DNA of 51,664 nt, taken from a virus (lineage: Duplodnaviria; Caudoviricetes). The stretch lies in IMG/VR virus record IMGVR_UViG_3300001473_000098, positions 1 to 51,664 of that record, one strand, 5' to 3'. This document shows positions 1-51,664 of the stretch, in pieces. The position numbers were made by a program, and so were the translations under genes. Every line of letters begins with the position of its first letter. Within the stretch, counting starts at the first letter, position 1. The notes under the pieces were generated by a model. The model was given only the letters and a program-made list of their open reading frames with translations. It was not told where the DNA came from and did no database searches.

Positions 1-231
1 ATGTTTATCGAACAAACCGAAGTCCTCGATCCCAAGGGATGGTCCGTTCTGTGTCGCGATCCTGGTGACGATGGCGCCACCCTTGCAATTCAGGCGAACA
101 TGAACGGCATCATCAAGGTCGTCTGGGAAGACACCGAAACCGGCGAATGGTGGACGATTTCCGGCCATGCTTACCACGTTCCGAAGGGCATGAACGCCGT
201 GGATTATGCCCGAACCCTGATCAAGCCATAA
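1..231 (+). CDS. Hypothetical protein
   Basis: 76-aa ORF at the window edge, first of a co-oriented run of small ORFs. Confidence 0.55.
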   Translation: MFIEQTEVLDPKGWSVLCRDPGDDGATLAIQANMNGIIKVVWEDTETGEWWTISGHAYHVPKGMNAVDYARTLIKP

Positions 232-245
232 AGGGAAACAGAACG

Positions 246-635
246 ATGACCCTCAAGCACAACACCCCGTTTGAATTCCGCATCACAATGCCGGACGGGA
301 CATACAAATGGGAACTGATGTGGATCAACACCGAGGATCACGACCGATACGGGGATCCTGCGAAAGACCTCGGTCCCGGCTGGCATCGCGCAAGACGGTC
401 CGACGGTGCGGGTTTTTGCCTTTACAATAAGGGACTACGCTTTCCTGACCCCGCAACGGTAAAACAGGACCCGCCGGACGTGACTGCTGCAGAAATTCGG
501 GCGTATTTCGGACATGACGGCAAGACGGTCAAAGTCCAGGTTCCAAGGAAGGACGACATTATTCGCCGCAACGGTGAAGTTTGCGGGAAGGTCGGCGATG
601 TGCGTATGGCCATTTTGAAAAAAAGAAACACATAG
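246..635 (+). CDS. Hypothetical protein
   Basis: ATG at 246 preceded by AAGGGA; begins MTLKHNTPF. Confidence 0.6.
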   Translation: MTLKHNTPFEFRITMPDGTYKWELMWINTEDHDRYGDPAKDLGPGWHRARRSDGAGFCLYNKGLRFPDPATVKQDPPDVTAAEIRAYFGHDGKTVKVQVPRKDDIIRRNGEVCGKVGDVRMAILKKRNT

Positions 636-645
636 GAGACAGGCA

Positions 646-951
646 ATGGACTCGATACTTGGCTATCAATTGATCCAGACCATGATGATGGACGAAGGAT
701 GGACCACCAACGTCTATCATGTCTCAAAGCCCGGCCGCGACGTGACGCCGGTATACAATGGACGATCCCTGGCGAAGGCATGGGACGCCCTCACACAAGC
801 CGACAATTGCAGCATCATCTTCATGAAAAACAAACTTGTCGACGGCATGGAAATCAGCCATGCCGGCAAGGCGAACGAAACCGTCAAGCCGGCATCCGAC
901 AAAGGGGTCGTTGCTGAAATCTGGGCCGAATTCCAATCGGTTATGGTGTGA
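646..951 (+). CDS. Hypothetical protein
   Basis: AGGAGA RBS upstream; 101 aa. Confidence 0.65.
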   Translation: MDSILGYQLIQTMMMDEGWTTNVYHVSKPGRDVTPVYNGRSLAKAWDALTQADNCSIIFMKNKLVDGMEISHAGKANETVKPASDKGVVAEIWAEFQSVMV

Positions 952-958
952 GGGGACT

Positions 959-1216
959 ATGGCGGATAATGACGACAAGGACGCTGTCAGCGCCGAAAAG
1001 GGGCTGACAGCGGAGGAATTCCAGGAATGGATGGCCGCGATGGGATTTCGGTTCGACACCGATGCGTCGAAGGCCCTCGACGTGCACCCCCTGTCGATCA
1101 AGAAATGGAAAACCGGAGGCTGCGACGCGAAGATCGAGGCGGCTTGTTATGGGCTGTTCATCCGCAAGACCTATCCGAATATGCCGCCGCCGCCGTGGAA
1201 AACGAATAATAGATAG
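959..1216 (+). CDS. Small XRE/Cro-like HTH protein
   Basis: GAGGGG RBS; LTAEEFQEWMAAMGF..DASKALDVHPLSIKKWKTG fits an HTH. Confidence 0.65.
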   Translation: MADNDDKDAVSAEKGLTAEEFQEWMAAMGFRFDTDASKALDVHPLSIKKWKTGGCDAKIEAACYGLFIRKTYPNMPPPPWKTNNR

Positions 1217-1299
1217 CGAGTGACCTTGAATTACTTTTCCAAGGTGCTACATATCAATTATTGCAACGCCCTACGGGCCGCTCTTAGGAGAAAGAAACC

Positions 1300-1644
1300 A
1301 TGATCATGCAATCCATCGACTATACCGTTCACGAAGATCATCCTGCCGCGAAGGTGCTGCGCGCCTATCACAAGGGTCTGCTCATTCAGCGGGTCGATGT
1401 CCCAAAGGACAACAAGACCGGCTGCCCCAGCATCCGAATTGACGATTACAAATTGGTCGACACCAACAATTTTTGTCGTTGGGAGTCAGACCCGGCACAT
1501 CGTGAAGCCATAATGGATATTGCCGAAAAACTGGATCGCCTTCGCGGGACGACAAACAGCGTGGCGTTCATGCACCAATCGAAGCATTCAGGCGTCCTCC
1601 GGTTCTACAACGAACAGGAAATTCTCGATTGTATCAACGCATAG
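1300..1644 (+). CDS. Hypothetical protein
   Basis: AGGAGA RBS; follows an AT-rich spacer with a promoter-like TTGAAT..TACATA. Confidence 0.65.
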   Translation: MIMQSIDYTVHEDHPAAKVLRAYHKGLLIQRVDVPKDNKTGCPSIRIDDYKLVDTNNFCRWESDPAHREAIMDIAEKLDRLRGTTNSVAFMHQSKHSGVLRFYNEQEILDCINA

Positions 1645-1659
1645 GAACGGTTTAGATCG

Positions 1660-2121
1660 ATGATCAGACGATCCGGCGGCGGCCGCCAGAAAATGTGGAA
1701 CGCACTCCGATCGGCAACTGGGCCGGTCGGGGTCGAGCAAATGATGGAATTGTCAGGCAGCGAGGAATCCAGTGTCTGGGTCTACATGTCCGGCCTGATG
1801 AAGCACGACTATGTCCAGCGTCGCCCTTCAGGCTGGGTTCTTCTGCAGGATACGGGGCCGCATTCGCCGGCATACTCCGCACAAACCGGCGAACTGCATG
1901 ATTGGAACCTCAACCCGCGCATGTCGCCGGCAACACTAACACGGGCATGGAAACGATCCGGCTTGAGCGTGTCCGCATTCGCAGAAGCCATCGGCTTCAA
2001 TCGCGGAAGTTCGGCCCGCGTCGCTTCGATGATGCGCGGCGGTCGTCCTGTTTCGGCACAGGTCGAAAACGCCGTGAACGAATATCTGAAAAAGAGCGGC
2101 GACGCGCACTCTGGAAAATAG
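1660..2121 (+). CDS. Winged-helix (Mu-like phage early protein type) plus C-terminal XRE HTH DNA-binding protein
   Basis: MWNALR...YMSGLMKHDYV...LLQDTGPHSP...HDWN, then SGLSVSAFAEAIGF...MMRGGRPVS. Confidence 0.55.
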   Translation: MIRRSGGGRQKMWNALRSATGPVGVEQMMELSGSEESSVWVYMSGLMKHDYVQRRPSGWVLLQDTGPHSPAYSAQTGELHDWNLNPRMSPATLTRAWKRSGLSVSAFAEAIGFNRGSSARVASMMRGGRPVSAQVENAVNEYLKKSGDAHSGK

Positions 2122-2184
2122 CCCACCGCCGCCGCCCGCATTCTCCGCAGCCAGGCTTGACGCCGGCGCCTGAATGCCGCCCAG

Positions 2185-3012
2185 CTATAAAGCGCCGGCG
2201 GCCGTGCGTCCATCCGCTTTCAAAATCCCCCGCCCGATCAACTCCGCGATCTGCGGCACGATCGCGTTGCCGACCGCCTTCAGCCGGTCCAGCCCTTTGG
2301 GTAGCCCATGATCGTTTCGGCCAATTCGACCGTCTGTGTTAGCGACCATCCGATCCACTGAGGGAAAAAGGTAAATCTGATCTGCCCACCTCGCCCGACC
2401 GTTCTGGATATCGAGCGCCGCGGATCGGATTTGCTCACGCGTGACCAGCCGATCGGTTCGCTGGCCAATGGGGTAGGCAACAATCCAGATCCGATCCCGG
2501 CCGTGCGGTAGGCCAATGTTTCCAGCTCCGATGCAATGCCATTCCGCATCATACCCGAGCGCGGCCAGGTCGCCGAGAACCGTGTCCAGTCCTCTAACAA
2601 GCAGCGCTGACACGTTCTCCACGACCACGTAGCGGGGTCGAAGCTCGCCAACAAGACGGGCGATTTCGGACCAGAGCCCGCTTCGCTGACCCTTAAGTCC
2701 GGCACCGTGGCCGGCATACGAGATATCCTGGCAGGGGAATCCCCCGCAAGCAACGTCAATTGGTCCGACATCCCGGCCCCTCAGTTTGACAACGTCATCA
2801 AAGATCGGGACCGCCGGCCAATGCCGGCGCAGGATCGAGCGGGCGAACCCGTCGATCTCGCAGAACGCGGACGTCCTGAAGCCGCCCGTCCGTTCCAGTC
2901 CCAGCGAAAAGCCGCCGATCCCGGAAAACAGATCCAGGACCGACAGTTTGGGACGATCGGGCGGGCGCGCCTTATTTTTTGGGGAAGTGGCCTCGACGCG
3001 CGAATCCGCCAT
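2185..3012 (-). CDS. C5 cytosine DNA methyltransferase, large (alpha) subunit
   Basis: Motifs I DLFSGIGGF, IV GGFPCQDIS, VI ENV, VIII PHGRDRIWIV and X GNAIVP present; motif IX absent. Confidence 0.92.
   Translation of the reverse strand: MADSRVEATSPKNKARPPDRPKLSVLDLFSGIGGFSLGLERTGGFRTSAFCEIDGFARSILRRHWPAVPIFDDVVKLRGRDVGPIDVACGGFPCQDISYAGHGAGLKGQRSGLWSEIARLVGELRPRYVVVENVSALLVRGLDTVLGDLAALGYDAEWHCIGAGNIGLPHGRDRIWIVAYPIGQRTDRLVTREQIRSAALDIQNGRARWADQIYLFPSVDRMVANTDGRIGRNDHGLPKGLDRLKAVGNAIVPQIAELIGRGILKADGRTAAGAL
2280..2771 (-). CDS. Nested alternative-frame small (beta) subunit of the C5 methyltransferase (M.EcoHK31I-like)
   Basis: Own GAGGGG RBS and ATG; WPRSGMMRNG, LLPTPLASE and motif-IX-like ELAETIMGYPKGWT. 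Confidence 0.75.
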   Translation of the reverse strand: MSDQLTLLAGDSPARISRMPATVPDLRVSEAGSGPKSPVLLASFDPATWSWRTCQRCLLEDWTRFSATWPRSGMMRNGIASELETLAYRTAGIGSGLLPTPLASEPIGWSRVSKSDPRRSISRTVGRGGQIRFTFFPQWIGWSLTQTVELAETIMGYPKGWTG

Positions 3013-3181
3013 ATCGATTGTCCTTGCGACGCTCGGAATGGCGTTCCGGTAGAGGCTCTGAAGGCCTGAAGATGTTCATCGCACCGCAGCGCGGGCATTT
3101 CAGTTCAAGGGTTCCGGCAAGAGCGCCCGGTTCCTGACGGAACAACAGACGGTCGCAGCCGGCACAGCGTATAGACTCCAT
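2972..3181 (-). CDS. com: Mu Com-like zinc-ribbon translational regulator
   Basis: IRCAGCDRLLF...ELKCPRCG; overlaps the start of the downstream methyltransferase, as in Mu com-mom. Confidence 0.85.
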   Translation of the reverse strand: MESIRCAGCDRLLFRQEPGALAGTLELKCPRCGAMNIFRPSEPLPERHSERRKDNRYGGFARRGHFPKK

Positions 3182-3339
3182 TGGTTTCCAGTGTATCAAT
3201 CGTCCCGCTGTCGACTAGCAGCGGCAGGGACGGCGATAATTGCCTTTTCGTCGGCGGGGCTGTTTTGCTATGACCCCGTGATCGGAGCGTTGCAACCACT
3301 CCGGTCTCCCTGTCTCTTTGGACAGAAAGGAATGCCGCG

Positions 3340-3999
3340 ATGTGCGGACGATTTACCCTTCACTACTCCTGGGCGGAAATGCACGAGGCCTACAATCTGG
3401 TCAGGTCCGAAGACCAGGCCCGCAACGTGCCCGCCCGCTACAACATCGCGCCGACACAGGACGTTCTGACCGTCGCCGACATCGATGGCGAGCGGCGCCT
3501 GTTTGACGCGCGGTGGTGGCTTGTGCCGTTCTGGGCGAAGGAAATCCCGAAATGGACCCTGTTTAATGCCCGCTCCGAAGACGCCGACAAAAAGCCGGCG
3601 TTCCGGGAGGCGTTCAAGTCGAAACGCTGTCTTATTCCGGCCGACGGCTATTTCGAATGGACGAAGAACGAAGACGACGGCAAGAAAGATCCCTGGTACA
3701 TCACCCTGCCCGACGGCGCGCCGTTCGCCTTCGCCGGCTTATGGGCACACAATACGAACCTGGACATTACAAGTTGCACGATTCTGACCGCGGCGGCGGA
3801 TCCGGCGATAGCGCACCTGCACCACCGCATGCCTATCATACTGGATGCCAGACACTATGATGCCTGGATGGATCCGGAAACGGATGCGGCGGACGCGAAG
3901 GCCTTGTTGACCAACAATCGCGGGGCGGAACTGTCCGGCCGACGCGTCGGCCGGGCGGTGAATTCATCGCGATCGAGCGGGGCGGACCTGATCGAATAG
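3340..3999 (+). CDS. SOS response-associated peptidase (SRAP/YedK/HMCES family), abasic-site protection
   Basis: N-terminal MCGRF, RYNIAPTQ, NARSE, GYFEW, HHRMP. Confidence 0.95.
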   Translation: MCGRFTLHYSWAEMHEAYNLVRSEDQARNVPARYNIAPTQDVLTVADIDGERRLFDARWWLVPFWAKEIPKWTLFNARSEDADKKPAFREAFKSKRCLIPADGYFEWTKNEDDGKKDPWYITLPDGAPFAFAGLWAHNTNLDITSCTILTAAADPAIAHLHHRMPIILDARHYDAWMDPETDAADAKALLTNNRGAELSGRRVGRAVNSSRSSGADLIE

Positions 4000-4057
4000 C
4001 GAATTCGGTTTTACAGATTTCGACGCGGATTATGCGGGTGATCATGCAAAGGCGCCC

Positions 4058-4261
4058 TTAGCCGGCACGTTTCCAGCCACACAGCCGCTCACCCTTCAAA
4101 TTATGCTCCACCGCCCGCCGCTTTTCCTCGATCGTCATCGCGGCAATGACGGCCGGTGACAGGATCCGCGGCTGATTGCCGACACAGAAGTCGCCGGGTC
4201 TGGTCGGCGTGGCGCAGCCGGCCAGGATCAGGGCCGCGGCGAGGATCAGTCCCTTGACCAT
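4058..4261 (-). CDS. Outer-membrane spanin-like lipoprotein (Rz1-like)
   Basis: Signal peptide with LAGC lipobox; overlaps the end of the upstream TM gene; end of the lysis cassette. Confidence 0.7.
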   Translation of the reverse strand: MVKGLILAAALILAGCATPTRPGDFCVGNQPRILSPAVIAAMTIEEKRRAVEHNLKGERLCGWKRAG

Positions 4262-4491
4262 TTCATCAGCTCCTTTTCCAGTTCCGCTTCCGACATGACG
4301 GCGACGTCGCGGCGGACATCGTCCTGGACTTCGTAAGTCCGGATCGTCCGCCTCATCGCCTTCGACCGCTCCGCGTTTCGGCCCTGCGACCGGCCGAACA
4401 GCCAGGTCGCACCAAGCGTGAACAGAGCCGCGACACTGGCCATAAGCCCGCCGAATCCGCCGGGGATTGTGGATGCAATCAGATCAAACAT
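4246..4491 (-). CDS. Inner-membrane spanin-like protein (Rz-like)
   Basis: N-terminal TM followed by a charged helical region; directly precedes the lipoprotein. Confidence 0.65.
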   Translation of the reverse strand: MFDLIASTIPGGFGGLMASVAALFTLGATWLFGRSQGRNAERSKAMRRTIRTYEVQDDVRRDVAVMSEAELEKELMKWSRD

Positions 4492-4738
4492 TGTCGTCTC
4501 CATCGAAAAGGTCGGGCGCGATCGCGATGTCGCTGGTCTCGTTGCGCCAGGCCAACCGCGTATTGGTGAAATAGGTCCGCAACACGTAAAGGACGGGCCC
4601 GGACAGATAGACAAGCGTCTGGTTGATCTTGTTGACCACGTCTTCGGGGAACACGCCCCAGACGCCAAGTAGCGATACGATCGCAAAGATCAGGGCATAC
4701 AGGTTGATCTTCGATTTGGCCGGGTTCTTGGTTTGCAT
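4484..4738 (-). CDS. Putative holin
   Basis: 84 aa with two hydrophobic segments, GGAGG RBS, right after the endolysin. Confidence 0.65.
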   Translation of the reverse strand: MQTKNPAKSKINLYALIFAIVSLLGVWGVFPEDVVNKINQTLVYLSGPVLYVLRTYFTNTRLAWRNETSDIAIAPDLFDGDDNV

Positions 4739-4740
4739 GC

Positions 4741-5688
4741 TCAACCTCCAAACCACATTTGCCAACCCGCGCCGGCAGCCGCCACGATGGCCGCGATCAG
4801 GGAATAGAAGCCATTGGCCTGGTCCGCCTTTGGCGCATTGTCATCGACGACAATTGCAACCGGCTTCGGAATCGGTTTCGGCGGCGGATCCTTGGCGAGC
4901 TTTGCCAGCGTGTCGCGCCCGACCAGGCCGTCGACGGTCAAACCGTTCTGCGCCTGGAAGGTTCGAACCGCCGTTTCCGTGCCGGGCCCGAAATCGCCAT
5001 CGATGGCGACGGGGAACCCATGAACGACCAACCGGCGCTGAAGGCCTTCGACCGCCTCGCCTTCCGACCCGCGGCGGAGGACCCTGATGCCGTTCTGGCG
5101 GCTCGACACAGCCGCGCCGGCCTTGACCGCAAGCAGCGTCTTCGCCTTGGCTAGGTAATGCCGCCGATCCGCCAGGCCGTTCCTGCCACCATTGACGCGC
5201 TTCGTGACCATGACGATGTCGTCACGATCGGCGTATCGGTTCAGTTTCCGCGACTGCCAATAATAGACCGCCGACAACAGGGCCCATGGCATGCCCTCGA
5301 GCGCGTCCGGCCGGTCGACAAAATTCGGCGGGTTCAGGTTATTCGACCGGCACCACTTGAAAAACTCTGTGACGTTGGCCCGACCGGTCGTCTGGATCAG
5401 CCCCCTGCCCCGGAAGCGCCGGCCATCGCCCTTTTGCGTGTTACCCAGGTCCCTGCGCCCCTCATAGGCCGCGCCGGATGCATATTCCCGGGTCGTGCAG
5501 AAGCCATCGGCTTCGTGCGCGATCTGGGCAAGGAAATGCGCCTTGCGCAGCGCCGTGTCGATGCGGAACTTGACCGCGGTGTCGTCAATGATCGGCCCAA
5601 GTTCGCGCAGGATTTGTTCCTGCCGGGCGCCCTTTTGTCCGCGCACGCGCGGCGCCAACGCGCGAAGCATTGCGTAATCGATTTTCAT
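4741..5688 (-). CDS. Endolysin: GH19 domain, peptidoglycan-binding domain, C-terminal TM
   Basis: FLAQIAHE, RGRGLIQTTGR, TKRVNGGRNGLADR; DGDFGPGTETAVRTFQ..GLTVDGLVG. Confidence 0.92.
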   Translation of the reverse strand: MKIDYAMLRALAPRVRGQKGARQEQILRELGPIIDDTAVKFRIDTALRKAHFLAQIAHEADGFCTTREYASGAAYEGRRDLGNTQKGDGRRFRGRGLIQTTGRANVTEFFKWCRSNNLNPPNFVDRPDALEGMPWALLSAVYYWQSRKLNRYADRDDIVMVTKRVNGGRNGLADRRHYLAKAKTLLAVKAGAAVSSRQNGIRVLRRGSEGEAVEGLQRRLVVHGFPVAIDGDFGPGTETAVRTFQAQNGLTVDGLVGRDTLAKLAKDPPPKPIPKPVAIVVDDNAPKADQANGFYSLIAAIVAAAGAGWQMWFGG

Positions 5689-5732
5689 AATGGTCTCCGG
5701 TGATTGTCGGCTGGGCCGACGGTTCGTCGCGT

Positions 5733-6113
5733 TCAGTCCGTCACGGGCAGCCGCGCGACACAGCTCATGAAGATCCTGTTTCCGGCCGGGAACATCTGCC
5801 GTTCGCCGATGAAGACATCGAAGGCCGTTCCGTCCACCTTGCGCCCCCGGACCACGCCGTCCTGTGCAAACCGCAAGCGGCCGCCTTCCCGAATCCTCGA
5901 CGTCATGTCGGACCCGTGCGGATGATCAATCCCCCGATCGATCAGCTCCGAAACGTTACGTCCGACCACTTCGCGATAATCGGAATATCCGAACAGCGTG
6001 CAGAAAGCCGGGGCCGCGAACACGATCTGGCTTAAGTGGTCCGTGATGCAAAGCGCTTCCGGCCGCAGCCCCAGATAGGCTGTCGCCGCCAGTGCGCCGT
6101 CAAGATCCATCAT
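5733..6113 (-). CDS. Stand-alone PAS-domain protein (FixL/heme-PAS-like)
   Basis: PAFCTLFGYS..EVVGRNVSEL..H..GRKVDGTAFDV PAS signature; TGATG coupling to the upstream gene. Confidence 0.8.
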   Translation of the reverse strand: MMDLDGALAATAYLGLRPEALCITDHLSQIVFAAPAFCTLFGYSDYREVVGRNVSELIDRGIDHPHGSDMTSRIREGGRLRFAQDGVVRGRKVDGTAFDVFIGERQMFPAGNRIFMSCVARLPVTD

Positions 6114-6385
6114 CACACCTGTTTCGCCTGCATAGCGTTCAAGGCCATGTTTTCCTTGAATTCGCGGTAGGGCGCGATTTCCTCGCGCAATTCGTCGATC
6201 TCGCGCCGCATAGCCCGCAGTTCGGCGCCATAAAGACGCGGCGCGATCCACTTGAAGGCAACGAACGCGCCGGTCAGAAAACCAAGACCGAACAATCCAC
6301 CGGACGGCCCCAAAAACAGCTCCACAAATCTCCCCGCATCCATGCGCGCCGCCTCCTTAGCCCCGATGTCATCGCGAATGGACAT
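6113..6385 (-). CDS. Single-TM, coiled-coil membrane protein (holin/antiholin-like)
   Basis: GLFGLGFLTGAFVAFKW TM then LRAMRREIDELREEI; first gene of the lysis cassette. Confidence 0.65.
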   Translation of the reverse strand: MSIRDDIGAKEAARMDAGRFVELFLGPSGGLFGLGFLTGAFVAFKWIAPRLYGAELRAMRREIDELREEIAPYREFKENMALNAMQAKQV

Positions 6386-6406
6386 TACCGATCGTCCTTT
6401 CCCTGC

Positions 6407-7066
6407 CTAAACCGAAGAAACCGCCCCGCCGAAACCGAGTTCAACCGCTTTAGCCCGCGCCGCATCGATCAGGGTGTCGACCAGCGGATCTACGTCGTCG
6501 ACGGACGAAAGGGCCGCAATCTGCGTTTCGGCGAGATTGCGCAGTCCCTCGATCGCGGCAGACATCTTTGCAAAGTCGGCAGCTTTCTCCCGCACCGAGT
6601 TCGCAAGCGCCGTGACGCCGGCGGCGTCCAGATCCATCGCGGCAACGAGTTCCTTCAAAATCAACGTGTCGGCCACATCGCCGCCGGCGAGAACCGCGCG
6701 CGCTTCCGCCTGCTTGGTCGGCCAGGCCATCGTCTCGGCATCCGGATACTGCTTCACAATCTCTTTTGTGAAACTGTCGACATAATCGACAACGCGCCGA
6801 TAGGCCCTTGCCCGAGCCCGCACCAAGCTGGCATTTTGAAGTGCAGGCATGTCTGACACCAGCGCGTCGATGATCTGCGCCATCGTTTCAGGAAAACGGA
6901 TTTCAAATGAACCATCCGGCAATCTAAACAATCCAACATTCGCGCCATCATATTCCGTTGACTCCAAAGCAATGCGCAAGCCCAGATACGCCGCTTCATC
7001 GAGCGGCCGTGTTTCCGACTGGAACGGCTTGATCATCGGTTTCACCGGCTCTTGTTCATCTGGCAT
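6407..7066 (-). CDS. Tail fibre assembly/chaperone-like protein
   Basis: YPDAETMAWPTKQAEARA motif typical of proteins following tail fibre genes. Confidence 0.6.
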   Translation of the reverse strand: MPDEQEPVKPMIKPFQSETRPLDEAAYLGLRIALESTEYDGANVGLFRLPDGSFEIRFPETMAQIIDALVSDMPALQNASLVRARARAYRRVVDYVDSFTKEIVKQYPDAETMAWPTKQAEARAVLAGGDVADTLILKELVAAMDLDAAGVTALANSVREKAADFAKMSAAIEGLRNLAETQIAALSSVDDVDPLVDTLIDAARAKAVELGFGGAVSSV

Positions 7067-7076
7067 GACGGGCCCT

Positions 7077-7745
7077 CTATGCAACGGATAATTTGGTAAC
7101 TGAAAACCGGCTTGTGAACGCGGTCGGGAAACCTGATCCGCCGCCCGCATCATCTCGGGAAACTCGAATGTAGTAACTTTCTCCGGGAGAGACCGTGCCA
7201 CAAAAAGCGACGCACGCGCCGAGGTTCGCCGAGGTTCCTGACGTCCTGTTGTCCTTTGCCACCCCTTGCGCAACACCGGTTTTCATGATGTGCACGTTAA
7301 TGCCTCTTGCGCCCGCGCCACCGACAAAATCCATGCAAGACATTATCAGCAACAACCCTCCGTCCGAGGGTCCACAGGTCCATAGGACCCCATCAAATGT
7401 GGAGTCGATGAAATTGTTTTCTTCTTCCGTGGCGAAACTCACGTTGGTCGCAACAGCGTCAGGGAACCCCTGCGACCCGTCAACGTAGTAAACCATCCTC
7501 GGCAGGTTCGGTGCTATTGGCGGATCATTCGGCCCGGGTTGACCTAAAAGCTTGAACAATTGGTGCACCTGCGTCAGGTCGTCTGGATCCAAAGTGAATC
7601 CAAATTGTTCCAGAGCGAAGGCGATTTCCTCGATCAGATCGGTAAATGCCCGGTGCGGAACACGGGATCCCTTGGTCCCCGCTGCACGGTCTCCATCTTT
7701 CCAGTCGGCAAAGTTTGCAGAACCAACGGGCGGCGTTCTGTACAT
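7077..7745 (-). CDS. Short tail fibre/receptor-binding protein
   Basis: Conserved N-terminal DGDRAAGTKGSRVP..EI..LDPDDLTQ anchor; beta-rich, more AT-rich C-terminus. Confidence 0.75.
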   Translation of the reverse strand: MYRTPPVGSANFADWKDGDRAAGTKGSRVPHRAFTDLIEEIAFALEQFGFTLDPDDLTQVHQLFKLLGQPGPNDPPIAPNLPRMVYYVDGSQGFPDAVATNVSFATEEENNFIDSTFDGVLWTCGPSDGGLLLIMSCMDFVGGAGARGINVHIMKTGVAQGVAKDNRTSGTSANLGACVAFCGTVSPGESYYIRVSRDDAGGGSGFPTAFTSRFSVTKLSVA

Positions 7746-7746
7746 G

Positions 7747-8499
7747 TCAAGCTCCAATCACTTCGGAATAGTCGAAATAGAGAAGCGACCAGGCCGGCCG
7801 CAGCGGGCGGAATATGCATTCCAGTTCTTCATTGGCCGGCCAGTCGAGCAGGCGCGTGACACCGGCCTCGCCGATCGCCGCCTCGAAATAGTCAGACGGG
7901 CCCGCCGCCAGATGCACGACCCATTCGACCTCGAGATTGACGGTCGCGGTTTCATGGTCGAGCCCGCATTCCGACACGCCGCATTCGAAGGCTTCGGGCT
8001 CCTCGATGCGGATATCGAAACCGAGGCGCGCAGCCAGACACAGATAGTCGCCGGGCGAGATCGTTGCCGGCGACAGCTCCTTGGCCACGACCGCGCGGAG
8101 ACGGGTTTCAAGCGATTGATCCGTCCCGAAACAGGGGTTCGGCAATCCGAAATCGGTCTCCCAACCCTCAAGCGAGTCCGTGATCGTCGAGACGGTCGAT
8201 TCCAACGCCGTTGAAAACATGCGCTGATAAAGCGGTTTCAGCACGCCGGCAAAGCCGCGCCAGAACGTCGTCATCTCGCTGGCCGGATTGTGCACCTCGC
8301 CGTCCGGCGTGCCCCAGGCCGCGCCCTGGGGCAAAAGGGCGACGATCTGGTTCGTCAGGTCGGTTTCGTCCGGATCCGACTCTGCGTCCCGGGTATCGAG
8401 AACAGCGGCTTCCAGATCGTCCGGGCACGGCCATTCGATCAAAATCCCGTCGTCCGGCGGATCAAAGACCGCGCCGCTCACAATGTGCCATGTCGACAT
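7747..8499 (-). CDS. Baseplate protein (Mu gp48/YmfQ/DUF2313-like)
   Basis: LLPQGAAW, WETDFGLPNPC, LECIFRPLRPAW; follows baseplate J. Confidence 0.85.
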   Translation of the reverse strand: MSTWHIVSGAVFDPPDDGILIEWPCPDDLEAAVLDTRDAESDPDETDLTNQIVALLPQGAAWGTPDGEVHNPASEMTTFWRGFAGVLKPLYQRMFSTALESTVSTITDSLEGWETDFGLPNPCFGTDQSLETRLRAVVAKELSPATISPGDYLCLAARLGFDIRIEEPEAFECGVSECGLDHETATVNLEVEWVVHLAAGPSDYFEAAIGEAGVTRLLDWPANEELECIFRPLRPAWSLLYFDYSEVIGA

Positions 8500-8545
8500 T
8501 ATTTGTTTCCCTGTCGCGGCTTTGCCGCTGCACGCCTCTTGGGCT

Positions 8546-9622
8546 CTAAACCCAGGTGATGGCGCCGGGGACCGGGTATTCACCGGCCGCAAAGGTCACA
8601 TCCGCCGCCGGCACGCTCAATGTGTGGCGATCCTCGCCAAGCGTGTCGGATATCGCTTCGGAGATCCATTCAGGCGGCAACACGAAATCATCGTCGGGCA
8701 GTCCCGGCCGGGTCCTGGCGACGAACATGGCCGCGATCGAGGCCTCGACCTTGGCGCGCAGCGACACCTCGTCGGGTGTCAGTTTGATGGTTATCGGAAC
8801 CGCAACGGCGGTCGGCGCGTTGACCTCAAACCCGACCCGGATCATGCGCAGTTTCGCAATCTCCGCGTCAACCACCGCTACGTCCGCAGCGGTCGGGATC
8901 CCGTTCGGGCGATCCGCGAACAGAAACCAGACTCCGATCGTCGTCGGCCCGTTCACGAAGGATTTCGCCCACGCCGCGGTGACCCCGGGGACCGCCCGGG
9001 CAAATGCGGCATAGTCAGTTTCCGCGCCGCCTTGCGGCGGCCGGCGTTTGTGTTCCAGGACCCGGGCGCGCAAGCTGTCGACCGTTTCCTTATCGGCGCC
9101 GCCGCCGAGGCCGTCCGGGCCGACATCGGCCGTCGCGGCGAGGCCTGGCGATAAGGCCGGGTCGGCAAGTGTCAGTTTGACCGCCGCGGCCAAGTTGGCC
9201 GCCGCGCCCCGCTCCAAGGACTCGACTGTAAACGAAAGGGCGCCATCGCCGGCCGCGACCGCTTCGGCCGTCGTTCTGTAAACCAGATTGCCCGACAGGT
9301 ACTGAATGCCAGCGGGATAGACCGTGGCTGGCGTTCCCGTTGTCGTTACGGTTCCGCCTGCCTTCGACGCCCGATTGCGCCTTATGCCGCGTTCATAGGC
9401 GTGTCGGCCTTCCAGGTGCAATTCATCGGCCGTCGACGCAAACATCTGCCGGTAAAGCGCATCAAGGCGCAGGTAGACCGGATGCAGGACCAGCGCCAGG
9501 ACCTTGGCATGCACATAGTGCGTGTTCGGCCAGATGATCGCCTCAACCAGGCCAAGCGCCGATGCATAGGCCGCGCGGGCCTTTGCCGACAATTCGTCAA
9601 TCGAGGGGACGGGCAACGCCAT
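8546..9622 (-). CDS. Baseplate J-like protein (Mu gp47)
   Basis: GGGADKETVDSLRARV..PPQGGAETDY. Confidence 0.92.
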   Translation of the reverse strand: MALPVPSIDELSAKARAAYASALGLVEAIIWPNTHYVHAKVLALVLHPVYLRLDALYRQMFASTADELHLEGRHAYERGIRRNRASKAGGTVTTTGTPATVYPAGIQYLSGNLVYRTTAEAVAAGDGALSFTVESLERGAAANLAAAVKLTLADPALSPGLAATADVGPDGLGGGADKETVDSLRARVLEHKRRPPQGGAETDYAAFARAVPGVTAAWAKSFVNGPTTIGVWFLFADRPNGIPTAADVAVVDAEIAKLRMIRVGFEVNAPTAVAVPITIKLTPDEVSLRAKVEASIAAMFVARTRPGLPDDDFVLPPEWISEAISDTLGEDRHTLSVPAADVTFAAGEYPVPGAITWV

Positions 9623-10142
9623 TCAATTGATCCCACAAAATCGCAAAGGATTGCTGATGGAGTTCGCGGCCATCACGCCCGAACAAGGTCACGGTGAATT
9701 CAAAACGGTTCTGGTCCATCAGGACCGTGGAAGAAAAGTCGATCCAGGCAACAGCCCCCTGATCGATCAGAGTCTGCAGGGCCTCCCGACAGGCATATTC
9801 GGCAAACCGCGGCGTTTTTGTTTCGTCCAATGTCGCTCGCCGCAATTGCCATAAGCGCGATCCGAGCGGACCTTCTCCCCTGCCCTCGTCCAGGTCGAAG
9901 GCATCGCCGGCCCATCCCCGCTGCTCATCACCGTCGCGCAAAGCTTCCGGTTCGACGGCCCGATCGGTCTGGAGGCAAATCAGGACAGCGGTCGCCAATT
10001 GTTGCCGCGATTGCAATCCGAACGGATTGCCCGGCTCGGTGGCGCCGACGCGGCGAAAGTCGCCGCAACGGCCGTCCCAGACAATGTCCGGTACGAGCGG
10101 CGGCGTCTCCGCCACCTCGATGGGTATGATCCGGATGGACAT
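9597..10142 (-). CDS. Baseplate protein (Mu gp46-like)
   Basis: LATAVLICLQTD..GWAGD..LGSRLWQLRR. Confidence 0.88.
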   Translation of the reverse strand: MSIRIIPIEVAETPPLVPDIVWDGRCGDFRRVGATEPGNPFGLQSRQQLATAVLICLQTDRAVEPEALRDGDEQRGWAGDAFDLDEGRGEGPLGSRLWQLRRATLDETKTPRFAEYACREALQTLIDQGAVAWIDFSSTVLMDQNRFEFTVTLFGRDGRELHQQSFAILWDQLNGVARPLD

Positions 10143-10147
10143 CGGAT

Positions 10148-10654
10148 TTAGGCAATTCTCGCGTAAACGTTCAGCGACGGCCCGGACTGGGTCTGAACCT
10201 TGGCGAACGTATGGTCGTCCGGGTTCCCGCCCAGGTAGACCTTCTTGTCCGCGCCGACTTCGATGAACGCATCATTGTCGGTCACGGTGATTTTCAGACT
10301 GCCCTGGCGCATCTCTACTGTCTGATCCTTGACGTCGATCGTCATGCCTTCGTCGATGACCTTCAGGATATGCCCATTATGGTCATAGATTGCGGCATTG
10401 CCGGTTTGCAGGTTCGGCCGCATCGCCGGATTTTCGCCGCCAAGGATGACGCGCTGCGCCGATCGGCCGCCGAAGGCCACCTGGAAGCCAAGCGATCCCG
10501 CTGGAAGGCGGGAGGCGAACCCGTGTTGCTGGCTCGACAAGACCTTCGTCGGCACTTCGCCGGCCCGACCGGCCCCGTTCAGCAATTGCTGTCCCGCTTC
10601 CTCGATATCGCCGGTCACCTCGAACCGGCCAAACTGAAAATCAAACCGGCTCAA
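10148..10654 (-). CDS. Baseplate spike/assembly protein (Mu gp45-like)
   Basis: TTG start with AGGAGG RBS; QHGFASRLPAGS..RPNLQTGNAAIYD. Confidence 0.8.
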   Translation of the reverse strand: MSRFDFQFGRFEVTGDIEEAGQQLLNGAGRAGEVPTKVLSSQQHGFASRLPAGSLGFQVAFGGRSAQRVILGGENPAMRPNLQTGNAAIYDHNGHILKVIDEGMTIDVKDQTVEMRQGSLKITVTDNDAFIEVGADKKVYLGGNPDDHTFAKVQTQSGPSLNVYARIA

Positions 10655-11750
10655 GCGCGCCTCCTGTCGATGCGGGTTTCGCAGCAACCTTCGCCTTTGG
10701 CTTGTCGACCTTGAAGCTGTCGCCTTCACCCTTCGGATCCTCGCCGTTCATCGCCCTCGGGTCGACCAGGTCCAGACGGGCCCGCGTCCCGCCGTCGTTC
10801 TGGCTGAACGTACCGCCCTTGATCAGCATGTCCTGGTCAAGAAAGATCAGGGGATCCTTCAGGTGAACCAGATAGTTCGACATCCAGAATTCGCCGGCGC
10901 GGTCGCGCCATCCCGGGACTTCACACGATGCGGACTTCGAGCGGCCTTCGCGCCGGGTCAGTTCCTGTTCGGCCCTGCCTTTCAAGGCGTCCATCGTCGG
11001 CTCGCCTTCGAACAGGATCACTTTCGGACGCCGGCGGCCAAGGGCCGGATTGGCGACTTCGGCTTCCGGGCGCAACGCGCCGTCACCGGATCCTGTCGAG
11101 GCCTGGCCGCGAACGATGATCGGATCGTGGCGATAGCGACCGGTCAATTGCGCATCCGCCGACAGGAGGTTGACGCCCAGCTCGAGCCCGCCGGCGTGAC
11201 GGCCGGCCGGTCCCTTCGCCATATTGATCGCGCCGGTTTCATCGTCGTAAAGCAGAATGCCCCGTGACCGCGCCAATTCCTCGATTTCGCGAAACGCCGA
11301 TCGACCTGGCACAACCCTGTGCAAGGGCACATCGAACAATTGTCCGGACGATTTCCATTCGACGCCGGCGCTTTCAATGGCCCGAGCCACCTCCGCCAAA
11401 TCCTTGTCGCGAACTTCTCCGGAAGGATGCACGATGGACGATTCCGTCGTATCGACAGGCTTCGAAACGAACGTGATCGACGCTGACCAGATGACGCCGC
11501 CATCGGAGTCCTGATGCCCCGGGTTCGCATCCCGCACGACGCCCGTCAAAAGCAGGTCGCCGTTGGCGGTAATCGTCGCCGGCATGTCGGGAAACGGAAA
11601 ATCATCCTCCTCGACCGGCCCTCCCATGGCGATCGTAGCGGTTCTGACGGCCTGCTCCGCGCCAAACGTCATGGAAAAATCCATGAAGTTATGGATCGGC
11701 CGGCCATCGACCGTGATTTCGATATGTTCAAGAACGTCGGACATGATCAC
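10641..11750 (-). CDS. Baseplate hub/tail protein (Mu gp44/gpP-like)
   Basis: Size, position and IIVRGQ..RRPKVIL..VPGWRD..W motifs. Confidence 0.85.
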   Translation of the reverse strand: MIMSDVLEHIEITVDGRPIHNFMDFSMTFGAEQAVRTATIAMGGPVEEDDFPFPDMPATITANGDLLLTGVVRDANPGHQDSDGGVIWSASITFVSKPVDTTESSIVHPSGEVRDKDLAEVARAIESAGVEWKSSGQLFDVPLHRVVPGRSAFREIEELARSRGILLYDDETGAINMAKGPAGRHAGGLELGVNLLSADAQLTGRYRHDPIIVRGQASTGSGDGALRPEAEVANPALGRRRPKVILFEGEPTMDALKGRAEQELTRREGRSKSASCEVPGWRDRAGEFWMSNYLVHLKDPLIFLDQDMLIKGGTFSQNDGGTRARLDLVDPRAMNGEDPKGEGDSFKVDKPKAKVAAKPASTGGALEPV

Positions 11751-12415
11751 GCTGCGAGCCCCTCCAGGCGGATCGGCAGGAACAAGGGCGTCAATACCCG
11801 GTTGCGATCGACCAGCTCGCGGGCCCGCTGAGGATCGACATAGAGACGGTGCGCCAGATGCGTCGATGAATACGAGTGCGCGGTCTCGACCGTCACCAAC
11901 GGCATACGGTTGGCGGCGGTCTCCGACAGATGCGAGGACGCCGCACCGACGACTTCGGACAACCAGTCAAACACATCGGCGCCGAGGTGCACGCCAGCAA
12001 CGTTCTGCACGGCTCCCGCCGCGACCAGGAATTCAGATCGCGCACCAAGAGCATCCTGGCGCGCGGCAAAGGTCTTTCGTACAATCGACAACGCCAGGCC
12101 ATAGACAAATGCGCAATCGGTCATCGCGGCGACCCTGTCGTCTTCAGATTTCGCCCCGGCCAATGCGTCCAGGAAGGCAATCGCCTGCAGGTTAGGATCG
12201 TTCTCGCGCCCGACAAACCGGCAAAGGTCCAAAACAGCGGGCCCGAACGCATTCGGCGCGTCGGCGGCCGTCGCGACCGCGTCGTCGAAGCCATCCAAAA
12301 GATCGTTCAAATCGGCGTCCAGATCGTCGGCAACCGGAACGGCCAGGATCGCCCCGCGGACCCGCTCCGCTTCCTGCGCGATCGACAGCGCAATGGCTTC
12401 ATCAAAAAACGCCAT
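11747..12415 (-). CDS. Mu gpN-like DNA circularization protein, C-terminal part
   Basis: LAHRLYVDPQRARELVDRNRVLTPLFLP terminal motif of the gpN family. Confidence 0.75.
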   Translation of the reverse strand: MAFFDEAIALSIAQEAERVRGAILAVPVADDLDADLNDLLDGFDDAVATAADAPNAFGPAVLDLCRFVGRENDPNLQAIAFLDALAGAKSEDDRVAAMTDCAFVYGLALSIVRKTFAARQDALGARSEFLVAAGAVQNVAGVHLGADVFDWLSEVVGAASSHLSETAANRMPLVTVETAHSYSSTHLAHRLYVDPQRARELVDRNRVLTPLFLPIRLEGLAA

Positions 12416-12873
12416 CAGAAGGTCGCTCCAAGGGCGGCTCGCCCCGCGGTCGCCAGATGTGAAAGCCGCGGCACGATCGCGCCGGCAGCGAACGGAACGG
12501 ACGAAAGACCGGCCGTCACGAATTCCAGATCGAAGGCGATATAGCCGTTACGATCCTTCTCGCGAACGCGGCGGAAATGTTCACAGCGATAAAGACCCTG
12601 AATGCCAAGAGGCAAGGTCAGGAGCCCCGGGCCCGACGATCCCAATATCGCGGCAAACCCCACGCTCGCCCCGTCGACGAAATCGCTGGCAAGATAGGCC
12701 GTCACGAAGGCCCGCTTCGCCCGTCCGCCGAAATCCTCTGTGATCGGGTCGTCGCGATAAGCCACTTCGGCAACCGAGACACGCCGCCCGCCCTCGAATT
12801 CGTCGACATCGACTTCGAACGGAAATCCCTTGAAGGTCGCAGGCCAGAATGCCCTGGTCCAGTCCCGCGCCAT
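12415..12873 (-). CDS. Mu gpN-like DNA circularization protein, N-terminal domain
   Basis: WPATFKGFPFEV..GGRRV..YRD..EDFG. Confidence 0.85.
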   Translation of the reverse strand: MARDWTRAFWPATFKGFPFEVDVDEFEGGRRVSVAEVAYRDDPITEDFGGRAKRAFVTAYLASDFVDGASVGFAAILGSSGPGLLTLPLGIQGLYRCEHFRRVREKDRNGYIAFDLEFVTAGLSSVPFAAGAIVPRLSHLATAGRAALGATF

Positions 12874-14826
12874 CTAACCGTCCCCTTCGTCAATGTTCGG
12901 CATGCCGCGGCCGATATTTGCGTTGGCACTGATCGACACGTTCGCACGGATCGGTTTGCTCATGATCGCTTCGATCTTTGCACGGGTTTCCTCGGCCTTC
13001 ATGATCGCTCGCGCCGCCTGTTGCTCGAAACCGTCTACGAAGCCGCCCATGGCCTTGTTGCCCGCCGCCGAAAGGTCGATATCGGCGGCGCGTTCAATGT
13101 CGCCGAAGGCCTTTTCCGCTTCACGAACCGCGCCGTCATCCACCGACACCGGTTTCAAGAATTCAAAATCGGCGCGGGGCGCCGGGAGATCCGGCGCGGC
13201 CTGCGACCCCGTCGGCTGACGGCGACCACTGCCGATAAACACCCCGTCGCCCGGCTTGCTGCGCGGCAGGCCGATGGTCATGCGATCACCGGGTTTCGAC
13301 CGCGGCGCCGCGATTTCGGATTTCAGGGCCGGGTCGTCGGGGAACGTCGATCCGGCCTGTTGAATAACGGGTGGCAGGAAATCGAATCGGGTACCGTCGA
13401 CGCCCTGGCTTTCGATCCGCGCAAGTGCATCGTTGAAAGCCGCCAGTTCGTGCCTCAACAATTGCACACCCGATTGTTCCATGGCGGACGCGCTGTCACC
13501 GCGAGCCAGGATCGACCCGATTTCAGCGTTAAGCTTGTCACGCTCCGCGGTGATGATCTTCTTGTGTCGATCGGTGATCCCGAATGTCGTGCCGCCTTCG
13601 CGCAGGGCTTCGGCAATAATCGGATCGTCACGGATCGTCGTGTACGTGTCCGGATCCAGCGCCTTGTTCAGCGTGTCGAACGCCGGAACAAGGATCTTGG
13701 CGGATAGCGCGCCGATCCGGCGCACCGTCTGATCCCAGGAATTCGCCAAGCGATCGAGAGAGGCCTGCGCGTCGTCGGTCAACCGAGACAGGTCCTTGGC
13801 GGTTTCGCCGGCGGCGTTGTCCAATTCGCTTTCAAAACCCTTCAGGCGCCCGCGTTCCTGCAGCATGGCGTTGACCGCACGCCGCATTTCCTTATCCGGG
13901 ATCAGTTGCGGCAGTTTCGACAGATCGCCTTTGGTCGCCTCTTTCGCCAAATCAAGAAATACCTCGATCAGATCCTTGCCCTCGCGTCGCGCCTTCGCCA
14001 ACGATGACCGAACGTCGATCCCGAATTTTTTGAACTTGTTCTGGACCGTGTCGACTTCCATTTTCTGGAACAGGTCGCCGAGCGCTGTCGCAGCCTGGCC
14101 GGCATCGCCGGTCTGCAAGCGAACCGTCTGCATCATCGCGACCAGACGGATTAGACCTTCCTCGCCCTTCATGCCGAGATTGGCGAATTGCGGAACCAGG
14201 CCCGGCAGATGCTGAGCCATGTCCTTCAATTCGAATTTGCCCAGCTTGCCGCCCTTGATCATGATGTCGAAGGCAAGCTGGGCCTGGTCCGCCGCAAAGC
14301 CCAGATTGTCGCCGACGGCAATGATCGTGGTGGCCAGGTCCGCCGCCCGGGAATCGGAGGCCTGCGCGGCAACGCTCGTTGCCTCAAGCAGTTTCAAAGC
14401 TTCCTCGACCGTCTTGCCAGCCTCAAGCAGGGACGCAAAGCCTTCCTTGACGTTGGCGATCGGCAACGCCGCGACGTCGGCCACCTCCTCGATCCGCTTT
14501 TTGACGACACCGATCTGATCGTCGGTTGCCTCGCCCGTAATCACCAGACGCTGCAATTCCCGCTCAAACGACGCAAATCGTTTGGTCGCGACATTCATTC
14601 CGGCCGTAATGGCGGCGGGCGCCAGGAACGTCGTCGCCCGGGCGGCGACACCCATGAACCCGCGGTCAAGCCGTCGAACCGACCGGTTCATGGCGCCGGC
14701 CTGACGGTTGAACGCCCCGGCTTGCCGGACCATGCGGTCGAACCGTTTCGACAGGCCTTTAAAGACCGTGCCGGTATCGTCGAACGCTTTGAGACGTAAC
14801 CTGGCTTCGACTTCGCGCGTGCTCAT
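12874..14826 (-). CDS. Tail tape measure protein
   Basis: 650-aa Ala-rich helical protein; GKLGKFELKDMAQ core; follows the chaperone. Confidence 0.9.
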   Translation of the reverse strand: MSTREVEARLRLKAFDDTGTVFKGLSKRFDRMVRQAGAFNRQAGAMNRSVRRLDRGFMGVAARATTFLAPAAITAGMNVATKRFASFERELQRLVITGEATDDQIGVVKKRIEEVADVAALPIANVKEGFASLLEAGKTVEEALKLLEATSVAAQASDSRAADLATTIIAVGDNLGFAADQAQLAFDIMIKGGKLGKFELKDMAQHLPGLVPQFANLGMKGEEGLIRLVAMMQTVRLQTGDAGQAATALGDLFQKMEVDTVQNKFKKFGIDVRSSLAKARREGKDLIEVFLDLAKEATKGDLSKLPQLIPDKEMRRAVNAMLQERGRLKGFESELDNAAGETAKDLSRLTDDAQASLDRLANSWDQTVRRIGALSAKILVPAFDTLNKALDPDTYTTIRDDPIIAEALREGGTTFGITDRHKKIITAERDKLNAEIGSILARGDSASAMEQSGVQLLRHELAAFNDALARIESQGVDGTRFDFLPPVIQQAGSTFPDDPALKSEIAAPRSKPGDRMTIGLPRSKPGDGVFIGSGRRQPTGSQAAPDLPAPRADFEFLKPVSVDDGAVREAEKAFGDIERAADIDLSAAGNKAMGGFVDGFEQQAARAIMKAEETRAKIEAIMSKPIRANVSISANANIGRGMPNIDEGDG

Positions 14827-14841
14827 TCGTGCACCTTCAGG

Positions 14842-15269
14842 TCAGGAATCGGACTGGGCTTCGGACCAGTCCGCGAAGTCCGCCGCATAGAATTCAATTT
14901 CGGCAAAGGTCAGGTCCCGGAGATCTGACGGTCGCCATCCGAATCGCCAGAGGAGTCCGCTTGCGTAGCGTTGGAAATTCGGGCTTCTGTAAAAAAATCG
15001 AGGATCGTATCCTCAATCAAAAGCGTGTCCGCAAGGTCAGCGATCTGGACATGGTCGGAGCGTTCAAACAGTCGATCAACATAGGCGTTGATGCATTCGG
15101 TCGAGACCTGCAGAACGCGATTCCCGTCCCCATAAACCCATTGTTGCGGCTTGCCCTCGGCAACGTAGTCAGGAAATCGCGGCGCGCGATACCGCAACGT
15201 GCTGAACTTACCGTCGCCGAACGGATAGGATTTCGACAACGTCAGTGTGAGCGGGTAATCCGTCGACAT
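14842..15269 (-). CDS. Tail assembly chaperone, -1 frameshifted GT/E' form
   Basis: Slippery T7 run at 14991-14997; -1 frame reads YRSPNFQRYASGLLWRFGWRPSDLRDLTFAEIEFYAADFADWSEAQSDS*, a P2 gpE'-like motif. Confidence 0.8.
14910..15269 (-). CDS. Tail assembly chaperone (G/E form)
   Basis: Between tube and tape measure; has ..LDFF at the slippery site. Confidence 0.85.
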   Translation of the reverse strand: MSTDYPLTLTLSKSYPFGDGKFSTLRYRAPRFPDYVAEGKPQQWVYGDGNRVLQVSTECINAYVDRLFERSDHVQIADLADTLLIEDTILDFFTEARISNATQADSSGDSDGDRQISGT

Positions 15270-15272
15270 GCT

Positions 15273-15638
15273 CTACGCCTTCCGGAACTGGCGACCGACG
15301 AAGGCCAGGCCCGACACCTCGCCATTGTTCCGGTTGACCCGCGGCTTGCCCTCGAAATGACCGCCGGTCATCGTATAGACCGTCCCGGTATAGTCTTCGG
15401 TCATCGTGCAATCGATTTCCGTCGCCCGCAGGATTGCATCCCAATCGACCGCCGCGCCATCCTCGAACGTGCATTCAAGCCGATAGGGCATGAGACCCAC
15501 GACCTTCGCCAGCGAGCCGTTCTGATTGACGACGGTCGTGTTTTCCGTATTGGTCGGATCAATCGTCGTTTCCCCGCGCATTGTAAGCGGGTTACCGCCG
15601 GCATAACGGAACCGAAATTCACCGCCGAATTCTGACAT
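15273..15638 (-). CDS. Tail tube protein
   Basis: 121 aa, directly after the sheath, AGGAGA RBS. Confidence 0.85.
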   Translation of the reverse strand: MSEFGGEFRFRYAGGNPLTMRGETTIDPTNTENTTVVNQNGSLAKVVGLMPYRLECTFEDGAAVDWDAILRATEIDCTMTEDYTGTVYTMTGGHFEGKPRVNRNNGEVSGLAFVGRQFRKA

Positions 15639-15680
15639 GGCCTAGTCTCCTGATCTGGTTCGAAACGTTTGTGCCGGCCG

Positions 15681-17177
15681 TCAGGCCAGGCCGTTCGCTT
15701 CGGTGAATTGGGAATGCAGCCGGGCATTGCCGGCCATGACGTCAAGTGCATTGACCCGATCGAGATCTGCCATGATATCGACCCGATTGTGATTTTCCGG
15801 GTTGCGCTGAACGATGAACCTGGCGTTTTCCAAGACGCCCGGCATCGTATCGGCAACCCGGTACATGGTCCCCTCGATATCCTTCGGCGTGGAAATCGCG
15901 CCGAGATCGGTCGGATTGGAATCGGCAAGCGCCTTCTGGCCATGTTCGCTTGCAAGGAACGACCGGAACCGGCGCAGCGCGTACATCATCTGCCCCATGG
16001 ACTGGATGTCGCGGAACGTTGAATCCGGCAGGCCCTGCGGGTCGAGCCGGAACATGGTCACAAGCTTGTCGACCGCCACCTGACCGGACGCCGTCACATG
16101 CCAGGTCGCGATCCCGGATTTGTTGAACGCGTTACGGGTGGGGTAGTCGGAGTTTTTCGACGGATCCCGCGGCGGCCGCAATCCCTTGACGATCAACCCC
16201 GTCTGGTTCCTCGACACATTGCCGAGTGCGCCATCCACGAGCCACGGCACGACCCTGGACAGCAGGCCCGCATCCCAACGCCAGGGCGGTGTCGGCGTTC
16301 CGCCTGTACCGTTCGGATAGAAAATACCGGTCTTGTGCCGGTCGTTCTCCCCAAGACCGATCGTCGTCACTTCGGACGTGGTCCCACCGATCGACATGCC
16401 AACATGGCCATAGATCTGTTGCAAATAGGACCATTGACCGGAAACGTCATCCATCGCATCGCGATAGCGGCCGCGATTGGTCGCATCTGAAAACGTCCAG
16501 GACTGCCAATCAAACGGATTGTCGCCAAGGGCGGCAAGGCCCGCGGAACAATCCGGATCGCCGGCGCCCGCGGTGTCGACGGCCAAGGTCACTTTGCCGG
16601 CAAGCACGTTGCCGGTCGGCGGCAGGTAAAAGTCCAGATCATTGAAGATCGCCCCCTTGTGCCGGGCGGTGATCGTGACGACCCCAAGAGCCGCCGCCGC
16701 GGTGACCTGCAGGGATGTCCCGGAGAGTTCGTCGTAGTACCCATTGATCGCCGTAGCCAGGGCGGTTGCCACATCCCCAACCGCGTCGCCGTCCGCTACC
16801 GTCACCGAAACCGGGTCGCCGCCGATTTCCAGGATGCCGACACCTGCATCCGGCACACTGTCGACGGTCGCCGTCCACACCGCCGCGGTGCCGACATCGT
16901 CGATCGCCATGACCCAGATTTCCTGCGCCGGTGCATTTAGCCGGGCAATCCGGAACTTGTCCTCGAGCATCGACCCGACGCCGGCAATCTCCCGCACTTC
17001 ATTGTGGCTGGATACCGCCGTCGGCGTGTTCAAGGGGATCGTCGCGCCGGTATTCTTGAATCCGACGATCAGTTCCCGCGCCGGCGACTCGAACGTGCCG
17101 CCGGACGTCAGCTCAAACGTCAGAAGCGGCGCGACCAGGCCGCTGCCGGGGATGTTTTCAAAGCCTACGCCGCTCAT
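15681..17177 (-). CDS. Tail sheath protein (Mu gpL-like)
   Basis: 498 aa; GVGSML, TITARHKG, W..QIYGH, RNPENHNRVD. Confidence 0.92.
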   Translation of the reverse strand: MSGVGFENIPGSGLVAPLLTFELTSGGTFESPARELIVGFKNTGATIPLNTPTAVSSHNEVREIAGVGSMLEDKFRIARLNAPAQEIWVMAIDDVGTAAVWTATVDSVPDAGVGILEIGGDPVSVTVADGDAVGDVATALATAINGYYDELSGTSLQVTAAAALGVVTITARHKGAIFNDLDFYLPPTGNVLAGKVTLAVDTAGAGDPDCSAGLAALGDNPFDWQSWTFSDATNRGRYRDAMDDVSGQWSYLQQIYGHVGMSIGGTTSEVTTIGLGENDRHKTGIFYPNGTGGTPTPPWRWDAGLLSRVVPWLVDGALGNVSRNQTGLIVKGLRPPRDPSKNSDYPTRNAFNKSGIATWHVTASGQVAVDKLVTMFRLDPQGLPDSTFRDIQSMGQMMYALRRFRSFLASEHGQKALADSNPTDLGAISTPKDIEGTMYRVADTMPGVLENARFIVQRNPENHNRVDIMADLDRVNALDVMAGNARLHSQFTEANGLA

Positions 17178-17494
17178 GATTTCGCTCCTTTGGCTGGTTT
17201 CCGGGCGCCGGCATCACCAGCGCTGGAATCGTCATTCGTTGAATTGTCCGCTGTATTTGCCGCTGATGCGGCCTCAACGGCGGCTTGTTTGGCTTCGCGC
17301 GCCAGCGCGTCTTCCGCCGCTTTCGGGTCCGGGTGCCGCAGGATCGAACCGTCGTTCAGAGCGGCCCGATAGAACGGTTTTTCGACATCGACGACGCGTC
17401 CGTGTTCGGATTGCGGAAATAGATGATAGCCACGATCTGGCATCGGCAATGTGTGCTCCAGATTGGCCAACACGCATCGGACAAGTTTCGCCAT
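17174..17494 (-). CDS. Small virion-module protein (DUF2635-like position)
   Basis: PMPDRG..FYRAALNDGSI, upstream of the sheath with ATGA overlap. Confidence 0.6.
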   Translation of the reverse strand: MAKLVRCVLANLEHTLPMPDRGYHLFPQSEHGRVVDVEKPFYRAALNDGSILRHPDPKAAEDALAREAKQAAVEAASAANTADNSTNDDSSAGDAGARKPAKGAKS

Positions 17495-17497
17495 GGG

Positions 17498-18247
17498 TCA
17501 GGTCTCCGTTGGATCGACACGAGCCTGCAGCTCGCCGTCTTCAGGTGTGGCCGGCGCCGGCTTGCCGACATTGGCGCCGAAACGAATATCGGTGATCGGC
17601 GCGCGCGTAATTTCGTCAACCGCGGCCGCAAACTGATCGAGATATGTCCGCCCGTCCGAACCTTCCGGCAGCATCTGGCGAACCTCCTCAACTTTGCCCG
17701 GGATCCCGCCGGCATCGTCTCTCAGGCGATCGTCGCACTCACAGGTGATGATCATTTCATGTTGCGCGATCGCCAGTTGCAGCCCGGGATCGAAAAAGCC
17801 GCGCGTCACGATCTTTGGAACTTTCTTCGCCAGATGCCGAAACGCCGCGCCCTGTTCGCCGACAAGCAACAGATGGCGGATCTGCCACCCCAGAAATTCC
17901 AGTTTGGCTTCCGCCTGCGGCGATGAATGCGCCGCCATCACACTGGCCACGCCGTCACCGTTATCCAGGACGGCCATCGTCAGGATCACATGCAGATCGA
18001 TAATCCAATCCGCCGCGGCGGATCCTTGCGACCGCCCCCGCTCCGATCCGTCGCGCTGCGGCGAATAAATCGAAACCGTCGGCAACTCCTCGCCCTCATC
18101 GCCCAGATCGTCCGCAAAGGCGCCGCGGTCAACGAAGACGCGCGCCTGTGCGATTGTCGGGAAGCCATTGCCGGCCAGATAAGCCGAATAGGGCGCCAGG
18201 GCTTCGCGGGCGGCATGGCGCAGTACGGTTGCAGCGATGGTTGTCAT
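17498..18247 (-). CDS. Putative tail completion/neck protein
   Basis: Position between head-tail joining and sheath genes; ATGA overlap. Confidence 0.55.
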   Translation of the reverse strand: MTTIAATVLRHAAREALAPYSAYLAGNGFPTIAQARVFVDRGAFADDLGDEGEELPTVSIYSPQRDGSERGRSQGSAAADWIIDLHVILTMAVLDNGDGVASVMAAHSSPQAEAKLEFLGWQIRHLLLVGEQGAAFRHLAKKVPKIVTRGFFDPGLQLAIAQHEMIITCECDDRLRDDAGGIPGKVEEVRQMLPEGSDGRTYLDQFAAAVDEITRAPITDIRFGANVGKPAPATPEDGELQARVDPTET

Positions 18248-18630
18248 TTCGCTCGGTTCAACGTCAGCGCCACATGTCCCCTGCCGTCCGGCATGGTCGT
18301 GGCGACCGTGAATTTTTCACCGGTCTTGGTCCGGGTAATCCGATCGCCGTTTCTCAGCGCATGCGGCCATGCGGCGGAGAAGGCCGTGATCAAGAATTTG
18401 CCGGAGGACCGCTTTTGCTCGGTGTCGGGACGAACAGCCCGTCCCCCTCCGGAGGCCGACAATTCAGGGTCAGCATCGAACTGCCCCTTGAATGCAAATG
18501 CGCTACGGGCCGGGTCGGGTTCGGGATTTCCGTGCGCTGCATGGATCATCGGCGTGGCCACGAATTCATCATGGCCGAAAACGTCCGCGGCTTCCGCCGC
18601 CGCGGACGCGATTTCGTTGAAGAAGGTCAT
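18244..18630 (-). CDS. Putative head-tail joining (closure) protein
   Basis: 128-aa beta-rich protein after the MCP; GDRI..F.V..PDGRG. Confidence 0.6.
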   Translation of the reverse strand: MTFFNEIASAAAEAADVFGHDEFVATPMIHAAHGNPEPDPARSAFAFKGQFDADPELSASGGGRAVRPDTEQKRSSGKFLITAFSAAWPHALRNGDRITRTKTGEKFTVATTMPDGRGHVALTLNRAK

Positions 18631-18636
18631 GGAAGA

Positions 18637-19683
18637 CTAGTTCGAAGTCTTAAGTTCGACCAGGCACTCGGGTTGCTTGCACACAGCCAACCGGTTCGAT
18701 TGTGACTTCAACTCGTAACCCTCGCCGTGGTCGAGCTCCTTCACTGAAATATAGACCGTGTCCTGGTCCGGCTCCTCATTGATCATGTCAATGTGGTGCA
18801 CGGGGGCCTCGAACGTACGCATCATCGACTGTGTGCCGGACGGATAGGCATGCCCGGTATTCTCGGCAACGTTCGCCTCGGTCGTGATGTTTCCGCTGGA
18901 ATCTTTCACCGGCAAGCCGCCCTTGTACTCCCGAAAACGGACGTCGCCAAAATCAAACACGCGGCCCCAGGAACCGCCTAGCATTTGGCGATTCAACTCG
19001 CGATGCTCACTCGAGTTTTGAGCCTGCAACCAGAATTTTTCGACCTTCGCATGGGCAATCAGCTTGTTGAAAAACTTAGAATCGACAATCGACTCGACGC
19101 CGTTAGTTGTCTCTCCTTGCAGTTTGGTCATCGCATGGTCGATGGTTTCTTCGCACTTCTCGCGCACATCCGTACTTGCTGTGCCAAGCTTGAAATCCAC
19201 CGACTTCTTCGTAATGTCGAAGGCGTCGAAAAGGTCGTAGAGTTCAGTCCCTTCACCGTCCTTGATCACCCCTTTCAACATTCCGATCCGAATGTATTCC
19301 AGCGTAATCGAGTGGTTTCTCCGAATCTCCATCAACTTACGTGCAAGCTCCCGGTCGATCGAGCGCGGCGTAACTGTACCGTTGACCACTTCCAGGAGCC
19401 CGTCCGCATCGTCGACGCGGATCGACTCCAGGTGCGGGAAATGCGGAATTTCAAGAATGATGTATCCCTCGGACTTACCTGGGCCCACGGTGCCCGGAGC
19501 GCCGCGTTCTCGTGCGGCGAGCACATAGAGTTTGCCATCTTTCAACTCTATCCGAACATAGCGCGTGGTTCTTGGCTCAATCGGCGCCAAGCCGAGTGCG
19601 TTGATCATACCGTAGGTGTTCGGGAGACGGTTCACTTCCTGAGTGAGGTCGACATTTGTGTAGGAAAAATCGAATTCAGGCAT
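18637..19683 (-). CDS. Major capsid protein (lambda gpE family)
   Basis: 348 aa; LTQEVNRLP, RERGAPG, TLEY.RIG.LKG, QSNRLAVCKQPE. Confidence 0.92.
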   Translation of the reverse strand: MPEFDFSYTNVDLTQEVNRLPNTYGMINALGLAPIEPRTTRYVRIELKDGKLYVLAARERGAPGTVGPGKSEGYIILEIPHFPHLESIRVDDADGLLEVVNGTVTPRSIDRELARKLMEIRRNHSITLEYIRIGMLKGVIKDGEGTELYDLFDAFDITKKSVDFKLGTASTDVREKCEETIDHAMTKLQGETTNGVESIVDSKFFNKLIAHAKVEKFWLQAQNSSEHRELNRQMLGGSWGRVFDFGDVRFREYKGGLPVKDSSGNITTEANVAENTGHAYPSGTQSMMRTFEAPVHHIDMINEEPDQDTVYISVKELDHGEGYELKSQSNRLAVCKQPECLVELKTSN

Positions 19684-19830
19684 CTTACAGCCCTTTCATG
19701 GTCGCAAGGCGCGGACAACCGCACTGTTAAAGGATGGGTGGATTGGCTGGCCGAAGATCGCGAGCCCAAGCAAGTGCCGCGAGTGGCACGGCAACTTGCT
19801 TGGAACCTGTGGCCATGAGTGATAAAGGCC

Positions 19831-20808
19831 TCAGCGCACCAGAATGTTGCGCGCCTCGAGCTTGGCGAGAGCCGTTGCTTTCTGCGCCAGCGTGATACCC
19901 GACGGCCAGACGATTTCGCCCTGGAAAAGAAGCGCCGGGCCGCGGAGCAGACCAAGGCCGCCGGCTGCATCGGCGCCATCAGAAGCAACAATGTCCTTGA
20001 GCGCGATACCCCAGATCACTTCGGTACCGTCCGTCGCGCCCGGGGCCCAGGCGACCGCCTTTCCAACAATGCCCGAAAGTGAAACGGTGAACTTGTCACC
20101 GAGAGCAAAGTCGATCGCGCCGTCAGCGATAGTAAACTGGATATGCGTACCTGCATACGCCACGCCCACCGTTGCGTTTGCGAGCACAGAACCATCCGGC
20201 GCGGATACAGAAAACAGCCCGCCATCGGTCGGGACAACCGCCGACACCGTCACACGAAATATATCACCGGCAACAAAATCAGCGGCGCCGTCCGCGATCG
20301 TAAATTTAATCACATTGTCGAACAGCGTACCGACGACGCCTGTTCCGACAAGGGTTCCGTCCGGGTCCTCAACCTGAAACGTTCCGAGGTTCGACACGGG
20401 TTCAATGAATGTTACCGTATAGACCCCCGCTTTGACGCCTTCGGCTGTCTTCGTCATGTGCATTGTTCCAGCACCGTTTCCGGTATTGCCAGCATCAGCC
20501 GCAATCACGCCGTCGAAGTCGCCCCCGATACATTCAACGATGTAGTTGCCTTCCTGGGCGATTGCGCCAATCGGCGTGGTCACATCCATGAACAAAGTGC
20601 CATCGCCGGTATTGCCTGCATCGGCCGCCACGGCGGCTGCGCCGGCAGTGACGCTTTGGGCCAGCAATTCTCCCATTTTCACCACACGCTCCGCCCCTGA
20701 ACCCGCGAGCAGCGTGAAACCAGAACGACAAAATTCGGCATTAAGTTCATACTTCAAAAGATCCGACGGCCGTTTCGGCGCCGTGCCCTTATAAATCTGC
20801 ATGGTCAT
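19831..20808 (-). CDS. Head decoration protein (gpD-like) with inserted, duplicated beta domain
   Basis: SDLLKYE..CRS at the N-terminus, WAPGATDGTE..GI..LEARNILVR at the C-terminus; two GNTG and two FTIADG..DF..GD.F motifs. Confidence 0.8.
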   Translation of the reverse strand: MTMQIYKGTAPKRPSDLLKYELNAEFCRSGFTLLAGSGAERVVKMGELLAQSVTAGAAAVAADAGNTGDGTLFMDVTTPIGAIAQEGNYIVECIGGDFDGVIAADAGNTGNGAGTMHMTKTAEGVKAGVYTVTFIEPVSNLGTFQVEDPDGTLVGTGVVGTLFDNVIKFTIADGAADFVAGDIFRVTVSAVVPTDGGLFSVSAPDGSVLANATVGVAYAGTHIQFTIADGAIDFALGDKFTVSLSGIVGKAVAWAPGATDGTEVIWGIALKDIVASDGADAAGGLGLLRGPALLFQGEIVWPSGITLAQKATALAKLEARNILVR

Positions 20809-20876
20809 GGTGGATTCCTTTCTAGTGACCTGTCAGTCGTCGACGCAAAGCCGCGGACGCAGAAGCGCGCGAACAA

Positions 20877-21293
20877 TCAACGTTGTTTTAGCCGTTCGGA
20901 CTGCGCTGAAATCAAACGAGAAAGTCCGGAAGTTGGCTTGTCGCCACCCGCCGTCGCCTCACCAACGGGATCGCGGTCAGACGCTCGATCTTCAAGCGAA
21001 GCCGAAGGGGCTTCCGGCTTCTCCGGAGCCGCAGTAACATTCGCCGAGACGAACCCGATCACATCCTCGGCGCTCATTTGCGGCGATTTGGCAGCAAGTT
21101 CCATTGCAGCCGACATCTTTTTGGCGTTACCTGCGACACCTTCCGCGCCGACGATTGCGGCGAGCCGTTGCCGTTCAGAGTCGGCACCCGCCTTCTCTCC
21201 TTCAGCCCGAGCCGCGGAGACCGCCGTTTCGTGATCAGCCCTTGGAATGCCCGCATTCTGTTCGACGACGGGTGCGTCGGTGGATTCGCTCAT
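20877..21293 (-). CDS. Nested in-frame scaffold protein (Nu3-like)
   Basis: Internal ATG (MSESTDAPVV) with GGAG at 21301-21304; Ala/Glu-rich. Confidence 0.55.
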   Translation of the reverse strand: MSESTDAPVVEQNAGIPRADHETAVSAARAEGEKAGADSERQRLAAIVGAEGVAGNAKKMSAAMELAAKSPQMSAEDVIGFVSANVTAAPEKPEAPSASLEDRASDRDPVGEATAGGDKPTSGLSRLISAQSERLKQR

Positions 21294-22160
21294 GGATGAT
21301 CTCCGATTTTGCGAGTTGAGGGTGCCCCTACCGGGGGCAGTGGAAAGTTCCGAAATAAGACCTTCAAAGCTTCCAAGGCGGTCAGCCATACCGGCTGCAA
21401 CTGCCTTCGCGCCGGGGAGCATATCCCCCTGGCCAAACTTCTCATCGACTGTCGTCTCGGAGACGCCACGATTGCGCGCAACAGCGGACACAAAGATGTC
21501 GCCAAGATCGTCCACGACGCGTTGAATCCGTGCGCGTCCGTCTTCGGAATCCATATTCGGTCTCTTGCCCGGTGCGCGCCTGGAAATAAATTCCACTCGC
21601 CGGACACCACGGCTTTCGTCCCTGGCAGTCGTATCTGTCACTTCAAGCGCGACGCCGATCGAGCCCAGCAATGCGGTCGTATCGATCACAATTTCGGATG
21701 CCGCCGATGCAATCCAATAGGCACCAGACGCCCCCGTGCCGCCGATGTATGCGATGATCGGTTTTCGAGACCGTGCGGCGAATATTGCGTCCGCTAGTTC
21801 CGACACCCCATTAACTTCCCCGCCAGGGCTGTCGATATTCAAAATGATCGACTTGAACGACGGATCGTCGAGGGCCTTTTGGAGGTCGCGGCGCACCATG
21901 TCATAAGATGTGGCGCCACTTATATCTGTGAAGATGTTTGCCCGCCGAAACATCGGCCCGATAACCGGTATGATTGCTGTTTCCCCCCTGACGGTCAGCC
22001 GCTCGGCGGACGGAACGAAACGAGCTCGATATGCCTCCAAAGTTTCCGGTGAAACATCGTTTTCCCGCGCTGCAATCGTGAACAGTTCTTCAACTCTCTC
22101 CGGCAGCATCAACCATGGCGCTGACCGCGCGGCTTCCAAAACTCTCGTCATGGATATCAC
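20877..22160 (-). CDS. Capsid maturation protease (S49, lambda gpC-like)
   Basis: IDSPGGEV, ASGAYWIASAA, GSIGV. Confidence 0.93.
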   Translation of the reverse strand: MISMTRVLEAARSAPWLMLPERVEELFTIAARENDVSPETLEAYRARFVPSAERLTVRGETAIIPVIGPMFRRANIFTDISGATSYDMVRRDLQKALDDPSFKSIILNIDSPGGEVNGVSELADAIFAARSRKPIIAYIGGTGASGAYWIASAASEIVIDTTALLGSIGVALEVTDTTARDESRGVRRVEFISRRAPGKRPNMDSEDGRARIQRVVDDLGDIFVSAVARNRGVSETTVDEKFGQGDMLPGAKAVAAGMADRLGSFEGLISELSTAPGRGTLNSQNRRSSMSESTDAPVVEQNAGIPRADHETAVSAARAEGEKAGADSERQRLAAIVGAEGVAGNAKKMSAAMELAAKSPQMSAEDVIGFVSANVTAAPEKPEAPSASLEDRASDRDPVGEATAGGDKPTSGLSRLISAQSERLKQR

Positions 22161-22411
22161 CCGAAGGTTATCGCACGCCTAGACGGACGTCCTGTCGTCT
22201 TGCGCGCGCATTCCAGTTTGAGGATCCTGATCCGCTGTTGCAGCGCCATCCGATCCGTTTGAGCGAATTCTTTGCGAACCGAAGAAACTTGGGTCCGCAT
22301 CTCAATTTCGGACGTCCGCTCACCAGCAAGAAGGCGGTCGAGTGCCTCCTGAAGTTTTGGCCAAACAGCGCACGGGTCGCTCATATCGATACCGGTAAAG
22401 ATTGACGTCAT
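22157..22411 (-). CDS. Head completion protein (gpW-like)
   Basis: DPC..LQEALDRLLAGE..RRAITFG; coupled to the portal gene. Confidence 0.8.
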   Translation of the reverse strand: MTSIFTGIDMSDPCAVWPKLQEALDRLLAGERTSEIEMRTQVSSVRKEFAQTDRMALQQRIRILKLECARKTTGRPSRRAITFG

Positions 22412-23982
22412 GCCGAGCCGCGCTCCTCGTCGTCATCCTCTTCCCGTTCAGCCCCGATAGTATTGCCCATCGTACTAGTCGACGGTTCATCCAAGCCTCT
22501 GGAAGTACGGCTCTCCCGTTCCCGGGAAAGCTGTTCGTGAACATCCTCGATGTCATCACCACGGTCGGCCGCGATCCGCTGCTGTGTCTTCACACCAAGG
22601 CGGTAGTAAATTTCATCGGCCTTGGCCGCCTTTATCTCGTCGGCAACAGGTTTCGGCGGTCCGCGCCATTCCGCGCGGGTCGCTGCGGCGCGATTACGCA
22701 CGAAGCCGTCGATCCCTCCCGGAAACGATGTGAAGCCGCGGTCGATATCCTCTTCCAACCAGGCATCGTAGTCAGTCTGACGAAAGGGCACTGCAATATG
22801 TTGTCTGCGATAGAGTGTGATGGGCCAATTCTTGGCGATACCGTTCTGCAACGATGAATATGACGACCCGCGATAGTCCCCAGTCAAATCTTCAAAAAGG
22901 CAACCGAAACAACGCGCCACTTCGCGCAGGAGAAAATTGGCATGGGGCTCATAATTCGAGTTGGGATGTTTCGAACCCTGCAAATTCAGCCGCTCGCCAG
23001 CCATAAGGTGAGGGATTTTGCCATAGCTCCCCAGCCGGATGTCCACTTTCTTGTGCCACTTGGCCGTCTCCGCCATATAGTCCATGAACGGAGCCGAGGT
23101 GTCGTCCCCGCCAAGCGCCGCGAGCACTTCTTCAGTGGGATAGTCACTCTCTACAGTCGCTGCGAAGATTGCATGCAACAGCGCGGCATGCAGGGTCGAA
23201 CCGGACAGCCGGTCGAAGTTTCGTAACGTGTTTAGCACCGGAGCGAATAATGTGATTCCACGATACTGTCCCGCCATGCCGTCGAAGACAAGATTGATGA
23301 TCGTCCGGCCAAAACGATCGCGAGCCCGGAATTCCACGTCCCTCTTGATGCCGTGGCTGTCCGGCAACCGCAGTTTATAGGATTTCGGTGCACCATTGCC
23401 ATCGAGCCTAACCCCCTGATGGAGCCGCTCATGCGGGTTTGTTTCTCGGCTCAGCCAGTGCGACGGCAAAAGCCTGACGCGTGTCGCTGTCTCTATACCC
23501 GGACGATTGATCATCACGATCTGAGTTAGCCCTTCGCCCGTGGCGAACCACTGTCTGAGATGTGCCGCCTCCATCTGACCTGCTGTGTATCGACCGCCCG
23601 CGTCGACCGCCCATTTGTTGCGGCATCGCGCTTCATAGCGCCTCTCCACACGACGGGCCCAGACTGAGGCTTCACTTGCGGTCCAGCCAAGTGCCTCGTA
23701 ATCCGGCTGTGCATTAAGCTTCAATCCGGAACCGATGATCGTGGAAATTGCCGCATCCACGCCACCGGCGATCCATCCATTGTTCTGCAGCACCTCGATG
23801 GTTCGAGCCGCAGCCGGCGTCCAGGCCCGCCTTACGTCTTCGGAAATATCGCGCAGCGGCGGACCGCCAATCAGGAGGTCGCTTTTCTCCTCGATCGGCC
23901 CGCGCATATAACCTGCACGCGGAACCATCGACTGAACCGGCGGCAGAGACCGCGGCCGGGATATGTTTGCAATTGTTGACAT
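22408..23982 (-). CDS. Portal protein (lambda family)
   Basis: QGVRLDGNGAP..Y, GQYRGI, LTGDY..SYSS. Confidence 0.93.
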   Translation of the reverse strand: MSTIANISRPRSLPPVQSMVPRAGYMRGPIEEKSDLLIGGPPLRDISEDVRRAWTPAAARTIEVLQNNGWIAGGVDAAISTIIGSGLKLNAQPDYEALGWTASEASVWARRVERRYEARCRNKWAVDAGGRYTAGQMEAAHLRQWFATGEGLTQIVMINRPGIETATRVRLLPSHWLSRETNPHERLHQGVRLDGNGAPKSYKLRLPDSHGIKRDVEFRARDRFGRTIINLVFDGMAGQYRGITLFAPVLNTLRNFDRLSGSTLHAALLHAIFAATVESDYPTEEVLAALGGDDTSAPFMDYMAETAKWHKKVDIRLGSYGKIPHLMAGERLNLQGSKHPNSNYEPHANFLLREVARCFGCLFEDLTGDYRGSSYSSLQNGIAKNWPITLYRRQHIAVPFRQTDYDAWLEEDIDRGFTSFPGGIDGFVRNRAAATRAEWRGPPKPVADEIKAAKADEIYYRLGVKTQQRIAADRGDDIEDVHEQLSRERESRTSRGLDEPSTSTMGNTIGAEREEDDDEERGSA

Positions 23983-23986
23983 GGCG

Positions 23987-25963
23987 TCAGGAATTCAAGC
24001 TCGCTGCAATCTCGGAGAGAGTCGGTCGTTTCCGCGCTTGCGCCGAAGTTTCAGGTTCGGCGGCGATCTGCTCGACCACACCGGACAAGAGGTCTACCTG
24101 TGGGGTCGAAAACCTCGCTCTTAGGCGGGCCCAGCCGTCAGCCGTAAGTCGAGATAGGCCGAGATGTTCCGCCATCGCCATCGCGTAAATTCGGGTATCA
24201 AGGAAGTGGTTATCACGCCGAATTTTTCGCCATTCTTCGACCAACCGGCCCCGCTTGATCTCGGTGTGGAAGTATTCCGCGGTCACCATCTTGAAGTAAT
24301 CCTCGCCATGCCAGCGAGCGAAATGACAGTATCCCGGCGGATCCTCCGGTTCTCCCGCTGCGACACCGACCTTGTGCAGATTACCGTAGAGTTCGCCTTT
24401 CAGGGACCAGGTCCCCACTGGCCAAGTCTGCGCACCCTTAAACTTCTGTCGCTTACCCCTCCGGTTCACTGACCGCTTCTGCGGCAGTGAGATCGCCGGA
24501 ACGCCGCGCCCAGGCATGCCCTTGACCGCGTACGTGTTCGGACGCCGGCGACACCATTCCAGCACCTGTGTTGTCCGGTTGCCGTCGCCAGCGTCGACCG
24601 CCAGTGCCTCGATCCGTCGGTCACCGTTTCCGAAGGCATCCGGGAACGACTGGCGATAGAGCTCATCCAGTCGCAACCAAGCACCGGCATTCGGGTCGTC
24701 AGTTGAACCGTCTATGATTTCCACGTGCACCGACCACGATTGCCGATCCTCCGCAAAAGCAACGAGTTCGACATAGATTTCATTGTGCCCAACATCAGCG
24801 CCACCGACAAAGATCAGGCCCTCGGCAGGGATCCGCCCCTCCGGATAGTCCTCACGCCGCTCCATCAGCCGCTGATGGTCGGGAGCGTTACCGCGCATCG
24901 CATATGGCAACGCAAGCACTAGATTCGAAAAATCCTTCTCGCCAGCCTCGCCTTTACCTTCCGATGCCAGGAAATCTTCAGCAATTGCCTCATAAGACAT
25001 CATCAGCGACATGAATGCATCAATATGAAACCCAGGATGCAGATCCGGGCCGCTTTCAGTCGCAACATACCGTCCGACTCGCACCATCGACACACGTTCC
25101 GTTTCACTGATCCGATGGCCATTCGGACACACCTGGCAGCTCCTGTGCGGATGGTCGCGATCAATTTCGAAACTCGACCGGGTCTGCACGAACTCCTCGT
25201 CACAATGCGGGCAACGCACCATCCAAACGCGCTGATCCGAGCGGATGTAACTGCGATCGATCCGACAATGCCCCGGCCCTTCACCAAGTTCGTCTCCACT
25301 GTCATATTCAGGTGTCGACAATCGGAAAATCTTGTAGGATTTCTGCCGGCGAAATGCAGTAAATCGCCCAAAGAACAGAGTTTCAGGATCCGCACCGTTC
25401 GGTAGCATCTGCCATTTCGAAAGTTCGTCCTGGACTCCGTAGCGTGCGGTTTTGGCCGACAGATCCATAACCGTGTTTGCGTTGGCAAGAATCAACACTC
25501 CACCCGGAAACTTTTTCTTGTGCGTCGACGATCCGCCTGATGCCCGGGTCGTCACCGGCAGAATAACTCTTTTGCCAGTTGCCTTCTGCCATTCGTCAAT
25601 CATCGGCTGCAGTTTTTCGCCTGACATCTCCGCAAGTGCGTCCACACCGGGCACTCCGTACAGGATATTGTCTGGGGCGTGTTCCGCGAGATAGAGACAC
25701 CAGGCCAACGCCAGGATTGATACCCCCGATTGCTGGCATTTCCGCGCAGTGATGAAATTCGCGGGATGACTCAGGTCAAGACATTCTGCGATCGCCGGTA
25801 AGTACGGCGCGTCCTCAATCGACCAGAATTCGCCTTTTTTCGGTCCGTCGACCAGAACGATGTTTTTTTGAAGCCAGTCGACAAAACGAGGCCGCGGCCT
25901 TGGGCGGATCCCCTCCGACAATGTTGCTCCGACCAGGCGCAACGCTCCGACGTGCGTATTCAT
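23987..25963 (-). CDS. Terminase large subunit (lambda GpA family)
   Basis: QDELSKW Walker B, STP, CPHC, GADV, AVDAG, NHFLDT. Confidence 0.95.
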   Translation of the reverse strand: MNTHVGALRLVGATLSEGIRPRPRPRFVDWLQKNIVLVDGPKKGEFWSIEDAPYLPAIAECLDLSHPANFITARKCQQSGVSILALAWCLYLAEHAPDNILYGVPGVDALAEMSGEKLQPMIDEWQKATGKRVILPVTTRASGGSSTHKKKFPGGVLILANANTVMDLSAKTARYGVQDELSKWQMLPNGADPETLFFGRFTAFRRQKSYKIFRLSTPEYDSGDELGEGPGHCRIDRSYIRSDQRVWMVRCPHCDEEFVQTRSSFEIDRDHPHRSCQVCPNGHRISETERVSMVRVGRYVATESGPDLHPGFHIDAFMSLMMSYEAIAEDFLASEGKGEAGEKDFSNLVLALPYAMRGNAPDHQRLMERREDYPEGRIPAEGLIFVGGADVGHNEIYVELVAFAEDRQSWSVHVEIIDGSTDDPNAGAWLRLDELYRQSFPDAFGNGDRRIEALAVDAGDGNRTTQVLEWCRRRPNTYAVKGMPGRGVPAISLPQKRSVNRRGKRQKFKGAQTWPVGTWSLKGELYGNLHKVGVAAGEPEDPPGYCHFARWHGEDYFKMVTAEYFHTEIKRGRLVEEWRKIRRDNHFLDTRIYAMAMAEHLGLSRLTADGWARLRARFSTPQVDLLSGVVEQIAAEPETSAQARKRPTLSEIAASLNS

Positions 25964-26517
25964 GCGTCGACGTCCTCGATAAGAGAATCCGTTTCCGGAG
26001 CGGCGTCAGCAATTGTCGCCAGTATGTCTGCGATATCGGTATTCATGTTTTTCGCAGATTCCCTCAGCAGCACCCGGAGCCCATGGGCACCCTCCTTCGA
26101 AACCGCAAGGGCGCCTTCATCGGCTACGTTCGCGATCCGATCGACGCGCGCTTGAATTTCACTGGCGCACCGCTCAAGAGCAATCACCAGCATGTCCTTG
26201 CGAACGAGGTTACCGAGTTGCTCCTGCCGTTCCAGCTTCAACCGGTCGACCTTCAGCCACTCCGATTGACGCCGCGCCTCATCGAAGGAATCCGATGCAG
26301 CCGCCGGCTGCTTCCGCTGGGTTTTGGCTGGATTGACATACTGTCCACGGTGATGTTCGAAATGTGCCAACGAGATTGTTTTGACACGGCCACGGGTATC
26401 CCGTTCAACCGGAAGATCCGGCATGGCCTTAACCGCTTTCGATATCGCCTGGACGGACACCCCTTCGCGTTCAGCGATCTCCTTCAGCGTCACCATCACG
26501 TGAGGTTCGTCTGTCAA
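25960..26517 (-). CDS. Terminase small subunit
   Basis: N-terminal HTH (LKEIAEREGVSVQAISK), coiled coil with GNLV; ATGA-coupled to TerL; TTG start. Confidence 0.85.
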   Translation of the reverse strand: MTDEPHVMVTLKEIAEREGVSVQAISKAVKAMPDLPVERDTRGRVKTISLAHFEHHRGQYVNPAKTQRKQPAAASDSFDEARRQSEWLKVDRLKLERQEQLGNLVRKDMLVIALERCASEIQARVDRIANVADEGALAVSKEGAHGLRVLLRESAKNMNTDIADILATIADAAPETDSLIEDVDA

Positions 26518-26652
26518 CCGCTAGGCCTCTTTCTGTAAACCCTGTCAACCCAATCTCAGAGTTTGATTTACTGCACAAATCTCGGGGTCCCCCGGCCCCG
26601 CGCGGCCCAATGGGGCCGGTACGGTCCCTACGGTGTTGCAGAGATGCAACAC
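26511..26652. other. Candidate cos/packaging region
   Basis: CTGT(C/A)AACC x3 at 26511, 26533 and 26542; GC-rich dyad at ~26583-26628; IR GTGTTGCA-gaga-TGCAACAC at 26633-26652; directly upstream of terS. Confidence 0.4.
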
Positions 26653-26687
26653 AGCGTCGGAACGGCCGAAAACCGCAGAAAACCGCG

Positions 26688-27212
26688 TCATTTCGGCAAC
26701 AGGCGTAGGGTTTCGTGCAAAAGGCGTGGCGCCAGGTGGATGTTTCCGACTTCAGCCAGGACGTCGGCGAAAACATCCGGATGATTTCCGATATCGCTTG
26801 CCGGGTTCGGGCCGAACAGCTCCTGGATCGGCGTGCGGCGCGACGTCTTGCGCTTGAACGCGCCCTCGTGGCCGCTGGCCATGGTGGCTATGAAGCCGCC
26901 GGCGATCGTTCCGCGCCCTCGAACCGACACACCCTTGGTGTTTTGCCTCGCGCCCATCTTGATCAGCGGAACCCAGCCCGACCGGACAACGTGTTCCAGC
27001 GTGTCGGACCCGGTGTTGAGCATGGTGTAGACTTCGCGGATGTGCTTCTGGGCAAGTTTGATCCGCTGTGACGACCGCTTGACGACGCGGGTGCGGACCA
27101 TGGAGTTCATGCGGCGCATGGTGCGGCCGAAGGCCTTGGCCCGCATTTCCATCGGCAGACGCGCGAAGGCGCGCCCCAGCCGGTCATACTCGGCAGCGTC
27201 TACGTGAAGCAT
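26688..27212 (-). CDS. Minor tail protein Z-like (gpZ)
   Basis: Basic protein with GFIATMASGHEGAFKR..PIQELFGP. Confidence 0.75.
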   Translation of the reverse strand: MLHVDAAEYDRLGRAFARLPMEMRAKAFGRTMRRMNSMVRTRVVKRSSQRIKLAQKHIREVYTMLNTGSDTLEHVVRSGWVPLIKMGARQNTKGVSVRGRGTIAGGFIATMASGHEGAFKRKTSRRTPIQELFGPNPASDIGNHPDVFADVLAEVGNIHLAPRLLHETLRLLPK

Positions 27213-27236
27213 TGATGTCTCGGAATATCCCCGGTC

Positions 27237-27261
27237 AAAACAGTCAGATCTGACTGGTTTG
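27237..27261 (-). repeat. 25-bp palindromic element, copy 1 (late leader)
   Basis: AAAACAGTCAGATCTGACTGGTTTG on +; 16-bp perfect core. Confidence 0.9.
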
Positions 27262-27265
27262 AATC

Positions 27266-27295
27266 AAAACGCCCGCCGGGGTTAGCCGTCGGGCG
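27266..27295 (-). terminator. tR'-like intrinsic terminator in the late leader
   Basis: Minus strand CGCCCGaCGG..CCGgCGGGCG followed by TTTTG. Confidence 0.6.
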
Positions 27296-27316
27296 CACTG
27301 GTTGAGATTGACGATT

Positions 27317-27345
27317 TGAATACACCCCCTCTAATACACTGTCAA
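27317..27345 (-). promoter_or_regulatory. Late promoter (PR'-like, sigma70)
   Basis: TTGACA-N17-TATTCA on the minus strand, between the late regulator and the structural operon. Confidence 0.7.
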
Positions 27346-27382
27346 CAGCAAATAGAAGGCCATAGAAACGCATCCCGAAATT

Positions 27383-28012
27383 TTATCTTTTTTTGTGTTC
27401 TTCGTTGAGTTCGACGTCTGACGGCATTTTCTCGGCCACACGGCGCAATGTAGAGCGCAAGGTCCGGCCGCATAGCTGTTTGGTGGCCGCGCGCGCGGTT
27501 CCGCGCTCGATCGCGTCCGGATCGTCTTCCAGGATGATCGCGGCCGATCCGACGGTCTGGAAATGGACGGCGACGCGAATCAGGATGATGAACGCTTCCT
27601 CGCCAACCAGTTCGGCTATCTCGCCAAGCATGGCGCCGGCCTCGGCATGGGCGTCCATCGAACTGACGATGATCCAGTCCCGATCAGCACGGCAGGACGT
27701 GTCGACCCGTTCGCCAAGCAAGGGCGAGGCGTTCGATCCGACATGGCTTGCCGCCGACGCCAGGGCGCGGATCCACCCGGCCGCCCGCACCTGGTCCTTG
27801 TTGAGGACCGTCCGCTTGCCGGATTTCTGCATGGCCAATTGCGTGATCGGGTCGACGCCCGACCGGCCCGCCATTCCGGATGCCGGACAGGCCGCCGCCA
27901 TAAGGCCGATCGCGCGCGACCGCCTATGATCGGCAAGGACCTTCCGCCGGGTGAAGTCATCACCGCCCGTTTCCGGGCTTTGATAGATGCTCTGATATGC
28001 CATGTTTCCCAT
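27383..28012 (-). CDS. Late-gene regulator (DUF6456/GafA-C-like, in the Q position)
   Basis: DPITQL..LNKDQVRAAG..ERVD; last early gene before the late promoter. Confidence 0.6.
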   Translation of the reverse strand: MGNMAYQSIYQSPETGGDDFTRRKVLADHRRSRAIGLMAAACPASGMAGRSGVDPITQLAMQKSGKRTVLNKDQVRAAGWIRALASAASHVGSNASPLLGERVDTSCRADRDWIIVSSMDAHAEAGAMLGEIAELVGEEAFIILIRVAVHFQTVGSAAIILEDDPDAIERGTARAATKQLCGRTLRSTLRRVAEKMPSDVELNEEHKKR

Positions 28013-28034
28013 TTCCGCCTGCTAGAACCGCCGA

Positions 28035-28305
28035 TGTCCAACCTGTCCAACCTTGTCCAACCTTGAAAATCAAAGGTAGGACACATATTCCTCAACGCTT
28101 TCAAACGCTTGCAACCAAAGTCCAACCTGTCCGACCTTTCAGCGCCAAAACGAACAGGGCTGGAGGGGTCAATCGCCTTTCGCGCCCGCGTGCGCACGGA
28201 CCACCCGAAAAAGGTTGGACAGGTTGGACAGGTAGGCCAAACCTTTGAAACCAAACGCTTTAATCCCGTCCAACCTCTTATCACCTGTCCAACCTAGGTA
28301 GGACA
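28035..28305. repeat. Iteron-like array (TGTCC(A/T/G)ACCT, about 12 copies, both orientations); putative replication origin
   Basis: Forward at 28035, 28044, 28054, 28119, 28128, 28267, 28286; inverted at 28074, 28212, 28221, 28230, 28296; immediately downstream of the helicase. Confidence 0.8.
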
Positions 28306-28310
28306 AAACG

Positions 28311-29795
28311 TCAAAAATCCGCGTCCTCCCCTTCTTCCTTGAGCCATGGTTCGTCGTCGTCTGGCCAATCGACCGGTTGTCCCAATGCCGCTTCAAACGC
28401 GTCCCTGCAGGCTTGCAGCGACGGGAAACCGTAAAAGCCCTTGCGGGTGTTGGTTTCGGTATCGATGCGCTTCAGATTGGTTCTGACGGCGGGTATCAGT
28501 CGTTTCAGCCCTATCCCGAACGCGGTCTGATCCTGCCGGCGCTTGATGCCGATACGGTCGGATTCATCCAGATACTGATTGAAAAGGGCTTCCTTCTTTA
28601 TCTCGCCATCGGGTGGCCAGCCGCTGATCTTGCTGGACAGATACCCTTCATAAAGGCGGAGAAACAAAAACGACTCGATCGGATTGAATGACCGGATCTT
28701 CTGCTCCAAGAGACTTTTGGTCTTCGGCGCCAGGCGCAGATTTACCTTCGACAAATCGAAGGCGAGCAGATCGGCAAGCAGGGCTTCACGCCCGCCATTG
28801 TTCAATTCCTCATACATTTCATCGAAATACTCGAAGCTCTCGACCGCGTTCGGCGCGATATCGAGGACGCAATAACGACGTTCGTCTTTGCCGGCTGGAA
28901 CAACCCAGTCTTCGTTCGACGTCATCATGATCCGATTGTAAGAGGTCAGGCGAAACGGATCGATGCCCTTGGATTCGATCATCTGGGTTTTTGCGGTGAT
29001 CAGGCCCTTCAGTTTGCCTTCCGCGACCTTGTCGCCGGCCCAGACTGCTTCCTCCGCCTGAAGCAACAGACAGGACGCCATGTGTGCGTTGAAGTTGCCA
29101 GTGACATAGCGCGGCTCATCGACCAGGAAATAGTGTGCCTCGAACAACGACCCCATGACGTCGCCGACGGTGGTCTTGCCGGCGCCCTGCTTGCCGCGGA
29201 TCACGATCGCGGTGCCCATCTTTTCCCGCGGCCGCTGCACCATCTGGGCGAACCAGGCGAACACCCATTCGAACAACCGTTCATCGCCGCTGCAGAAATT
29301 GGTCAGCATGTGGTCGCGAAACACACCGTAAGAGCCGGCGCCGGCGTCCGGCGCAGTGGAATAGCCCTGCCATAGATTGAGGTAACCGGACGTGTTGGCC
29401 GCACCATCCGGGTTCGGAAAAAACTCGATCCCGTCATAGGTCCGGCGACCGCGATCCGAAATCCATCGCGTGGCCCAGCTCACGCGCTTGATCTTGCCGT
29501 CGGCAGCACGGACTTCCGTCGGCCGGTTGGCCATCCAGGTCCCGAACGCCTGTGTCGTCAGAATGCGGATCCGATCCTCGACCGGCGCATCCGGCTTTTC
29601 TCGGATGATGGCGGCCTTGGAACCGATCAAAACCAAGGCCCATTCCTGGTTGAGTTTATCAACGGAGTAGCCGAACGAATTCGGCAAACCTCCCCCTTCG
29701 TCCCTGCTCTCTCTGCCGTCAAAATCGTCATCGTCCAGAGGACTTGCCGAGGCGATCGCCGCATTTATCCTGTCGTCATTGGGATTATTCGCCAC
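28311..29795 (-). CDS. SF3/D5-like (DUF5906) primase-associated helicase
   Basis: GTG start with GAGGAGG RBS; Walker A GKQGAGKT, EEA, TSN, ERR. Confidence 0.88.
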   Translation of the reverse strand: MANNPNDDRINAAIASASPLDDDDFDGRESRDEGGGLPNSFGYSVDKLNQEWALVLIGSKAAIIREKPDAPVEDRIRILTTQAFGTWMANRPTEVRAADGKIKRVSWATRWISDRGRRTYDGIEFFPNPDGAANTSGYLNLWQGYSTAPDAGAGSYGVFRDHMLTNFCSGDERLFEWVFAWFAQMVQRPREKMGTAIVIRGKQGAGKTTVGDVMGSLFEAHYFLVDEPRYVTGNFNAHMASCLLLQAEEAVWAGDKVAEGKLKGLITAKTQMIESKGIDPFRLTSYNRIMMTSNEDWVVPAGKDERRYCVLDIAPNAVESFEYFDEMYEELNNGGREALLADLLAFDLSKVNLRLAPKTKSLLEQKIRSFNPIESFLFLRLYEGYLSSKISGWPPDGEIKKEALFNQYLDESDRIGIKRRQDQTAFGIGLKRLIPAVRTNLKRIDTETNTRKGFYGFPSLQACRDAFEAALGQPVDWPDDDEPWLKEEGEDADF

Positions 29796-31092
29796 GCGCG
29801 ACCTCCTCGATCGGAGCCGCTTCGCGGCACTCTGCCATTGGCCCAGGCTGCGCCGCGGGCGCAGCGGCTTCGGCCGGCGTGCCCAACCGTCGGACGTCGT
29901 TGAAATCAACGCCGTCGCCCGGATGCGCCGCCTTTATGATCCGCCCCGGCACCGCCCAGCGGCGCGCGGCGCGGCGGTGCACGCATTCGCAGGTGAACGG
30001 GTCGGAATCCCCGTCCATCAACGTGATGACCTCCTCGACTGTTTCCGGGATCGACAAGGCGCGTTCGTCGGAAAAGTCCGGACCAGGTCCGGGCACTTTC
30101 GCGATTCGGCCGGCCTTGGTTTTCAGGGTCGGATGCGGGACCGTTTCAGCCGCCTTGCCGCCCAGATGCTGCAGGCTGATCGATGTCCAATAATCCGTCT
30201 GCAGGACGGTTTCACGGCGGTACTTCGCCCCCCGCGCCAGCTCTGCCCGCAAAACCGAAATGACGTTTTCAAAGCCTTCCCCGATTACCAGCCGCTTCGG
30301 CTGGTTACGCAGAACCAGGCGGATCGCTCCGCAGCGTTTCGATCCCCGGATCTTTTTCGACGGCAGGACTTCGCCACTGTCCGGGCAAACGATATGCAGC
30401 TTCTTCCCCGGCCGGTCCGGGTCGATATAGGTGATGTGCACACCTAAAAAATGGCCGGTCGCTCCGGTGATCGGCAACAGCATGGCTGGGCCGGTATGGA
30501 GGATGTAGGGTTCGTCTTCGTCCGTTGTTTCGTTCTTGCGTGTGTGCCAGTAGGGCAGTTCCGGCGCGCACCGGATCAGTATTTCAGACGGCAGCGGCCA
30601 GACCTCGCGCGCAAACAGGTAGCGTTCAATCGCGGATCGGCGGATTGGTTCCCCACCCCTCCATATGCCATAGGCCTTTTTGCGCTCGCTCTCCCGATAC
30701 CAATTCTCCTTCTGCTCCGCCCGTTCCCTGGCCGCTTCGGCCTCGCGTCGCCGGCGGTCCAGTTCTTCGGGCGGGATCGGCGCCAGGCCGCCATCGGCCA
30801 AGCCCGCTTCGCCGGCCAAGCGCTGGACGGCCTCACGAAAGCTGATTCCCTCGGTCTCACTGACAAACCGGAAAATGTCGCCCGTCGCGCCACACCCGAA
30901 GCAATGATAGGACCCGCGCCGGTCGCGGACATGAAAGCTCGGCGTCTTTTCGGCATGGAACGGACAACAGGCCCAATATTCCCGCTTCCCCGGTTTCGAT
31001 TTCTTCGCGTCCCAGGTCACAAGCCGGCCGGCAATGTCGGATATGTTCAGCTTGTTGCGGATATCGTCGAGAACGTGCGGCGGATAGAGCAT
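29785..31092 (-). CDS. DNA primase (CHC2 zinc finger plus TOPRIM)
   Basis: CPFHAEKTPSF..YHCFGCG; IGEGFE; DGDSD; DFND. Confidence 0.9.
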   Translation of the reverse strand: MLYPPHVLDDIRNKLNISDIAGRLVTWDAKKSKPGKREYWACCPFHAEKTPSFHVRDRRGSYHCFGCGATGDIFRFVSETEGISFREAVQRLAGEAGLADGGLAPIPPEELDRRRREAEAARERAEQKENWYRESERKKAYGIWRGGEPIRRSAIERYLFAREVWPLPSEILIRCAPELPYWHTRKNETTDEDEPYILHTGPAMLLPITGATGHFLGVHITYIDPDRPGKKLHIVCPDSGEVLPSKKIRGSKRCGAIRLVLRNQPKRLVIGEGFENVISVLRAELARGAKYRRETVLQTDYWTSISLQHLGGKAAETVPHPTLKTKAGRIAKVPGPGPDFSDERALSIPETVEEVITLMDGDSDPFTCECVHRRAARRWAVPGRIIKAAHPGDGVDFNDVRRLGTPAEAAAPAAQPGPMAECREAAPIEEVARGE

Positions 31093-31466
31093 CAGGCGAC
31101 CCTCCGCAAATCGACGACGCGCGGATCGACCGGGTTGATCGGAAACCGCTCGCGCAGCATGGCTTCCGACACGCCATCCGGCTGGTCCAGCTTCGCCAGC
31201 CAGCCGATCGCCTGCGCATGGTCGATATCCAACATGTGCGCCATCAGCGATATGGAATCGTCACCGCGGGCATTGCAGATCGGGCACTTCCACCGGTCCT
31301 GACCGGTATGGATGGCGAAGGCCTCCCGGGCCCGGCATTTCGGGCAGATGCCGGTTCGAACGACATCGCCCGATACGACCCAATGTTCGCTTTCGGCAAC
31401 CGCGAGGCAGGTCCTGACCACGGCCGCGGCAATCCAGCTTTCGGTGTCCATATCAAACATTGGCAA
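31092..31466 (-). CDS. Zinc-binding protein (P4 alpha primase ZBD-like)
   Basis: GICPKC..F..WKCPIC..GDDSISL. Confidence 0.65.
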   Translation of the reverse strand: MPMFDMDTESWIAAAVVRTCLAVAESEHWVVSGDVVRTGICPKCRAREAFAIHTGQDRWKCPICNARGDDSISLMAHMLDIDHAQAIGWLAKLDQPDGVSEAMLRERFPINPVDPRVVDLRRVA

Positions 31467-33993
31467 CCTCCCGCATCGGCGCCCCCTCCCCCGGATCCAT
31501 CAAATCGAACAGGCTCGGCGTCTCGATCTCCGCTTCGGCCGCGGTGAGATAGTGAACGCCGTCGCGGAAATAGCCCTCGTGCAGCTCGCAGCCGAGGCCG
31601 ATCCGCCCCTTCAGGACGGCGCGCAGCGGCACGGTCATCAATCCGGCGAACGGGTCGTAGACGGTCTCTCCGGGCATCGAAAAGCGTTCGATCAGCCGGT
31701 CGACGATGTCGAACTGAAGCGGGCAGATGTGCATCTCGACATTGCGCCGGACCTGGTCGCCGTTCAGCGTCTTCATGCGCGCCACGTCGTGCCAGACGTC
31801 AGGATGCGCCGATGCCGGCGCAAGCGCCATGAACGTCTTCGGCAGGCGGTCGCCCAGTTCCTCGCCCAGCCGCACGAGATAATCGTGGTCGTAGATTTCA
31901 GCCAGACTGAACCGTTTAACGATCGCGGTGATATCGGACATGCCGAGCGTCTTGAGCCGTTCGGCGAATTCCGCCGGCGGCACGAGCCGATCCCCGGCCG
32001 ATCGCCAATAGGCATGCGCATCGATCTGCCATCGCGCCAGGGAATAGTCCTGTTTGTCGCGTACGACCGGAACGTCGGCATAGCCGCGGCCCCGATCGCT
32101 CTGCGGCTTGCGGAACAAAAGCACATATTCCGGACAGCCGACCCCGGCTTTCGATCCGTCCTTGCACATTTCGGAATAGCCCAGCCGGTATGTCTGATTG
32201 TTCTCTCGCACCACGTCGGTCACGATCGTGATCATGCCGGCATAGTCGAACTCGTGGCGACGGCCGTGCAGGATCGCTTCGGCATGGAATGGCGATATGG
32301 TCGGCGCGCCGGCGCCCGTGACGGCGCCGAACAAAACCCGGTCCTTGACGTGAATGCAGGCGAGCCGACCGGGATTGAGGATCCGCAAGAGTTCCGGCGT
32401 CAGGAAGTCCATCTGGCGCCAGAAATGATCGTTGTCGTCGGTGTGCCCGAAATCGTTGTAGGAATCGGTATATTCATAGTGATTGGAAAACGGGATCGAG
32501 GTCACGACCAGGTCGACGCTGTCGGGATCCATGCGCGCGGTTTCGTCGACGCAATCATTGTTGACCGCGCGGAACCGATTGCCGGCGACTGCCTTTCGCT
32601 CCACCCCGATCGACCGGCCGGTGACTTCCGCAACCGGCAACCGGCCCAGCCCGTACCGGCGGATGATCGCGGTCATGCGCGCCATCATCGCGTCATGTTC
32701 GGCCCATTTGGTTTCCAGGTTCCGGCGGACCTCGCGTTCGGCTTCGGAATGGATGATGTCGAGTCTGCAGGGCCGGGTCTGGCCGAACCGGACGGTGCGG
32801 TGGACCGCCTGGATGAAATCATGGAACTTGAAGCCGATGCCAAGAAACACCGACCACGCACAATGGCGCTGAAAATTGCAGCCGACGCCGGACATTTCCG
32901 GCTTCGTCGCCAGTTCGGCAAAGCGTCCATATTTGAAGTCGACGGCGTTTCGTTCGTTGACGGCCTGGTCCTGCGCCCCGTAGATCGCGCGGGCATCCGG
33001 CACGGCTTCGGCGATCGCCTCGCGCTCGGCTTCAAGATCGTGCCAGATGATCCGGTGCGCGTCAGGACCCTCGGCACGGATTTCCATAAGCTTCCGGACC
33101 CGGGCGGCAAGGCTCGACCGTTTTTCCGCCGCGGCCTGCGAAACCCCGAGCGCGGCATTGCGAAACAACCGCCCCTGCCCGTCCCGATCCGCCCCGGCCG
33201 TGGAATGGTCGCTCGGCACTTCGTGCCAGTTCACCGTCACAGCCGGCAGTTCATATCCATCGTCGCTGAACCCGAGGTCCGACGGCTTCTGCAGAAAGAT
33301 CGCCCAGGAATGCACCCAAAGCCAGAATTCATCTTCCTTGTGCGGATAAAGCTGAAGGTCGCCGGCCTTTTTGGAATTACGCTGGAAAAACCGTGTCAAT
33401 GCCTGGCCGGTATCCATCACGCCCAGAAAGCCGGCATAATGGATCAGTTCCTTGATCCGGTTCGGCGACGGCGTCGCGGTCGCGACGAAACGATAGGGCA
33501 CGCCCTCGAACAGGGGCAGGAATTCCTGATAGGTCTTCGATCCGAACGACCGCAGCACCGCCGCCTCATCGAGACTCGCCGCGTTGAACAGGCCGGGATC
33601 CAGCCGGCCGTCGCGCACGCTTTCATAGTTCGTCAGATAAAGCCCGTCGCCGTCGATTTCGGCGTCGCGCCGAATGAACCGCGGCGTGACGGCAAATTGG
33701 TCCCGGAACCGCTCATCGGTTTCCGCCATGAATTCGTGCGTTACGCCAAGCGGAGCGACAATAAGCTGCCGGCCGCCGTGACACCGGGCGACATGGCGCA
33801 TGATTTCAAGCTGGATCGAGGTCTTGTGCAGTCCGAAGGCCGCAAAGATCGCACGGCAGCCGCCCGAAAGCGCCCATGGAACGATCGCCCGACAGTGCGG
33901 CGCCAGGTTCGGATTGACGTCGGCCGGATCAATGTGGAAACCAGTCGGTTCGGCCAAAGTCATTTTGGCTTCGAGGAAGTCGCGATAGTTCAT
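31453..33993 (-). CDS. SNF2-like helicase domain fused to N4/N6 DNA methyltransferase
   Basis: FGLHKT, LDEA, TATP, RFGQ; TSIPF, HICPLQ, DPFAG. Confidence 0.9.
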   Translation of the reverse strand: MNYRDFLEAKMTLAEPTGFHIDPADVNPNLAPHCRAIVPWALSGGCRAIFAAFGLHKTSIQLEIMRHVARCHGGRQLIVAPLGVTHEFMAETDERFRDQFAVTPRFIRRDAEIDGDGLYLTNYESVRDGRLDPGLFNAASLDEAAVLRSFGSKTYQEFLPLFEGVPYRFVATATPSPNRIKELIHYAGFLGVMDTGQALTRFFQRNSKKAGDLQLYPHKEDEFWLWVHSWAIFLQKPSDLGFSDDGYELPAVTVNWHEVPSDHSTAGADRDGQGRLFRNAALGVSQAAAEKRSSLAARVRKLMEIRAEGPDAHRIIWHDLEAEREAIAEAVPDARAIYGAQDQAVNERNAVDFKYGRFAELATKPEMSGVGCNFQRHCAWSVFLGIGFKFHDFIQAVHRTVRFGQTRPCRLDIIHSEAEREVRRNLETKWAEHDAMMARMTAIIRRYGLGRLPVAEVTGRSIGVERKAVAGNRFRAVNNDCVDETARMDPDSVDLVVTSIPFSNHYEYTDSYNDFGHTDDNDHFWRQMDFLTPELLRILNPGRLACIHVKDRVLFGAVTGAGAPTISPFHAEAILHGRRHEFDYAGMITIVTDVVRENNQTYRLGYSEMCKDGSKAGVGCPEYVLLFRKPQSDRGRGYADVPVVRDKQDYSLARWQIDAHAYWRSAGDRLVPPAEFAERLKTLGMSDITAIVKRFSLAEIYDHDYLVRLGEELGDRLPKTFMALAPASAHPDVWHDVARMKTLNGDQVRRNVEMHICPLQFDIVDRLIERFSMPGETVYDPFAGLMTVPLRAVLKGRIGLGCELHEGYFRDGVHYLTAAEAEIETPSLFDLMDPGEGAPMREVANV

Positions 33994-34298
33994 GGTGCCC
34001 CCGTATCCGAAAGCGCCTCTTGCTGATCTCGCGCCTCATCGCGGCATGCGGCGCACTGCTCGAATTCGCCGCTTCCATGCCGACACCGCACCACTAGGTC
34101 CCGAACGAAGACTGTCTTTTGCTCCGCGCGATCGTCCGCCGTCGGGACGAAGGTTCGGAGGTTGCGTAACAGTTTCATCAGATGCGGGGAAAGGATGGGC
34201 AGCCCGGCCGCTTCCGCGTCGATCTGGGCAAACATGCAGTCGCCGCACAGCAACACGCCGTCGTCGTCGCCGCATCTGGGACATTTGGGTTCGTTCAT
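33990..34298 (-). CDS. Hypothetical Cys-rich protein
   Basis: CPRC..CGDC..CRH..CAAC; ATGA overlaps at both ends. Confidence 0.55.
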   Translation of the reverse strand: MNEPKCPRCGDDDGVLLCGDCMFAQIDAEAAGLPILSPHLMKLLRNLRTFVPTADDRAEQKTVFVRDLVVRCRHGSGEFEQCAACRDEARDQQEALSDTGAP

Positions 34299-34666
34299 GG
34301 CCAGCACTCCGGGGCCACGGGCAGAACAAACAAACACCCGCGGGACCAATCGCCATCCCGCATGGTTGCCGGCGTAAGAGGTGCGCCAGCGCAAGGATCT
34401 TTCAAAAACTCGGCAAATGCCGCATCCTCGAGACTAATCATTTCACTGGCGGGACATTTGGTCCCAATCCACGGCACGATCACATGCGGCACACCTGCGG
34501 GACCGCGATAGGAGACGACCAAAAACGCGGAACAGAACTGGCAGAAGTGCGAAAGGACTTCGGTCTCGCTTAAGCCAGATCCGTCGTAGTAGGCCTTGTG
34601 CCAGGAATCGATACCGGGTCGATGGCAGTGCGGGCAGTTCCATCGGGTGTGAGAATCGTGGGTCAT
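34295..34666 (-). CDS. Hypothetical zinc-ribbon protein
   Basis: CPHC..CQFC; GGAG RBS. Confidence 0.5.
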   Translation of the reverse strand: MTHDSHTRWNCPHCHRPGIDSWHKAYYDGSGLSETEVLSHFCQFCSAFLVVSYRGPAGVPHVIVPWIGTKCPASEMISLEDAAFAEFLKDPCAGAPLTPATMRDGDWSRGCLFVLPVAPECWP

Positions 34667-34693
34667 GGTTCGCTCCGCTCCTCTCGCTCCGTG

Positions 34694-34984
34694 TCAATGC
34701 ACGCTGGATTTCGTGAACGGCGCACCCGAACCCGGACCATGCACGGACGAATCTTCTCCGCCCTGCGCCTGTGCGACCGCCTGCGCCGACAGCAAAAGAT
34801 TGCGGACAATCGTGTCGACCAGATCCAAACCGAAGGGCGCGATCGCAAAGACAGCGCCGTCCTCATCAACAAGCTGAATGAACAGGCCCGAACATCCGCA
34901 GGTCGGGTCGGTGCAGCTCGCAATCGAAAACTGCGATGCCACCCTGATCCCCCGGCGCCCCGCTTCCTCGCGCGATATGGTCAT
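34694..34984 (-). CDS. Hypothetical protein
   Basis: ATGA coupling, GGAG RBS; CTDPTCGC. Confidence 0.6.
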   Translation of the reverse strand: MTISREEAGRRGIRVASQFSIASCTDPTCGCSGLFIQLVDEDGAVFAIAPFGLDLVDTIVRNLLLSAQAVAQAQGGEDSSVHGPGSGAPFTKSSVH

Positions 34985-37110
34985 GGTCTGTCTCCCGTGG
35001 TTTGGCCCCGAACAGCGATCCCAACCGCAAGATTGCGGACCCAGATCGGTTCATTCGAAAGCATGAAGGTTTCGCCGGACCAGGCGAGAAGCAGGGTCTG
35101 GCCCATCGTGTCGGCGATGGCCTTGGCCGCAGGCGGCGGCACGGCGTTGCCGATGCGCTCGCGCCAGGCGGAATCCGACAGGCCGTCCAGCTCAAGCACC
35201 TCGTGCGGATCGACCAGGCCCTGCAGGGCGGCCAACTCCAACGTCGTGAACGGCCGGTGCCAGGTTCCGTCCAGCGCGCGAATGACCGCGAACAGGCGGT
35301 CGTTCGGTGCCGGAAGGGAGGACGCCGCGCCCTGGTCCGAACACGCGGCGACGCGCGGATCCGCGACCGACCATCGGCCATTGTCGTGTCTGGCGGATCC
35401 GGACACGGTCCCGCTTTCGGACTTCCAGTCAACAACGCCGTAATGGCCGCCGGTAAGATAGGCGTCGCGGCCGTCGCGAGCGAAATCCGGTCTGGGATCG
35501 GCGACCGACAGCGCGCCCGACTGGACGTGCTGCCCGCCCGTCACGGTTTTGGACGGCGCATCCCAGCCCTGAACCGACAGCTTGTTGTGAAAGGCGTTCG
35601 GCCGGTATCCGTTGCACCGCGGATCCGCGACCGACCCGCCGCCGGAATAAGGCGCGCGGCTTCCCGTGACGGTGCCGGCGTGGCTTTCCCAATCGGCGAC
35701 GGCAAGCTTGTTGCGATGCGCCGAGGGCGACCAGTTGCAGCGCGGATCGGCGACACCCAGCCCGCCAGCCGACGGCATGCCGCCGCCGGTCACGGCCGGC
35801 GATGTCTCGCCATAGCCGACGACGCGAAACACATTGTTGAACCGGACCCCGCCAAGGCGCGGATCCGCCAGCGCAAACGCCCCCTGCCCGGTCGTCGAAG
35901 CGCCGATCACCGTCCCGGCCGGTTCGTCGATCCGCGTGACGCGGTATTTGCCCTTGCCGCCGAAGCCGGGCCCGGCGCGCGGGTCGGCGACGGAATGAGG
36001 CCCGCCGCCCGCCAGCATCTTCGACGTGACCACGCCCGACGGCCGGTCCCATGGGCGCACGCCCAGTTGAACGGATTTCGGGTGGCCATCCACACGCGGA
36101 TCCGCAACCGAATAGGCTCCGGTCGTCGGCGTTCCGCGGCCGGAAACGACGCCGGTGGAATCGCCCCAGTCGTGGACGCCGAGATAGCCGCCATGGCGTT
36201 CGCCAACGATCGCGAAATCGCGCAGAAACCCGTCCTCGACCGCAAGGTCGTTGAGCGATCGCCAGTCCGAGCCGGCCTTGACGAAGGCCAGCCGCACCCA
36301 TGTCTTCCATTGCAGGCTGGGCATGCGGTGCATGGGCAGGACCGGTTCCGGGCCCGGCACGGGCAGCGTGTCCAGGACGTCGCCGACGCCGAGCAGCGGC
36401 CGCTTCGGCGGCTCGTAGACAAACGGCGGGACCTTGTCCTGATGCCGCGCCACCAGAAGAAACCGCTTGCGGCTTTGCGCCAGGCCGCCCAATTCGCCGC
36501 AATCGTGCGTCGTCTCCGCCACCGCATAGCCGTATTGACGCAACAGGGCGATGATCCGGTCGAGCAGCGGCCGGCCGCGCGACGCGATCCGCGGCACATT
36601 TTCAAAGACGACTAGGTCGACGGGATCGTCTCTATAGGCCTCGAGCATCAACCAGACGCCGCGCAGGGTCAGCGCGTTCAGGGCCTGATATTTCGCCGTC
36701 TTCGACGAGGTTTCCGAAAGCAGCCCGGAAAAGCCCTTGCACGGCGCCGACAAAAACATGATATGCGGCCGCTCGTTTCCGAATGCCGCATGCAGGTCCG
36801 ACGGAAGCCGCTCGCGCCAGTCCGGACCCGGCTCGCGGCCATGAAAATCGATATATTGCGCGCGCGAAAACAGATCCATGCAGGTGCCGGGCACGCCGGC
36901 CAGCCGGCCGAAATCGGCAATCGCCGCGGGGCTGAAGTCGATCCCGCCGAGACAGCGGAATTTCGCCTTCAGCGACCCGACCCGGGCTTCGCCTCGGTTG
37001 AAGCCGCGGGCCGCGGCGCCGAGGCCGCAGAACAGGTGCGCATGCCGGATTTCTCTTTCGGTCCCGGTCCGGCGTTCCGCCGTCCTCGCCTCTTGTGCCG
37101 CCCTCACCAT
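34981..37110 (-). CDS. C5 cytosine DNA methyltransferase with seven tandem TRD-like ADPR repeats
   Basis: FCGLG, SAPCKGFS, ENVP, QSRKR, HRPFTTLELAALQ, IGNAVPP. Confidence 0.9.
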   Translation of the reverse strand: MVRAAQEARTAERRTGTEREIRHAHLFCGLGAAARGFNRGEARVGSLKAKFRCLGGIDFSPAAIADFGRLAGVPGTCMDLFSRAQYIDFHGREPGPDWRERLPSDLHAAFGNERPHIMFLSAPCKGFSGLLSETSSKTAKYQALNALTLRGVWLMLEAYRDDPVDLVVFENVPRIASRGRPLLDRIIALLRQYGYAVAETTHDCGELGGLAQSRKRFLLVARHQDKVPPFVYEPPKRPLLGVGDVLDTLPVPGPEPVLPMHRMPSLQWKTWVRLAFVKAGSDWRSLNDLAVEDGFLRDFAIVGERHGGYLGVHDWGDSTGVVSGRGTPTTGAYSVADPRVDGHPKSVQLGVRPWDRPSGVVTSKMLAGGGPHSVADPRAGPGFGGKGKYRVTRIDEPAGTVIGASTTGQGAFALADPRLGGVRFNNVFRVVGYGETSPAVTGGGMPSAGGLGVADPRCNWSPSAHRNKLAVADWESHAGTVTGSRAPYSGGGSVADPRCNGYRPNAFHNKLSVQGWDAPSKTVTGGQHVQSGALSVADPRPDFARDGRDAYLTGGHYGVVDWKSESGTVSGSARHDNGRWSVADPRVAACSDQGAASSLPAPNDRLFAVIRALDGTWHRPFTTLELAALQGLVDPHEVLELDGLSDSAWRERIGNAVPPPAAKAIADTMGQTLLLAWSGETFMLSNEPIWVRNLAVGIAVRGQTTGDRP

Positions 37111-37448
37111 GTGGACAGCTCGCTTTCGTCGACGTCGGCTTCGTCGAACATGTCCGAATCCGGCGCCGGCAAGGAATTCTGATAGTGCAGACGGTGCACC
37201 GGACGCGGATCGCCAAGGCTTGCGGCGACCGTGCGCGCGACGTCCTCGGTCGTCGGGCGCAGCGCAAAGATCGCCGATCCGCCGCGATATTCCGTCACGA
37301 AGTCCTCGCCGGACTCCCCGACCGGGATATCGATGCGCAAAAGGGCCGCGCCGAACCGGGTTTCCTCGCTGATCCGCCCGGCCCGCTTGATGCGGCCGAA
37401 GATTTCGACAATCGCCCATTCTTCGGGTTCACGGTTTTCATCGGTCAT
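37104..37448 (-). CDS. Phage hypothetical protein
   Basis: EWAIVEIFG..AGRISE..FG..LLRIDIP; GAGG RBS. Confidence 0.75.
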   Translation of the reverse strand: MTDENREPEEWAIVEIFGRIKRAGRISEETRFGAALLRIDIPVGESGEDFVTEYRGGSAIFALRPTTEDVARTVAASLGDPRPVHRLHYQNSLPAPDSDMFDEADVDESELSTW

Positions 37449-37457
37449 GGTGTCACC

Positions 37458-37880
37458 TCAAAAGTCAGCGTTTGTGGAATTGATCAGTGCGGCCGCAACG
37501 TCGTCGGGCACATCGAAGAACCCGAGGCGGCCCTTGCAGGGCATGAAATCCAGCTTGCGAACGTCGTCGAAAACGAAGCCATAGGGGCCGTAAAACCAGT
37601 CGGACGGATGTGCCGTCACGCAATCGGTGATGGTCCCGAAGCCGACCAGGCCGCCGGTGCGCGCCTGCAGGTCATAGGCGTTGCGGATCATCTGGCGCGG
37701 CGTTCCGGTCTGATCCGCGATCTGTGCAATGACGCCGTCGATACCGTCCTTCTGGACCGCCTGTCCGGCATGGATCAGGCACGGCCCGCGAAACGCGGTT
37801 TTCCATGTCCGGTTTTCGACCGGTTTGAAGCCGGCGGCGATCGCCCAGGCATAGGGTTGTTGGATCGACAAGGCTTTCAT
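37458..37880 (-). CDS. ASCH domain protein
   Basis: MKALSIQQPYAWAI..GFKPVENRTW..RG..LIHAG. Confidence 0.92.
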   Translation of the reverse strand: MKALSIQQPYAWAIAAGFKPVENRTWKTAFRGPCLIHAGQAVQKDGIDGVIAQIADQTGTPRQMIRNAYDLQARTGGLVGFGTITDCVTAHPSDWFYGPYGFVFDDVRKLDFMPCKGRLGFFDVPDDVAAALINSTNADF

Positions 37881-38065
37881 GACGCATCTCCCGTGTTTTC
37901 CGCCTCAACCACCCGCAAATCCGGGCCATGCTCGCGCTCGCGCTTGGCGTTGAGGACAATGCAGATTTCGGATTCCGGGATGCCAAGCGCGCCAGAAATG
38001 TCGGCCGCATCGAACCGGCGAGACTCCCAAAGGGTGATGGCGGCGGCGGCTTGCACGAGGGTCAT
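37877..38065 (-). CDS. Small HTH-like protein
   Basis: LWESRRFDAADISGALGIPESEI; GGAGGGG RBS. Confidence 0.55.
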   Translation of the reverse strand: MTLVQAAAAITLWESRRFDAADISGALGIPESEICIVLNAKREREHGPDLRVVEAENTGDAS

Positions 38066-38451
38066 GTTTGCCCCTCCGCTGCGTCCCTGGCCGGCTCGCA
38101 AAGCGACAAATGCGCATGCCACTGGGCAAGCAGTGCAGCGCTTGAAATCGTGTGGTGTTTGGCCTTTCTGATGTCACCGGACGCCGCGGCCTGCGCTGCC
38201 TTCTGGGACAAATAACCGAGCGTCCAGAACCAATCGAAAGGGGACTTTTCCGCGTCGCGGCTCGCACGTCCGCATGCGACCTGATGCGCAAACTCAAACA
38301 CCACGCCGCGGCTGAAATCCTCGACCTCTGGCCGGTTGAGCATCGCTTCCAGTTCCAGAATGCGCGCTTTCGCTATCTTCAATTCCGTCCGCAGATGCAT
38401 TTCCGCGGGCGACATCGTGTAGGTGCATTCCATGTTGCGCGCGTCGATCAT
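38062..38451 (-). CDS. Phage hypothetical protein
   Basis: KSPFDWFWTLGYL..KAKHHTISSAA; GGAGG RBS. Confidence 0.7.
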   Translation of the reverse strand: MIDARNMECTYTMSPAEMHLRTELKIAKARILELEAMLNRPEVEDFSRGVVFEFAHQVACGRASRDAEKSPFDWFWTLGYLSQKAAQAAASGDIRKAKHHTISSAALLAQWHAHLSLCEPARDAAEGQT

Positions 38452-39500
38452 GTCCGGCCTCCTTCGGATCCAGGCCCCGGTTCGCTGCCCGGGGCTGCGC
38501 CGCCTTCTCCGGCTTGATTCCCCCACACATCCCAGCCCGGCCGCTTGCCGCGCGCGAAGCCCTCGACCAGGGGCAGGCCCTGATAGACATGGGCGATATA
38601 GTCGTAGATCTGGTCGGGCTTTTCGGAGTGCTTACCGCGCCGGCAGTTCCAGACCGACGGATGGCGCTGGCCTTCGGGCGGGCAGCCGACCTTTTCGCCC
38701 TTGCGCCCGATCAAAAGCAGCTCATGGGTCTTGCGCCCCCAGTACCCGCTGCCGATCTGGTCCGGGTGATACCAGACCCAATGCGAGACGTAGCGATAGC
38801 CCCAGAAGGTCGGGCATTTGATCTGGCGATCGAGCAGCGGCATCGTCGCCCAAAGGAACAGAATGCTGTCGTCCAGCATCATGTCGGGGATCGGCATGGC
38901 CATGATTTCTTCCGGCGTTGCCGTCGGATAATGGTTGTCCGCCGATTTCAGCATGCCCTTTTCGGATCGGGCTTCCGTCTTCCAATGCGGATCGAAGGCG
39001 CCGACCGCATATTTCTTCTGTCCGATTTCCTCCAGGGCGCGCTCGGAATCCGCAGCAAGCCCGGCATGCAGCGCCGTTCGCTTAACCAGCTTGACATGGC
39101 TTTTGATGTCGTTGTGCGACATGCCGGGATGGATCACCTGATCCCGGATCAATTGTTGCGCGTCATCGGCCGGCAATCGCGCAACGTCGTACATGGTCGT
39201 CAGAGACGGCGGGAAAACAGTCAGATCTGACTGATTTGCAATCACGTCCGACGCGGCGATCTTCATGTATTTCCGCGCCATTTCCGGCGAAAATGGAAGG
39301 TCGGCTTCAATCATGGCGGTGAATTCGCCATGCCCCAGCTTGCTCTTGGCCGCGATCAGCGTCGCGCCGGCATCGACGATCGCCTGGACGGCCTTGCGGG
39401 CATGATTGCCGATAGCTCGAGCGAAGTCGGCGCGGGTCTCGAGATGCGCAAAGGATTGCACCTCGCGCCCCTCGCCTTCGATGATCAGTCCGCCACTCAT
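38448..39500 (-). CDS. DUF3102-like DNA-binding domain fused to MT-A70 adenine methyltransferase
   Basis: LIAAKSKLGHGEF..ARKYMKIA; DPHW (DPPW variant), HYPT, LFLWAT, HSEKP, EGFAR..GWDVWGNQ. Confidence 0.88.
   Translation of the reverse strand: MSGGLIIEGEGREVQSFAHLETRADFARAIGNHARKAVQAIVDAGATLIAAKSKLGHGEFTAMIEADLPFSPEMARKYMKIAASDVIANQSDLTVFPPSLTTMYDVARLPADDAQQLIRDQVIHPGMSHNDIKSHVKLVKRTALHAGLAADSERALEEIGQKKYAVGAFDPHWKTEARSEKGMLKSADNHYPTATPEEIMAMPIPDMMLDDSILFLWATMPLLDRQIKCPTFWGYRYVSHWVWYHPDQIGSGYWGRKTHELLLIGRKGEKVGCPPEGQRHPSVWNCRRGKHSEKPDQIYDYIAHVYQGLPLVEGFARGKRPGWDVWGNQAGEGGAAPGSEPGPGSEGGRT
39214..39238 (-). repeat. 25-bp palindromic element, copy 2 (inside the MT-A70 gene)
   Basis: AAAACAGTCAGATCTGACTGATTTG on +; one mismatch to copy 1; encodes ANQSDLTVF. 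Confidence 0.88.
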
Positions 39501-39964
39501 GGCGTCACCGCCGGCGCATCCGCCCGTTGCGGCCACGATCCGCGCACCCGGTCCACCTTCCAGAACGACCCGTCAAACCGGCTGCCCGATCGCGCCGCGT
39601 GGACCTTCGCGCCGTGGATCACCGCCGAATTGTCGCGATTGACGATGCGCCCGACCTGCTCCGACGACAGTTTTGTTTCCGTCAACAGCCGAAAGCAAAG
39701 ATGATGCCGCGGCGCGGTCAGGTAGTTCGACCGTCTCGGACTTTGAATCTCGGAAAGCGTCAGATTGTATTGATCCAGGACCTGACGGACGATAGCCCGG
39801 ACCGGGATCGGGACACCGCCAGACTGGCGCACCAAGTAAATTCTGTAGGCCCGCAACGGCATTGGCAAGTGGTGCTGGATGTCGGCCCAGCGCAGCCGGC
39901 CGTTGACCAGGTTGACAATCGCAGCGCGATCCTTGGCGGCGGACGTTGCTTCAACCGTGTGCAT
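39497..39964 (-). CDS. DnaA C-terminal (domain IV)-like HTH protein
   Basis: EIQSPRR..PRH..LSSEQVGRIVNRDNSAVIHG. Confidence 0.8.
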   Translation of the reverse strand: MHTVEATSAAKDRAAIVNLVNGRLRWADIQHHLPMPLRAYRIYLVRQSGGVPIPVRAIVRQVLDQYNLTLSEIQSPRRSNYLTAPRHHLCFRLLTETKLSSEQVGRIVNRDNSAVIHGAKVHAARSGSRFDGSFWKVDRVRGSWPQRADAPAVTP

Positions 39965-39968
39965 CGCC

Positions 39969-40751
39969 CTACTCCTTGTCGCGGACATAAAGCCCGCTGG
40001 TCGGATATTTGACGGTGTAGACATTCGAAATCGCGACGCGCATGGCCATGGCCGGCGTGTCGCCGCCAAGCCGGATCCTGTTCGCCGCGGCGAGCATTTC
40101 CGCCGCGGTCTGCGCCCCAAGCGCCCGCGCGACCTTTTCGACCTGGGCCGATGGGTTGCGATGAAACAGAAAGGCCAGCGCCAGGATCATGTTTGCCCGC
40201 AGCACGCGGCGGACGTCCGGCCAGGCCTTGCGCAGGGCCTTCAGGGCCTTTGTGGTGTTGGCATAGCCATATTCGTTCAAGGCCCTGTGCACCGCGGCAA
40301 TCGCCATGGTTTCGCGCGGCGCCGATGATCCAATCCCGCAATCGGCCGCTTCCAGAAGCCCGTTGATCCGAAGCGCGGTCGGGTCGCCGGCGGTCACAAG
40401 CGCATGATGCTTTTCAACCAGGGTCACCGCCCTGCGGTCGGAATTGATGCCGACAAAGGCCGCGGCTTCATCCTCGATCGACGCGAACGTGAAGATAACG
40501 GTCGGCGCGCCATAGACTTGCGGATGCCGGCGTGCGGCCTCGCGCCGGTGCTGCCCTTCGACCACGGCGAACCGGCCGCGCGGACGCCTGGCAAGGGTCA
40601 GCGAGCCGAACTTTTCCCAGCGGAAATCATCGACGATCGCCTGAACAAGCGCTTCGTTCAGCGGCCGCTGATAGAGCGGGTCGACATCGATCAGATCGAC
40701 ATTGACGAAGTCGGTTTGCGGCGGCGTACCGATCGAATTGCGAGACGTCAT
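39969..40751 (-). CDS. ParB/Srx-like domain protein (DUF6551-like)
   Basis: VDPLYQRPL, FAVVEGQHRREAA, EAAAFVGIN. Confidence 0.8.
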   Translation of the reverse strand: MTSRNSIGTPPQTDFVNVDLIDVDPLYQRPLNEALVQAIVDDFRWEKFGSLTLARRPRGRFAVVEGQHRREAARRHPQVYGAPTVIFTFASIEDEAAAFVGINSDRRAVTLVEKHHALVTAGDPTALRINGLLEAADCGIGSSAPRETMAIAAVHRALNEYGYANTTKALKALRKAWPDVRRVLRANMILALAFLFHRNPSAQVEKVARALGAQTAAEMLAAANRIRLGGDTPAMAMRVAISNVYTVKYPTSGLYVRDKE

Positions 40752-40891
40752 GGCGCAAACATCCTCCCGGCGCGGAACCCCGCGCCCGTTCAAGGCTTCA
40801 AAACGTTTCAAAAACAGCCGCCGGGTTCGGGCCCGGGCTCGAGGCCTCACCCCGTCCCGACGGCGTGCCCCGTTCGGGGCTTGTCTGCCGC

Positions 40892-41062
40892 TTAAGGCGG
40901 CAGATTCTTGATCCATTCATCGAGCGCCCGTTTCAGGCGCTTGACCGGCCAGGCCGGGACAAACCAGATTTTGAGAATGAGCCCCAGCAGGACCGACAGG
41001 CCCCGGGCCAGGTGTTCGACGACGAACAGGATCACGGTCAGGACGATATGCCTTTGTTTCAT
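40892..41062 (-). CDS. Small membrane protein
   Basis: Hydrophobic 56 aa; ATGA overlap. Confidence 0.45.
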   Translation of the reverse strand: MKQRHIVLTVILFVVEHLARGLSVLLGLILKIWFVPAWPVKRLKRALDEWIKNLPP

Positions 41063-41478
41063 TCCCGCCATCCCATGATCTTTTGTGCTTTCAGATCTTC
41101 CATCCGGCGATCCAGTTCGGCGTTTTTCGCCGCGACCGCTTCGTCGTTCAGCCAGTCCGGACAATTGACCAGGGCGGCGGCCAAAAGCGGCGCGCGATAG
41201 ACAATATAGAGGCGCACCATGTTGATGCCGCTCGGTTCGGACGGGTTCGCGGACAGCCAGCGTTCCACGGTTTTGACCGGCACCCCGGTCTGACCGGAGA
41301 CACATTCGGCGGTTTTCAGCGGATGCCGGTCTGTCAGAAACCGGCGCAGGCCCTGCATATCCAGCGCGATCCCGCATGCATGAGGAATTTTCCCGCATCC
41401 ATGCGGGTAAGTTCCCCCATACATGCGGGAAGCTGTCGTGCGACATTCGAGATCGTCGAACAAAAGGACCCCGCTCAT
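41059..41478 (-). CDS. CII-position HTH protein
   Basis: HPLKTAECVSGQTGVPVKTVERWL..PS; downstream of cro; start uncertain. Confidence 0.6.
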   Translation of the reverse strand: MSGVLLFDDLECRTTASRMYGGTYPHGCGKIPHACGIALDMQGLRRFLTDRHPLKTAECVSGQTGVPVKTVERWLSANPSEPSGINMVRLYIVYRAPLLAAALVNCPDWLNDEAVAAKNAELDRRMEDLKAQKIMGWRE

Positions 41479-41611
41479 GACAGCACACCATGACATACAG
41501 CACCGCTTTCGCCTTTCAGTCTTGCCGCTCTGGCTGCGGTGGCTCCTGCAAACGCCGGAACCCAGCCCATCAGGCCCGCCGGTCGGCGCGGTCTGTTGAT
41601 CCGGGCGCAGC

Positions 41612-41833
41612 TCATGACTTTCCCCCCGCCGAAGCAAAAGCGGGCCGGACCTCATAGGCCCGGCCCAAGTCGGACGCAGACGCGTCCTGGGAGGAACGAA
41701 ACAGGGTGGCTTGTTGACCGAAGGAACACGATGTCGCCAGGAGGCCCAGACCAAGGACTGTCACCAGCACGAAGGTCAGTGCCGTCGGGATTGTTGCGGT
41801 CGGAGCGGAGGGCTGGAATGGATGGCGGGTCAT
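41612..41833 (-). CDS. Small TM protein
   Basis: ATGA coupling to cro; one hydrophobic segment. Confidence 0.4.
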   Translation of the reverse strand: MTRHPFQPSAPTATIPTALTFVLVTVLGLGLLATSCSFGQQATLFRSSQDASASDLGRAYEVRPAFASAGGKS

Positions 41834-42054
41834 TCGGCGGCCTCCGAAATTGGTTTTTTAAGTTCCGGCAAATCAACGAAATCATTTGGCGTAACTTGAC
41901 CGCCCGTCTCGACATAAATCTGCCGAAGCTGCGAACGGCGCGGCATGCGATGGCCGCGACGCCATTTCCAGACGGCCTCAACAGACACGGAAAAACGCTC
42001 CGCGAGGTTCGCGTTGCTCAAATTTTCCAAATCTTTCCATTCATCCAAGGTCAT
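41830..42054 (-). CDS. cro: Cro-like repressor
   Basis: MTLDEW..LAERFSVSVEAVWKWRRGHRMP..TGGQVTPNDF; divergent from cI. Confidence 0.85.
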   Translation of the reverse strand: MTLDEWKDLENLSNANLAERFSVSVEAVWKWRRGHRMPRRSQLRQIYVETGGQVTPNDFVDLPELKKPISEAAE

Positions 42055-42059
42055 AAATC

Positions 42060-42162
42060 CAAAAATGTACATTTTGGGCGTTTCGTCAACCCATTTTTTG
42101 GGGTCGCCCGTTCCAATCCGATATGGGTGGCGACATCAGGAAGCAAAAAATGCACTATCTGG
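42060..42162. promoter_or_regulatory. OR-like operator and divergent promoter region
   Basis: Palindrome AAAATGTACATTTT at 42062-42075, related AAAATGCACTATCTGG at 42147-42162, TTGACG on minus at 42084-42089. Confidence 0.6.
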
Positions 42163-42164
42163 AC

Positions 42165-42632
42165 ATGAAAGAAACAGACAATAAGGCGACCCACCGGTTG
42201 CGCGAACTCCGGGAATCCCGCGGCTTTTCACAAGAAAAGGCGGGCGAGTTATTCGGCATGTCCACAAGCGGCTATCAAAAAATCGAACAGGGCAGCCGCG
42301 GCCTGAAGGCGAATGTGATCGCTAAAGCCTGCGAGATCTACGGTGTGGATGAAGGCGCCGTGCTCGGCAGCAGCAACCCGAGGCTGTACTCGGTTGTGTC
42401 GAATCCAACTAAAAATTTTGCGTTGCAATTAAATCGCGAACTGCTAACGTCCATAATTGTAAAGGTCGACGAGGTTAGGAAGTTGAGAAAAGTCGCCCTA
42501 GGCGGCAAAGAACCGGAACAATATGCGGAATTTGTTGCTGATCTTTACGAACTCGCAATGAGTAAAGGCGGCGATTTTGAGACGATTTCCTACTTCTTTG
42601 ACTTGGCGTCGTATGAGGAAGACAAAAAATAA
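42165..42632 (+). CDS. CI-like XRE repressor without S24 peptidase domain
   Basis: RLRELRESRGFSQEKAGELFGMSTSGYQKIEQG; short helical C-terminal domain. Confidence 0.85.
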   Translation: MKETDNKATHRLRELRESRGFSQEKAGELFGMSTSGYQKIEQGSRGLKANVIAKACEIYGVDEGAVLGSSNPRLYSVVSNPTKNFALQLNRELLTSIIVKVDEVRKLRKVALGGKEPEQYAEFVADLYELAMSKGGDFETISYFFDLASYEEDKK

Positions 42633-42671
42633 CTGACGCGCACTTGCAAATGGCCAAGATATCAAGATTAT

Positions 42672-43082
42672 ATGGGGCGCGGCATGGATTATTCCCTAAG
42701 CGATGTGGAAAAGAGAATAGCAGAACGTTTCTCATCACCGAGTGAATGCTCTGTTTATGAAACCCTTGAGGCGATCAGCATAATCTGTATTTCCGCAGGG
42801 GAACAGCGGTTTCTGGACGATCATCTCCGGAATTTTTATGGTGTTGATGTTCAATTTTTACGCTCAAACCTACCCACTATTGAGCATGCTGCAAAAGAAC
42901 TGATCATCCGCCTCTTGCTGAAGACGGAAACGGAAATTGCCGAAAACGATCTGTTCTCCGTTCGGGACGCTTTGATTTACGATCAGTTCGGCGTATCCTT
43001 CGTGGACCAGCTCAACATGGTTCAATTGGCCCGGTACATCGGAATGATGCGGGCCATCATTGCGCAGTACAAGGCACCATGA
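42672..43082 (+). CDS. Hypothetical protein (immunity region, AT-rich)
   Basis: 136-aa ORF following cI; ATGA-coupled to the next gene. Confidence 0.65.
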   Translation: MGRGMDYSLSDVEKRIAERFSSPSECSVYETLEAISIICISAGEQRFLDDHLRNFYGVDVQFLRSNLPTIEHAAKELIIRLLLKTETEIAENDLFSVRDALIYDQFGVSFVDQLNMVQLARYIGMMRAIIAQYKAP

Positions 43083-43567
43083 CGCACAAATGCTATGATG
43101 AAGATATAGCAACGTTGTCCCGCGGGATGGCGGATCCGACCTTGTGTCGCGTTTATGAAGCCTTTCAACGAACCAATGGCGTTTTGACAAAAGCCAACGA
43201 ATGGGCGTTGCCACACCTATCGATCACAACCGATGAAGTGAAGCCGGATGTGGTCCCGCCGATTATTGTCGTCGGATCAAAGACGTCGCAGCGGATGTGG
43301 TTTGGCCAAGAATGGTCGGATTGCCCCCTGACGCGGCATCAGTTCCCGTTGGATCTCGAGATGGAAATGGTTTCCGCGCCGGCTTATTGCAAGGCAGCCA
43401 GCGGAACCCCTTACTACGGGATTGCGGTCTTCGACACACGCCACTCACCGGGACTTAACAAATCCACAGGCCCACTGACCATAGACCGACTGGTGTTCCC
43501 TATCAGATTCAAGCAGAACGGACCTACCTTCTGCGCATATATGGGGTCCGTGCTAAGCCAAGCTTAG
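43079..43567 (+). CDS. PAS_5-like ligand-binding protein
   Basis: DPTLCRVYEAF..LPHLSI..IVVGS..FGQEW..AYCKAASGTPYY..DRLVFPI resembles the alphaproteobacterial PAS_5 pattern; judged by eye. Confidence 0.5.
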   Translation: MTHKCYDEDIATLSRGMADPTLCRVYEAFQRTNGVLTKANEWALPHLSITTDEVKPDVVPPIIVVGSKTSQRMWFGQEWSDCPLTRHQFPLDLEMEMVSAPAYCKAASGTPYYGIAVFDTRHSPGLNKSTGPLTIDRLVFPIRFKQNGPTFCAYMGSVLSQA

Positions 43568-44294
43568 ATATTTGTCGCGCCGAGTATTCGACGTAGGCGC
43601 GAGGCGAAGCGACCAACCAGTCATCTTCGTGGATGTGGTCTATTGGCGGCGCCTTTTTCCAATCGACACTGAACGGCTCTGCAAGGCGATAGCCCGCGCG
43701 CGAATGAAACCCTGCATAGACACCTTCAGTATGCATCAGGCCGTAGATCCAGTCATAGTTCCAATGAAGCAGAGCAATAAAGAACCCCATATGGACAAGC
43801 GCTTCAGAGAACCCGTCTCCCCGGTATTCCTCATGCACCCAGAAATCGCCGTGATAAGCAACCCGGCCGGTAATCTCGAACGCACCCAAACAATGTTGCT
43901 TGCCTAATTCGAATTCACTCGGATCCACCTGGTTCGCCGCTTTCCGTCGCTGCTGACTGTTCCAATGCTCCGCAAGCGTGCGCGCTTGAAGATCTTCGAC
44001 CCGTGCGGCTTGTATCGACACGCACTTTTCGTCTTTGTCGTACAAACCGATCCAGAAAAAATTGGCTTCATGCAAATCAAATTGTCGCCCGTCAAAATCG
44101 TCGGTCAGCTCCTTACCGTCCAGGGCCGCGGCAGTCTCCTGCAACAGATCGCAATCAAAATGCAACTCATACGTCAGACCGCGACTGCGGATTTCCGTGT
44201 CGATCTGGGCGATCGCCAGGGCCGCCGAAAGCGAGTTGCGGTTACCGGTCATGTCAACATCCACAGGAATCCGCAGGCGTTCTAATACGTGCAT
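43524..44294 (-). CDS. GNAT-fold acyltransferase/synthase-like protein
   Basis: FFWIGL..QAAR; motif A YHGDFWVHEEYRGDG; DWIYGLM..RAGY. Confidence 0.6.
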   Translation of the reverse strand: MHVLERLRIPVDVDMTGNRNSLSAALAIAQIDTEIRSRGLTYELHFDCDLLQETAAALDGKELTDDFDGRQFDLHEANFFWIGLYDKDEKCVSIQAARVEDLQARTLAEHWNSQQRRKAANQVDPSEFELGKQHCLGAFEITGRVAYHGDFWVHEEYRGDGFSEALVHMGFFIALLHWNYDWIYGLMHTEGVYAGFHSRAGYRLAEPFSVDWKKAPPIDHIHEDDWLVASPRAYVEYSARQISKLGLARTPYMRRR

Positions 44295-44395
44295 GGTTAA
44301 TTTTCCCCAAAACTAGCAAAGCCGAAATCGGCAAACCGAGCGCTACACAACCCCGTTTTCAGGGCGTCTCGGCACCTTTTCAGAACCTATACGTA

Positions 44396-44435
44396 CAATT
44401 TGTACTTTACAATATGTCCATTTTGGCTTTATTTG
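44396..44435 (+). promoter_or_regulatory. PL/OL-like early promoter with operator
   Basis: TTTACA at 44406, then AATATGTCCATTTTGG (similar to the OR site), then a T/A-rich -10 at ~44429-44435. Confidence 0.55.
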
Positions 44436-44464
44436 GATCAATCTTGCTTCTGATCGCAAGCGGC

Positions 44465-44489
44465 CAAACCAGTCAGATCTGACTGTTTT
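44465..44489 (+). repeat. 25-bp palindromic element, copy 3 (early-right leader)
   Basis: CAAACCAGTCAGATCTGACTGTTTT, the exact reverse complement of copy 1; just before the AGGAGG RBS. Confidence 0.9.
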
Positions 44490-44505
44490 CAAAAGGAGGA
44501 AAGCC

Positions 44506-44739
44506 ATGAAACACACCGCCAACATGACGCCGATGGATCTGATCTGCTGCGGGCACTCTGTACCGGATCACCTTTTTTCAGACGCGCAACGCGCGGACAT
44601 GACGGGCAGCCCCTACCGGGCACAAGACGCGGATGGTCGTTGGTACAGCACGACGTTGAACGACAAAGACCGCAAGTTTCGCCAGTCCTATTGGAAACCG
44701 GACACGGGACACCGAGCGGATTTCGTCGCGGGGCTCTGA
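44506..44739 (+). CDS. Hypothetical protein
   Basis: AGGAGG RBS; first gene of the rightward early operon. Confidence 0.7.
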   Translation: MKHTANMTPMDLICCGHSVPDHLFSDAQRADMTGSPYRAQDADGRWYSTTLNDKDRKFRQSYWKPDTGHRADFVAGL

Positions 44740-44802
44740 TGCCCCTTTGTCGGCACCAAGCGCGGCGGCCTAACCGCCGCCCTCTCCCGAAAGGAATCTG
44801 AC

Positions 44803-45012
44803 ATGCCTACGCTTTATCGGATCGGCGTCATCGGAACGAAAGGCGGCAACCGGCGCTATGTGTCGGGCACGGCCAATCAAATCGAAATTGAGGCCCGCGA
44901 CGACGCGCTGCATTGGAATAAGCGTGAAGCGAAAATCCTGTGCGACGCTTTCAACGCCGAATTTATCCGACTGAAACGCGATGAACGCTTCCAGATCGAG
45001 CGGGCCGCCTGA
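44803..45012 (+). CDS. Hypothetical protein
   Basis: AAGGA RBS; TGATG coupling to the next gene. Confidence 0.65.
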   Translation: MPTLYRIGVIGTKGGNRRYVSGTANQIEIEARDDALHWNKREAKILCDAFNAEFIRLKRDERFQIERAA

Positions 45013-46136
45013 TGCCCGACATTGCCGCCACCCCGCAAATCGACCGTCTGGTGAAATCCGGCGCGCCCGTCGCCATCGGCGTTTCGGGGGGCAAGGACAG
45101 CCAGGCCTGCGCCCTCGCCACATTCGACCATCTTGACCGGATCGGCCATACCGGGCCGCGCTTGCTGGTGCATGCCGATCTCGGATCCGTCGAATGGAAC
45201 GCCTCGCTTCCGGCATGCCATGCCCTGGCCGAAAAACTCGGATGCGACCTGGTCGTCGTCCGCCGCAAGGCCGGCGGCCTGATGCAGCGCTGGCAAAGTC
45301 GGTGGCATTCCAGCCGCACCCGCTATGAAGCCCTTTCAACCGTCACCCTCGTGCCGTGCTGGTCGACCCCCGGGATGCGCTTTTGCACCTCGGAGATGAA
45401 AACCCACGTCATCACCGCCGAGCTGAAGCGGCGGTTCAAGGGGCAGGCAATCATCAACGTCACAGGGATCCGCCGCCAGGAAAGCGCCCGCCGCGCCCAG
45501 ACGGCCATCGCCGGCAAAAGCGCCGACGGCCGCCTGATCCATTGGCGCCCCATCGCCAACTGGTCCACAGACGACGTCTTCGGCGAAACCGCTGCGCACG
45601 GGCAGCACCCGCACCCCGCCTATACGGACTTCGGCATGAGCCGGGTGTCGTGCCGGTTCTGCATCATGCAGAACCTGGACGACATGGTCGCCGCGACACG
45701 GCAGCCGGAAGCGCACGGCATCTATCGGGAAATGGTCGGGCTGGAAATCGACAGCACGTTCGCCTTCCAGGGCGCGCGCTGGCTGGGAGACATCGCCCCT
45801 CACCTGTTGAGCGCCGAAGACCGCGCAGGCCTTGCCGACGCCAAGGACAGGGCCGCGCGGCGGGTCGCGGCCGAAGCGCGGATCACGAAGGAGATGCGCT
45901 ACGTCGCCGGCTGGCCAACCCGAATGCTGACGGATTCCGAAGCCGACTGTCTGGCCGAAGTCCGTACCGAGGTCAGCGGGTTGATGGGGTTTCGATCGGA
46001 CTTCCTGACCCGCGACGCGATCCACGGACGCTATGCCGACCTGCTCGCGCAGCAAGCGGCGAAGCGCAAGACAGGCGCCGGCAAGCCGAGGCGTCGCAAT
46101 TTCAAACTTCAGACCAATACGGGAGTTGCCGCATGA
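45012..46136 (+). CDS. PAPS reductase (CysH/DndC-like) family protein
   Basis: SGGKDS PP-loop, RFCTSEMK, GIRRQESARR, RVSCRFC. Confidence 0.9.
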   Translation: MPDIAATPQIDRLVKSGAPVAIGVSGGKDSQACALATFDHLDRIGHTGPRLLVHADLGSVEWNASLPACHALAEKLGCDLVVVRRKAGGLMQRWQSRWHSSRTRYEALSTVTLVPCWSTPGMRFCTSEMKTHVITAELKRRFKGQAIINVTGIRRQESARRAQTAIAGKSADGRLIHWRPIANWSTDDVFGETAAHGQHPHPAYTDFGMSRVSCRFCIMQNLDDMVAATRQPEAHGIYREMVGLEIDSTFAFQGARWLGDIAPHLLSAEDRAGLADAKDRAARRVAAEARITKEMRYVAGWPTRMLTDSEADCLAEVRTEVSGLMGFRSDFLTRDAIHGRYADLLAQQAAKRKTGAGKPRRRNFKLQTNTGVAA

Positions 46137-46366
46137 TGATGCTCAACCAGTATGCATCAAACCGGATGTATTTTTGGGAAGATGCCGAAGGAACAGAACT
46201 TTCCGACCTGTTCACCGATCGATGGCCGGCCTTGATCTGGGCGCTCGAACGCGGGTGGCATATCAAAATGGGGGATGAAGAATCCCTTTGGGCTGTCAGC
46301 CCCGGCCATGCCGCAGACTGGGTGGGGCTTCCGCCGAAGCACCCGTCAAAAAGGGTGTCGGCATGA
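46133..46366 (+). CDS. Hypothetical protein
   Basis: ATGA overlap, GGGAG RBS. Confidence 0.55.
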   Translation: MMMLNQYASNRMYFWEDAEGTELSDLFTDRWPALIWALERGWHIKMGDEESLWAVSPGHAADWVGLPPKHPSKRVSA

Positions 46367-46554
46367 TCGCATCGTCGCTTGCTTACATCCTGACCGGCTT
46401 GTTTGTTTTTGTCGCGCTTGTCCTCATTGCCGACATCCTCGGCATTGTAAATCGTGCCGCGAAAAGGACTCCGATTGGGAGCCTGGTTCGTTGCATTCTG
46501 GTGTTCTGGCTTCTCGTGGCCGCGCTTATCGCCGCCCTCATCGGGGGGATCTGA
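46363..46554 (+). CDS. Small two-TM membrane protein
   Basis: Two hydrophobic helices; ATGA overlap. Confidence 0.6.
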   Translation: MIASSLAYILTGLFVFVALVLIADILGIVNRAAKRTPIGSLVRCILVFWLLVAALIAALIGGI

Positions 46555-46560
46555 ACGACC

Positions 46561-46872
46561 ATGTCAAAAGATCCCATCACGCACGAAATCATGCGCGCGG
46601 AAATGCACCCGGACGTCTATGCCGGGCCGAACTGCGAAGGCCTCAAGCCCAAATGGCGCTGCAGTTGCGAAAACGACATGGGCGACAATGCCGACCTGGA
46701 CGGCATCGCGCTCGCCAGCACGGCCTTTCCGCCCGGCACAAAGGTCAGCGTGAGGGTCCCGGTCTGTCCCGATTGCAACCTGTCCGCCGACCACGCCATG
46801 ATCGGCAACACGATCGGCCCCTGCCGGTGCGGGTTCGACTGGGTCAAGTGGGCGGAGGGGCGGTATTCATGA
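46561..46872 (+). CDS. Hypothetical zinc-binding protein
   Basis: PVCPDC..CRCGFDW. Confidence 0.65.
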   Translation: MSKDPITHEIMRAEMHPDVYAGPNCEGLKPKWRCSCENDMGDNADLDGIALASTAFPPGTKVSVRVPVCPDCNLSADHAMIGNTIGPCRCGFDWVKWAEGRYS

Positions 46873-47321
46873 CTCGTATCAGCCTCATATCCGCAACGAA
46901 CCCGATCACAGTCGACGACATCGGCAAGTGGGGCATGACACGCAGCGGCCACACGGTTCTTGTGGCCTGCCTGAGAAACGCTACGCCTATACGGGTCATC
47001 GGAACCCTGTTCGACGACGGCGACAATGGCTCCTGTCAGGAATGGTTCGCTTCCGGACGACGGCACCTCGGCGAAATTCATCCCGACGACATCGCTTCCA
47101 TCGAGACGCCTTGCGACGACGTAGCGGTCAAACACGTCGGCGACCTGGTCGCAGCGGCGGAAACCCTGGTCGCCTCTTTACGGACATATCTGTTCAAACG
47201 CACGACGGGGCACGACGAAGCCGGATCCGAAGCGGATCGACAAGTCCTGCTTTCCGACTGGAAAGCCGTCAAAAACGCGCTGGCCGCCTATGAAGCAGCC
47301 CTTGCGAAGGACGGAAAGTGA
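46869..47321 (+). CDS. Hypothetical protein
   Basis: ATGA overlap, GGAGGGG RBS; begins MTRISLIS. Confidence 0.6.
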   Translation: MTRISLISATNPITVDDIGKWGMTRSGHTVLVACLRNATPIRVIGTLFDDGDNGSCQEWFASGRRHLGEIHPDDIASIETPCDDVAVKHVGDLVAAAETLVASLRTYLFKRTTGHDEAGSEADRQVLLSDWKAVKNALAAYEAALAKDGK

Positions 47322-47326
47322 ACCGC

Positions 47327-47806
47327 TTATCCGCCATAGTCTTTGAAGAACGCGATCGGATTGTCGATCGGCGCATTTTCGAAATGCCGGGAAAGCTTCA
47401 GGATCCGGCTGACGGGGATCGATCGGTCGGCCTGATCCCAGTAACAAAAAACCTTCAGGGTCAGTGGCCTTTCGGTCACGGCCTTGACGCGCACGACGCG
47501 GCCATGGGGCGTGTCGCCGTCATCGATCCAGAACGTCGAATGACGCTCCGATTCCTGCGGAGCGTGCGCGATCTGGCCGGGCGTTGCCGCGCGGATCGCC
47601 TTGGCATGCGCCCGCCCGGGCGGGCCGTCGTCTGCCTGGATGATGCCGGCGGCGAAAAAAATGCCGACCGCCACGATCGCCAGGAACAGGGACAGCGCGA
47701 CGCCGTCCGGCCAGGTGTCGGCGGCGCGCTGGGCGGCGAACAGGAACAGGGGCAGCGCCACGACCAGCCGCACCCCCCAGCGAAAAATTGCCATGAACGT
47801 CTTCAA
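47327..47806 (-). CDS. Two-TM membrane protein with C-terminal WYL-like domain
   Basis: Two TM helices, then F.IDDGDT..R.V.V..L.VFC..DQADRSIPVSRIL; antisense to its neighbours. Confidence 0.55.
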   Translation of the reverse strand: MKTFMAIFRWGVRLVVALPLFLFAAQRAADTWPDGVALSLFLAIVAVGIFFAAGIIQADDGPPGRAHAKAIRAATPGQIAHAPQESERHSTFWIDDGDTPHGRVVRVKAVTERPLTLKVFCYWDQADRSIPVSRILKLSRHFENAPIDNPIAFFKDYGG

Positions 47807-47913
47807 GCCGGCTCTCCCTGTTTACGCGATTCCGAGCTTAGCCGCTTTACGGAAAGGTTGAAACACACGTCTTTTCGAAACAGTACCGGCACCGCCCAAG
47901 GAAAGGCCCGTCC

Positions 47914-48111
47914 ATGCTGATCCTGACCAAAAACCTGATCGCCGCGGCCCGCGAAATCGCCGCCGCGCACAAGGCCGAAGCCACCCGCCACACCGATCCA
48001 AACGCCTGGAAAAAGCGTCTTCACCACACCACCCGCGCCGCCAGCGCCGCAAGCCTGGCCGACGACATCGCGGCGATCGAGGCGGACTTAACGAAGGGAA
48101 GCAAGCCATGA
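47914..48111 (+). CDS. Hypothetical protein
   Basis: 65 aa; ATGA-coupled to the next gene. Confidence 0.55.
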   Translation: MLILTKNLIAAAREIAAAHKAEATRHTDPNAWKKRLHHTTRAASAASLADDIAAIEADLTKGSKP

Positions 48112-48317
48112 ACGATTACCGAAAGGCGGCCCGACTGATGATCGACCGCGGTTGCGATTTTGAAGCCATCGACCTCGCATCCGCCTACTGGCAGCGCGGC
48201 GACCACGCGGAAGCCCTGCACCATCTTGAAAAGGGTATGGGCGACATGTTTCCGCACCTCGGCGATTTGCTCAAGACACAAGAGGCGTGGAGCGGGGAAC
48301 CCGCGACAGGGAGATAA
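48108..48317 (+). CDS. Hypothetical protein
   Basis: 69 aa with RBS, within the operon. Confidence 0.6.
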   Translation: MNDYRKAARLMIDRGCDFEAIDLASAYWQRGDHAEALHHLEKGMGDMFPHLGDLLKTQEAWSGEPATGR

Positions 48318-48320
48318 AGA

Positions 48321-49454
48321 ATGAAATTCAAAGCCAACGCCAAGGCCCTGGCCGCCACCCTCGCCGCGATCATGCCGACGGTCGAACGTCGCAACACGAT
48401 CCCGATCCTGAACAATATCGCACTCACCGTCGACGGCGGCGAGGTGACGATCGAGGCGACAAACCTGGACATGTGGACGTCGATCGCGATGGAAGCCGAT
48501 TGCGAAAGCGACGGCCAGGTCACCGTCCCCGGCCAGATCTTCTATTCCATGGTCCGCAATCTGAACGCGGCCGACGGCGACAGCCTGACATTCGAAGTCA
48601 TGGACGACCAGAACGCCCGGGTTCAGTTCAAAAAATCAAGGTACAAGATCGCGACCCTGCCGTTCAGAGATTTCCCGCGTCCGGGCCCGATCGACTATCC
48701 GACATCGTTCATCCTGACGGCCGAAGACGCGGCGACGCTGTTCAAATCCTGCGCGATCGCCATGTCGAACGAGGAAACCCGCTACTATCTGAACGGCATC
48801 TATCTCTGCGCCCAGCCGATCAAGAACCTGGCCGACGGACGGGACAGGCTGGCCGCGGTCGCGACCAACGGCCATCAGCTCGCCGCCGCCGGCGTCGATC
48901 TTCCCGACGGCGCCGCCGGCATGGAGGGCGTGATCGTGCCGCGCGCCGCGGTCGGGATCATCGTCGGCCTGCTGAACGGGGATGCGGAAACCATCCCGAT
49001 CCGGGTCTGCAATCAGCGGATCGAATTCGAAATCGGCCGCGTAACACTGACGTCAAAACTGGTCGACGGAACCTATCCGGACTTTGAACGGGTCATGCCG
49101 GCAAAGGGCACCGCCCCCGTCATCCTGGACACCGACCAAATCCGAACGACTTCGAAAAGCCTTGCCGGGTTCATCAACGGCACCGCGGCAATCGCCATCG
49201 ATATCGAGGGCGACCAGGCACGGTTTTCAGGCCGGGATAACAACACCGGCAACGAAGCCGAAGACACTGTCCGCGTCGACTATCAGGGCGACCCGATCCG
49301 CATCGGGTTCAACGTCAAATATGTCGCCGAATATTTCGGCGCGATCGGCACCGACACCACCGACATGCATCTGTCCGGCGACCAGTCGCCGGCCCTGTTC
49401 ATCCCGCACGGGCGCGACGATGTGCAGTTCGTGCTTATGCCGATGCGGGTTTGA
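48321..49454 (+). CDS. dnaN: DNA polymerase III beta sliding clamp
   Basis: VERRNTIPILNN, EETRYYLNGI, ATNGHQL, KLVDGTYPDFERV, VLMPMRV. Confidence 0.95.
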   Translation: MKFKANAKALAATLAAIMPTVERRNTIPILNNIALTVDGGEVTIEATNLDMWTSIAMEADCESDGQVTVPGQIFYSMVRNLNAADGDSLTFEVMDDQNARVQFKKSRYKIATLPFRDFPRPGPIDYPTSFILTAEDAATLFKSCAIAMSNEETRYYLNGIYLCAQPIKNLADGRDRLAAVATNGHQLAAAGVDLPDGAAGMEGVIVPRAAVGIIVGLLNGDAETIPIRVCNQRIEFEIGRVTLTSKLVDGTYPDFERVMPAKGTAPVILDTDQIRTTSKSLAGFINGTAAIAIDIEGDQARFSGRDNNTGNEAEDTVRVDYQGDPIRIGFNVKYVAEYFGAIGTDTTDMHLSGDQSPALFIPHGRDDVQFVLMPMRV

Positions 49455-49493
49455 TCGACGATGGATCCCGCAGACAAGACCGGAGAAACGGCA

Positions 49494-49808
49494 ATGACAT
49501 ATAGACGCCCAACATACGAAGAACTTGAAATCGCCGCCCTTCAGGAAGCCCTTCGCCGATATGGCGAACGATGGCGCATGGGAACCGTTGAGCCAAGTTC
49601 AGTACAACAGGCCATCGACCGCGCCCTTGAAGGCGAGGACGGCCCGCCCCCGACCTACCAAGACCGCGTTGCGGCCTGGCTTCTCGATTGTTTCGGCCCG
49701 AAAATCGCGGCCGAACATCCGCACGCGCATGCAGGCCGAAACCGAAGCAAAGTGGCTGAAGTGAACACCTACGTCTTTCCACAACCGAAAGGATTGAACC
49801 ATGCCTGA
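49494..49808 (+). CDS. Hypothetical protein, possibly a truncated remnant
   Basis: GGAG RBS; [14 protein letters not shown] motif followed by an unrelated-looking tail. Confidence 0.5.
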
Positions 49809-50067
49809 CACCAACCCGGGCGGCGTCGCCGCCGACCAGCTCCGCGCCTTCGTCGAACGGATCGAACGCCTCGAGGAAGAAAAGCAGGCCATCACCGACG
49901 ACATCAAGGACGTCTATGGCGAGGCCAAGGGAACCGGCTTCGACACCAAGATTCTGCGCCAGATCATCCGCCTGCGCAAACAGGACGCCGGCGAACGCCA
50001 GGAACAGGAAGCCTTGCTGGATCTCTACATGCACGCGCTCGGCATGGCGCCGACCGCCGAAGACTAG
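49801..50067 (+). CDS. gapR: GapR/DUF2312 nucleoid-associated protein
   Basis: [44 protein letters not shown]. Confidence 0.95.
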
Positions 50068-50131
50068 GACGCCATCAAGAGGCGAGGACGGCCCCCGCAT
50101 CAAGTGCGGGGCAGGCTCCGAACGGACCGGG

Positions 50132-50335
50132 ATGCGAACAACACCGCCGCGCTACACAGTCGAGCAGTTTGACATCGCCCTTGCGAAGATCGCATCGGTG
50201 ATCGAGACGCATCCGCGCGGCGAAAACGCCTGGCCGATTTTCGACCGTCTCGAGCAAGAACGCGCCAAGCTTATCGGCCGGGCAGACCGCCTGCAGGCCG
50301 CCCTCGATCGCCGGCGCAAGACCCCGGACACATGA
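50132..50335 (+). CDS. Small integrase-adjacent protein (possible directionality factor)
   Basis: 67 aa, WPIFDRLEQE motif, convergent with the integrase. Confidence 0.55.
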   Translation: MRTTPPRYTVEQFDIALAKIASVIETHPRGENAWPIFDRLEQERAKLIGRADRLQAALDRRRKTPDT

Positions 50336-50338
50336 CCG

Positions 50339-51664
50339 TCACGTCAGAAGCCCATCCGGATATTCCAACGCAAGTTTCCTGATCTCACCCTGCCGGAACT
50401 TCAAGGATCCGCCGTCGCCATAGTCCGGCCGGCCGATCGAATGGCCCATCAACCGCATCCGCAATTCCGAATCGATCCCCGCTTCCATCGCCCGCGTTTC
50501 AAAGGCATGTCGGAATGAATAAATCACGTGTTTGTCCGTCGGAAACAGCCCGTTCGCCCGGAAGAACTTCATGGCGGTCGCCGAAAAGCCGTTTTCCTTG
50601 TCTCCATACCGATGCGAAAACCCGTCCGGCCAGCGCCGGAACGCGGCAAGCGAAACGCCGACCAGGGGAATGTCGCGATTGCTCGGGTCCGATTTCACCT
50701 CGCGCCCCATGCGCTGCGTGATCACGATGTGCGGCACGTCGGCGTCAAGGACAATGCATTCCGGCGGAAGGTTGCAGATCTCTGACGGCCTGCACCCCGT
50801 TTCGATCAGGGCAAAAATGATCCCGCGGGCGGCTTCGTTCAGGCCGTCAAGTGCGCCGGGCTTCAGGATTTCATCACGGATCCAGGACGATTCGAATGGC
50901 GGCGGTTTCTCCGACTGCCCGCCCTTGTACGAAAGGTCGCGGAACGGGTTCGGCCGGTCCGCCTGGCCGACATGCCGAAAATACTCACGATAGAGCGTCC
51001 GCATGTTGCCCATGTCACGCTTTGCCGAATTCTGACTGCGCGACCCGTCCAGGACCCGGTTCAGCCAAAACTGATAGAATTTAAGGGCGTTCTCCCGCGT
51101 GATGTCCTGCAGGGGGACGTCGCCGACCACGCGCTTGAAATTGTTGATCGCGCGCAGTTTGACCTTGCGCCAGCTCGCCTTCTGCCCGTTCGATTTGGTT
51201 TGCAGCTCCGCCGCCTTGATCACCTTTTCATAGGTGTCGAACGCGTCATCGAGGGGCGTTTTTGGTTCCGGCACCAAGCCCAGAACCGCATCGACGTCCA
51301 GCCCGGAAGACGTTGATTCGTCGATCAGGGCGGCACGCGCCATGATCAGATCGACAGACGACCGGGCGATTTCATCCGCCGGGAGGTAGGCCAGATTCAG
51401 GGACATGGCGCGCACGGCCGCGGCCTCGTAAAGCTTGCGCGCGGCGTCATTCGGCCCGGCGATCAGCGCCGACCAATACTCATCATGCGCCTTTTCTAGG
51501 ATATCCCGCCGCGCCCGGGCGACCGCGGCATCATGTGTGTTGAGAGATTTCTTGACCCAGACGGCGCCGAAGGTCTCGCGAACGTTTTTCGGCACACGGC
51601 GAACATACCGATAGCCGCCCCTTGTCCGTTTTTCGAGGTAACGATCTTCCTGTTCCGAACCCAA
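50339..51664 (-). CDS. int: Tyrosine integrase with N-terminal DUF6538-like arm-binding domain
   Basis: YVRRVP..KSLNT; TGCRPSEI, VKS, YSFRH, LMGH, DYG; TTG start at the window edge. Confidence 0.92.
   Translation of the reverse strand: MGSEQEDRYLEKRTRGGYRYVRRVPKNVRETFGAVWVKKSLNTHDAAVARARRDILEKAHDEYWSALIAGPNDAARKLYEAAAVRAMSLNLAYLPADEIARSSVDLIMARAALIDESTSSGLDVDAVLGLVPEPKTPLDDAFDTYEKVIKAAELQTKSNGQKASWRKVKLRAINNFKRVVGDVPLQDITRENALKFYQFWLNRVLDGSRSQNSAKRDMGNMRTLYREYFRHVGQADRPNPFRDLSYKGGQSEKPPPFESSWIRDEILKPGALDGLNEAARGIIFALIETGCRPSEICNLPPECIVLDADVPHIVITQRMGREVKSDPSNRDIPLVGVSLAAFRRWPDGFSHRYGDKENGFSATAMKFFRANGLFPTDKHVIYSFRHAFETRAMEAGIDSELRMRLMGHSIGRPDYGDGGSLKFRQGEIRKLALEYPDGLLT

Follow-up and report, generated by a model that had tools for sequence, protein, structure and literature searches.

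A stand-alone FixL/DosP-type PAS protein translationally coupled to a membrane protein gene and located upstream of the endolysin gene of a temperate phage

Introduction

Phages time the killing of their hosts by sensing DNA damage, peptides and quorum signals, and RIII has a role in T4 lysis inhibition. A studied phage PAS sensor is VqmA of vibriophage VP882, as described in the available part of its source (PMC8284805). FixL and DosP were placed in one cluster (cluster 3), which is defined by a His on the F-alpha helix, and haem binding usually requires that His alone, according to the accessible text of Xing et al. (bioRxiv 10.1101/2023.04.23.537977). His194 and His200 are the proximal haem ligands of FixL and are located on the F-alpha helix (PMC10765370, available part). 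The distal sides of haem-PAS domains differ, with FixL being five-coordinate, DosP His/Met-coordinated and FG214 bis-His-coordinated, as far as the available text of 10.64898/2026.03.15.711900 covers them. In the literature search, no paper was found that ties a PAS protein to a holin, an endolysin or lysis timing, and no stand-alone or single-domain haem-PAS gene of such kind was found; the supplements of Xing et al. (Table S1 and Fig. S6) may hold cluster assignments. Here, a small PAS protein encoded between a membrane protein gene and the endolysin gene of a provirus is compared with these systems.

Results

Gene organization

The whole stretch of DNA analysed (51,664 bases, hereafter referred to as the window) is a provirus record with an integrase-like gene at 50339-51664. 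A single long run of minus-strand genes encodes primase, helicase, methyltransferases, terminase, portal, protease, capsid, tail sheath, baseplate proteins (phrog_6 and phrog_203) and a fibre-like protein, and the phage is temperate and contractile-tailed. The features from the fibre-like gene to the spanins are listed in Table 1. In the sequence, 21 nt precede the 90-aa gene, while the endolysin gene is preceded by 44 nt and followed by 2 nt. No minus-strand promoter-like site was found in 3900-7900, and neither a terminator nor a promoter was called in the 44-nt spacer. The inverted repeat in this spacer consists of a 6-bp stem and a 3-nt loop (GTCGGC TGG GCCGAC on the plus strand) without a T-run, and may be due to chance. 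Rfam gave 0 matches at the gathering score for the whole window, and the repeats in 3900-7500 were just short two-copy matches.

Table 1. Coordinates of the PAS gene, the membrane protein gene and their neighbours in the window.
Feature	Position	Strand	Remarks
Fibre-like gene	7077-7757	-	Start of the block running to the spanins
219-aa phage protein, no assigned function	6407-7066	-	phrog_2618, E 7e-8; last tail-region gene, upstream boundary of the pair
90-aa single-pass membrane protein	6113-6385	-	No family match; TGA stop overlapping or adjoining the start of the PAS gene
Stand-alone PAS protein, 125 aa (126 aa if ATG at 6113)	5733-6110 (or 6113)	-	N-terminal helix 3-15, PAS core ~17-120, Pro64-His65
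44-nt spacer, PAS stop to endolysin start	5689-5732	-	GGAG 5-8 nt before the endolysin ATG; inverted repeat at 5706-5720
Endolysin, GH19/chitinase-like catalytic part and PG_binding_1	4741-5688	-	phrog_9506, 1.1e-55; PG_binding_1, 5.1e-17
84-aa membrane protein, holin position	4484-4738	-	2 nt past the endolysin stop; no family match
Inner-membrane spanin, 82 aa	4246-4494	-	phrog_1026, Rz-like spanin, E 1.9e-9
Outer-membrane lipoprotein spanin, 67 aa	4058-4261	-	phrog_1275, Rz-like spanin, E 4.9e-10; hydrophobic N-terminus then Cys; overlaps the 3' end of the i-spanin gene

At the junction of the two upstream genes, the minus strand reads ...CAG GTG TGA TG ATG GAT, with the stop codon at 6115-6113, a first ATG at 6113-6111 and a second ATG at 6110. 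The first ATG shares its A with the upstream stop (TGATG) and yields 126 aa, and the second one yields 125 aa; the genes abut in both cases, and the TGATG junction reported in the initial annotation was confirmed. The open frame extends over 5733-6251 on the minus strand. The 125-aa start at the Met of MDLDG (the ATG at 6110) is supported by the homologues and was favoured because the relatives begin at the same Met; the 172-aa form with a GTG start was ruled out on the same ground. The GC contents at the three codon positions (0.64/0.47/0.75 for the PAS gene and 0.62/0.43/0.71 for the membrane protein gene) were like those of the neighbouring genes, and the plus-strand ORFs across the region resemble shadows, which the codon-position GC does not fit. 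The gene pair is real.

Several other genes were recorded in the window. A plus-strand SRAP (SOS-response-associated peptidase) gene (3340-3999, E 2.7e-64) lies just beyond the spanins, and a C5 cytosine DNA methyltransferase gene was found at 2185-3012 on the minus strand (phrog_363, 4.1e-74), with another DNA_methylase match elsewhere in the window. Near the integrase end of the provirus, a gene (48321-49454, plus strand) encodes a DNA polymerase III beta protein (sliding clamp) with all three domains. The Atlas leads for the 219-aa protein were viral clusters (0.93), in which 46% of the members had HI1402_helical. One of the 128 window ORFs matched the GapR-like DNA-binding domain (PF10073, E 3e-37); GapR is presumably an alphaproteobacterial nucleoid protein, and this ORF would then fit an alphaproteobacterial host. 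The best phage matches, from Rhizobium and Ochrobactrum phages, also fit such a host. The stretch is present in two DNA sequencing runs of a single study that carry the label marine metagenome, and one of the two may be its source; no RNA run was listed.

PAS domain and its fold

In Pfam, the protein matched PAS_9 over residues 17-113 (E 4.8e-8, 33.7 bits against a cut-off of 27), PAS (24.1 against 22.6 bits) and PAS_8 (23.2 against 21.8 bits), and TIGR00229 was matched at E 1.1e-7 (32 against 22.9 bits). Only PAS families were found. The description in the initial annotation of a PAS-only protein of about 126 aa upstream of the endolysin, with no output domain, thus held: the protein has 125 or 126 aa, ends 44 nt before the endolysin gene and carries no second domain by Pfam. 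No PHROG family was matched, and the NCBIfam equivalog for sensor FixL (NF041777) scored 30.6 bits against a cut-off of 850, over profile positions 132-234 of 485.

When the protein was searched against all PDB sequences, the best match was the haem domain of S. meliloti FixL (1d06, E 6.3e-6, query residues 15-118), followed by B. japonicum FixL and the haem domain of E. coli DosP. The alignment with 1d06 was without gaps over residues 46-118, and rGrkvdGtaf of the phage protein paired with tGkrrdGttf of FixL; both the gap-free alignment and the GRKVDGTAF pairing had been proposed in the initial annotation. The profile of the family described below gave a FixL match at 5e-10, and then DosP (E 1.4e-7) and other FixL chains.

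An AlphaFold2 model was built on a 7-sequence alignment (pLDDT 85, pTM 0.80), with strands at residues 19-24, 28-32, 85-90, 96-109 and 112-120 and with the F-alpha/FG region as its weakest part (block means 76 and 59). Foldseek searching of the PDB with this model gave 351 matches at E <= 0.001, the top ones being PAS domains. The first ten were all FixL or EcDOS haem domains (EcDOS TM 0.73), with LOV and other PAS domains close behind.

Family members and relatives

A HMMER search over 1.84 billion representatives gave 694 proteins at E <= 0.001. The best 150 of the 694 were nearly all large multi-PAS sensors, with six short proteins apart from these, and a profile search limited to short proteins added one further member. 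The resulting 8 clusters (50% identity or less) came from Logan, JGI/IMG and ENA metagenome assemblies only, and every member had 125-171 aa and was 29-68% identical to the PAS protein (P0001). Against the family profile, the members scored 154-190 bits and any other PAS domain among the stored hits scored at most 44 bits. As the search at all lengths gave no fused form of the family, the members are regarded as stand-alone proteins. Residues F40, G50, P64, H65, G85, V87, V99, R104 and C117 were invariant. Judged by sequence, the family is real and new, and comprises a small set of single-domain PAS proteins of the FixL/DosP type that are carried by phages.

The only close relative of the PAS protein (cluster member P0152, 69% identical) is located on a contig of 53,235 bases. 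The single relative of the 90-aa protein is 67% identical and its longest contig likewise has 53,235 bases; the two relatives probably share one contig. No relative was found in the viral contigs searched with P0001, P0002, P0030, P0025, the endolysin and the 90-aa alignment, in the genome contigs searched with P0001, or in 50,697 phage records searched by tblastn with the PAS, 90-aa and 219-aa proteins. Nine loci from the alignment search (6 metagenome contigs and 3 genome contigs) were rejected as family members, since their PAS domains lie inside sensors of 427-1206 aa and reach no more than 48 bits with the family profile.

For the comparison with the nearest non-family PAS domains, the 556 domain matches among the stored proteins were reduced by 20 family proteins and 42 partial matches to 494 domains from 132 proteins. 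His was present in the proximal column of 441 of the 494, the distal Arg in 359 and both residues in 357, and the family is therefore considered to branch from the haem-type PAS group. Some of these relatives are giants, 3,000-5,490 aa long, in which as many as 11 stretches matched PAS; with the FixL-type His and Arg in most of the retained domains, they resemble long arrays of putative haem-PAS units.

Haem pocket

His65, the second His of IDHPH, was aligned to the His of YRHEH in S. meliloti FixL (chain position 73, His194), to that of DRSRH in B. japonicum FixL (His200) and to that of RPAHPE in DosP, in agreement with the proximal-ligand position given to it in the initial annotation. Its conservation among homologues had been set as a check beforehand, and Pro64-His65 was invariant in all 8 clusters. 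The column of the distal Arg (Arg214 in S. meliloti FixL, Arg220 in B. japonicum FixL and Arg97 in DosP) was Gly85 in 8/8 clusters, which bears out the suspicion that this Arg is not kept. The distal residues of DosP, which we take to be Met95 and Arg97, had no counterpart in the phage protein in the printed alignment. Distal Ile209, Ile210, Leu230 and Val232 of S. meliloti FixL were replaced by Arg80, Phe81, Ile101 and Glu103 in P0001, respectively, two of the four being hydrophobic. Among the 441 His-bearing FixL-type domains, 34 columns were at least 60% conserved, of which P0001 kept 16 and differed at 18; the changed columns that surround the haem were those of Asp66, Tyr68, Tyr72, Arg85, Asn52 and Pro58. 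The FixL-type Asp at His+1 was lost, the Tyr at His+3 was replaced by Asp, Glu or Asn in all 8 clusters, and the Tyr at His+7 was kept in one.

Because of this divergence from FixL (distal Arg to Gly, 16 of 34 columns kept), haem binding by the PAS protein is judged, from sequence, to be evenly balanced. Should the protein bind haem, O2 sensing in the manner of FixL would be unlikely, and CO, NO, the redox state or haem itself would be as likely as signals.

It is somewhat unlikely that the domain has lost haem and that a metal ion or some other small ligand is bound by the invariant His in concert with His63, the acidic +3 residue and possibly Cys117, or that the protein is a pure protein-binding module. 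Such a loss would agree with the 18 changed FixL-type columns, haem-surrounding ones included, with the presence of His63 in 7 of the 8 clusters and of Asp or Glu at +3 in 6, and with the family-specific invariant pattern H-P-H..[DE]M plus Arg104 and Cys117. Within the FixL/DosP cluster, some proteins are also described, in the accessible text of Xing et al. (10.1101/2023.04.23.537977), as having another conservation pattern and another cofactor. Against the loss, three independent alignments (with the single sequence, with the family profile, and of the profile with DosP) put the His exactly in the column of the proximal ligand. Cys117 would be directed away from the pocket by the strand register with FixL and the pocket-facing Iβ residues, as we presume these to be; Cys117 as a haem ligand was likewise judged unlikely from this register. 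Haem-PAS domains can function with quite different distal sides, as the examples of FG214 and DosP make clear (10.64898/2026.03.15.711900, available text).

Membrane protein and lysis genes

The 90-aa protein has a conserved 19-residue N-terminus, one Gly-rich hydrophobic segment (~20-48) and a charged, helical-looking C-terminal half. The hydrophobic stretch reached a 19-residue Kyte-Doolittle mean of 1.56 at residues 30-48, in line with the transmembrane segment of the initial annotation, and the charges flanking it do not decide the topology. In Pfam only LapA_dom was matched, at 18.1 bits and thus under its cut-off of 28, and PHROG and NCBIfam gave no family, thus no holin or antiholin family match. 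The earlier label of a holin/antiholin-like protein is thus not backed by membership of a known holin or antiholin family. The protein is small, with one hydrophobic segment; its gene is parted from the endolysin gene by the PAS gene, and the usual holin position is taken by another membrane protein. The best score of the Atlas search was 0.88, which is a lead only, and a detectable relative was present in only one other cluster. No similarity to the i-spanin was found. Complex prediction for the PAS and 90-aa proteins gave 'no answer' (score 0.02, mark 0.32), which is neutral. That the two proteins act as partners is possible, with the balance leaning against it.

The endolysin and two spanins form one block (phrog_9506, phrog_1026 and phrog_1275), and the endolysin of Ochrobactrum phage POA1180 is 49% identical to that of the window. 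In POA1180 and in Rhizobium phages PPF1 and RR1-A, the endolysin gene is followed by a gene for a small protein and then by the spanin gene(s). The 84-aa protein and the i-spanin had no similarity to their positional counterparts in POA1180. As the 84-aa protein fills the holin position, the cassette is complete without the PAS/90-aa pair. The PAS protein had been placed inside the lysis cassette; its gene is next to the endolysin gene, but 'inside' is too strong, since the cassette of the nearest cultured phages begins at the endolysin. The C-terminal end of the endolysin (window 4741-4810, residues ~294-315) is Gly/Ala-rich and hydrophobic (best 19-residue Kyte-Doolittle mean 1.35 at residue 297), lies outside the stretch matched by the POA1180 endolysin (query residues 3-260) and may be a membrane tether.

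Other PAS proteins in the window

A second PAS protein in the immunity region had been claimed, with the proposal that the phage senses its environment at both decision points. By phmmer and two HMMs on all stop-to-stop frames of at least 50 aa in the window, only the known PAS protein was found below E 0.6, and Pfam gave no PAS domain among the 20 ORFs between 38.4 and 47.3 kb. Among the 25 of 57 Pfam families listed for the 128 ORFs, only DNA_methylase was present in more than one ORF, a PAS domain of another family being possible. The second protein was thus not found, and the idea of two sensors gained no support beyond position. Regulator-type matches in the presumed immunity region were limited to one repressor-like HTH_31/HTH_3 protein (42123-42632, plus strand, E 6.5e-14), and no PAS protein was found near it.

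Discussion

The best explanation as a whole, which we hold tentatively and at somewhat less than even likelihood, is a module of a FixL/DosP-type sensor and a membrane partner that acts at a late membrane-linked step. The PAS protein would be a single-domain sensor of the FixL/DosP type, with haem b most likely on His65 of the F-alpha helix and with a distal side of the pocket that is unlike FixL's in having no Arg. Since it has no output domain, it would have to work through binding another protein. Its synthesis would be confined to the period of late gene expression and tied by translational coupling to that of the 90-aa membrane protein. The two genes would be an accessory module located in a variable slot, with the tail genes on one side and the endolysin/holin/spanin cassette on the other. 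As the most likely target we regard a late membrane-linked step, at which the state of the haem (gas, redox or haem supply) may alter the binding of the PAS protein to the membrane protein, and altered binding could shift the time of holin firing.

The synthesis of the pair with the late genes, the coupled translation and the end of the pair 44 nt ahead of the endolysin gene favour a lysis link, as does the probable presence of the only close relatives of both proteins on one contig. This link is one of position and translational coupling only, and control of lysis timing is a hypothesis. An effect of the pair on lysis timing is considered quite improbable, and the full proposal, that a phage haem sensor of oxygen, redox or another gas advances or delays holin firing via its co-translated partner, highly improbable.

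Alternatively, and rather unlikely in our judgement, the genes would be cargo unrelated to lysis, an accessory pair that acts on host signalling or, with the membrane protein, in exclusion or defence; the PAS protein might, for example, be a decoy that pairs with PAS domains of host FixL-type kinases or c-di-GMP enzymes. The variable slot speaks for cargo. By baseplate protein, the nearest cultured phages are PPF1 and RR1-A (42-48% identity, same overall order), in which the slot between the fibre and the endolysin holds unrelated genes, e.g. those for esterases or hydrolases or unrelated small genes; no homologue of the PAS or 90-aa protein was found in either phage, and what they share with the window is limited to the baseplate wedge protein and the N-terminus of the fibre. 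That the endolysin, the 84-aa membrane protein and the two spanins make a complete lysis cassette by themselves points the same way, and so do the large multi-PAS sensors to which the nearest non-family relatives belong. In BFVD, 12 viral PAS-fold matches were obtained at E <= 0.001 (8-18% identity), including small 'PAS domain' proteins (165-205 aa) of uncultured tailed phages and phage histidine kinases, which show that phages carry PAS in other settings. On the other hand, the pair has no promoter-like site of its own and is tightly spaced to late genes on both sides; it would therefore be made only late, a poor fit to a role in lysogenic conversion. The identity of the PAS protein to any host-type PAS domain was at most 31% among the matches listed, and the gene is therefore not a recent capture. 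PADLOC gave nothing meaningful for the four proteins tested (best E 0.003, for the 219-aa protein), which speaks against defence.

If the preferred explanation of a sensor with a membrane partner is true, a cofactor-based gas or redox sensor in a late operon would be a new kind of input, at the lysis step and not at the lysogeny switch. We know of no described case of lysis control by a cofactor-sensed environmental cue. Without the lysis link, the family would still be a branch of the FixL/DosP haem-PAS group that is compact (125 aa), has no output domain and carries a rebuilt distal side. It would offer a simple model of how PAS domains signal through protein contacts, and might be of use in engineering as a small sensor part.

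Compared with known systems, the phage protein is matched best in both sequence and fold by the FixL haem-PAS domains (S. meliloti 1d06/1ew0; B. japonicum 1dp6, 1xj4 and others). Like FixL, it keeps the proximal His column and the scaffold motifs FGY, G50, DG..F and V87, with a gap-free F-alpha alignment; unlike FixL, it has no kinase or output domain, has Gly in place of the distal Arg in 8/8 clusters, has lost the Tyr at His+3 and His+7, and is phage-borne. E. coli DosP (EcDOS) is the second-best group by profile, with its RPAHPE His aligned to His65 and a similar fold (TM 0.73), but carries GGDEF/EAL output domains, of which the phage protein has none. Short LOV proteins (3sw1, 7yx0, 5luv and 7a6p among the fold matches) and photoactive yellow protein share the PAS core, the N-terminal cap helix and the lack of an effector domain; they bind flavin or p-coumaric acid, respectively, and are cellular, not encoded in a phage late operon.

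VqmA of VP882 is, like the phage protein, a phage-encoded PAS sensor, and it feeds its signal into the timing of host killing; unlike the phage protein, it contains an output domain that binds DNA, has the autoinducer DPO as its ligand and works at the switch from lysogeny to lysis, not in a late operon (PMC8284805, available part). The T4 antiholins RI (PMC11413866) and RIII are small, one being membrane-tethered and the other cytoplasmic, and set the time of lysis by binding the holin. They serve as the working model for the pair, with no sequence or family match to the 90-aa or PAS protein, and the signal in T4 is superinfection, not the state of a cofactor.
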